This document shows positions 1 through 64,000 of a stretch of DNA of 64,000 bases, piece by piece; the stretch's first letter is position 1, and each line of letters begins with the position of its first letter. The position numbers and the translations under genes were made by a program. The notes beneath the pieces were generated by a model. The model saw only the letters and a list, made by a program, of their open reading frames with translations, searched no databases and was not told the DNA's origin. The DNA comes from Callorhinchus milii. Lineage: Eukaryota. The stretch lies in the NCBI RefSeq assembly GCF_018977255.1, contig NW_024704742.1:4466001-4530000 (forward strand), written 5' to 3'.

Positions 1-760
1 GATTGAGGAGTGCAATCTTAGGGCAAACACAACAAAGTCTTTACACAGACAAAGACTTCCGCAACAGGTGAATAGGATGGGTGGCAGAGGTCAGTACACC
101 ACCATTTAAGAAGCAGCTGATACTGCAATGGGAAGATGTACGATGGGAATTTACGATCAAGTCGGCCACTTAAACCTTTCTTATGATTTCTAATGTTTTG
201 AATGGAAAACTACACAGACACAATGAAACTTGCAGCAAAATACTGATGTCTTTACAGCCCATATCCACGTGTCATGGTCTGCACAAGAGCAGCCACCTTT
301 ACTTTGAAGAGCAGTGAGATGAACGGCTCAATTTAATCCATTGGGTGCAGCTTCTCAGCAAATGAGGGTTCGTTACAAAACATCCACAATTAAAATCTAT
401 GAAGAAAAAGAAATAATTTACAAAGCGCTTCTTCACTAAGTATTCAATCCAGACCTGTTAACTCTAGAAAAGTACAGTACAGACAAACATTGGGCCCCAG
501 TTGTTTGTCTGCTTCTCTGATTTGGGCACCACTGTATCTCCTTCAAGACATAAAAAAAAGTCAATGAAATGCAGTTTGGGGAACTTGTAAGATATGGAAG
601 GATAGGGTTCGAGGGTCTGATCATCAGTATGTTTAAGGACCATGACTGGATGACCGGTTTACAAATGTTTCGAAATATACAGATCAGAGGAATTTCACAT
701 ACGTCAAAGTCCATCCATTTGCCTCCAATTTGTGAACGACACTGATTCCTCATCGCTGTC

Positions 761-797
761 ATTATTATTATTATTGTTATTATTATTATTATTATTT
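761..797. repeat. (ATT)n microsatellite
   Basis: Directly visible. Confidence 0.9.
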
Positions 798-3700
798 TCC
801 AGATTGGTGTAACACTGTTTGCGTATCTCAGACCTATGGAAGACAGGAATAGGACTATGTTTAGTATTCAGATGAGGAAGCAGCAGTCAGAGACTGGGAA
901 TGGAATCTGAACAGTCTGTGGGTAGGGGAAGTGTTGGAGAAGTCTGTAACCTTTGTACCAACAACACCTTGACCTTTGGGTCAATTGGTTGAATTATAAA
1001 TAATAATAATAATAATCCTTATATATTTTACATACATTGTAAAGTGTAGTAACTGTATATTTTGCAGTCACACATCTGAATAAGAAAATCACTTGAATTG
1101 TATTTGTCGAATTAGGAGCGTTTCAAGTCAATCAAATTAATATTTCCAGGTACTTTCATGAATGAATGTCTGAAAAAAATGCATTTTAACACACTGTAGT
1201 GAGGAACTAAGTGGCAAAGCTGTAGTTTATAGCTTTTGATCTGTATGGTAATGTAAAGCATCACCCTGTACTAAACGACAGAGAGGAAGAATAAAGATAG
1301 CTGTACAAATACAAAAGGTCATCTATAGGATTCCTCTTAAATTATTGGAATATATTACAACTCCAGAGCTCTACTGATGAGAACTATCATCGTTTTAACA
1401 GACAAAGCACTTTAATTAAGGAATCCGGAAGTACATTCCTTAATTAAGGAATCCTGTTTGAAATCATAATGTTTTCGACCCCATTGCCTCAATTTAACTC
1501 AGTTTTTGAAGTACCCTCTGGGTTAGGAAAAGTGCTCAAATAGCACGATTGGTGTCTAGTCACAGACAAAAATTAAATGCCTCACAACATAAAACTAGGC
1601 TTTCTGTGGGAAAGCATTGCCCATCACACGCACTTGCAGGACACAGGCTGTGAGTTGATCTTCGGTTGGAGCTGAGGTCTCACAAGGCTGTTTGCCGTCC
1701 AGGGGTTTTGCTGTGGAAAACGTTTATAACACACGGCAACTTTTAATGCTAACACAGAGGTTGTTTCCGCTTGACTCAGTGTCTGGCAATAACAGGAGGA
1801 TTAGATACGTGCTTGACAAGAACAACAATACACGTTGCATTTGATATAGCGCCTTTCGTGTCAGGGAGCGGCATTCAAGCACTTCACGGGAATTACTGTA
1901 ATGTGTAGTGACTGTTTTTTTTGTAGGCAAACTTCAATGCTCAGCAACCAAACAGCTGTACATTTAAGCAACCCCAAGGCAAAAATGTTCTACCGCTTCT
2001 GCTAAGTGTCCTGGCTTGAATTTGATGAGGCAGAGGCACCTTGTGTCAGTCTAGCACAGAAAGCATATAAACAAATGAAAAACAGTGTCCAAAAACTCTG
2101 TCTTTGAAGAGTGTTGAAAGATATATTACGACGAATGTTACGAATAATCTTTGCTTTTGGAAGCACAAACTGTTAGTTTGTCACCTTTTTCCTAAAATAG
2201 CATGTTTAATGAATGTATACACCAATTAGGTTTATATAAGTTGTTAGAAAAGTACACACAAGTTGTCAGACTGTTGCTTTGTCTTTGAAGTGGTGCAGAG
2301 AGCTTGAACTGAAGAAGGGAATATCAGTCGGGTGATGTATCCGTAGGGAGAGAGTAAGGCTCACCAACCTGGCATTGAAATGAGACGTGTCATCCACCAC
2401 CTTGAAGAGGTGATTTCACGGCCATCACCAGTCTGAATGGAAATGTATGCAGATTTTCTTTTAACATTTCCTTCGTAAACTACCTTGGGTTAGCTCATGT
2501 CTCTCTGAATGCTCCCGATGCTGTGTTTATCATTCACATGGACCCTGACCTGTGTGCTGTGTCAGCTCGACTGTGATGCGCTATAGCTCACAGACACCGA
2601 AGTAGAAAGATTTCTAACAAAATCGCAGACGGCGCCTTCAAAAAGTCCATATGATGTTCACTGCTCCAGTTTACTGCCTGCTGTTGCTCCTGAGCCAAAG
2701 GCTGGATGTAGTGGGAGGTCCTAAACAGTAAAATCATTTGCTTGTTAACCCCTTTTTATCTTATCTTTTAACCTGAAAAAGTCATCTTTACCTGTGGCAA
2801 CTGATGAGCACGTCCCATCACTCCCTGGGCCTGTCAGGCAGCTCTAGAACTGCTTTTTAATGGACTCGGAGTAATTTTGTCTGAGTGAAGCCCTAAAAAC
2901 TCCCCAAGGAGAGATCATCAAGCAGAGCAGTCCCCAATGGAGGATTTATTACCAGTCAGGATGAGAAGGTTGATTAGCTTCTGTGGCTGAACAGACATGC
3001 TGTCAGGCAAGCCTCTTAATCCAATCAGTTACCTGTCGGAGAGAAACTGTCTGTGTTCCTGATCGGGGCAAGGGAGCATGACCACATCACCTCTCCACTT
3101 CTGTCTTCTTAACCAAGCAACACTTACTCTTCAACCATTGTGCGCACCTCCTCTTACTGCATTGCCCACCAATTTTGTTGAAACATTCCTTTAACCATAA
3201 GTCGCCTCTTAATTCTGCACTATAAATTCCATCTTCTCTGATTGATTAATTAATTTTAAAACCAAGTGCAACTGTAGCCTATACATAATACAAATTGGCA
3301 CGCTAGTTAGACTAAAGCTCCGGAGCATTTCTACAGGATAGCTTACTTGCACTTTTCTAAAACTCAGGTAAGCAAATGCTGAAGTAGGAAACAAGCTGCG
3401 AACATCACCAGATGGGACACTTCAGAAATTCTAAATCGTAAAAAAAATGGAAACTTAAAAACTAGTACTTACGAGCGTATAAAACAATTCAAGAAAGATG
3501 TAAGATTGCAATGGGTGAAATACATTTACTTTATTCAGTCATTGACTTTGCCAGTACAACAACCAATTGTGTTGTGTGGCAGTTGCAGTTTCTTAGTCTA
3601 TATTTTTGATGTTTTTTTTTACACTCAGAAAGCTATCTGAATCAATTATCTTCTGTTTCTAGATATTAATTGCACTAATGCACCAAGGTAACATTGAGGA

Positions 3701-5239
3701 TTCGTTTCCCACACTAGACCTCGACAATAATACTTGTCGTGGAGGAAAACCTTGCCTCACACACACACACACACACACACTTTTCTAATGGTTTCACCAG
3801 AAGACAGTTGTTGCAGCTGTTGACCACAACACCAACTTACATTTTTATACCAAAAGGCAAAATACTGCAGGCGCTGGAAATCTGGTATAAACACAGAAGT
3901 CTCTGGGAACACGCAGCAGGTCAGGCAGCATCCATGGAGAGAGGAAAATGAGTTGAGGTTTCAGGTCTATGACAGAACAGTTTTACATTGCTCTTCGCAT
4001 AAGAGGCCTGACCTGACTGGCAATGTTTTTGGTTCTGCCACACTGATCTCAGCATTACGGTGACAGTTTGAGAAATATCGTCTTGACTACTTCAATAACT
4101 TAGAAACAGTTTTTTTGGCGAAAGCAAATTAACAGTTGCGGGCAGACACACTAACAGTAATCATTGAGACATCTCCAGTAGTGCACCGACCTACAATATA
4201 ACAATTGTCATCGCTGATAATTATAGTAACAACAATAATAATCCTTGCATTTGATACAGGGCCTTATCACGTCAAGCTGGGGAGAGAGAGGTGACCATAG
4301 GCACGGTTTTCAGGTATGATCTGAAGACCTGGTGCAGAGATTGAGGCAGGGAGTTCCAGAAGTAGTGGCTCAAAGCATGGCAGCCAAAGGTGGAGTGGAG
4401 GGGTTGAGCGATGTGCAGAAGGCTCGAGCCTGCTGAGCAAAAGAGGCAAGTAGAGGAGTGAGTGTGAGCATGTCGGAGAGGTCCTGGCAAGGACTGGGGT
4501 GGTGGGGATGCGCGGTTTTGTATGGTGAGGATGCGGATGGCGCAGTTTGTTAAGCTATCAGCAAATTGATGCACAAATATCCTGATGCAACGTGAGTTGC
4601 AATTAAACCTATTGTTTTACAATACTACCTGCTATTCTCACACACGTGAAGCGCTTTGAGGCATCTTGAAGGACGCTTTGAATGCGTTGAGATACCTCGA
4701 AGACATGATAAGGCGCTATATCAATTGCGAGGATTATTATTATTATTATTATCTCTCACAGAAATGTCTGACTGCTACGTGAAGCCAAGAGCTCTGCTGT
4801 ATTGTGTAAGAGTAGCATAGTGTCACTCACTGTGTCCTGAACCGTTCCTGATCGAATTGCTACCTCCTTGCTGAGGGGTTCAGCGATGGCCCGAGTCATT
4901 CTGTCCCAATCCCACTCCAGTGAAGAGTTGGTAGACAACAGAACAGCAATTAGGAATCTGTCCTGTAGGATGATTCCCTTAAAACAGGCTGAGGCAGCAT
5001 CACACAGCTTACAACTACAAAATTACATTTGTATAGTGCTTTTCACGTCGGGAGGACATCCCAAGGCCCTGTCATTTCGTACATATTTTGTAAGCAACCT
5101 AGCACTGCGAGAGCTACAGTATACAACATTTGCAATTAATACTAGAAAGAATTCCCCCCCCCACCCACCCACCCCAATCTCCATCAGCACCAGGCATCCT
5201 CTACCACAGGCCGCATTACGCATGCATGGAATAGTCACG

Positions 5240-5600
5240 TGGTCACAACTTGGGCTTAGCTTCTCTCTTCCAGACCATCCAGAACTCTGCAGCTCGTGTC
5301 CTCTCCCGCACCAGACTGCTCCACAACTCCCGCCCGGTCCGCCCCCACCATCAGAGGTTGAGCCTTCAGCCTCTCCACCCCCACCCTTTGGAACTCCACC
5401 TCGCTCCCTCCCTCGCCTCCTTCAAGGCACATCTCAAGACCCTCCTCTTCGATCGTGCCTTCGGTCACCCTTCTACCCCTACCCTCCATGACTCTCCACC
5501 CCACCTGATCCCAACCCCCTGCTCGGGACCAAATCCGGACTGCCTTGGGATGTCCTCCCAAAGTGAAAGGTGTTATACAAATGTAATTTGTTGTTGTTGT
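5240..5600 (+). mobile_element. L2 LINE 3' fragment
   Basis: QTIQNSAARVLSRTR...LASFKAHLKTLLFDRAF; tail GGGATGTCCTCCC..GTGAAAGG...TTGTTGTTG. Confidence 0.85.
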
Positions 5601-8600
5601 CCAGCCGGTCACTCTGCATTGTGTCACTCGTGACACCTGATTTGGGAGGAGGGGGAATCCCATAGCTGAGCTTGATCTGGACACTCATCGAACTTCCATA
5701 CATTGTCTGTCAGGAATCAATAGCTGTTTTTTTGCTCCTTAGCCCAATGTGCTGAATCACTGTATTTTGCCTATCTGAACAGGCATTTGTGTGCAAAATA
5801 CAGTCACTGCACAGTCACTACAGTAAATTCTGTGACGTACTTTGCGATGTCCACCCAACATCAAATTCTGGTATTGTATTATAATTACAGCAGTTAGAAA
5901 TTTCCTTATGCAAAATCCAATCTGAATAGCATTAGCCATTAATTGTGTCATCGGTTTAGGTTCTGGAAATGGAAATTCCAGAGATATTTATTGGAATGGA
6001 TTGCTCACTCTCTCCCTGGAGGGATTCATCCAGCTTACCTAATTCTGGAAAGTATTAGACCAGGTTGACATGAACCAAGGAGTTGGGGTACTGCTGGAGT
6101 CTAACCAGCCAAAAAAACACGTAGCTTGCCATTGAGAGCACTACTGGGCAACCTTTCCCACTATTTGTCCAGCTAGGACCACTCCATCAAAGCTTTGGCT
6201 TGCGTTGTTAACATGAGTTGAGTGGGATGACTCCCTGCCCCAGTGACTGGTCTGCCCTTCCAAATCTTCCTGATGAGCCAGGCTGGCCTTGCTGTCATCA
6301 GCAGTGCCCTTGAGTACTGTGGACCTACCAGGCTCAGGAACTGGACTACTGAGACCGCCACAGAGGGCTGGATCGATTCTAACATTCCACCTTGGAGCCA
6401 GTTCAGCTCCAAGAACGCCCTGCCCTTTCCCTCCCAGGAGGTTAACTAAGGTTAGATATGAGGTTACCCCTACACACAATCTCTTGTTACTTTTAGTCAG
6501 CTGTTACAGCAGTTGGGTCATTTTTTTCAAGGCTTGTACCTGTTTTGTTTGGTCAGTTTTGAACTTCCTGAAGCACAAAAACAGTGGGCTTTTCTTGAAT
6601 CAAGACAACAAGTAAACATCAAATGAATTTCCGTAGCTTAGTGGTTAGAGTACTCACCTGGCAAACGAGAGGACCTGGGTTTGATTTCTGGGCAGGGCGA
6701 AATGTTGGGCAAGTTTCCTTACTCCACACCCCTCTAAGCAGTAAGTAGGATCCTGGTTGTTAGTCGATTAGCGGATCGTTTATCCAGGGGTAATAATCCC
6801 TTCAACAAAATTAATGAAAACAAAATAATAATTTGGTCACTCAATGCACGACTGTTTGTGGGGACACTGCTTTGCGCAATTGGCTGCTGCGATCCACCAA
6901 CAACATAGACAGTCAATTCACTTCACAGTATATTTTAGGAAGCGCTTTGAGACATCTCGAAGACGTGATAAGGCGCTATATCAAATGCAAGGATTACTAT
7001 TATCAAATAAAGCGGAGATTTATCGGCTGTGGCACTTATTTGACTTGATGGAGTTCTGCGGTTGAAACCCGTGTTCATGTTGTATCTGTACATGAACCTT
7101 TTCTAGCATGTTTTTCTAAAAAACAGTCTCTTGATCTGCCTCTCATCATAAATCCATTTTGAAAAAAGGGACACCCGTTAGGGTTACCAAACGTTGAGAG
7201 CAGATGATTTGCCTACAGCAGACGCAGACACTTTACAGGAAATCCTGTGAAGCACTTTGAGAAGTCCTCCCACCTCATCAAATGCAAGGATTGTTGTTTT
7301 ATTATTTTAAAATCTCAATTCAAATGAAGAATTCCCATGTACTGGGGTTGGTACTGTGTACAACAATCCCTTATTACAATGGTATAACTCAGTGAGAAGA
7401 AGCTAAGCAGGGGCTGAGACACAGTCCCGTATTGCCTGTGACTGTGGCCAATTATCAACATTACCAACTGGCAGGAGATTACAGTCATACTCTTACACTC
7501 AAGGTAATAATAATACTAATAATAATCCTTGCATTTATATAGCGCCTTATCACGTCTTCCTGACGTCTCAAAGCGCTTCACACAATATACTGTAAAGTGA
7601 ATTGACTGTATATTTTTTGTGGGTCAAATGTTCAGGAATGACCAATATTATCTAAATGAACTATTCTGACAGGATAGGTGGTAGCAGAAAACAGTAATAA
7701 ATCCTGAACTCGCAACATAAACACTCATCCTGAATTACCTTAGAGAATTAATTACAAATGTAATAAAATTAACCCTTTTTTTCAACTAAGGACAATGAAT
7801 GTCACCAGTTTAGGCTAAATCTAATCGAACATGTAATGCATTGCTGCAATATTACATGCACGTAGAACCAGAGAGAAATTTATAGCACAGAAGAAGCCCA
7901 ATTCTCCTATCATGTCAGCACTGGCTCTTTCAAGAGCAATCGTTTCAATCCTATTCCCCAAACTGCCCATTCCCAAACTGACTGTCTAGTTTTGTCTAGT
8001 TCCCTTCTGAAAGTGGAATTTGCCTCAGCCACTGCTCCTGGTGGGGCATTCCATATCCTAATTACTGTCCGTGAAAATAATTCTCCAAACCTCCCTATTT
8101 GCCTGTTTGCAAACTACTTTAAATTGCTGGCCTCTAGTTACTGACTCACTGACCATTGGAAATAATTTCTTTCTATTGACTATCAAAACCTCTCATAATT
8201 TTAAAGACTTCAATCAGGTCACCCTCAGGCTTCTTTGTTGTAGGGAAGGTGTTCCGCTATAATCAATAAAACCTTTCCTAAACCTGGAGTCAGAGAGGAT
8301 GGAGCAGGAATGAACGCACCACAGTGATGTGACTGTAAACTGAAGGTTCAAGTGGCAGAGAGGAGCCTATATCATTAAGTCTGCTCTAACTGGTTCATCA
8401 CTGAATTAGGCAATTAAAGGCAGGTGGCTGCATGTGCTTATTTGAACCACAATTAAAAAAAATTGAAGATAAATGAAGCTCACAGGGTCAGAGACACAGT
8501 CTGTCTTCCTTCACCTCTACGATTCGAATTAATCGGAAGCTTTGTACTTACTCATCACCATCAGCACAGTTCCAGATGGCCAAAAGAGTCCATGTCAGCC

Positions 8601-9791
8601 CTATTACCAGTCCATTGACTCTTTCATTTGACTTAGCTGCAATTTCATGTCCAACAGCAGTCACTTGATTTATTGCAGGTGCCTCATAATAACGGTATAA
8701 AGCGTTTGGTGTCCTGGCCTTCAAGAGGAACAGATTGGTGTGTGAATATGTGCGCATTATTCTCCAGCCTAGAAAATGCAAAGCAGCACACCCACTCATG
8801 CCAAGACATGTCACGATGAGGCAGTTTAGACCCAAGATGGAAAAGGGGCTACCAAGCTGACAGATTTACAACAGTTTAGCCATAATCATTTTGAACTCAT
8901 GGGATTTGTCCATTTTGAGAGGTCATTCCTCCTGTTCTCTCGTCGTCTCCAGAAGTTTGAAGTTCCGGCGTTAAAGCTAGTAAATAATTAGGACGATTTC
9001 TAATCCTAGCCCTGACCCGAAAGGAGCTAACATGTAGTGGTCCTTCATTTGAATACACAGTCAAAACACCTGCTCGAAAGGAAGACTTGACATTCGGAGG
9101 GCAAAGAATTTGAAGTAAAAAGCCAAAGCCACATCACCTCTGAATTTAAAAAGAAAAGGCTAAGCTGTGGTTCAGATTTTTCTCTTTCTCTCTTGTGTTC
9201 CGGGAAGTATGAAGAATTATCCTAGGTTGTTGAGTACTGTGTTAGGATCCTGGCATTCTCACTGTGGAAAGCAATGAATTCCGGGTTCTGTGACATTAAT
9301 GTGGTGGCCGAGGAATGATACTCTACATGCTGAGGTAATGAGCTGGGAGGCTAGTGGCTTTCAGCTGTTGTCTGCGTCTCAGCATTAATTTTTTTCCAGC
9401 TCAATTTTGCTGAAGTTGCCCCTATGCCTGGGGAATAGCAGTAACATTGCTAAGGATGGCACCAGTCATTCCTTAGCACATCAGTAAAGCAACTATGTAG
9501 AACGACCCTCAGATGTTTGCTAATGATTTGCAGCACGTCATCCCGAAGAGATGATGCAAAAACAGACGTGTAAATCACTCAGTCTAACAACTGCTTTGCT
9601 CTCTGCGCTTTCCATATTGTAATGATCTGGTGCCTTTCAATTTGGAAGAAAAAGGTTAGCGAATTCACAACAACCACTGAAAGAAATGGAATAAAGTAAA
9701 AAGCATGTGATACATATTAATGGCACCGTATCTTGTCATCAAAATGTCTCAAAGGACTAAAATCCTGACTCAAAAAAAAAAGGTTTTAAGT

Positions 9792-10149
9792 CTGGAGTAC
9801 TGTAGCTCAGTGGTTGGAGTGCTCGCATCGCAAGCGAGAGGACCTGGGTTTGATTCCCTGGCAGGACGAAACGTTGGGAACGTTTCCTTACTCCACACGC
9901 TTCTGTTTTCCTGGTTGTTAGTCGATTGGCGGATCGCTTTTCCGGGGGTAATAATCCCTTCAAAAAAATTAATTAAAAAAAATAATAATTTGGTCACTCA
10001 ATCCACGACTGTTTGTGGGACACTGCAATTGGTTGTCGCGATTTGCCCACAAAATATGCAGTCAATTCACTTTGCAGTATATTCTGTGAAGCGCTTTGAG
10101 ACGTCTCGAAGAAGTGAAAAGGCGCTATATCAAATGCAAGGATTATTAT
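9792..10149 (+). mobile_element. tRNA-derived SINE, longer subfamily (similar copies at about 6631-7003, 12770-13110, 28912-29170, 53468-53784)
   Basis: GGAGTACTGTAGCTCAGTGGTTGGAG head; tail GGCGCTATATCAAATGCAAGGATTATT. Confidence 0.88.
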
Positions 10150-10756
10150 GGTCTTCTTTTTCCACTGACAATGTTTCAATCCGTATGCGACGTTCGACTG
10201 GGAAGGAGGGAGCGGGTGGACCGAAGTTGTGAATGGTCTCGGGCCGGGTGAAATCATCTGCTAGGCCACCTGTTGGACCATGCTCCTCGAAGTGTCTGTC
10301 CTGAAATTGCCCTTTGCAATCCTAAACCTGTGTCGTCTTCTTCTTCTACTATTTAGGTGCATCCTAAAGTCCTTGGGACGTTCTCCCGACGTGAAAGGCG
10401 CTATACAAATGTTGTTGTTTGAGGGTTTTCTTTTTTAGTCCTGTTTAAAATTGTATGCTATTTGTATACTCTATGAGGTCTCCTCTGAGGGAACCATCTT
10501 CTCTTCAGACCAACCCGGCCAGCTGATCTAATCGTTACTCATTCCATCAACACTGGCATTATCCTCGTTGCTTTCTTCTGCACTATCCTGATGATGACCA
10601 GAACTGTATGCAATCCTCAAGGTCTGACCAGAGCTCTGTAGAGCCTGAGTGTGACACCTAGGCATCTAAACACAATTGACTTAGTAATATATAGCCCAGC
10701 ATCCTGTTTGCCTTGTTTATTGCTGTCTCACATTGTTTGTAGGTACCAAACTCCAT

Positions 10757-11080
10757 AAATAATAATAATAATAATCCTTGCATTTGATATAGCGCTTTTC
10801 ACGTCGGGAGGACGTCCCAAAGCGCTTCACAGAACACACTGTAAAGTGAATTGACTGTATATTTGTGGGCAAACGCGGCAGCCAATTGCGCACAGCAATG
10901 TCCCACAAACAGTCGTAGATTGAAAATGACCAATTTATTATTGTTTTTGGTTTTGGAGGGATTATTATTAGGCTCTGTGTGGAGTAAGGAAACTTGCCCA
11001 AGGTTTCGCCCTCTGCCTGGAATTGAACTCAGGTCTCTTGCTTGCAAAGCGAGTGCTCTAACCACTGAGCTACAGGACTC
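10757..11080 (-). mobile_element. tRNA-derived SINE with Deu/L2-type 3' tail, young subfamily
   Basis: Head GGAGTCCTGTAGCTCAGTGGTTAGAGCAC with A/B boxes; (ATT)n end; near-identical to 29921-30192. Confidence 0.9.
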
Positions 11081-14000
11081 CACATATAAACATACATCAT
11101 TCCAGTCTTTGCCAGGCTCTATTAGTTTCCTGTCCCAGAACAAATCGATTTTAAGATCCTCACCCGACTCGCGTTCATTCACCTCCTGCCCTAACACCTC
11201 CCTCCCTCTCCCACCTGTCTGCACCCCACTCCTCTACCCCCTTCTTTGCTCCACCACCAGCTCAGGTCTTCTGCACATCCCTGATTCTCGGCTCCACCTC
11301 AGTGCAATGTTTCATCTGAAGGATGGCATCTCTGATGATGCAGAGTTCACCCAGCACTGCACTGGAGTGTTAGCCTCGCCTTCCTGGTGTCTGTTCTCAA
11401 CTTGACCCTCATAACCCTGAACCTGTGCCTCCTTGTCCTGCTACCTGAGCGTACCTAAAGGTATTTTTCCAGGTTCTCTTTCTCTATCCCATAACCTACA
11501 GCCAAGAAACAACCTTGAAGGACCGTTTCACCTGCACTTAGACACATTGGCAAGAAGGAGCCCTGGGATTGTGACTCGCATAATTGAGCTGATATTTCAA
11601 CTTCTGAAGGACTATCATGTTTGACCTTTCAGGCCAAATATAAACATGATGTCTGAATTAACCTCGAAGCTGAACCCTAATTGCTGTTCAATGACTCCAT
11701 ATTATTAATAGTGTCTCCAAGTCATAAAGTTATCAATTGGAGTTGGTGTATTCTGTGGTTCATTTTTTTCCCTATTTATCAAGGTGAGATATGTTACTGG
11801 ATGAGAAACTGAACACTTTCCAAGTTTTACACCTGGAACAATGTGTCCTGCCAATGCTGCTGCTACTTACGTACTGAGAACACGGTCTTGAAGGTGAGCA
11901 GAATACAGGGGACAAATGCCTGACAAAGCATTTGTAAGGGTTTATGGTGTGATATGGAGAGTAAAGTAATGTATGAGGTGCTAAATCTGAGCAAAATTCC
12001 GACCCCCTTTTTTTTTCTGCACTGTAAAACCTTTCATTGGACCTCATAAAGAGGCTGTTTGGCGTATTAGGCATGTACCCAAACACGGAAAGCGTCTGAA
12101 GGGAGGGAGGGCTCTGGCCAAAATGACCTGTCGTTAAGCACGCTGGAGGTATAGTCAGCTTCACAGTCTATTTACCAAAGCATGAAGACCTGGATCGAGC
12201 AGCTTGTGTTGAGTGAGCCTGATAAGCGGAATTGGAATTGGACCTAGAGTAGGGTGACCATATTTTGTAAAGCAAATCCAGGGACCCATATTAAAAAAAA
12301 TGTAACTCATCACAAGTGCCAATTAATGGCTATATTTCTCTGATGAGTGTACCTTGGCGGATCACTTTTCCAGGGCTAATAATCCCTCAAAAAAACAATA
12401 ATAATAATTTGATCACTCAATCCACGCCTGTTTGTGGGACGCTGCTGTGCGCAATTGGTTTTCACGTTTCGCCCACAAATATACAATCAATTCACTTTAC
12501 AGTATAGGCTGTGAAACGCTAGAAGACGTGAAAAGCGCTACATCAAATGCAAGAATTATTATTAAATTATCATCTGTTCTTGTTCTTTACTGTTTTATTG
12601 TATTATTGTTCTTGCTCAGTTTGTTGTTGTATTGGCCATTTCTGTAATATCTTCAACTGACATGCTTCGTAATTGCAAATACATAAATGGTGCTACAAAG
12701 CAACGTGCCTACCTTTTTTATATCTCTGTATTGCCTTTGATTTTTTTCTTACTCTTCCTGACCAGGTTGAGTCTCGTAGCTCGTGTTGGAGCACTTGCCT
12801 CGCAAACGAGAATACCTGGGTTTGATACTCAGGCAGGGCGAAAGTTGGGCAAGTTTCCTTACTCCACATGCTTCTGTTTACCTAGCAGTAAGAACCTGAT
12901 GGTCAGTCAATTGGGGCATCACTTTTCCAGGGGTAATAATCCCTTCAAAAATAATAATATTGTGGGACGCTGCTGTGCGTAATTGGCTGCCACATTTCGC
13001 CCACAAAATATACAGTCAACTCTATATATAGAGTATATTCTGTGAAGCTCTTTGAGACATCTCGAAGACATGATAAGGTGCTATATCAAATGCAAGGATT
13101 ATTATTATTATATACTGTGTATTACATTTATGTATGTAAACTGTATAAACTTGGATAGTTCTTTTTCCCATTGTGTTTACTAATGGAAATGCACAGGTTT
13201 TATGGCCCCTATGTACATGTAATACAAATTCCAATGACCCCATGAAACTGTGTAACCACACCAGGCTCCCTGACCCCATCACCCCCACCCTCGCCTGGCT
13301 CCGCTGGCTCCCATCCCTCAGAGGATAGAATTTAAAGTCCTCGTATAGTTACGTGAACTCACTCAATATTTTGCCATTAGAATTGCGACCCACACATGTT
13401 CCTGAACGGCTTGGTATGATTTCAAATTTAAGGTATTTCCGATAGCCATTACATGTATTAATGAGTGTTATCTTCCAAGTGACAGCACTGATCAAATCTG
13501 TGTAAATTATTACCATTGGTACTTGCCTCTAACCCATCATATAATTCAGCTTGCAGCTACTTCCTTCATGCCACGAGCTTTCACTTTAACTATAGTGTTC
13601 TTTGAAAGATTGTAACCCACTGCAGACTTGTAACTTTCACAATTGTACTTCTGACTTTTCTAATCATTTGAAGCCATATGGATTACTTTCAATTTTCTTG
13701 GGACTAATTCAATAAGCTTCATAAACATGATATCCATTGCACCACCTACTTATATCCCTTTGTAATGTGATGTTGTAGTCCAGGTTTCTAATTTCATATT
13801 TAGAAATGTAATCAGGTTTTTGGTGGCATCATCTTCACCAAGTACCATCGCATCTCTATATAACAGTAAGAAAAGCAATTTCAGGCTTTCTCTTTGTTTG
13901 TATTTTATGCAGCTTCGGATCAGCTTGTTTAATGTATGATTTTCTGCTAAACTTTATCACTAACATAGGTGATTTTAATTATCAGTAACTGATTGCAAAA

Positions 14001-17000
14001 CTGGCAAGTGATCAGATCAGAGTTTTGTGGCAGACAGGTAAAACTGTCCAGTTATCAAATAGGAGCCTTCTGATTGACTGGAAAGTCAGCCAACTATGAA
14101 AGAGGATATGTACAGTATTGTTAAACCTTTATTGATTTTTAAAATATTTCTCTATTCTTAAACATGAAGGATTGACTAGACTTATTGATTAACCAATCAC
14201 ACTAAATGAAATATATCTGACAGTTTTATTGCGACACTCGTTTTTATGATTTAATAAGTATAATTTATACCAGATTTAAATTGCAATTACATGGATAGAT
14301 TATGTTTTGCTATGGGCTAGGTATCAGCATCTTGCTTAAAGCTAATCTGGGATTTGTCTGAATCTAATACAGGGAGATTCGTAACTGGAGTCTAATACCA
14401 ATTTCATCCAGTAATCAGAGATGTGTTACTGACCTTTGGAAACTCCACTCCACTCTGATCTACTGAGTTCTTATGAGCCACAGAGATGTTTTCTGGTTAC
14501 TAGAGAGGGTTACGATTCGAGATTATCGTGATTATCCCATTCAACTCACCTAGTACTCAGCGCCTTGGGACGTCCTCCCGCTGTGAAAGGCGTTATACAA
14601 ATGCCATTTTGTTGTTGTTATACTCTCAAAGAAAAATTGTGGTTAGTGGGGTTGTGGATAAATTAATAAAAGACAACAGAGATAAAGACATGAAAAATAA
14701 AAATTCTCCAGTCCTGTTAATAATAATTCTTGCATTTCAATAATTCCTGCATTTGATACAGCGGCTTATCACGTTTTCGAGATGCCTCAAAGCGCTTCAC
14801 GGGATATTATTGTAAAGTGAAGTGACTATGTGTTTTGTGGGTGAAATATGGTGGACAATCCAAGTCAGGTCAAACATCCTTCATGTGGGTAGCATCTCAG
14901 TCCTCCTCTCATTGCTCACTGACTCCGGACCTTGGTGCGCTTAGCGTAGGCTACACTGCTCCTCTCTGTGCTCGTCGCTCAGTTAATCCGCAGACCCCGA
15001 CCCTGCACAGCCCCCTCCCCGGTCGCCTTCTTAGTCTGGTCTGTCTGTCAGGATTGGTGGAGGCCGCTGAAGTTTTCTCTCCGACAATAAGATATGATGG
15101 GTAAACTGACTACATTCAATAGATCTCACTCAGTGTTCCAGTTCAGTTTTCTCAACCCCAGCCCCCCCCCAGTTACAATACTTCAGTGTCTTAATTATTA
15201 TCTCTCCCCCCCACCACTTCCTGATTACAATACATTAGTGTCTTAATTATATCGAGAATCTTTAAAATTAAAAGGAATAATAGTTGAATACAAAAGCACA
15301 GGTTAAGATGAAGCTTCTCCGATGGGATCAGCCTGTTTAAATAATAATAACTATTGCATTTGCTAGAGCGCTTTATCACATTCATCAAGACGTTTCAGAG
15401 TCGGGCAGGACCTTTGCTGTGAAGTGTAGTGACTGTGCATTTTGTAGGTGAATATTCACCACAGGAAACAGACGACGACTGGGATTGTTCTGATTGGTGG
15501 GCACGGATAGGATCACGACAAGGATCATAATCCAGTAAGGACCATCTGCCTTTAAGTTTTGGTTCCCGGCTCAAACTTAGGAACGTGCCAGAGTGCTAGA
15601 CAGTTGCAAGATACAAGAGAGCTGGACGCTGGCTCAGTTTGAACACGAGGCACAAGGGACTATGACTATGCTAAATGCAGAAAATATGGTTCTGGGTGTC
15701 GGGTGTTAAATTGTTGAACTCAGCACCCAGGCTGCAAAGATATGTATAAAAATGCAGGCGTCACTGAGCGGGTGGCAAACTATGACTGCAGTCCTTGGAC
15801 ATTAGATTGGAACCGACTAATGCAAGTTCATGGTATGATTACTAATCGCGGCCGACAAGATCACAAGATTGGTCTGGATGAGGAAGGCCCTTCAGCCTCA
15901 TCCCTCCAGAACAAACCCCATATTCTCCCTTCATTGCATCAAGCTGTTTTTTTTAAATAAGTCCAGTGTCCTGGCCTCCAGCACCTTTCTCATGTCTCGT
16001 GTTCTGGCCATTGATTAGCCTCTGTATTAAAAAAATACACTTCCTTGCATCTGACCTGAATAAAGAATTGAACACAATGAGGTGCTTGAGGTGAGGAATT
16101 AATTAAACGAAATAGTGTTAATTTGTTTCCTTTATTTGAGTATTTATTAAAGAGCGAAGCCGAATTACTTAGTTTTGAATCATTATTCAATCATTCACTG
16201 ATTATCTATTTGCCTCCAGTCTCCAATATAGTCAAACCAAATCATTATTTATGAATGCAAATCTATTTAATCTTTTACTAATACGGTATCAAATTAGTTT
16301 GAAACATTTGAAATACCAACTCATTCGTATCTCTAGATGTCTTGTCAGCTGGTTGACTTGCAATACAGGCAGCACTAACTTAATAATCTGCCTTTTTTAT
16401 AATATATGGAGCAACCAAGGCAAACTGAGGGAACAGGGAATAAAAGATGAACTCTTGAGCATACATTTGAAATTTCGTACGGGCTTTAGTTAGCATAAAA
16501 TCTTTAAAAAATAGATCTGCATAGCATTTTTCTCCACTATGAATCTGTTTAATTTCACTCTCTTACTTGTTATGCATCCCCTTTAATGTTTCTCCTTTTC
16601 AAACTGTCTGATTCCCTTTTAAAATGGTCCAAGGACTCCAGCTCAGCTCTAGTTTGTGGCAGAGAATTACACATTCTCACTGTACACATTTGTTTTCTAA
16701 CCTCTGATTCTTTTTGTGATCATCTTAAATTTGTGCCCTTCAGTTACTGATTTGCCAACCTGTAGCACTACATTTCTATTCATCTCAAACCCCGATCATC
16801 AACCAGTTCATTCCTCAACCGTCTCAGCTCTTGTGAAAATAGCCTAACATTTCAAATCACTCTTCGGGATTGCACATCCTTTAACATGTGGCCATACAGC
16901 AGATGTCACTGTAGCTCCAGTCAGTATCAATGGACAAAATGAGCAGACAGTAGGGTGATAGCGTCTTTACAGAATAAGGTTAGAATTGTGCTGTATAATT

Positions 17001-18679
17001 AAAATATTTTAGGGAAGTGTTTGGACAGATCACCCTCACCCAGCTCCACGAAAATACCTTGAACACCAGCAATTTAAAATGTTTACATGGACAGAGAGGC
17101 GGAACGATGGCTATAGAATCACATCTTTAGAAAATAATATTCTGGATTTATACTCCAAGGTAAGTAATGCCCCGAAAGAAAACAAAACTACTGTAGAGTT
17201 ACTTCTCCCTTCTCAGTTATTTTCTGGAAGTATAAGTATGGGGAAGACATTTTGAAAAGTTTAAAAAGCTGCATCCCTGAAAATAATCTTTCATCTCAAA
17301 AACCCCACCACTGATTAAGATGATTGTTAATCATTTACCTCACATCCAGATGCAATGCTCGAGTCATACATACTCAAACAATGTAAAATATGTAAATCCA
17401 ATATTTGCGGTAAACATACTTCAGTTACTTCCACATGCAGACAAACGGTGCAGAACATTTGGTTAAGCGACGTGTAATTTAAGTGTTGCCTGCTGAGCCA
17501 AGGTATCATACAATTTAGTAATTTACTGAAGGATTTAAGTAGGAGTAGGTTTAATTTCCTGATAAGCATGACATGTAAATGATCCGGTAAGGCTAAGAAA
17601 ACTTTGAACGAAAAACTTTAGATGTTATATTTAAGTGCAAATTATATTTTTTAAATATAAACACATTTTAATGGCAAGCTAAATTTGAGCTTGCACTAGT
17701 ATGAAATATCCTTGCATTAGGGAAGTAGTAAAACATTGCAAAAATTATAGGGGAAATTAAAGGTTACATTGGCGTGAAGGAAATGTGCACTTTTAACCCT
17801 TGTAGAATAAATCGAAGATTATGCAACACAGCATAACCTCCCTGAACTAAATGTTCGTTCTAATTGGATATTCATGTCACTGCTGGGAACTGTCACACAC
17901 CAAATGGTCTAGTGTTACATGTTAAGATATGTAAATCGTTGTGCTCATGCATCACTTCATTGAGCTTCATAAAAATCAGATTTATCTTAACTTTGTAGTG
18001 CTGTGATTAGCTGAAGTGTGCCCGAGTACTGTATAAACAGGTCTCCACACTAAACAACCAATGTCTTTTCAATTTCCTCAATATCAGTTGCCTTTAGCAA
18101 TTTAACAACAGTACTAAAATTGTAGCAGGTAAAACAATTGAGTATGAAACTTGTAAAAACAAACTGGAAAATAGGAATATTTAAACTGGTGAAATTGGAC
18201 ACAAGAACATATGCTACAACCAAATGTGCTTTGAACATCCTTATTGGTGTCTTTTTTGTATACCATCACTGAAAAAAATGAAAGTGCATTGTTCCTAGGG
18301 GCAATTTCCTTGTCACGTCAGTCCATTTTAGATCATTAGTTTGTAAATACAGAATTTCATTTAACATTCAGAAAGACAGGCAAGTTATTTAAATCAACTT
18401 AATTTTATGCAACATACTGAGTGTATAGTTCAACTGTGGTAACCGCAGCTGTGACTCTTTTAACGATCCCAATAAATCCTCTTTGAATCACAGACAGGAA
18501 GAGAATTATGCAAATGATATATTAAGCAATCTGACTGAATGTAATGTTCTGTGAATACTGGATTCTTAAAAAAAAAATCAGGAAAGTCACACACCTGAAA
18601 ATTGGAAAATTAATGATTCACTGAAACAAGATTAAAATGGTACAGCAAAAACCCAAGAACAAAAAACAATATTTACAAG

Positions 18680-18685
18680 TTTATT
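18680..18685 (-). terminator. polyadenylation signal AATAAA of MELK (an alternative hexamer lies at 18823-18828)
   Basis: TTTATT on +; followed on the minus strand by a GU/U-rich tract (TTGTTTTTTGTTCTTGGGTTTTTG). Confidence 0.6.
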
Positions 18686-19537
18686 AAGAAATGAGATTAT
18701 AGTCCACCATAATCAAAGATGAAATGTGTACTATTTACAAATCACACAAAAAAGACATGATGAGGAAACAGTATACAAAAATAAAAATGAGAAATCAATG
18801 CAAATGTATCCTACATTATACATTTATTCATTGATTTAAACTAATTATACCTCAATTTTCAGCAATTGAGTTTTTTTTACAATGCATTTTACAATTTAAA
18901 GGAACAGTGCAAGTGCAATACAAAGCTGTATGATGGCTTTAGATATTCTATGTAAAACATCTTGTTGTATCCTTCATTAGATTTTAGGTCTCCTATATAA
19001 AAAAAACTTAAAATATACTGACTTATGGCTATCTCAATCAAGGACATGCCATTCTATTGTGATTTCTGAAGTCTAATGAAGCTGGCAACATTGAGAAGTG
19101 CTCCAGTCTTCAGCCCAATGCGCTCAACACCCCATTCCTACCATGTGGTCTAGTCAAAGGAGCCCCTTAGCCCAACAGCTTCTACAAAAACTATTTTAAA
19201 AGTCTAATTAGCAGTCTGTCCTTTAAGGAATCAGCAGAAAAGGATTTTCTCCATAACCACTCATTCCTGTAAGACATCGACATATTCTGGCAATCGAAAA
19301 CAAATAAGATGTAATCAATGTATTCTTATCTTATGGATCCAATTAGTTAATAGTACCAACTGTGATAAAACACAAGTATGATTTTTTTGGAAAAACGCTA
19401 TTGTATGAAAAGGTAAGATTAATAAAAATATTTAAATAGGAATAAGGGAATATAAGGTGACTGGATCAGGAAGCATTCATTTTACAGCTATTGAAGAATT
19501 TTCAAGAATAATTTTGGACCAGATTCAGTTTCACTGA

Positions 19538-19715
19538 TTAGATGCTGGAACTGGATAAAATATCTTCAACTAAGCGCTTGTACACCCAGGCATCACCCTT
19601 CAGTCGCTGTCTTCTGATGCCAATCACTTCAGGCTTGCTGAGTTGACACATCTCAAGCTCAAATTGCATAGTTACCTTTCCGAAGTCTGATCTAGTTTGG
19701 CATTTTAACGTATAA
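19538..19715 (-). CDS. MELK: MELK exon 18, coding part (YTLKCQTRSDFGKVTMQFELEMCQLSKPEVIGIRRQRLKGDAWVYKRLVEDILSSSSI*)
   Basis: 178 nt ending in TAA at 19540-19538; KA1 domain. Confidence 0.97.
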
Positions 19716-20654
19716 CTGTGAAAATAAGGTAAAGTTCAGCAATCACATCTACGGCATCATTACATTTACAAAATTGATTATGCTAACATTCCATGCATTG
19801 GTGCAAAAACAAGACTTGACACAATGAGCAGTTTTCCTTAACACTGAAGGTGGTGACTTATGTTAGATACCAAGTAATCATTCTCCTTGTGACAGCTGGA
19901 CCTTTAGTAGATGTTCAATCACAAGGGCAATGCTAATCCCTCCCTCATCACCACACTTCCAAGTGGATAGCAAGCAGGAATGAGACATTGTTTTAGTCCA
20001 CATTGTCAAGGCTAATTGTAGCAATGTTTCTCTTCCTCTTTCCTGGCTGAGAGATTTAAGAAATGATTGAGAAATAAACATATTAAGGGATATACTAGAA
20101 AGACAGGGACCCAGTAATAAATAGGATATTGATGGGCCAAATAACCTTCTATTCCTACGCTTTCCTCTCCCTGCTCAAATGAGTTAATTCAGCAGATTGG
20201 ATATCAACCCTGGGACATTGCTGATCCTTTATGGCTTAGTACCACCGCAGATGCTGCATTCATTCACGGAGCCCTGAAGACAGCTGCCATGTTTTATTCT
20301 TTGTCCATGTACAGATATCTAGCTGAGACACCACAAAAATTATTTACTCTAAAAAAAGGATACATTAATCACATACTGCAGAATCATCTAATATCTATTT
20401 TACTTCCAAATCTGATGTTACTTTGCCACTTACTAAAACATTTCATATATTTTCAAGCAAAAGATTTAAGTCATGATATTGCCTTCAATGGTATGGATAT
20501 AACATCTTCACACATTGCAGTAGCAATCACCACAAAAATGCTCTGATATATCTAGAATAAATTTATATCTGAATATTTGAGGAAAACCGGACATTGGAAA
20601 TGAAACTCCATCACTCTATGGATTGAAATAGTGTAAAGCCGATTCATGAATTAT

Positions 20655-21795
20655 ATATTTATATATTGCCCTTCACACGAGTAGCATGTCAGAGTACTTT
20701 GACGTCAAGCTAGAAAGAGGTGATCAAAGCACAGTCGAAGAGGAAAGTCTTCTATTATGATTTCAATTTAGGCAAAGAGGGGCAAGACAGAGATTCAGGC
20801 AGAGTTGTTGAAATCACAGCCACGAATGGTGGTGCAGAGGCAAGAGGGGCACACAGAAGACCCAAGGCAGCTGAGTGATGGCTATGGATAGCCCAGTCGG
20901 ATGTGAGCAGAACAGAGGTAGGGAGGAACCAGGGCATGAAGTGATTTGAAATAGAAAGTGAGAATCTTGGGGGAAAAAAAAGATTTGTTCTGCAACATGG
21001 AGCCAGTGGTGCCTAGGAAGGTTTGGGGTGATGGGAGTGTGGAGCCTGCAACAGGTGGGGACACAAGCGGCAAAGTTTTGTAACGTTTGGATTTTGTTTA
21101 CCGTGGAGCAGGGGAGACAGGTGAGGAGGACATTGGAAAAATAAAATCGATAGAACAAAGGTGGGTGTTGTGGTAGAGGAAGGCAGTTCTGGTCAGGGAC
21201 CAGATGTGAGGTAGGAAATATAACTGGGTATCAAACCTGATGCCAAGGTTTGGTAAGTCTGAGGGATAGGAAAGAAAGGTTAAGGAGTTCAGAACCATAG
21301 GTGAGAAGATCTTGATATGAACTGAGAAGGATGGCTTCATTCTTGCTGATGGTCAGCTGCAGAAAGTCTGTGCTCATCCAGGCCTTGATGTCAGACAAGC
21401 AGACAGTCAGAACATCGGTAGGACTGGAGTCACAACTAGAGGAGGAAAAATAGATTTGGGCATCATCTGCATACATGTGGATGTTGACCACATCACAGCA
21501 AATTATATTATTAAAAAGGAGCATGTAAATCAGAAAAATGAGAGGCAGAGGGAACTGTGGTCATAGAGATAGAGAACAGCATTTGTAACCTTGACAGTCT
21601 TAGTGTTGCACCCAGGGCAGAAACCAGACTTGAGGGTCTCAAGAAGTGAGTGGGAGGAAAGATGTAAGTGAAGTTGGGCAACATGTTCCAGGACTTTAGA
21701 AAGGAAGGGCAGGTCTGAGATGGGTTGTAGTTAGGGGAGTTTGACAGATCAAGGGTAGGTTTTTGAGTGGGATGATGATAGAAGTTTTGAATCAC
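20655..21795 (-). mobile_element. L2 LINE, 3' part of ORF2 plus tail (decayed)
   Basis: HMYADDAQIY RT motif; CLSDIKAWM; LQNFAA...TPITPNL..HWL; tail at about 20655-20700. Confidence 0.9.
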
Positions 21796-24700
21796 AGTAT
21801 GGATATCACACCGTTATAATAAGAGTATCATGGCTATAATCATCTATTTATGGTCTATAGTCAATTAATCACTATAATCACTGTCAATTAAACCCAAATA
21901 GAATCAAACGTACCATATGATCTTAACAGTATCTATTAAGCGTTCTGGGACACTACTCTGCGTGAAGGGCGCTATATAAATGCAAGTTGTTTTTATCTGT
22001 TTATTGCCATTATTTCAAGGATGTAAACTGATTATTACATTACATAAATTCTAAAGTCAACTTGATTTAAGAGATCTTGGGCCACTGATAATACTTTTTA
22101 GACACTTATTATAACGCTTATATATCAATTCCAAAAATCATAATTGAATTGGTCCATTTGTTAAACACTTTACGATTAGAAATTCGACAATTGCTTCCCT
22201 ACTTGCAATTCCCAAATGTGCATCACCAAAGATTTGTCAATCTGCTCTTTCAATCAGATAAAAATCATATTTGGTGTGCCTGAACTTGATGAATTTCAGT
22301 TGACAAGTTGAGAAGGTAACAGTTAGACTCAAGCCTACATGTTAACAGGTTCCATGATTAACGTGCATTAATGAGAAGAAAATGAAATCCAATAATTTCC
22401 AGTCTAAAGCACCTAATCCCAAAGGGTTGGAGAAATATTTATCCTCAATTCTCACTCGTGAAAGATTGCTAAGAGCAGGATGTGCTCTTCACCAGCTAAC
22501 ACATGATCATCACACCTGGCTAATTTTTCATTTGTTTATGTTGGCAGGTAGTTTCAATTAGTTTTCTGAAATATTACTATACGATTGTTGATGTGCAACA
22601 CTAAGCAGTTTTAGTACTTCAGAAAACTATTGGCAGGAGGGGAAAGCCAATCTGGTAGTTTGGCACTAGAATCTATATTGCCAGACAGCCATGAATGATG
22701 TTCACGGCAGATTTCAGCTGAGTGCTTCAAAATATTGGCTTGCTTTAGAGGATAAAAAAACACAGCCCTTTACGAAACAAAATGGGAACAGTTAATGAAC
22801 AAACCTAACTAAAATATTAGAAGGCAACTATTTTACACTAACAGCACATCCCACATCAAACAGTTCTAATCTCAGGACCTGGAATCATTAATACAACAGC
22901 ACCACCTACAGGAATGAGGAGAGAATCAGTTTTGAACCAAAGATTGATTGGTGTTTTTGTTTATGTGGTAGATTTAAAACATTCAGTGTACCAACGAACT
23001 ATATGCAAAGATGGCTACAAAATATCTTTCAGCATGAGATGATCACAAATGCAGTGTTGCTTTATTCCTGACTAATAATGCATTTGTGCATTATATTTCG
23101 TTTCAACTTGGATTTATGATGTTAAGATTTTGTCTTAGATGTGTTTTATATAAATGTATATATTACTTCCTTACCATTATACTCTATTCCTCTCGATATA
23201 ATGCCAAGGATTCAATTTGCATGCCTTATGCCTTTGTCAGCCAGATGTCAGCCTGGCTCAGTGGGTAGCACTGTAGCCTCTGAATCAGAAAGCTTGGATT
23301 CAAGCCCACATCAGACTTTGAACTCACAATCTAGGCTGACACTCCAATGCAGTGCTGGTAGTGTGCTGCATTGTTGGAGATGCTGTCCTACGGATACAAC
23401 CTTAAACCAAGGTCCCATCTGCCCATGCAAATGAGCATTAAAGATCCCATAGCACTATTTGATAAGAGAAGGGGGTTTCTCCTGGCGTCCTGGCCAACAC
23501 TCCCCCAAATAAAATTGGTTATTCACTTCATGAAAAGCGATCCGCCAATTGACTAACATCCTACTTACTGCTAGGTAAACAGAGGAGTGTGGAGTAAGGA
23601 AACTTCCCTAAGGTTTCGCACGGCCGGGAATCAAACTCCGGTCTCTCGCTTGTGAGACAAGTGCTCTTTAATGCAGAATAGTCACTAAATTGCTTGTCTT
23701 TCATTGACTTTGTCAAAAGTCTGACACATTGTTATATTAATTAGGCTTTAATCTTTGTATGTACGTGGTTGTAATATAGAAATAATGTCTTCCGAATCGA
23801 TACATTTCCTCTCTAATGTTTTACAATACTACTTCACAAATACATTCAAAACGTGTACGAATTTCACAAGATTAGTTCAGATGAAGAAGGCACTTCCACT
23901 TGATCTCATGTTTGGTCACCTGACCTCAACCTCCCTCCTGGTAACCTGTCCCAGTCATTAATTATCCTATTAGTAAAAAAAATACTTCCTGGTGTCCTGA
24001 AATAGCCCTTGACAAATCTGAACCTCTGTCCGCCTATTCTACTGTCTTGGTGCATCTGAAAGTATTGTTCTGGGTTTACTTTCTCAATTCCATTAAAAAA
24101 ATACAAACCTCTATCAGATCCACTGGCTATCACCAAAGCAAGATTTTTAAATCTATTTAGTATGTAAAAATATATAAATGGATGCAAAAATAACTTTGAA
24201 AAAGACAACTAATCCAATGTTGAATGCAAGCTCCCTAATGAGAGCAGGTAAAGGTACTGCCCTATATGGCTAGTAGAAGGCCACATAAGTTACAGGGTCA
24301 AATCATGGAATGTGCCTGTGTTTTCTGTTAGGGAGAACTTCCAGGCCGAAAATAAGACAGGGATCACTCTAATAGCTAATCAGAGTTCTACTGTAAGATG
24401 CATATTTATGTCAGATGACCAAAGAATCAGGTTCATTAATAGTGCACTTGTGTGGTCAAATGGCCCATCAACACTTAAACAAGGGACTTACATAAAGTTC
24501 AACTGAACAAAATCTAATGAACCATTCCTCAGTGGTGGAAGCGTGAAACCATCCCTTTCTAAGAAATGCATACTGTCATGAATGTCTGGGTGAAACACTG
24601 AATGATTCCCAACATTCATTAACGTGTTCTCCATAGAAAGGTATTAAGTCACATTCAAATGTGCGGGAGAAGATTTTTTTTTAGAAAAATAGTTGTAGGT

Positions 24701-25065
24701 AAATGGAACAAGTTATCAACAGAAGTATTAGAACAAAGAGCAGTAAAGGATTTAAAAAAGCACCTTGATGGGTTATTGGAAATTGAAACAATTAAGTTAT
24801 TAGAAGATGACTAAGTAGATTGTCAAAGGAAATGATAGGGAAATTGGATGAGATAATTTGGATATTCCTGCCTGAAAACGTTACTAAGAGGAGGAAAAGG
24901 AAACAAAAGTAATGAGAAGCAATACTTAAGTCAGGAATATTCACGTAATGGAGTTACGAAATCAATGAGCCACTTTTTAAAAAAATAACATACGTCTGTC
25001 TCATTTGAATATGAACTTTAAAAGCTAGGTTGCATTAATATGAAAATAAGTAGCAAAACACATAC

Positions 25066-25169
25066 CCTTTTTGCACAAAGTCAATCCTTTTACTTGACAA
25101 GACACCAATTATCTCATTGAGAACTTCATCTGCATTCAGCATGGTGGTTGTAGTTACATTATATTGTGC
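25066..25169 (-). CDS. MELK: MELK exon 17 (AQYNVTTTTMLNADEVLNEIIGVLSSKRIDFVQK-G)
   Basis: 104 nt; start of the KA1 region. Confidence 0.96.
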
Positions 25170-25380
25170 CTGAGAAAAAAAAGTACAGTATTTTATATAA
25201 CAATGGAAATTAAGAAAAATGACAGTGCTACTTACAGTGAAAATGCCAATATGGTCATTCATTTGTCATAGAACAGAATGACCAGAGTTATAATGAGGTG
25301 ATAACCCATGTATGAAAATAAGACTATTAGTTTTCTAACATTTAACATGTAAAGGAGAATCTGATCACCTATTAGATTAA

Positions 25381-25653
25381 GTTCAATTCCAGGCAGGGCG
25401 AAACCTTGGGCAAGTTTCCTTACTCCACACAGAGCCTAATAATAATCCCTCCAAAACCAAAAACAATAATAAATTGGTCATTTTCAATCCATGACTGTTT
25501 GTGGGACATTGCTGTGCGCAATTGGCTGCCGCGTTCGCCCACAAATATACAGTCAATTCACTTTACAGTGTGTTCTGTGAAGCGCTTTGGGACGTCCTCC
25601 CGACGTGAAAAGCCCTATATCAAATGCAACGATTATTATTATTATTATTATTA
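25381..25653 (+). mobile_element. same SINE, young subfamily, 5'-truncated
   Basis: Few differences from 29921-30192. Confidence 0.9.
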
Positions 25654-28600
25654 AGGGCACTGCCAAATTCAACCCCGACTCAAATAAGTTGCTATGATAT
25701 TCAGATTCATAAAAATAGCCCACCTAAAATTTTCTAACATATTACACTGCTTGTACAAGTGACCTCTTAAAACTTCGTTTAAACATTATGTCACTACTTA
25801 ATAGGCAAGGTTGTGCTTTGGATATGGGAGTCATAAATCCATGATGAAAGAAGTCACCTAGGGACAGTAACAGGAAACAAATTCCTACTGTTTCAAAGAG
25901 TCTTTCAGTGAAGATCCTGGATTTGGATGATCAATCATAGTTGTCCAATAAATTGTACATAGACAATCAAATACGGTGCTTGATTTAGACGCCCAAACAA
26001 ATGATTCTACAACAACAACAACAACAACAAGATTCCATTTATAGAGCGCCTTTCACGTCGGGAGGATGTCCCAAGGTGCTGGACAGTTGGGTCAGCACCC
26101 GAGCAGGGAGGAAATGGTCAGGGTGAGGGGAGGGAAGGAGCGAGGAGGGGGTAGAGAGTTGAGAGGGGAGCTGAAGGCACGGTCAAAGGGAAAGGTCTTG
26201 AGACCGACCTTGTGTATAAATGCTACTGTAGAAGACAGATTGGTGATTTTATAATATTTTTATACCAAAATTTCCATGGGTTGACCTTTTACTGGGCTAT
26301 TTGATGATTTCTCCCAATAGGTTATCATGATTCAATTACTTAGTTGACTGTAGCAGCTAGTTCACGACAATGTGGCAAAACTAAACTGATAGCTTGCTTT
26401 ACTTTGTTCAGGGACTCTTACAACTTTGCAGTACATGCAGAACTGTCTGTCAGCTTGGACTTCAAGGGCTGACTGCTCCATCAATATGGTTGTAAGACAA
26501 GATAAGAAGAGTTGCCTCATATCCAATGACTATGTCAAAGCAAGCCTCCAAAAATCTTGATCACTATAGAATCTGTCGTGGGCAACATTTTCTTTGCAAG
26601 CACATTTTTAGAATGGTTGCTTGCACAGCACAAATATAAACATAGAAACTCTGTACTTGTGATTCTTCTCGAGTCTTGGTGAACCAAATTAGATGTTGGT
26701 TTGCACTGTTACAAGGGGATTGAATTCTCTCCTGACCCGCAATAATGCCTTAAAACACAAGGAAAATCAACCCAGAAAGTAGCCATCATATCTGTACCAC
26801 ACAACCTCTTATATCACCCTTTTTTTTGCATTGCATTTTTTTTTGCATTTGACTAATCATTACATAATCAAGGTCAGCAGTAATTCTCTCTGCACATGTT
26901 CAAAGTTAGCATAACTTGTATATTAGACCCCAATGTCATGATCTTCTCAGAATACCACACCTCACATAAAAACTTGAGATGACCTTTAAAAGGTCAATAA
27001 AAACAAGCTCAAAAAAATTCCAAAAACACCTTCTACGCTTAAAACTGAGAAGAATAACTCCTGTCCAATTTGACTTAATTTCTTAAGAGTAACAAAACAC
27101 GATAATGTTTCTTAGTAAGATCTATGGTATACTGATATCAAAATTAAAAGCACCTTATGTAAATGGAGTTGCAGAAACGATTGGATCAAAAGCCTTGAGA
27201 CACTGGGTAGAGCTTATTTGCATTTCTTTATGGTATCCAATGACTGCCATGAAAAATGGGCAAGTAGATCATGTAATTTTCTGGCCAAAAATCAAAATAA
27301 ACACAGAAGATCAACAACAACTTGCATTTATATAGCGCCCTTCACACGGGGTAGCGTCCCGGAGACCAAGTCAATATAATATGAAGGACAGCTGCCTGCT
27401 CTTCCCCTCCCCACAACCCCTCAGACTCTATTTCAGAAAGAATGTAGATGAACAAAAGAGAGAGAAATAAGTCAACAGTAATATTGGGCCTGAAGCCAGA
27501 CAAAAACAGCCACTACAACCAGCAGGACCATCAGTTTATAAAGAGAACAACCACGTGCCTAAGGCCAGCCACACCCCCCTGGACCAAGACCAAATAAATT
27601 GCAGCGATCCTAAACCATGTAAGGCCTCCAGTGTATGCATATCCATGCCAATAAACTCAATGTACCTCCCTGAAAGCACCGTGCAATTAAAAGTACAATT
27701 GCTTCACACAAAACGAGTCTGAATGAAAAATCTGAAAATTAATAAAAGTTACCAGAACAAAAAAAAATGACCCCAGTGGGCAAAGGCTCCCTGCTGCCTG
27801 TGACAATCAATTCCAGCTGAAGCCAATGACACAGAACCTTAAACAATCATCGTACACCCAGAGGCCAAAGAAACAGCAAAATGTTCCCGAACAGTAATCT
27901 TGTTCCAACTGAGTATTTTTAGAATTGTTTTCCTTAGAACTGTTTTCGGAATTGATATACTAATTCAATCCCTGCAGAATACAAAGGGGCATAAGATATC
28001 AGAGATGAAGATCCCTTCTTCCCAATGGTTAAGTACAATTAATTCATATTTTCCTCAATTTGTCATCAGCTATTTTTTCCAGAGAAGTCAAAAATCAATA
28101 TGAAAGGCATTATGTACTGATATAAAATGCTATCAATATTATTATCTTATATCGCAGTATCCATTGTCCAGTAATGCAAAGCAAGTCTGGAACTCATTGC
28201 AATGAAAAATCACAAAGGTTTTTCTTTATTTCAGTGTTTGGGGGGTTAACAAGAGAGCAGGGGCAGCCACTGCTTCTGATCTTGGATATGGTGTCTGAGT
28301 TCATCCATTTTGTTTACCCAAAATAGTATTAATTTTTACTTTATACTTATTTGAATTTTAATAGTTTTTTTTTAAAACACATGTAGCATTTTTACTGACA
28401 ACTACATACTGATGACGGTACAGTATTCTGTTATCTCATGAGGGGCCGATTCAGATTGAGCAGCTTGAGCTAGAACCAATACTTGATCCGATTCAGTTTG
28501 GAAATTCAGTCTTTGCATTACAATTTGATTTTTCGAGATAGTCTCAAAACTGGAGTCAAAATCACCAATTGACTTTGCTGTGCAAAATATAAGCAAAAAC

Positions 28601-29920
28601 TCAGTACTCACCTTGAGGTCAATCAATCTTGACCAGCTGGATACTGAGTGGAGTGATTAAATGTTATGTATATGCAACTTATTCTTGACCACACTAAATT
28701 TCCTATATTGTTCCAAGACTTGAGATAAATTTCCAGACAGATGCACTCACTTTTGTATGCAAGGCTCTCATGAAACCATCCTTCGTCTAGAAGTTAAGGA
28801 ATTTTTGAATCTTAACTTCTAAGAGATTTAGAAATATGTATTTAAACATGGTTACATTTGCTATTTAGAACAATTAATAGTCTGTTCTTTTTGTGAGGTT
28901 TTGCCTTTATTAGGAGTCGTGTAGCTCAGTGGTTAGAGCACTCGCCTCGCAAGCGAGAGACCTGGGTTCGATTCCCGGTAGGGTGAAATGTTGGGGAAGT
29001 TTCCGGTTGTTAGTCAATTGGCAGATCGCTTTTCCCGGGGTAATAATTCCTTCAAAAAAGAGTAATAATAGTAAATTGGTCACTTCAATCTACGTTTGTG
29101 GAACACTACTGTGCACAAATGGCTGTCAGATTTTGCCCACAAAATACAGTCATTGTATTGACTGTAATTATTTCTTTTTGAATAAATTGCGCAGTCACCT
29201 CCAGTACAAAAGAGATTTTATATCCTAAGGATCCCTTTGGGAACCTTGTTAAAAACTGTTTTTAAAAGATTCTGAAATAAAAAAGGCACTGACTTCCATT
29301 CAGCACAATTCTACAAACCCTATCCCCAAATTTATTATAATTAACAATCCCAATAAACTCACCATACAAATGTAGAGACTTGCTTATAGCTTTGATGTAA
29401 CTACCCATGGATGTAACTACCTATGGTTCCATTTCAACTATGCAATAATGAACCTATATAGCCAGCATGATCTTTATTGTAGTGAGGAACAGGGCTCATG
29501 GATATGCTGTGCCTTACACAAAACCAAAAGGTTTCCCCATGTAAAGACAGAAATATTGGCTAGATCTGTGTGTGTGTGGGGGGGGGGGGGGGAAGAGAAA
29601 GAGGGAGTTAATTAAAGGAAATCCAAAACTTATGCAAGACAAAAATATCAAACATCCTGGACTCTGGCAATCAGAGGGCGGTATCAATATCAACCACCCC
29701 CCTAGGATGCTTTTAAATCAGAATGATACAAGTTCATCAAGTAATCTTTAGCCATAATTTCCCCTTCAGGATGTCTAGCCTTCAGGAGTCTCACTATCAT
29801 TTGCAGAAGGTTATCAAACTCCCTGGAAGATTTAAAGTAGGAGGTTGGCTTGAGGACATGTTTTATCTTATGAAAGATACACCACACTAGTCTGAAAGTT
29901 TGCTCCTTCATGTTAGACCC

Positions 29921-30192
29921 GAGTTCAATTCCAGGCAGAGGGCGAAACCTTGGGCAAGTTTCCTTACTCCACACAGAGCCTAATAATAATCCCTCCAAAA
30001 CCAAAAACAATAATAAATTGGTCATTTTCAATCTACGACTGTTTGTGGGACATTGCTGTGCGCAATTGGCTGCCGCGTTTGCCCACAAATATACAGTCAA
30101 TTCACTTTACAGTGTGTTCTGTGAAGCGCTTTGGGACGTCCTCCCGACGTGAAAAGCGCTATATCAAATGCAAGGATTATTATTATTATTAT
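29921..30192 (+). mobile_element. same SINE, young subfamily, 5'-truncated
   Basis: Its ORF translation is identical to that of the 10757-11080 copy over about 80 codons. Confidence 0.9.
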
Positions 30193-31473
30193 GCATTCTA
30201 GAAACAAGGATTGCCTTCAGTTTGATGAACTTTCTATTCTTCTAGTCACGAAAGTTCTGCAATAGTTCCAAAACCTCACACATGAGACTCAGCAAACTCC
30301 CAACACTGCCACATCGAAAAATCTACCAAAGTACAACTTTGAAAACACTAGGGGGAGTAGTTGGATGCATGGTAGCATCCGGTTCAATACAATATAGCTG
30401 AAAATGGCAGACCCATTAATTTCCACACTGACTATACAGTTTATCCAATTATACGTTGGAAATGACAAAACCACATTTTATCTAGTTTTGTTTAAACACC
30501 AAATTTATAAGCAAGACCATTTCGTCTCATTATTCGAATCAAAATTCAGCATATTTGCTGAAAAATACCTCTGTAGAAAAATACAATTTCATGTTGACAA
30601 ACAAAACACGGCCCTCATAATAAGCATTACAATTGACAAACTGGATTAAATGCAATTGTTGCATGGGATCCTTCAGAAGGAACGGAGGGTATAAACCAAT
30701 AAAGCTCAGCATAATGCAGTAACAGAACAATATTTTCCACGGGGAAGAACTTTAATTTGCGCCTTCCAAGCTTAAAATTATTAGGTTGGTAGACAAGGTT
30801 CATTCAATCCAATATCCATCTCCACATGACATATGGTGAACTTATATTTTTATAAATAATATATATTATATACATAAACTAAATCAGTTATTTCACATAT
30901 TAAATTCAGTATTAAATCAAAGTTTAGTATTTTGGAAACCTACTTCATATTAGATTCTTGGCAATGAGTTCTCAATTAACGTTCACATAGTCAAACAAGA
31001 AACTTTCTCCCTCGGCCACCTTTAAATAGAATTGTGTATGTTTGCATACATGAGGGAGAAGGAAATAAGAGTACGAGTGAGGTGAAGATGTATGTGGGGT
31101 ATAAACACGGGCACAGACTAGTTGGGCTGAATGGCTCGTTTCTGTTCTGTAACATCCTAAAAATCCTAATTCTATATAGAGTAAAAGTGGTCTTCAGTAA
31201 AATAATTTAATAAATGAACTGATTAGAAGTAAATTGACTCAAAGAGCCATGAAATACAAAATATACAGTCAATTTACTTTATACTGAATATACTGATATT
31301 CTGTGAAGCGCTTTGAGACGTCTCGAAGACGTGATGAGGCGCTACATTAAATGTAAGGATTATTATATAATGTAGTGAGATTTTGGCATTCAAATTGTGC
31401 AGTGTGACTTAACCGTGTCATCTTATCTTTAAAATCTACGAAATGAAGTATTGTGGCTAAACTTTAAACCCAC

Positions 31474-31642
31474 CTTGATTTTTCTTGGACCCTCTTTCCA
31501 AGGCTTTTTCAGTTTGTTTGGAGTTAACATTGTGATCATTTTGTCCAGGCCTCGTTCCAAGCTTCCAAACATTTTTGTTCCTTTCTTTTTCTGACTACTG
31601 CCCCCATTAGCTTGATTTAGGTCCATGTCCAGTGAACGGGTT
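31474..31642 (-). CDS. MELK: MELK exon 16 (TRSLDMDLNQANGG...FGSLERGLDKMITMLTP...GPRKIK)
   Basis: 169 nt; FGSLERGLDK motif. Confidence 0.96.
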
Positions 31643-31819
31643 CTGTACAACACAACAGCATCTCACCATACAAAGCAAGTTCTTTCATTTAAAACATGCA
31701 AGATAGGAAAACACTCAAAACATCAAAGAACACAAAGATCTTGCATTTACAATAAAAATAAAATGTACTGAAGCATTTAACACTCAACCTGGATGGGAGA
31801 ACTACATCATTTGTGTCTC

Positions 31820-32200
31820 AGCCTGGCTCAGTTGGTTGCATTCACCAAGTCTGAAGGTTGTGGGTTCAAGCCCCACACCAGGACCTGGATCTCATATAGT
31901 CGAGACTGACACTCCAATGCAGTGCTGGGGATGTGCTGCATTGTTGGAGTTGATGTGTTGTAGTTGAAACGTAAACCCAAGGCCCCATCTGCCTGTTCAG
32001 GTGGCCATTAAAGATCCCATGGTACTATTCAAAGAGGAGCGTTTCTCCCGGGGTCCTGGCCAACAATCCCCCAAACTAAAATTGGTCATTCACTTCACAG
32101 CTGTTCATGTATATACAGTGCACAGAAATTGGCTACTGTGTTTGGCGACAAAACACAATCACTATACTTTCCAGTTTATCCTGTGAAGCGCTTTAAAAAG
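31820..32200 (+). mobile_element. DeuSINE (SacSINE1/AmnSINE1-like); other copies at about 23250-23530 (+), 54213-54535 (-), 55690-56155 (-)
   Basis: tRNA head CCTGGCTCAGTTGG; Deu-like core GGCCCCATCTGCCTGTTCAGGTGG..TAAAGATCCCATGGTACTATT. Confidence 0.8.
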
Positions 32201-32391
32201 ACCTCAAGATTTTAAATCAGCCTATCACCCTCGTTCTCGCCTGTTGGCTCTCCATCCCCCAGTGGAATGAGTTCAAGATCCTCGTTCTCACCTTTCAATC
32301 CCTCCAGTCTCACCCCATTCTACTCTGTGACCTCCTCAAATCCTACCGATCTGGCCAAATCAACAAATAAATACTGATGTGCATTACATAC

Positions 32392-32488
32392 CGTCTTTCT
32401 GGACTAAGTGCTGTGACTGTCAGGTCTTCCGAGTTAAGCACGCGTAAACCTTGGTTTATAGGCATTTCCATAGTGCAGCTGATCATGG
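32392..32488 (-). CDS. MELK: MELK exon 15 (AMISCTMEMPINQGLRVLNSEDLTVTALSPER-R)
   Basis: 97 nt, phase 1/2; ends in the SPERR motif. Confidence 0.9.
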
Positions 32489-34953
32489 CTGATAGTTAAG
32501 GTGAGGGTGGGGGGGAAGAAAGTTAAATATAAAAACCATATTTCATAGCAATTTGAGTACAATTTTATAGTAACTCATCATGATTACTACCAACTTTGAC
32601 AATATTACCAACAAGATATTTAGTAAATATACTGAACTTCAAAATATGTGCAGCAGGAAGTACAGTATTTACATTACAGAAATAATTTGTACACACAGTA
32701 GTGATTCATACTCAAGCTTATTCAACAAAAAATGGCACACTTTCAAGTCAAAATAATTTCAGCAATTAAAGTCATAATTCTTCACAAGCAAAAAGTTTAG
32801 AGGCAAATCTTGAGTTGGACAAAACATTCAGTTCTTTTGAGAGAAGGAACTGAATGTTTTGTCCAACTTCACATTTGCATTCTTATTTCTTAAATAAGGC
32901 ATCACAAATGGGAAATACAGAAATTTAGGTTTTTGACATTTTCCACATTTTGGAAACGCTGTTCGCTTCACTTTGAGCTTTTAAATATTAATCTCTGAAC
33001 AAAACAAAGCCATTCAAATCATACTTTATTCACCATTATTCTAACTTTCCAAGATGCAAAGGTTATTAAGTGCCAAAAGCAGATTTGGAAATGATTCTAC
33101 ATTACAATACAGAATGGACTCTTTAAAAAAAACTTTCCAGTATATTGTATGAAAAACTGAAACAGACATGCTCTGGGACACTACCCTGCGTGAGGAGCAC
33201 TAAATAAATGCAAATTGTTTTTGCAAGGTGCTAATACCAAATAAGGACCATCATTTATTATTAACAAGCAAATTAAATTTCATGAAAGAGTGAGCATCGT
33301 TTCCGCAAAGGTAGTGGTTGCTGTGTTGGTCTGGATGTTAGTTGTCAGATTGCTTTCTGGGGGTAATAACCCCACAAAAATAATAATGCATTTGGTCACT
33401 TACTCCATGACTGTTTGTGGGACACTGCTATGCACAATTGGCTACTGCATTTCACGCACAAAATACACAAGTCAATTCACTTTCCAATATATTCTGTGAA
33501 GCACTTTGAGATGTCTCAATGACGTGAAAAGGCACTGTATCAAATGCGAGGATTATAGGACTATTATTAATCACAGGTCTGGATGGATGTGCGACACAAT
33601 GGGAACATCACAATACATTACATAGATGTCAGATCACTGCAAAATGTTTGGATCAGAATCTATGCTTAGTGCTGCCAGGTTTACATGCATTTACTGGATG
33701 CAATTACATTTCTGTCTTCCCGGGAAAGGTTCGTCCACCGGAGCAGGTTGAAAAATGGGAAACCTTTTTGTAAATCTTGGAACTTCAAAAACTGTTAGAG
33801 GAGTTTTTTTTGCTCTATCCGGTAAGCCAAAACTTAGAAAAGTTGAGCAAGTGCGATATGCTACTGTCAAGTAATGGTGTGCTCCAACAAATCAGAATAA
33901 ACCTCAAGAGGAGATGAAAGGTGCAGATTCTAACCTTTGGCCTCCAGCACATTGTTTTGATTTTAAAAAAATCAAAAAACAGTGGCACTAAATTGCCTGT
34001 TTGTGGAAGAAAGCATTCACCTGTTTCAGCCATTTACACACATTTTGCCAAGATCTCAACATTTTAGCAAAATGACCTCCAACCTTTGTACATTTATAGC
34101 TGCTCTTATTAATGTGGTGCCCTCTGGTGCCTCTCCTCACTGCTCATTACATATGTGAGCCTTTGCAATGCCCCACAATACCTCGCAGATTGGAAAACTT
34201 AAATAGTCATATTTAGTTTGTTAATATTTCTTCAAAGATGCTGTAATGCAGTGGGGTTTTGTTAGTGGCTGGAAATCTAGCTGCATTATGTTTAATATGG
34301 TGGTAGTCCTGTAGCTTAGGTTAGACCAGCTGCCTCGCAAGCGAGAACCTGGGTTCAATTCCCAGGCAGGGCGAAACCTGCAATAGTAATAATCTTTGTA
34401 TTTGATATAACGCCTTATCACGTTTTCAAGACGTCTCAAAGCGCTTCACAGAATATACAGTGAATTGACTGTATTTTGTGGGCGAAAGCAAGTTTCTTTA
34501 CTCCACATGCTTCTGTTTACCTGGCGGTAAGTAGGAATCTGGCTTTCAGTCGATTGGCGGATCGTAATAATCCCATCAAAAAAATAATTTGGTCACTCAA
34601 TCCACGACTGTTTGTTAGACATTGCTGTGCACAATTGGTTGCTGCGTTTTGTCCACAAAAAATATACAATAGCAATGGCGGAGAGGTGTGCAAAGATGAT
34701 CGGAGCAGCGTTGGAGAGAAGACGTGTCCGCTCAGGCACACCTCCGTCTCAGGATGCTTAGCGACAGGCTCAAGATTTGCAGGTGGGAGCAATTTATACC
34801 CAATTTTGTGTTCGGTGCAACATTACAGTGATTCAAAGAGAAAGCGACTCAGCGAGAGAGAGAAGGTAATAACACTCACTGGACTCAGTGGTTTAAGCCA
34901 CGAACAATTCTTAGTTCATTAATTACAAAAATCTAAGTTATAACAAAACTTGC

Positions 34954-35194
34954 CTTTAGTAGCAGCCTCGGTATCTTGTTTTGGAGTAACCAGAGTCCTC
35001 TTTTCATAATTTTTCTTAGCGACTGGTGTTTTGACTTGAGGTTGTAGAAAGTGAACTTCGCTTTTCACATTTGTTTTAACTTGGTTTATATTTTCTTTGT
35101 TTTCATTTCCAGACTTATTTGAAGCAACTTTTTGTTTACCTGATGACCAGAGCTCACCTCCTCCACAATCTTTTTGTGTTTTACATCTTACTCG
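34954..35194 (-). CDS. MELK: MELK exon 14 (RVRCK...NENKENINQ...VKTPVAKK...LVTPKQDTEAATK-), GC donor
   Basis: 241 nt; NKEN and TP motifs; donor AAG|GCAAGT gives the phase 1 needed by the next exon. Confidence 0.88.
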
Positions 35195-36776
35195 CTGAAA
35201 TTTAAAAAAAATCCAACTGATGATGTAACGAAACTCAACTTGTAATTAACAGATTGTAATGGACAGCAACCACTGTATATAGATAAAAAAATGGAAACTC
35301 ATGAAACATAGCAACCTAGAAAACCAGGAACCGTATTAGGCCGTTCAGCCTACTGAGTCTGTTCCATCTTGCAGCACAATCCCAATGACTTTTGTAGTAC
35401 CCCTTTAATACTTCTACTATCTAAATATCCATCTTTCTTAACATCATTATTGATTCCACCTCTAGTTTTCTGGGGCCGAGTATTGCACATTCAAAACCCT
35501 CTATGTGAAGAAATGCTTCCTGATCTCAGTTAACATAATCTTATGACTTTAAGGCTACGTCCCTTTGAGGACATGATAAACATGAGAATTATGGCATCAT
35601 GTTCAATTATTTTATAAGAATGTACTGTTGCCGTACATTTTTCACTATCTACAGTGAGACACCATTCCCTACATAGCAAGTGGTAAGCAGATTGAGGCAA
35701 TTGGTTATTATCACAATGGTCATTTCAGTTAGCCACAGGATGGGACCAAAGTGGGGGGTGGGGGAGACTTTGAACTAAGTCCTCTTTAAAGAAAGAATCT
35801 ACAAATATATACAGCTTATTTAAAGCCTGCACTACACTTGAATAATCATTGCCAATTTATTTCACTTTCTTCATCAAGTGGGCATTGATAAAAGGGGTAG
35901 GTCATATTAGACATACAAAAAGTTATTGTACTGGCAGCAAAATCTTATTAAAGTGCATTTTTCATTCTCACCAACAATTGACACTGGTAGAACATCTTTC
36001 ATGTTGAAAGAACATCTCAAACGCTTTACGAAGTTGAGCTGGAATGGGATCGCAGGAGATTGCAGACAGGATAGAGCAGGGATGGGAAGGTATTCTCCTA
36101 AATATGCTGGTGCGTATTGGACTACTCTTCTACTTTTATGTGCGAGTCTGGAGAATATACTTTGACAGGCTATGCAATTGTGAGGGACATTTCCACCAAC
36201 CGATTCTATCCATGCACGTGCACCAATCAACAGGGGTCACTTCATGAGTGCTTAAGACCAGGTACTCTAACTGGGAGAACTCCCCATTCTTCAAAATATT
36301 GATGGAATCTTCAATACCCATCTGATCCATCATAAGAGGGAGTAATATTGCTTTAATGGCTCATCCAAAGACTGAGGGGGGGGAAAAAAAGCTTCCAATA
36401 GGTCCTCTAAACCACTTTCGAGCCATCAATCTACCTCACCATTTGAAAACCTGAAATGTGCAAATCAGACCATTGGTTTTACCATTCAAATTTATAAGTT
36501 GAATTAATCAGATTCCCACCTGCCTGACAGATTGCCATAGAAAAGCCATTATCCTCACCAACTTGGTGGCATTGTTCAACATGCAATTCTCCACTCCATA
36601 ACCTTGGTGAAAATTCCCCTATAATAACTCAAGGCAATTGTCTATAATGGTGCAATTCTTACTTGCAGTACAGTATTCTCTGAAAACGATCTTGCTGAAG
36701 AATAGAGTTGAAAATGGTAAGGATGATTATGAGCAGACTATATAACATTCAACACAAATACGTCAACAACACAAAC

Positions 36777-36875
36777 CTCTGTGAGATGGGGTGCCACAGC
36801 AAGAGGAGAATCCATAAATTCCATGGAGCCACATACATAAGAGATGTCATCCTCAAAATTCAAATTCCCTTTAAA
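36777..36875 (-). CDS. MELK: MELK exon 13 (FKGNLNFEDDISYVCGSMEFMDSPLAVAPHLTE)
   Basis: 99 nt, phase 0/0, stop-free, AG/GT bounded; weak similarity (ED..YV.G) to the variable linker exon of MELK. Confidence 0.7.
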
Positions 36876-38073
36876 CTAGTAAATGGGTTTCAAGTTAGTT
36901 TAAAACATTCAAGGATCAAGCAAAATGTTAGCTCATCTTTCTTTAGTAATGCATCTAAATATATATCCATGCCGAACCTTACATAAAATTCCAACGGGTG
37001 GAACCTTTGCTCAACAGGAAGGGATCAGCTGCGGACAGGAGGATGGTGGCATTACTCTCGCATTTCATGCTGAGCTGCATTGCCCACCAGCTGAACTGGC
37101 TCCAAGGTGACATGTTTGGCCAAGGAATATCGGAATTGAGTCAGTCCTCTGTGGCGGTCTCGGTAGTCCAGTTCCTGAGCCAGGCGGGTCCTCAGCACGG
37201 GGCACTGCTGATGACAGCACAGCCAGCCTGGTTTACTGCAGGACCTGGAGGAGCAGACCAGTCTCTGCAATTCCTCCCACTCAGCTCCTGTTAACTCAAC
37301 AAGTCAAAACCCTAACAAGTAGGGTGGTCCTAACTGAACAAATACTGGAAAGCTTGTCAGACAGTGCTTTCAATGGCAGGCTATGTAGTTGTAGCTGGTT
37401 AAACTCTAATATTACGCACGTTCTGGAGTCTCCAAGTCTTAACTTTTGCTAGTCTGCACCTAATATTCTCTGGAATTAGGTAAGCAGGCTGCATCCCTTC
37501 CTCCATAGAGAGTGTGTGCATTACCTTCCATTACACAGTAATTTCTATATGTGGGTGGGAGGCACAGAACTGTGTTTGGTTTGGATACTCTTAAGCTTGG
37601 TGATGGGTTTCCACATGTGTCAGACACCTGGCTGACCAAAAGAAAGTTTGTGAAGCCTGGTGCGGGAGACACCACCAACTGCAGAGTTCTGGGTGATCTG
37701 CAGCTTGTATACGGGCCAAGAATCTTCTGTTCCAAGCCCAGTGCTCAAGTGACTGGCCTGCCCGGGCAATGCTCAATCACCACTGCTCAATCACCAATTT
37801 CTCCTCCCTTCTGTCTCTGGTTTACTCCCCACCTCTCCCCGTCCCCCCCAGTAAATTATACATAGCAATGAATTATAAGATTACAGTTTTGGTTGGAGAG
37901 TCAGAGACAATGTGCAGTTTACAGTAATTGAGAGCAGGATGTCACATCTCAAAATCAGTTGATTTCTTTCCCACACAAACAAAATATAGCATCTTTAAAA
38001 GTTAGTATTTTAATTAATTAAAAAGGCAAAAAAAAGGTTCATTTTTTTAAAATTCTCTAAAAGAATTGCTCAC

Positions 38074-38202
38074 CTTCAGTTCTCCAAGAGGAGTTGTGGG
38101 CACATCTTGCTTTTCAGAGCAAGAAAACAGTCGAATGGGTTTGCCGTGGATCTTCTTATGAAAGAGCAGTAAGTATGCTGCTGTTATTCGATCATATTTC
38201 CA
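38074..38202 (-). CDS. MELK: MELK exon 12 (WKYDRITAAYLLLFHKKIHGKPIRLFSCSEKQDVPTTPLGELK)
   Basis: 129 nt; end of UBA (W-YD--TA-YLLL); donor AAG|GTGAGC. Confidence 0.94.
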
Positions 38203-38410
38203 CTACATAAATAAATGGATAAATAATAAATCATAGTCAAACCTAACAAAATCATTTCCTCACACTCACGTACAAATCACCTGATGCCCTGGTACCTTCC
38301 CTCCCTATCAGTCCTGCTTACACCCCACTCCTTTTACCCCCCACCCCCACTCCGCTCGCTCAGCTGGCTCCGGCCTTCTGCACATCCCTTATTATGCAGC
38401 AGGCTCTTAC

Positions 38411-38497
38411 CTCTGCCACCAAACTGGCCATGTTCTTTTTAGAGCGCCTGAAGAACACAGATAGTTCTGTAACACAGTTCTCATCAAGATGGCCAAT
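38411..38497 (-). CDS. MELK: MELK exon 11 (IGHLDENCVTELSVFFRRSKKNMASLVAE), UBA domain
   Basis: 87 nt; donor GAG|GTAAGA. Confidence 0.94.
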
Positions 38498-38556
38498 CTG
38501 CAAGTGAAAATATATTCAATATTCTAAGTTGCATAATCACTGAAAGATTATATTTA

Positions 38557-38901
<345 letters not shown>

Positions 38902-39805
38902 TTACCTCACGTGTTCTTACCTCACAGGATTCTCCACTTACCCAGCTGACAATTGGGAGAATTGAAAACGAACCATTCGTAAAGGCATTGATAATTTACA
39001 TTAATGCATTGAATTATGTGCATGCACTTTTTAAAAAATATATGCAATTTGCCTTTATATAGCACTCTTCATGTCTCGCAACATCTTGGAAATCTAATCT
39101 ATTTGCTGTTGGTGGGTGGCTCTAATTAGGATCTCTTTAAATTTTTAATAAAAAAAGCTACAAAACCCCATTGACACACCCTTCTGATAATCTGTAATAT
39201 TCCAAAGAAGGATAGCTGTGTAAATATTGAAGCTTTGCAAAGGTTTCAAATACAAAGACTTTGTAAAACTCAGGGTGGTAAAGTGGGCTTTCACTATCAC
39301 TCAGTAACTGTTCTTTGATCTAAACTTTAAAGAAGTTTGTTCAGGTGTCTATTCAGATAAGGAATAATACCTAGAACTTGGGGACGTATAAATCATTGGA
39401 AATAAAATACCTAACAAAATTTTCCTAGTTTACAGGAACTTTTTTTTCAAAACAGCCATGGGGAAATAATTGTATTTACCTACAATCTGAATGGTTACTC
39501 TGAACTTTAGGAAGCCTGACTTGAAATACAAGTACTGGTCCGACTGAACAAGTTTCCAAGTAGTCCCACAGCAAAGTGCTCATTACTTGTGATTTCAAGT
39601 TCCAGCAGAGGGTAGTTGTGAAGATCATGCAACATTTTCAATTGTATCATTAGGTTTACATCCAATTTACTGAAAATGAAGTTGCTGTTCCACATGACTA
39701 AATAGGTCAACAGCAGCAATAAAATTGCGAAATCTGGTCTACAATATTGACATTAAAAAACGTATTTGAATAAAAGATGACATAACAAGCCTTTTACTTA
39801 GGTTA

Positions 39806-39940
<135 letters not shown>

Positions 39941-41805
39941 TTAAAATCAAGAACACAAATAGGGGTTACTTAATACAAAGTATATTATCCTGAAACATAG
40001 AAATTGCCCATATGATGAATAAAGAATTTGTATTTGAACAGATTGAGTGACAATCGTAACATTGAGTTACTATCGATGGGAAATGAATAGCTTCTTTCTT
40101 CAGAGATAATCCTTTATTACATTCTTATGTCACATCTTGAGCTGCAGTCAACTCCTTCAACTAAGGACAGAATAATTTAGAATATAAAACCACTCCACAA
40201 TACAAGAAAATAGAGAAGAGAAAACTATAGCTTATCTGGTGGCCTTACAGCAAACTCATTAACATCTTAACCCATTTTCAATTTTTTATTTATAACCACA
40301 AATGTGGAGAAGCCAGAATGGAGGATTGCACATGCCAAGAAAACAAATCATGGTGTGAGGTTACACTTCTACAAATAGCTACTAAAACATGTAATAAGAC
40401 CAATTCATCTGATAACTAATCATATTGGACAGCTGACACTTAATTTATTCCCGATTCTATAATTCGGATTTCAAGAACCTTGAAGCAAGCTCTTTGTACT
40501 TGGAATTTACCTACCCAGCAGTCGACTCCATTAACTGAATAGAAAGGCACTGGGGTTTAGAAGTGGAATACATTTTAGCTGTACACGCACACACACAAAA
40601 AAAAAATCAGAAAGCCCTGGCCTTTAAGATGTCATAATTATGACTCACATTGGCCATGCAAATCCTTTTTCATTCTACAGACCATAAGGAAGCTTCATCC
40701 ACACCCCACCACAGGTTCTCAGGTGGCTTGTCAAGTTTATCCACTTAGCTGCTCTAAGATTGTCAGCCTTGGAAGTTTACATTCAAATTTCCTGCATGGA
40801 TCTGGAGACAATTCCACAGCAGGGTGGTTGGTGCCATCAGTGTCAGTCAGCGTTGATTTGCTCTTGGGCTGTCTTGGTTTCTCTTGAATAAATGATCCCA
40901 AACTACTGAGGTTGATATAAATCGTAGACAGATTGGACATGCCCCAACATCACGCTTTGAAGAAGGCACTTCAGACAGCATTTGCAATGTTTAAGCACAA
41001 CTGAATTTATGTATTCCTTGAAGCCAGACATGCTGACAGTCAGCACTGGTCAGGGTCAGCATCGATAAACACAGAAGTGAGGCAATCTTCCACACACTTA
41101 AAAAAAAGGAAGTGAAACTATTCTACACTGGCACATACTACACATGAAGACAAACAAGAAATCTGAAACCTTTTTATAGGCAACCCAAACATAATAATCC
41201 ATGCATTTGATACTGAGCCTCATCACATCAAAAGCATCAGATTTTTTTTCTGTGAAGTGCAATGACTGTACTTGCAGGCCAATGCAATAGCCAATCTGCA
41301 CAGAAAAGTATCCCACAGTCAGCAGATAAATGACCAATAAACTGGAAGATTTTTGTCCACGAGATGAGGTATGGGGAAAGGGCAGGTAAGTGAAACTGAA
41401 TGGGTGGCTCAAGGTTTTAGTTCATACTGTGTTCAGTTTTGGGCAACCCACCTCAGGAAAGATATGCTGGCCACGGAGGGGTAGTGCAGATTCACCAGAA
41501 TTATGTCATGGCTTAAACGGTTAAATCATCAGGACAGCTTGTATTCCCATTAGTTTAGAAGGTCGAGGGGTGAAGTAGGGAAGAAAAGCAATGTTGGACT
41601 GGAATAAAGTGTAATGACTAGAAACATTGGAACTAGTGCTTTGACAAATGTGTTCATTCTTTAATGCCACTCAAGTGACTTGTAGAGAATGTGTCAGGTC
41701 AGTTAGAATCAGTCTTGTGAAGGTGCTAACCACATACAGCATTAAAATTGTAATCCATTGTCTCAACCTGTGGAAGAATAGGATTTCTAGTACAACATGT
41801 TATCA

Positions 41806-41937
<132 letters not shown>

Positions 41938-42638
41938 CTACAGCAAAGAGAGAATCAAAACCAGAATTAGATGCAAACATCTACCAAATGAATATTGTCA
42001 CAAATGTAAAACTTGCAATTGTGTTTGTCCTCAGGAAAATTAACAAAACATTCCACTTTTGTTTTTAACAGATATTTTTTGCATTAATTAAGGCTTATGG
42101 TTTTACAGTAAGGGCAGCTCTGGAGGGGGAACAGTAAAGAAGGAATGGCAACTAGACTGAGAACTGGAATTAGGCATTTGGATTCGGAGGAGAAGCAATA
42201 GAAGCTGGAATATTTGCCTTAAAGACTGAGGAGATCTTATTTAATTATTTAAGATCCTTAAAAAAATCAAGATGAACTGAACTGCAGCAATGTGCTTAAC
42301 TTCTTCTGGGACTTTCACCCCTCCTCTCTCTCCCCATCGCTGACCTAGAATAATCCTGGTCATAATTCTTCGAATTCTTCTAATAATAATCCTTGCACTT
42401 GATATAGTACGTTTCCAAGTACTTCAAAGCCGTTACTGTGAAGTGTACGGACTACTTTGTAGACAAAATAGTTCTCTAGTTGATTCTTTTTTAAAAATCT
42501 GGATCTTTAGTTGGTACGGTTGAAAAAAATGTATTACAATTTATTTTGTTGTAATGATTATACCTAAATGTAATAATAATAATCCTTGCATTTGATATAG
42601 CAAATGCAAGGGAGCAAATGCAGCCTGAATCTTAATTA

Positions 42639-42809
<171 letters not shown>

Positions 42810-43109
42810 TTAATTTATGTTTTATGTGCACTTAGTTTAGACTTCTCTTCCCTGTAAATTTACAGTTGATTGTAAATTTACAAATCACCATTTTACTGCT
42901 AAAAACATTACCAGCAAAGTTATCAGAATTATAGTAAACTTACATTTATATGCCATCTCACATTTTAAAAAATAGGGGTCTTGATGGTTTTACAAATTAA
43001 AGTTGTTTAGAAATGGCAATTGTTAAGACAAAACATTTATAATACATAAAACTACAGAAAGTTGAATTGAAAATAATATACATTTGCAGAAATTATTTCA
43101 CATGAAGCA

Positions 43110-43439
43110 ATAATAATAATAATAATAATAATAATAATCCTTGCATTTGATATAGCGCTTTTCACGTCGGGAGGACGTCCCAAAGCGCTTCACAGAATAT
43201 ACTGTAAAGTGAATTGACTGTATATTGTGGGCGAACGCGGCAGCCAATTGCGCACAGCAATGTCCCACAAACAGTCGTAGATTGAAAATGACCAATTTAT
43301 TATTTTTTGGGTTTTTTGGAGGGATTATTATTAGGCGTGTGGAGTAAGGAAACTTGCCCAAGGTTTCGCCCTGCCTGGAATTGAACCCAGGTGTCTTGCT
43401 TGCAAAGCAAGTGCTCTAACCACTGAGCTACAGGACTCC
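43110..43439 (-). mobile_element. same SINE, full length
   Basis: tRNA head, body and (ATT)n tail. Confidence 0.9.
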
Positions 43440-44193
43440 ACAAATAGTAGCACAAACTAGTAGTGAAAATGTGTAAAGATTAGAAAATGAGCAATCCATA
43501 TACAGTCTGCTAAACTAAGAAGGAACAAACCAAGAAAAAATAAGAGAAAGAACAATGAACAACAAAAAAAAACAGGCTGATGTTAAGTATCACCAAAGAA
43601 AGCTGTATAATGGTTTCTGCTCCCACCACCCACCCCACTGCACAAAGGTGAGGAAACAAGTATGGAGGTAGAGTTGGAATAATTGGAAAAAATGCTAAGG
43701 TAAAAAGGTACAACTAATAAACATTCCCAAGCAAATAACATTATAGCTAATTGGGACATTTAGCAATAATGTTATTTGCTGGTGTGAAAGGGTTATACAA
43801 ACATAATTTGTTGTTGTTGAATACATTTAAGGACCTTCCGGAAACATTAAAATGGATATTAAAATGAGACTCCTTTGTAGGATCTCCTTCATCTAGTGTG
43901 CAATTTTTTTAGGAGCTACTTTATACCAATAATAAGACTAATTTGAAGCGTTCCAACTAAGGATGGTATTCCTCTTTAAGTAAGATTAATAAAATACTTA
44001 CATTAGGTATAGCGTTTTTCATGGCAAGAGGTGCTTTGAAGGATATACTGTAAAGTGGAGTATTCTGTGGGCAAACATGGCAGCATAGCTCAATGCCCCA
44101 CAAACAGCCATGAAGTGAATGACCAATTTTATTTGAGAAATTGTTGGCCAGGACATCGTGAGAACCAAACTTAAGCATTACGGAGGGTACTCA

Positions 44194-44463
<270 letters not shown>

Positions 44464-44895
44464 TCAATGTTTCATTAACCTTGTTTCAAAAAGATTTATT
44501 TCACTTTATAAAACGTGTCATTTTAATGTCCAAATAATTTTACTAGCCATCGCCTGCTTTGTTGAGGGGAAGAAGGGTTCATAAAGCAGAGGGTCCTTGG
44601 CAGGCCATCTCAACTGGTGTTCAGGCAGAGCGATTGCTCCCACATCTGATATGGCAGCAAATGTGCCGCTGAAGTCCAGGAGGGATTCTTCTTTCCCTTC
44701 CCCTGGGCAGTCAGTTCCAGCAAGGCATAACCTTCCTCCTGTGCATCAGAAAGTCGTGTACCTAACCACCCACAGGCTTGAGGATGGACAGGTGGATCTC
44801 ATTGCACCATCGCTCTCATCCATACATCACCCTAGTGTTCTGGTCACTGCGCCCACTAAAGCCTTCTCCTGCTGCAGGTTGATCTGAGTTACAGC

Positions 44896-45070
44896 CACCT
44901 GGTTGATCCTGCCATTAGCATATGTTTGTTTCAGAGATTAAGCCATACAAAAAGGACATAGGGTTGGTACAGCAAAACTGCAGTTGGCTTGTTAAATCAG
45001 TTATGGTTCCTTTCAGCACTCCCATCTATTTCTTGGATAAATGGTAATTCCAGAGCTAATACATGCCAAT
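44896..45070 (+). pseudogene. degenerate 18S rRNA 5'-end fragment (about the first 175 nt)
   Basis: Colinear 18S blocks: ACCTGGTTGATCCTGCCA 44897-44914, AGATTAAGCCAT, TTAAATCAGTTATGGTTCCTTT 44992-45013, CTTGGATAA, AGAGCTAATACATGCC 45052-45067. Confidence 0.92.
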
Positions 45071-45091
45071 GACCTGTTAGAGGTCATTGCC

Positions 45092-45150
45092 AAGTGTTCC
45101 GGAACTCTTACCCGTGTGAAAGCCGTTATATAAATGCAAGTTGTTATTGT
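45092..45150 (+). mobile_element. L2-type LINE 3' tail
   Basis: ...GTGTGAAAGCCGTTATATAAATGCAAGTTGTTATTGT resembles the tail at 21938-21990 and the end of the L2 at about 20655-20700. Confidence 0.7.
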
Positions 45151-45247
45151 GGTAGAGATCTTTCAAATTAAGAGGGGTGGTACTTAATGGTCAATGAGGA
45201 AAATTATTTCTGCTGGTTGGTGAGTCAGTGACTAGAGAATATGTTTA

Positions 45248-45445
<198 letters not shown>

Positions 45446-46189
45446 TTACAAGTTATTTACTTTTGGTAAAGAAGTAATTTATTCAAGGTAAACTACTTTC
45501 TCCCCTTAGTCTTCACCCTCACTCCACAAAATGTTAGGTTAGTTTTAAATTACAGTAAAAACAAGTCTTATCTTTATCAATTGTATCATCGCCTAAGTTG
45601 TGCATAGTATTTTATGAGCAAATCATCTCCTAATTTGCAACCCCACTCCCCTATCCTCCTTTCCGCACTTTCCGACTGCACCGAATCGCAGGAAATAACT
45701 TTCTGAACCGTTAAGTGTTTTTGTCCTGACTGATACAAAGCAAGTTTTACTGTAGAACTGTACCCATTATGAATGTTTAAAAGCTCCCACCCGTAACAGA
45801 CGGCTTCTATCCGTAACAACACCTAATTGTTGAAATAAGGAGGTCTCACAAAACATATTTGGGAATCAATCTACATATAAAAGCAGACTACACTATAACA
45901 TGTTTCAAGTCTACCAAGCTATGGTATGCTGGAAGTGCAGTACGCTGACTTCCCAATATCCTGTGTATAGCAGGCAGCTCCAGAAGACCTTCCATTCAGC
46001 AGTGCCCCAAGAAACATTGGAAATGCTCACAAGAGTGGATGTCAGTTTTCTGCATGCGGTGTAGCTTGCCTAAAGTGACATTAACTGATGACCTGAAAGC
46101 ACTGACTAGTAGCCATAATTGTAGCGCTCCTCACTATAATAGTCTATAATTTTAATGTTATATATACACACACATATACACACAATATT

Positions 46190-46945
46190 TACAGTTAAAT
46201 TTGCAGATGATACCAATTTGGGAAGAACCCTGGAGTCAGAGCAAGTAGCAACGATATTCACAACAGAGCTTGATAGGGTATGCACTGGGCTGATAACTGG
46301 CAAATTATGTTTAATACAGATAAATGTAAGGTATTACATATAGGAAGTAAGAATAAGAAACACAAGTACTCCATGGAAGGGATAGTACCAGCAAAGGGAG
46401 AAGTTGAACGATCTAGGGGTGTTAGTTGACTTTTTACTCACTACATCAAAACAGTGTGAGGCAACAATGAACAAGGCAAGCAGGATGATTAGTTAAATTA
46501 GTTGCTAGATTAGTTGAGTTTAGATCCCAACACATCATACTCAAGCTACACAGTGCTGTGGCCAGGCTGCAGCAAGAGTACTGCATACAGTTCTGGTCAT
46601 TGGGACATTAGGGAGCTGCAGAGTATCTTTATTATTATTATTGGGGGCTGCAGAGTAGAGCAACAAGGATGAGCCAGTGTTAGAGAAGTGAGCCTGGAGC
46701 AACGATTAGACAAGTTAGGGCTCTTCAGTCTTGAGAGATGTCTCAGGGGGATTATAGAGGCCTATAAAATATTAGATAGGATTGAAAAGTGTAATTAACA
46801 ACTGGAAGAGGTTGCCAGGTAGGGTGGCTAAGGACAGGACACTGGAATCATTTTAAAAACACAGCTTGATGCTGTAGATGGGAGGATGGTAGAGTGAATA
46901 TTCTAGCAAGATGACATCAGAGGACCTTCTTCACCCAAACTAATC
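46190..46945 (+). mobile_element. CR1 LINE 3' fragment (decayed)
   Basis: KFADDTNLG RT motif, FNTDKCKVLHIG and EYCIQFWS-like segments, frameshifted. Confidence 0.85.
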
Positions 46946-47195
46946 AAGTAATAGCTTTACTTCACATCAATCCTTTGCTGAGTGAAAAGCCCTGTTCCCC
47001 ATCCAGCTTCACTAGTTTCACTGTAAAGCCACCTAAACTGTGTTTAATCAATCCTCATGGAAAAGTGAACACGTCAAATAAAAGATCAAGCTTGATTGAA
47101 ATAGTTACCAACACTCGGGCGGCTGATAACATTCACATGAAGAATGACCATTTACACAAGATACCAGGGGCTGCCGGCACCTTTGGAATTAATTA

Positions 47196-47516
<321 letters not shown>

Positions 47517-48449
47517 TCATCTCCACTTAACCCATTTACAAAAAGTTTCCCTTTATAACAATATGGCATAGAGACACAGTATGAGATTGCAAAACTTAAA
47601 CGGCTGTCAACATAAATAGGGACAGAGATAGAAATTGATATGGGGAATATTTTTTTTAAATCTGAGAATGAATATACAGCAATTAATTACCCCATAAAGC
47701 ATCGCACAAGAACGCAGGTTCGCTTTTAAATTAGTTGCAACTCTGTTACCTATATTATCCACCTGTACCAAACCCCACACCTATTCAACCCAGTTTTGTC
47801 AGGCTTCACTGGTTGGTTCCCTGTTGCAGAACAGGTCGATTTCAAGATCTTAACACTAACTGATAAATCAATTCCCTAGCACCTCCCTACCTGCTTACAC
47901 CCCTCTCCCGTACTCGCCCCCTTCACTCAGCTGGCTAAAGCTTTCTACACATCCCAAGGTCTCCTCTGCTCTACCACTGGCGGCTGTGCTTTCAGCCACT
48001 GGGTCTGAAACTCTAGAAACTCTCTGCCCCATTCCCTAACCCACAAAATGAATTATCAATTTTATTTGGAGGATTTTGGGCCAGAAACACTTTTCTTTTC
48101 AAATAGTTTCATGGGACCTTAAACATCCACCTTCACAGATGGAAGGGACCTTGATTTAACATCTCACTTGAAGGAAGGACGGATCTCCAACAATATAGCA
48201 CACCCCCTACACCAGATCAAAATCTTGACGAAATTACAACATTCAGAGGTGAGAGTGCTACCAACGGTGCCAGGGTCTGAGCTGATAGATGGACAACCAA
48301 GCTACATAGCCACAAGCATTGAAACCTCTCCCAAAGTAGCACCATGGTGTACAATTTTGGCAGAAGCCAGAACTGCTTTCACGGGTACTTGCAGGAAAAC
48401 AACGCTTAGTGAATCTCTCTATCAGGTCCAATTCACTTGGCTCCCAGGA

Positions 48450-49208
48450 AGGGACTACTATTTAAATGGTAGGAAAATAATCTGTACCGAAAATGAAAAG
48501 GACCTGGGGATCCTGACTGATAATAAATTGAAGCAATCCAAACAGTGCTCGATATCAGTGAGTAAGGCAAACCAGATGCTGGACTGTATTAAAAGGGCAA
48601 TATTGAGCCAAAATAGTGGGGTAATCCCATCACTTCATAAATCACTGGTGCAACCGTACTTGGAATACTGTGTGCAGTTCTGGTCACTGCAACATAAAAA
48701 GGATATTGCAGCGATTGAGAGGATACAGAGAAGGGCAACCAGAATGATTGAGTGGATGGAGGGACTGGACTATGAGGAGCGATTAGATAAACTGGTCATG
48801 TTCACATGAGAGAAGAGAAGGTTGAGGGATGATATGATTATGGTTTTTAAGATTCTAAAAGGAATAGTTAATGGAGACCATGATAAGCTGTTTTATCTCG
48901 TACTGAACAGTAAAACCCAAGGGCATGGCTGCGATTGAAGGGAGTTAAATTCAGAATAAATCTGAGTAAACACTACTTCAGTGAGCGAGTAATAAACTTA
49001 TGGAACAGACTCCCTAGGGAGAGAGTGGCAGCAGAAAATGCTTGTTTCAAGAACAAATTTGATAGATTTCTGCTAGAAAATAAAATCTCAGGATACAATA
49101 TATAGTTTGGAACACGAGATGTCAAGCGATTGCCAGGATGGTGCAAGGTGAACTAGATGGACATTGGTCTTCTTTCGCCTAGAAAATTCTTATGTTTTTA
49201 TATGTTGC
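48450..49208 (+). mobile_element. CR1 LINE 3' fragment
   Basis: EKDLGIL...KANQMLDCIKR...YLEYCVQFWS...IERIQRRATRMI; in-frame stop; 3' hairpin and TTCTTATG-like tail. Confidence 0.9.
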
Positions 49209-50617
49209 TCTGTAAGAAGTAATGCCCTAGAACTCCTACAATAATGCCCTACAAATAATTTGAATTTGAATACAAGTTTGGATGAGGAGGGAAATATAAA
49301 TAGGATAACTAGGTGAAAGACTTCACGTTTCCTTAAAATAGAAATTTACCTTCACCTGAATCACAAGGTAAAAAGAAACTAAATTAATATCAAAAATGGG
49401 CTGACAATTTGGACATGAATAAATTTGTATATAATATAAAATGTTGTGTAAACAGAAGCGGCAGCCAACCTGTGATAGAACATCCCACACACACAAGCAA
49501 AAGTAAAATATTCGTCAAGATAAACAATAATGAAGGGAAGAGACAAAGTGTAAAAATGTCTCAATTGGCTGGACTCAAAAAATTATTTTCAGTCAATTTT
49601 GAAAGCATTGTTTTGTTTACGTATAATAGTTCTGAATCATTCTGTTTACTTTATTTGTATGCCTAAGTTTTCCTCACACGGTATACAATGATAAGTAATA
49701 AGAAACAATAGGCAAAAAATCATGATGTTAATACATTTACTGGATATGTATACACTATACATATTTAATAGAATTGGTAGATATAAGAACAGTACATCTG
49801 TCTAGAAATGCCACTGCTGCATATTACTCAATATATTCTGCATCACCATAGAATATGCCTAAAACTTTAATCACAGTTGACTTGCAGATGATAAAAGCAC
49901 AAGTTCATAAAATATGCACTGTTTCATGGAGATGCACTGATTTGAAATAGTTTGTATATTTTCACTGGGACCTAAACCTACTAAATAATTGTTGTACTGC
50001 TGTTTGTGAAACACATTTTTTAAATATAATTTACAGCCCCATATTTATGAATTTCAGTTTTACAGCCAATTTGTCCTTAAAATGTTACACAGCTTTAGAA
50101 TTCTATTTTATGATCAGCAATGTTAGGTGAGAGAGTTGCAACTAATTTAAAAGCGAACCTGCATTCTTGTGCGATGCAGGTTAAAAAGTAACTAAAAAAA
50201 AGGGAGTTAAACTTGACAAGGTTTCATGGCTCCACAAGTAGCCGTTTTGGGGTCAGCCGGGTTCCTGACACGTGCAGAAACCTTTCAGCTGTGTTTAAGA
50301 ATATCCAAACCATATAGATACACACATGTGGATAGAGTTCCACATATGTATGCCACTTACACATAGAAATTTCCGTGTCCAGAACGCAATGCACACCCAC
50401 TCCCCGGAAGAACAGATGTTGCTTAGCTAATTCCAGAGAATATTAGGTGCAGGTATGCAAGAGCCAACACTTGGGGACCCCAGAGTATGTGTGTGTCCTG
50501 TAGTGGATACACCTGGAATACAACCAGCTAAAACCACATAACTTGCCACCGAGAGCATTGCTTGTCCAACTGCATCCTTATACATAATAAAGTTATACAT
50601 TATCTCCTACAACCTAC

Positions 50618-50678
50618 CTGCACCGATGGTTTCATGCAGCTCATAATGTTTAAGCAGCTCTTCATTATCAATAGCCAT
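50618..50678 (-). CDS. MELK: MELK exon 2, coding part (MAIDNEELLKHYELHETIGA-G); the exon begins at 50710
   Basis: ATCATGG start context; acceptor tttcag at 50711; donor CAG|GTAGGT; phase 1. Confidence 0.93.
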
Positions 50679-50776
50679 GATGAACAGTTAAAATTCCAAG
50701 CCGTCAGCACCTGAAACACATAAATAGTATTATTGTGACAAGGTTATGATTTGAGGACCTTTACATGAGTGTTATA

Positions 50777-50951
50777 CAGTAAACTCCTGATAATTCAACC
50801 CTGCCTTAAGTTGTTACTAGCACTTAAGTCATCAGGCTGTCAATATCCCAGGCGTATTGATGTATGTACTTATACATGTCTAACTCGTCACACTGGATAA
50901 CCTGTCCCTGGGCTATTTTCCCCTTTGGACTGACGAGTTATCAGTTTACTG
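50777..50951. mobile_element. Tc1/mariner (pogo/Tigger-like) MITE
   Basis: TA|CAGTAAACTCCTGATAATTC ... GAGTTATCAGTTTACTG|TA: imperfect TIRs with TA target duplication. Confidence 0.7.
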
Positions 50952-51314
50952 TACATTTAAAAGGGCCGATGGCGACTTGGCGAGCTTTGTTACTTTGCTT
51001 CCCTGTATAATTATTTTGCAAATCATTTATATAGTAATTGGCATTAAATAAGTGGGGATGTCAACCACAGAATGATCCCAGGGCTTACAGGTTTAAATTA
51101 TGAGGACACGTCGCATAAACTCGGTCTCGATTCCCTTGAGTTCAGAGGGTTGAGAGGTGATCTAATTGAGGTGTTCCAAATGATTTAAGGGATCGATGGG
51201 GTAGATACAGAGAAACCATTTCCTCTGGTGGGGAATCCAGAACATGGGGCATGATCTTAAAATTACAGCTCGGCCATTTAGGAGTGAAATCAGGAGGCAG
51301 TTTTGCACTCTGGT

Positions 51315-51975
51315 CTCCCCCCCCCACCCCTCTCTGTCCCCCACCCCTCTCCGATCGCCCACTTCTCTGTCCACCCCTCGCTCCTCTCTGAAACCCCCCA
51401 CCCCAACCTCCTCTCTGTCTCCCCCCCCCTCCTCCCTGTCTCCCCCCCCCTCCTCCCTGTCTCCCCCCCCTCCCTCTCTCCTCCCTCTCTCCCCCCTCCT
51501 CCCTATCTCTCCTCCCTGTCTCCCACCCCCTCCTCCCTGTCTCCCACCCCTCCCTCTCTCTTCCCCCCCTCCCTCCTACCTCTCTCTCCCCCCTCCTCCC
51601 TCTCTCTCCCCCCCCTCCTCCCTCTCTCCTCCCTCTCTCCCCCCCTCCTCCCTATCTCTCCCCCCCTCCTCCCTCTCTCTCCCCCCCTCCCTGTCTCTCC
51701 CCCCCTCCCCCCTGTCTCTCCCCCCCTCCCCCCTGTCTCTCCCCCCCTCCCTATCTCTCCGCCCCTCCTCCCTGTCTCCCACTCCCTGTCTCCCACCCTC
51801 CCCCTCTCTCTCCCCCCCTGTCTCCCCCCCCTCCCTGTCTCCCTCCCTGTCTCCCCCCCTCCCTGTCTCCCTCCCTGTCTCCCCCCCCCCTCTCTCTCCC
51901 CCCCTCTCTCTCCCCCCCTCCCTGTCTCCCCACTTTTTTTTCCTGCCTCTCCTTTCACTCTCTCCCCTCCTCCTC
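51315..51975 (+). repeat. polypyrimidine (C/T) low-complexity tract at the 5' end of MELK intron 1
   Basis: About 660 bp of CCCTC/CTGTCT-type units, almost purine-free on +. Confidence 0.95.
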
Positions 51976-51985
51976 CGCCGCTCAC

Positions 51986-52070
51986 CTTTCCTTCCCTCTG
52001 TTGCTGTCCGGAGCGGCCGTTACTCCTCGGGTTGTTGCTGCCGCCGTTTTTTTTGAACTGTTCGAACGCT
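51986..52070 (-). other. MELK: probable non-coding exon 1 (5' UTR) of MELK
   Basis: Strong donor AAG|GTGAGC at 51986/51985 inside a CpG-rich island, just downstream of GC boxes, CRE and CCAAT. The TSS is an estimate. Confidence 0.65.
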
Positions 52071-52185
52071 CGAATCCGGCCCCGCCTCCCGCCCCGCCCC
52101 CTGACGTCACTTCCTTTCCCCGCCCCGCTCCAATCAGATCAAAGCGGGTTGGGCCAACGCGGGGAGGGAGGCGGGGCCAGAGAGA
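52040..52185 (-). promoter_or_regulatory. TATA-less CpG-island promoter of MELK
   Basis: Several GGGCGG boxes; CRE TGACGTCA at 52102-52109 overlapping GGAAGT; CCAAT at 52130-52134; CHR-like TTTGAA at 52052-52057 and TTCGAA at 52061-52066. Confidence 0.75.
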
Positions 52186-52189
52186 GACA

Positions 52190-53180
52190 GACGACGACAA
52201 CAACAACGCCTTGGGTGGACGTCCCGAGGCGCTGGACAGGCGGAGTTACTGACCCGAGCTGAGGGTCCGGGGGGAGGGCAGGCGGAGGAGGGGAGGAGTG
52301 GCACGGGCCAAGAGGAGGGTCTTGAAGGTGGCGAGGGTCGGGGGAGGCCGGGCGGAGGGACGGAGGAGACCGGGCGGAGGGACGGAGGAGGCCGGGCGGA
52401 GGGACGGAGGAGACCGGGCGGAGGGACGGGGGAGGCCGGGCGGAGGGACGGGGGAGGCCGGGCGGAGGGACGGAGGAGGCTGGGCGGAGGGACGGAGGGG
52501 ACGGGGGAGGCCGGGCGGAGGGACGGAGGAGGCCGGGCGGAGGGACGGGGGAGGCCGGGCGGAGGGACGGGGGAGGCCGGGCGGAGGGACGGGGGAGGCC
52601 GGGCGGAGGGACTGAGGAGGCCGGGCGGAGGGACTGAGGAGGCCGGGCGGAGGGACGGAGGAGGCCGGGCGGAGGGACGGAGGAGGCCGGGCGGAGGGAC
52701 GGGGGAGGCCGGGCGGAGGGACGGGGGAGGCCGGGCGGAGGGACGGGGGAGGCCGGGCGGAGGGACGGGGGAGGCCGGGCGGAGGGACTGAGGAGGCCGG
52801 GCGGAGGGACGGAGGAGGCCGGGCGGAGGGACGGAGGGGACGGGGGAGGCCGGGCGGAGGAGGCTGGGCGGAGGGACAGAGGAGACCGGGCGGAGGGACG
52901 GAGCAGGCCGGGCGGAGGGACGGAGCAGGCCGGGCGGAGGGATGGGGTTCCAGAGGGTGGGAGCGGAGTGGCGGAAAAGGCCCGCCCCGGAGCCCCGCCC
53001 AACGGGGTTGGTAGGGGTTTTTAGTGGGGGGGGGGGGTAGTCGAGGGCGTGGAGGGATTTGAAGGCGAGGACCAGGATCTTGAACTGTATCCTGTGTGTG
53101 AGGGGGAGCCAGTGAGTGGAGTCGGGTGGGGATGGGGGTGGAGGCGATGGGGTGGCGGAGCCTGGTGCGGGAGAGGACAC
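52190..53180 (-). mobile_element. L2 LINE 3' end interrupted by the minisatellite
   Basis: HWLPLTHRIQFKILVLAFKSLH and APTLWNPIP match the L2 ORF2 C-terminus; tail CGCCTCGGGACGTCC...GGCG-TTGTTGTTG. Confidence 0.8.
52337..52940 (+). repeat. 22-bp GC-rich minisatellite (GGGACGGAGGAGGCCGGGCGGA)n, roughly 27 units
   Basis: Tandem units are directly visible; translations show a 22-aa period. Confidence 0.95.
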
Positions 53181-56100
53181 GGGGTCCCTGCCCCCGGTGA
53201 CTGGTCTGCCCTTCCAGGTCCTGTCGATGGGCCGGGCCGTCAACAACGGTGCCCTGGAATACCGCAGACCCCAACCGGCTCGGGAACCCGACTGCTGGAG
53301 ACCATCGCAGGCGGTCCTCTTGCTTCCAACCCCAAAAGGAGGGCGGTCACTTGGCATCCGACGAGCCTTGGGTTTGAGCCCCCGCCAGGCGGATGACGGC
53401 CATCAGGAACACCCCTCGAGCTTCGCTTCCGGGTGGGCCACAGCGCAGCTCAGGGCGAAATGCTTCGAGAGCAGGCGGTTAGAGCGCCCACCTCGCAAGC
53501 GAGAGGGCCCTGGGGTTCGATTCCTGGCCGAGACGAAACCACGGGCAAGTTTCCTCACTCGGATCGCTTTTCCGGGGGCAATAATTCTGTCAACAAAAAA
53601 ATTATAATTAAACTGGTCACTTCAATCCACGACTGTTTGTACGGACGCTGCTGTGCGCAGTTGGCTGTCGCGTTTCGCCCACAGAATACGTGGCCAGTTC
53701 GCTTTACAGTATATCCTGTGAAGCGCTTTGAGGCGTCTCGAAGACATGATAAGGCGCAATATCAAATGCAAGGATTATTATTATCTTCCTGCCCACATTC
53801 AGACACGCATCAACACCAACAACAACTTGCATTTATATATGGCGATGATTCCTCTAATTGGAGGTGTGGAGCTTAAGCAGCAGCTGCTTACCTCTCTGCA
53901 AACTAACCCGAGGCACCACCCTGCATGAAGGACACAATAAAAAAAAATCCAAATTGTTGTAATCTTGGCTGATTCCAAGCACTGGATGTTTGAACGTGCG
54001 TTCACGACCTCGGACCACCGCAATCGCCTGCCAACAGCTTTCTCCCCAAGCGTTAGAGTTTCCTCATCAGCTGTCTGATGGACATCTGCCTGAAGGGAGC
54101 ATGACAGCGTGCAACGTGCCAGCCACCTTGATGTTTTCGAGGTCCAAGTTCAATGCCGGATATGGATTGGCTGTGGTTTGGGGGTGATAGGCGGGAGTCA
54201 GTTTGTGCAATATCCCACAAACAGCCATGTCTGTGGAATATTGCTGTGCGCAAACTGGCTGCCGCAAGTGAGTGAGTACAGTTAGGTAAGTGAAAAATTT
54301 TATTAGGGGGATTTGTTGCCCAGGACACCAGGAGAAACTCCGTTCTCTTTTCGAATAGTACCATGGGATCTTTAACGTCCACCTGAACAGGCAGACGGGA
54401 CCTCGTTTTCACATCTCATCCGAAGGACGGCACCTCCATCACTGCATTGGAGAGTCAGCTTAGACTATTCGATTCAAAGTCCTGACGTGGGGCGTGAATC
54501 CACAACCTTCTGACTCAGAGGCGAGCGTGCTACCACATGTGTGGACCATTACAATAAGTTTCTAGATGCCTTGAACAGTGGGAGGTTTAATTATCAGCAC
54601 AGTTAGATGTATGCAGTAACTCTGGGACCAGTGGGATACAGGAATAATTAACTGAGCAACATACACAAAACACAAATCAAAAGCTTGACAGATAAGTGAG
54701 TTGCATGCTTCCCCATGATATAAAATGATATATTTCAACATAATCTATAAGTCACAACATGGCAATTCAATATGCACAACATTTATGTTTGGAACAGTAC
54801 CAAATTGAAGGGATTTTTCCAAGAAAGAAATCCAGTGATTAACATTATCGCAGATCAGACTGGTGAACATTCATTTGATAATATAGTTCACTATTAGACA
54901 CATAAAGTAGTATTAAAATTATAGTACTGGTGGTAGGTGGTTGCAGGAAGTGAGTAAATGTGGTAAATATGAGATGAACAGACAAATTAACTGATTTTGA
55001 TGGGATTTGTCTGATGCAGAAATGTTGGCCAAGACATCAGGAGGATTTACTATTCCTCAACATAAAACCACTGAACTACCAGAATGGGCAGATGGGGCCT
55101 CAGTTTAATTTTTCACTCAAAGGATAGACCTCTAGCGATGTAGCAGTTTCTCCCAAATCCACTGCTCTATCAGTCTAGATTATGAGCTCAAATGTTAACA
55201 TGGGACTTGAACCATAACTGCTGCCAAAGAGCATAAAGTGCCATCAAATGAGCTGCACAGACCAAAATGTTTCTAAGTTTGCATATGCTGATTTAGTTAA
55301 CCTTAAATGAAGGCCTTCGAATCCCCAGGAAAAAAAAAAGACAAAACAGCAGGTGTAATTCCTCCTCTCGATTGCTATCCAGTGAACTTGCTAGAAAATG
55401 TCTGTGCATTTTTGGTGAGGATGGATTGCAGAAATCCCTGGACATTGTCTCAGTTCACATGTAGGACGTCCAGTTGGCCTAGATATTGGAGGACTCCAGT
55501 ACATATGGAAGAGCCCTGGGACATGTTCCCAACATGATAGGCGCTTTACAAATGTAATTTTGCATTGTACTGCAAGAGCACCATAAAATGTGTTGTTGCT
55601 TTAAGAGAAGAGAGCTGAAAATTGGAGTTATTTTGAATCGTTATTAATCATTACCTCACTAACCAGGATAGGAAGTTAATAACACCGGATAGTAAATAAT
55701 AATAATATTCCTTGCATTGATATCGCACCTTAACACGTCGTTGAGACATCTTAAGGCTTTCACAGCATGTACTGTACTGTAAAGTGGTATGACTCTATAT
55801 ATTTGAAGGCAACAGGAGCAGCCAACTTGCGCACATCAATGTCCCACACACATGGAATAAATGACCATTTTATCCAGGAGACTGTTGGCCCCAGGTCCAC
55901 CTGTTCAAATGATGCCACGGAAATTTTAACATTCGTCTGGACAAACAGACAGGACCTCGGTTTAACGTCTCATCTGAAGATGGGTTCTCTGACAATGCAG
56001 CACACTCCCAGCACTGTCAGCTTAAGACTCTGAGACACTACCCTGCGAGCAAGTTGTTGTTGTAGACTTTTATATGTGTTCCAATTCCCAACATGGGGCT

Positions 56101-58704
56101 TGAATTCACAACCTTCTGACTCCGAGGCGAGAGTGCTACCAACTGAGGCAGGCTGACACGGATGATATTATCAGCCAGCTGGTAATGAACATTATTAAAG
56201 CTGTTGGAATCCAGTAAGCTCCCCAAAATTGAATTTCAATGCTTATAGTTTTCACACATAAATCAACCATTCCTTCTTATCTTACACCAGCATACTGAGT
56301 TAGATCTTATATAAGATTTTATATTTATTAGACCACCCAGGACAGAAAGTAACCTGAAAATAGATTCCAGTGTAATTAGATAATTATCGTCATTTTAGAT
56401 AATGTTAAAAGTAAGAATACAGATGTCAGAAGCACGTTTTTGTGATCTGAGAAATACATTCAGTAAGGAATGTGAAGAAAAAGAAAAATCTCAAGATGTA
56501 GATCACAGTGGTTGAATAAGAAGGCCAATAAGCATTATTCTTCCTCATCTTTTCGTCATTCACAGTTGACGAAGGCTCTTACCTTTTGGGCCTTTTTTTC
56601 TTATGATGGCTTCTCGACCCACATGATCCTCTCAGCTGTGAATGGCACATAAGAACATTCTCTGAACTTCATCCTCAGTCCCCTTCTATCATTATCAGCA
56701 GCACTGCTAGAGCCCCGCACTAGAAAAACATTCTTTCAGCTGCCACTCACAATGGCCTTTCTTTTGACTTGGTTCGACAATGTTCAGGTTAGTAGACTTG
56801 TCGTTTCTGTGTGTCCTTTTATCAACATGTCGTGGTAATACAGCAATAATATCAAATAGAAGGAGATCATTGGTTTCATTTAGCCTATACATACAATTTC
56901 CCACAAAATAACCTGTACCAAATGCCTTCCCTGAAAAAAGTTTCTTCCTTTTTTTTATATTCTTTGACTGTCCTTATATTGTAATGATGCTCCTTGGTTT
57001 CTGAATTATCTCCACTTCAGAAAATCATATCGGCATCCAATTTTTTGCAAAATCAAAAATACTGTACCATATTCAGGATCCCCAAGTTGGGATCAATATT
57101 TCTCACCTAATCGTGTTGACCGTGCCTTCAGCCACCTTCCTGTCCCCTCTGCCCTCCCTCATCCCAACCCTGCCCCCAATGCTCAGGTCCTGATCCCTGA
57201 CTGTTCAGTGCCTTGGGACGTCCTCCCGAGGTGATAGGCGCCTTAATTTTGTTGTTGTTTCGATCCTGTTTCCATAGGCTACTTTTTCCATTAGGTTCCT
57301 CTGATGCACATTCATTCATTCATTCATTGTTTTAAGTTTTTTTTTCTTTTGCTGCCATGGCAGGTTGCATTAATCGTTGCCAGCAATCAGAATCAACGTT
57401 AGCTGTGAACGGGCTGTTCCTGTAACATTTAATACAATGCTGTGTGCCTCAGTACGTTAACATTTAGCAGTATTTGGCCCGTTCTTGGGAAGAGGATTTG
57501 CGAGGGTTTCAGTTGCTGGAAAGTGTTTCATTTCAGAAAGAAAGCATGATCCTGCAATTGAACCTTGAAAGACTAACTCATGTTTGAAATGCAGTAAAGA
57601 CACACATGTCAAACACACAATAAAGTGCATATCACTGGCCCATAGAAGACACTTTGGAACCACTCACTGGATAATGCTCTGCACCTATGCAGTGCCAGAG
57701 CAGGGCTTCGTTTCACAAGATAACGAGGTTCAGAAGAAGAAGTTTCTTTAACCCATTTGATCTCATCCTTCCAGAATATCTGCCCTACAGTCTTCCCAAC
57801 ATCCCTTGGAGAACTCTGGCTAGATCTTTCAGTGTTGTGTTGTATTGCAATGCATCAACTCAAGCTTTTGCCTACCTATAGATCTAGAAAACAATGCCAT
57901 AGTGATTCCACCCTTTTCATATCAGGACAAGGTATCTCGTCCAACAAAAGTAAGCAAAATATTTATAGCAGGATGAATAACTGGTCATTCTCTCAGTGTT
58001 AAAGCGAGAACTGCCACTTACAGTCACATCCCAGTCTTGTGCAGAAGCAGAGTGTTTTCACCTGGAATTATATTTGCAATGAACTGTTATTCTCAGCAAT
58101 CTTCAAACACCAACTCTGTACTCCCATGTGCGTAATGGGCTACCGCGTTTCGCCCACAAAATACACAGTCAATTACCTCTACAGTGCGTTCTGTGAAGTA
58201 CTTGGAGACGCCTTGAAGACGTGATAAGGCGCTATATCAAATGCAAGGATTATTATTATCCTACACCTTGAAAGCTGATCCCTTCTTCTGAGAACACTGA
58301 TACCATCGATAACTCAAGAGGTTCAGATCTCGGTTTGTGCATTGCACCAGTGAAATAACTGCTGTGCCTCCCGAGCAGGGGCTCCATTCTGATTAACATT
58401 CATCAGTCTTGCTTTGCTGCGTCTCGTTCAGTTTCAATCGCACACCAACAGAGCAGAATTGAGCACTGAATGCATTCAGCTGACAGAAAACCAGAACCAA
58501 TCATTTGTCTGTCCAAACTGGAGGAAATCTGGGTCAATTATTAAAGGTGCATAATACTTTGCAATTTATGTATCCCTTATGTATCCACCAAGAGTCAGAC
58601 CAAAAGCTGGAAACTTCCTCGAGCTGCTCAGTAGATAGTTAGGACAGCGCCTTGGGACGTGAAAGGCACTCTATAAATGTAATCTTGTTGTAAGTAAAGC
58701 TGAT

Positions 58705-59071
58705 AATAATAACAATCCTTGCATTTGATATAGCGCCTTATCACGTCTTCGAGACTTCTCAAAGCGCTTCACAGAATATACTGTGAATTGACTTAATATT
58801 TGTGGGCGAAAGGCGGCAGCCAATTACGCACAGCAGCGTCCCGCGAACAGTCGTGGATTGAATGACCAAATTATTATTATTATTCTTTTGATGGAATTAT
58901 TACCCCCGGAAAAACGATCTGCCAATCGACTAAACAACCAGGTTCCTACTTACTGTTAGGTAAACAGGCTGTGGCATAAGGAAACTTGCCTTATGTTTCA
59001 CCCTGACGGGAATCTAACCCAGGTCTCTCACTTGCGAGCCGAGCGCTCTAACCACTGAGCTACAGGACTCC
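58705..59071 (-). mobile_element. tRNA-derived SINE, longer subfamily
   Basis: Head, the extra GTTTACCT..AGTAAGTAGG body segment, and tail ...TCGAAGACGTGATAAGGCG. Confidence 0.88.
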
Positions 59072-59440
59072 TATAAGAATACTTTTATGTATGAGGAACA
59101 AGGATCTTCACAGAGTATATCAGCTAAGTTAAGCTGAGTTTCTTGCAAAATGTCCACACCAATACAGTATTTTATTTCCCCAGTTTTACGATTAGTTAGC
59201 ACTGAAAGGAGGGGAAACAAAGGGGGATCTTGAGAACGTTAGAAATGTAAAGATCGAGATGAGACCAAACCAGAACTGCATGTTTTAGCTGCATTCAAGT
59301 ATAAATGACGGCATCCAAGAAATGCAAAGATTTTGGAGGGGAATCTTCACTCAAATTAATGACCGCTGGGGTTGGGCTCACTGGATACATTGTCGATGAC
59401 TAAAGCTTTTTCAATTGTGAGTCCCACTTATATAGAAGAA

Positions 59441-59740
59441 ATAATAATAATCCTTGCATTTGATATAGCGCTTTTCACGTCGGGAGGACATCCCAAAGCG
59501 CTTCACAGAACACACTGTAAAGTGAATTGACTGTATATTTGTGGGCGAACGCGGCAGCCAATTGCGCACAGCAGTGTCACAAACAGTCGTGGATTGAAGT
59601 GACCCAATTTTTTTTTCTTGAGCAATTATTATCAGGGGTGTGGAGGAAGGAAACTTGCCCAAGGTTTCGCACTGCCGGGAATCGAACCCAGGTCTCTCGC
59701 TTGCGAGGCGAGCGCTCTGACCACTGAGCTGCAGGACTCC
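59441..59740 (-). mobile_element. same SINE, full length
   Basis: tRNA head, body and tail with the CTCCC loop. Confidence 0.88.
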
Positions 59741-59914
59741 ACAGGAAAGCCTGGAGGTTTCCATTCAGTTCCGCCAGCAAACATTTCTCACAGAGGGTCA
59801 ATTCTTTTTACCAATATTTTGGGTGGAACACATTGAATAAATACGTGCTACTGTTTGAATAAAACGAATTGAAAACATAAAAGATAGAAACCCAAATGAA
59901 AATACGGCAAGAGG

Positions 59915-60055
59915 AAGAATGAAAAGTCATTGACCTGAAACGTTAACTCACTTTCCTCTCTCCATAGATGCTGCCTGACCTGCTGAATGTTTCCAGCGAC
60001 TTCTGTTTTTGTTTTTATTTCAGAATTCCAGCATCTGCGGTATTCTGCCTTTTAT
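59915..60055 (+). mobile_element. shark-type Penelope-related terminal repeat fragment (second copy at about 3850-3975 in the opposite orientation)
   Basis: TGACCTGAAACGTTAAC...AGATGCTGCCTGACCTGCTG...TTCCAGCATCTGCGGTATT; family assignment is from memory. Confidence 0.6.
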
Positions 60056-61039
60056 TTTAAAAATCTGTTTATCTTTCTTTTTCCCTTCAAGCTCACATTT
60101 GCTGTTTGTGCCTGCTCTTCCTTTTATAAAATAAAAATGAGACAGCATTCAAAAAGAGGAATTATTCTGTGTTGAAGATATTTTGACTTGATACCATTAG
60201 AAGTAATAGAAAAAAACATAAAAGTTTAATTCAACTAAGGAAAAGCTTCACAGGTAGCACCACATAATTCATTCAAATCCCTTATCAGTCAACTAATCAT
60301 ACACAGAATACGAAATAAATAACATAAAGTCAAGTTTTTTGTGGGTAATTCAAGAGGAGCTCTGTGCTGAGGTTGACACCAAAGACTAAATGATCGTCTT
60401 AGCAGAAAATCGAGTGACCTACCAATGCCAACATGAAGTAAATTCCATGAATTAAATTCTGAAAGGAAATAGTTCAAAATGCATAATTACATGAAACAAT
60501 AGTAAACCGTGAAACACAATAAGAAATGTGCATTTAAATGTTCACGTAAAGGGCCAAAGGAAACATTTTTACAGCTTGTCTGCTGCAGTGGTTTTGCTTA
60601 TTTTCTTGGAAACTGGTCTCTACAGGGCTACTTAGCGCTGCCTACAGCAGCCGTGGAAAGAAATCCAGATGTGACTTGCTTCATTGTTTAAAGCGTGGGT
60701 ATTGCTTCTGATCCCTGATGTGCGGTGCTGTGAAGTCATTGCCAGGGCTGAGGTGTGAGGAGCATGCAAATGCAAAGCCTGCCATTCCAATTCCATGCTC
60801 AATTTTAATAGCCCCAAAAGAAAATGGATTTGAATTGTGATCTTGACTGCAATAACGTAAGCAAATATGAAAGAAAAGAGGCCATTCCGCACGTGCCTGC
60901 ACAATAGGCTCTATCGAGGTCTCTGCCCACAGGATCGCAAAAAGAGGGGAGGGAGAGAGCGAGTCGGAGGGACTCCTGGAAGGGAGCCCCCGAGACCGGG
61001 GTTGAAATGATGATAGTGTGGCAGATGGGTGGGGGGACA

Positions 61040-61245
61040 TAGAATCATAGAGTTACACAGCACAGAAGGGGGCCATTCGGCCCATCGTACCCATACCGGC
61101 TCTTTGAAAGAACTGTCCAAATTAATCCCACTCCGCCCCTCTCTCCCCATAGCCCTGTAAATTTGTCCTCCCTAAATGTCTATCTACTTCTCTCTTGAAA
61201 GTTATTATCGAATCGGCTTCCACCGCCTTTTCAGTCAATGCATTC
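61040..61245 (-). mobile_element. CR1 3' end (a similar copy lies at about 62480-62678 on +)
   Basis: CATAGAATCATAGA...CAGAAGGGGGCCATTCGGCCCATCG: typical CR1 terminal hairpin and microsatellite. Confidence 0.8.
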
Positions 61246-61409
61246 CGGGTGGTGGGGAATGATGGATGTAGCGGAGTTCTCCCTGGGGAAAGGGTGAGCT
61301 TTCTGTGAGGAAACTGCACACCACGTCACTATGGTGTCTGTCCTCGGTTTCCCCCACAGTGGGCGAGGGAGGCTTTGATCGTCTGTCCTGACAATGAACT
61401 ACGAAACGC

Positions 61410-61790
61410 TGTCTCACTTCTCCTTTCTCTGTTTTCTCTCGTTCTCTCCTTCTCCCTCATGTTTTCTCTCTTGCTCTCTCTCTCTCAATCACTCGCTCCC
61501 CTCACTCTCTCTCGATCACTCGCTCCCCTCACTCTCTCTCAATCATTCTCTATCACTCTTTCGCGCACACTCTCTCCCCCTCTCACACCTTCTTTCCTCT
61601 CTCACGCTCTATTTCTCCTCCTCTCCTAATCGCTCTCTCAACCCCTTTCTCTCACACACTCTCTCCCTCTCTCAATTACTCTCTCTCTCTCGCTCCTCCT
61701 ATGTCCCCCACACACACACTCTCTTCCCTCTCACACACTCTCTCTCTCCCCTCTCAATCACACTCCCTTCTTTCACACCAAGAACTAACA
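61410..61790. repeat. (CT)/(CA)-rich low-complexity tract
   Basis: Directly visible. Confidence 0.85.
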
Positions 61791-64000
61791 CTGACCACAC
61801 TTTTGGTCATCTTGTCCCTTGCCTCACCCACCGCCCTCACCTCCCACCCTCAATCTGGGTGCCCAGTTGGCAGTGTCGAGCACATCCGGCCCTCGGCATC
61901 CAAAAGGTTGGACCGCCCTGGGTTAAATAACCTGTTTGCTCATGTCTCACTTGTATTCTGCAGTGGCAAATGGAAGTACAGCACTGTGCTGAAGCTCAAA
62001 CAGATCAGTAATGCACACTGGGCTCCACCTCACAGATGGCACTGTGGAGTGGGTGTCTGTGTGGGAGGCTCAGAATCATTGATTTGCATTGGGTTTCTCG
62101 AACCAACTGAGTAATGTAAAATCAGAGCAAAATTCAAAGAAGCATTTTAAAGTGGTGTTGCTTGGGTTTGATGAAATGCCATTGTACAGTTTAGTTTGCC
62201 TTGTCAGTTTATGCATTATTATTATTGTTATAATAATATTATATTGATACTATGATTATAATAACATAATAATAATCCTTGCATTTGATGTAGCAGCTTA
62301 TCACCTCATTGAGATGTCTCAAACGCTTCACAGGATTGTACTGTGACGTTTAGTGACACTGTATTTTTGTAGGCAAACATCCACAAAGCATTGTGTTTTT
62401 AATTGGCGAATAGAGTAATGTTTAGGCCATTTATTTTATGGGGGGGTGAGGAGAGGAGGGAATTGATCATGCAATTGACAGAAGACTGAAAGGGTGGTGG
62501 AAGCCGACAACAACTTTTAAGAGAGAACTGGATAATTATTTGGGGAGGACAAGTTTGCAGGGCTATGGGAAGAGAGCGGGGCTGTGGGGTTGATTTGGGT
62601 AATTCTTTTCAAAGAGCCGACATAGATACGATAGGCCGAATGGCCTCCTTCTGTGCTGTATAATTCTATGATTCTATGAAGACATCCATGTCCCAAATGG
62701 CCTCAGTCCCCGCAATAGATATACCAAGTGCAGAGCTCATCCACTTCTAAGTACATATACACATCCAAATGCATATTTTCTACACTGTACAGTGAATCCT
62801 GTGAAGCGCTTTAAAACATTTCAAAGCCGTAATAAAGTACAAAATCAAATGCAAGTATTGATGAGGACCCGGGTTCAAACATCTGTCATTTTGCCAAGCT
62901 AATTCAGGCTCACTGCATGCCCCTGCCTCATCCATGTCATCATTAGTGACCTTCACCCATAATCTCAGGAACTCCCTCCTTCTACCCCTCCGATTCCCCT
63001 CCCCCATCTGCCTTCAAATCCTGCTTCAAAACCTACTTCTGACCAAGCCTATGGTCACATCTCCCAATCTCCCTCTCCCCTGGTTTGGTAAGCGCTCTGA
63101 GATGTCATTCTGCATGATATTAGTCAAACGTAAGTTGCTGCACTGTATAAATGTTGTTGCTGTTATTTGGGGAGGGGGGGAAAGGGTTTCAAATTGATCG
63201 TTTCATTAAGCTGCTGATTTGCAGTCTCCAGGACCAGTGCCTGAACTGTGCTTTTTTCTCCTCCACCACCTCTGCCCTTTCCTTTTAATAGCTGGAGGTC
63301 GAGCCCATTGAGGCTGAGGACCTGATTTATTCTGCATATTGTGACTATTGTCACACATCAATCAGTATAACAACCCTAAGAGTAAGAACAATTCTAAACC
63401 ATAATCCGAGATCAAGGAAAAACACTTGCACCTTGCAACTTTGCCTTATCCAGACCAACTCATCCGCAATCTCCTCTCAAACAAGAGACGCTGACTGAAC
63501 TTCTGGGAAAAGGATGTGGAATCCCGAATCAGTTAAGATCTACGATCGTGTTCACTCCAAAGCAGTGTGAGGAGGAGGTGGACTGCAAACTGGTTTCGCT
63601 TCCATCAGTGGGTCGTACTTCCTAGTTGAACTCCGAAGGTGTCAGGTTTTCTCTTCAAGTCAAGGCACAGTTAAAGAAGAATGGGCTTCCATTAAAACGG
63701 CTTTGAAAATACCTTTAAAAAGAAGATAAATTATATAACAACAACAACTTGCATTCATATAGCACCCTTCACACAGGTAACATCTCAGAACATTTGATAA
63801 TAAAGAAAGAAAAGGAGGGTAGGATGTTCCAGTTGTTTAGAGCAATTTCCTTTGTCACTGGATTTGAGTTCTAATTTAACTAAGTGTGTCATGGGATTAG
63901 GAAAGACCCAGGACTAGTTTCTATGGGAAATGGAATATTATAAATATGGCCTAAATGGAGAATGAAGGAATTACACCGATGCAGGCAGACTGCTGAGCTG

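Follow-up and report, generated by a model that had tools for sequence, protein, structure and literature searches.

How a fragment of 18S rRNA came to lie beside the 3' end of an L2-type LINE, within an intron of the MELK gene of Callorhinchus milii, is the question that this locus raises. A preliminary description of the 64-kb stretch analysed here (the window, part of contig C1 of a 991-Mb assembly) had seen in it an rRNA head followed by a LINE-recognised tail, mobilised by L2, and had gone on to propose unprocessed pre-rRNA as the template and an 18S-derived SINE family as a possible outcome. The first of these ideas is supported by our analysis, since the two parts share their orientation, lie 0-17 nt apart and are best fitted by one event. 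The explanation that we favour, at about even confidence, is a single, very old chimeric retrocopy, for which an L2-type LINE enzyme would have copied L2 RNA and then 18S rRNA up to its mature 5' end.

All parts are contained in an intron of 889 nt, which, read on the minus strand, opens with GT (45298-45297) and closes with AG (44411-44410) (Table 1). These splice sites are predictions drawn from the sequence and the reading frames of the flanking exons, not from transcripts. The translation of the exon downstream of the intron matches residues 89-136 of human MELK with an E-value of 2.8e-25, compared with about 1e-13 for the best non-MELK kinases. This exon lies on the minus strand and the repeat-derived parts on the plus strand, and thus the antisense arrangement described previously holds, as does its consequence that MELK pre-mRNA carries anti-18S sequence: it is complementary to the 18S 5' end, with a longest exact run of 29 nt in the alignment with the host 18S. 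No role is suggested for this stretch, a curiosity with no evident effect on MELK, and the chimera itself, a decayed, single, intronic copy, shows no sign of function.

Table 1. Coordinates of the features discussed, as positions in the window
Feature	Position	Strand	Basis
tRNA-Ala-like sequence	9797-9868	+	
tRNA-Ala-like sequence	28916-28985	+	
tRNA-Ala-like sequence	34306-34373	+	
tRNA-Ala-like sequence	43367-43436	-	
tRNA-Ala-like sequence	58998-59069	-	
tRNA-Ala-like sequence	59667-59738	-	
MELK exon downstream of the intron, kinase domain	44263..44409	-	reading frame and MELK match
MELK intron containing all parts	44410..45298	-	reading frames, sequence, MELK match
AT-rich remainder of the intron	44410-44544		GC 0.26 for 44412-44544
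GC-richer, CpG-poor block, 347 nt, single copy	44545..44891	.	composition, genome search
CAGC, as at the 3' end of the host 5'ETS	44892..44895	+	alignment with host rDNA
Decayed copy of 18S rRNA nt 1-174	44896..45066	+	alignment with host 18S
Junction zone, 17 nt	45067..45083	+	18S and L2 alignments, inverted repeat
3' tail of an L2-type LINE, 5'-truncated, with a terminal GTT-type short repeat	45084..45152	+	nhmmer, alignment
CR1-like LINE, internal fragment encoding the C-terminal part of ORF2	45153..45238	+	nhmmer, alignment
MELK exon upstream of the intron	45299..45403 (45403 approximate)	-	reading frame ...KIFMILE, then GTAA

Nucleotides 1-174 of the 18S rRNA encoded in the same genome are matched colinearly by the 18S piece, at 80% identity over the aligned bases, which bears out the colinearity from the mature 5' end described earlier (44896-45070, about 175 nt) with a slightly shorter extent. 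Using as host reference a full rDNA unit from contig C328, blastn (word size 7) returned 77.8% identity over 180 columns (E 1.6e-34), and a global alignment with the host 18S comprised 136 matches, 19 transitions, 15 transversions and 8 gap columns (K2P 0.235). G>A (nine) and C>T (four) changes account for 13 of the 34 substitutions, all six host CpGs are lost, four of them to TG, CA or TA, and 27 of 158 non-CpG sites differ from the host. On the sequence evidence, these are the changes of a neutral copy that has long been dead. With Rfam alone, the SSU match stayed below threshold (21.8 bits, E 0.0048; gathering score 50). That match reaches model position 308 by running over the L2 tail and the CR1-like fragment, an extension unsupported by the host alignment.

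Detectable similarity sets in at the first nucleotide of mature 18S rRNA. The four nucleotides before it (CAGC) equal the end of the host ETS, so that a longer precursor may have been the source, with no further agreement upstream. Across the rest of the C328 unit, blastn (word size 7, E up to 10) found nothing beyond the 18S piece. The host alignment shows no colinearity with the rDNA unit past 18S nt 174, and neither this alignment nor the CR1 profile shows 18S sequence resuming after the L2 tail, where a CR1-like fragment is found instead. Thus, an L2 insertion splitting a longer 18S pseudogene is not seen.

For the LINE part, an nhmmer profile of 12 L2 3' regions matched 45084-45152 (E 3.5e-21, profile positions 1059-1127 of 1132), so that the same-orientation tail described earlier (45092-45150, about 20 nt from the 18S piece) is confirmed and moves closer to it. 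A genome search with 45067-45150 returned 25 other places (26 of 26 candidates scored). When aligned, these 25 tail copies have in common the end motif and the GTT-type terminal repeat, and many of them extend into a shared LINE 3' region; the open frames upstream of the tails carry C-terminal motifs that we take to be those of L2 ORF2. As had been noticed before, the same tail motif closes the minus-strand, YADD-bearing LINE near 20655, whose RVT_1 match is weak (E 0.0037, below the Pfam cutoff).

The zone of 17 nt between the two parts can be read, from its letters, as decayed 18S, as L2 or as filler. As it is readable partly as the first and partly as the second, the gap amounts to 0-17 nt and the junction is direct or nearly so. 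An imperfect palindrome lies on it (45058-45075 and 45081-45098, with 18-nt arms, 83% complementarity and a 5-nt loop), which could reflect RNA-RNA pairing at the point of a template switch, or chance.

The closeness of the parts speaks against two or more independent events, i.e., an rRNA or rDNA fragment that reached the intron by whatever route and a separate 5'-truncated L2 copy, older or younger, brought side by side by coincidence or by an insertion hot spot, an explanation that we consider improbable. L2 tails occur about once per 10 kb in the window (four other BLAST matches and the one near 20655), and from this density we estimate that abutment within 17 nt with matching orientation has a chance of about 1 in 1000, or lower. 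The absence of any 18S sequence after the tail also argues against it. Furthermore, the ages of the two parts are compatible: measured over 45082-45152, the tail departs from the majority consensus in 7 of the 62 usable columns, to be set beside the non-CpG divergence of the 18S piece. This comparison carries a bias towards similarity, as the copies behind the consensus had been found by their likeness to this very tail. In favour of independent events, the intron is a patchwork of old repeat fragments, and L2 tails are very abundant in the genome, the tail core reaching a summed contig depth of about 24,000 versus about 9 for the flanks (a sum of contig depths, not a copy number). In addition, L2-type tails are followed within 8-30 nt by the motif TCTTTMAAATT at five other places in the genome versus none in a reversed control, a recurrence that suggests preferred targets. 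The corresponding region of tail and motif in the window is 45129-45169, and one of the five places (contig C1, locus L038) falls within a CR1-like copy at almost the same position as here. The motif may be a preferred L2 target site.

Immediately after the L2 tail, and oriented like it, comes the CR1-like fragment, which had been absent from the preliminary description. It was matched by a CR1-like nhmmer profile with an E-value of 2.1e-17, and alignment with 16 copies places it in the coding region near the end of ORF2, with 17 of 84 columns differing from the consensus (measured over 45157-45243). From its end, about 60 nt lead to the splice donor. Since the fragment is not a LINE 3' end, reverse transcription cannot have begun there, and it is probably target DNA. 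The upstream half of the CR1 element was, however, not found by the CR1 profile to the left of the insertion, and with the fragment taken as target DNA a deletion of the target must therefore be assumed.

No convincing direct repeat that could represent a target-site duplication was found with either 44545 or 44892 paired with 45153, and short ones would be unrecognisable after about 0.2 substitutions per site. As nothing of this kind ties the parts together, there is room for two independent insertions or for an origin at the DNA level. One candidate, a 24-nt direct repeat with 71% identity (44458-44481 and 45277-45300), was rejected as being at chance level: by our own binomial estimate, several such pairs are expected in 861 nt. 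Its second copy overlaps the splice donor.

Whether the element belongs to a family was addressed at the level of the whole 991-Mb assembly. The query 44545-45150 returned itself and 39 rDNA-type places at 77-78% identity (best 40 of 77 candidates), and those 39 cover only query positions 348-528, i.e., the 18S part. Searched genome-wide, both the upstream block alone and a 96-nt junction query gave one candidate each, the locus itself, and each of two exact patterns combining a 12-mer of 18S with a 12-mer of the tail occurred at one place in 991 Mb. A looser pattern (9-mer and 11-mer) occurred at six other places. No 18S similarity was detected in 48 other non-rDNA loci, most of them with an L2-type tail, which comprise the 25 tail loci, 17 further ones (mostly CR1-like) and all six places of the looser pattern. 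The genome search scores only the best candidates and skips very common words, and very decayed copies could escape it, although nothing in the results points to any.

The count of loci with the same 18S-to-tail junction, suggested together with the idea of an 18S-derived SINE family, thus comes to this locus only, and the idea is refuted by it within the sensitivity of the searches used. The L2 tail does provide the 3' end in common with a partner LINE that is expected of a SINE, and of the several dispersed copies sharing a head-tail junction that are also expected, only this one was found. The head-plus-LINE-tail layout, and the existence of rRNA-derived SINEs of the 5S types and of SINE28 (PMC4994717, PMC10946416), are what would speak for membership in a family mobilised by L2. 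Against these stand the single-copy junction and the 48 loci free of 18S similarity, and we consider such membership to be close to negligible in probability. 18S rRNA is a product of Pol I. A further point against membership is that no Pol III promoter is known from the 5' region of 18S.

The locus is also present in other individuals. In two further samples of Callorhinchus milii, one contig of 2249 nt spans the whole stretch with two base differences, and in a third further sample the stretch is covered in pieces; since contigs of these samples span it, it is not an assembly artefact. The contig depth of the block and of the 18S piece equals that of the single-copy flanks. The base differences from the assembly are a C>T at 44703, seen in four of four runs, and a G>A at 45055, seen in two of the three runs that cover the position.

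rDNA-derived sequences of a different kind were encountered elsewhere in the genome. Contig C174 (locus L054) holds a tandem array of truncated rDNA units with a period of 3.3-3.6 kb, present at 25 or more places among the matches listed. Each unit consists of a 5'ETS of about 0.9 kb, which shares 94.7% identity with the canonical unit, of IGS subrepeats and, from the 18S, of nt 1-561 only (Rfam model positions 4-605). It has neither 5.8S nor 28S, and the array has the appearance of a satellite with its origin in the 5' end of the rDNA unit.

Such DNA-level rearrangement of rDNA gives some ground for a direct capture of DNA, in which a break took up a piece of rDNA (spacer together with the start of 18S), whether as a copy or by relocation, and dispersed, degraded rDNA units are described from human (PMC5381670). 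We nevertheless hold this to be quite improbable, below the coincidence of independent insertions. The 18S similarity breaks at nt 174 where the LINE tail starts, a signature of reverse transcription, and this truncation differs from that of the C174 units (nt 561). Moreover, no spacer similarity was found in the block upstream of the 18S piece.

This block is the part of the locus on which the nature of the template depends. It was correctly described as GC-richer and CpG-poor and as standing out from the AT-rich intron: its GC content is 0.53, versus 0.26 for the rest of the intron on its side and 0.41 for the whole window, its CpG observed/expected ratio is 0.25 and its TG/CA excess 1.42. 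Within the window, 5% of 347-nt windows reach a GC content of 0.53. The longest GC-rich stretch lies at 51086-53777, where 347-nt windows stay at or above 0.53 over 2.7 kb.

The block was compared with several candidate sources. It had no hit in Rfam at E up to 1, its four ORFs matched 0 Pfam families, a protein database search restricted to near lengths gave four candidates of which none scored, and a 75-aa minus-strand ORF matched only itself. A coding sequence or a known RNA was hence rejected on the Pfam, Rfam and protein database results. An upstream half of the CR1-like element was likewise rejected, as nhmmer --max with an 8-copy profile matched only 45153-45238 here. A 100-aa plus-strand ORF had 15 weak six-frame matches (E 0.07-9.3), and the one that was fetched (L089) is the C-terminal region of L2 ORF2 read out of frame. 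In Smith-Waterman comparisons with the 12 L2 3' regions the block stayed at shuffle level (z from -1.0 to 1.6 on the plus strand). An L2-18S-L2 mosaic in which the block would be L2 ORF2 3' region was thus rejected, the resemblance being compositional and the L2 profile matching the tail only. As a separate observation, a 158-nt contig (depth 5.1) from one run guessed to be RNA maps inside the block, at 44647-44804. The same run has nothing elsewhere in the single-copy parts of the intron, and no splice sites lie at the ends of the contig, which we treat as a lead and not as evidence of expression.

If the L2 enzyme had copied unprocessed Pol I pre-rRNA, the block would be the 3' third of an ancient 5'ETS and its presence would need no extra switch, one fewer than a tripartite chimera. 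This possibility, which we treat as tentative and place well below the favoured one, draws on the composition of the block, in which the GC content, the loss of CpG and the TG/CA excess are in keeping with a GC-rich spacer that has decayed (in the host ETS, which is about 0.9 kb long, the final 500 nt have a GC content of 0.61 and a TG/CA of 1.44) and set it apart from the AT-rich rest of the intron. It also draws on the CAGC just upstream of 18S nt 1, the end of the host ETS. The direct comparisons, on the other hand, do not support a 5'ETS identity. The BLAST of the block against the species' own rDNA unit that had been put forward for this purpose (blastn, word size 7, E up to 10) found no similarity to host ETS, IGS, ITS or 28S, leaving the four nucleotides CAGC as the only agreement. 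A Smith-Waterman alignment of the block with the 4 kb upstream of 18S scored 30, within the shuffle range (24.6 +/- 3.3, maximum 39, 60 shuffles). An alignment anchored at the 18S boundary and extended into the ETS was not significant: its score was reached by 14 of 300 shuffles under strict scoring and by 5 of 300 under transition-lenient scoring, and among real GC-rich segments of the window by 18 of 227 and 30 of 227, respectively. In addition, pre-rRNA is far rarer than mature 18S rRNA.

These comparisons were made with the present-day host ETS only, and spacers evolve fast, turning over by indels as well as by substitutions. Because an ETS can change beyond recognition over the time in which the 18S piece decayed, with the pseudogene branch alone amounting to about 0.2 substitutions per site, the missing match between block and ETS settles little.

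Returning to the single chimeric retrocopy from L2 RNA and mature 18S rRNA, the event would have proceeded by target-primed reverse transcription in the MELK intron. The L2 enzyme would have copied the last 70-85 nt of L2 RNA, continued on 18S rRNA from about nt 174 and run off at nt 1. The move to 18S may have been a template switch, or may reflect the copying of an 18S RNA already ligated to an L2 fragment. The product, of about 255 bp (44896-45152), would then have been fixed and have decayed neutrally, never acting as a source gene. Under this scheme, the block would not be rRNA and would represent either a third template or older intron or repeat DNA, and the CR1-like piece would be target DNA. 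Two observations count against a template ending at the mature 5' end: the CAGC before the 18S start would be unexpected, and the GC content of the block is unlike the AT-rich intron and close to a decayed ETS.

The layout of the locus is like that of published LINE chimeras, and from this we infer the same process for an L2-type enzyme. Among the closest cases are 18 chimeras of 28S rRNA and L1, 83% of them in sense orientation, which their authors put down tentatively to template switching or RNA ligation (bioRxiv 10.1101/2025.02.02.635956). As there, the MELK locus has an rRNA fragment of a few hundred nucleotides fused in sense orientation to a LINE 3' part, in what would be a single insertion. 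In contrast to these chimeras, the rRNA is 18S (the main text of that report has 0 occurrences of "18S"), an L2-type LINE of a cartilaginous fish takes the place of L1, the rRNA is represented from its 5' end onwards, and the event is far older. The bipartite and tripartite LINE chimeric retrogenes of PMC2104539 (U6/L1, WEIRD-MGL, B2-U6-L1) likewise have a 5' part reaching the 5' end of a cellular RNA, and their 3' part is the end of a LINE that lacks its 5' portion; where the template is changed twice, a third part can be added upstream. These chimeras were, however, validated in that report by flanking direct repeats of 10-20 bp, of which none is convincing at the MELK locus, and the possible third part here, the block, differs from those of the tripartite chimeras in having no identifiable source.

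Two other classes share single features with the locus. SINE28 is also large-rRNA sequence dispersed by LINE machinery; it is multi-copy, with 27 loci in human, is reported to possess Pol III promoter motifs and to be transcribed, and was repeatedly re-derived, whereas the MELK-intron element exists once, in decayed form and with a LINE tail (PMC4994717). Dispersed rDNA pseudogenes are also rRNA-like sequences outside rDNA arrays under neutral decay. Being relics formed at the DNA level, with IGS and extended parts of the unit among them, they are unlike the present case, in which only 18S nt 1-174 is recognisable and adjoins a LINE tail (PMC5381670). Word searches of open-access full texts found no 18S as LINE-chimera partner or as SINE head, the rRNAs appearing there being 5S and 28S, and the covered part of a review table of rDNA-derived elements lists no 18S-derived SINE (PMC10946416). 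The head of PittSINE is derived from tRNA-Asp and not from 28S.

On these comparisons, the locus most likely belongs with the LINE chimeric retropseudogenes, an already known class. It would be a clear example from outside mammals and outside L1, in which an L2-type enzyme joined its own RNA tail to rRNA, and such chimeras are thought to be the raw material from which SINE heads arise (PMC5729268, PMC2104539). Should the block instead be an ETS fossil, which we consider doubtful, an L2 enzyme would have captured and reverse-transcribed unprocessed pre-rRNA. LINE RNPs would then sample nucleolar precursors, the intron would preserve spacer sequence far older than any in present rDNA, and the locus would represent a founder-type head-plus-tail that could have yielded an rRNA-derived SINE and did not. 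With the block proved to be ETS, it would stand as an unusual record of pre-rRNA retro-copying.

Retroposed sequences with a different RNA head may also occur in the window, where six tRNA-Ala-like sequences were found, three on each strand. The one nearest to the intron scores 56.7 bits as a tRNA, and the repeat to which it belongs continues to about 43130. These sequences are probably the heads of a tRNA-Ala-derived SINE family.
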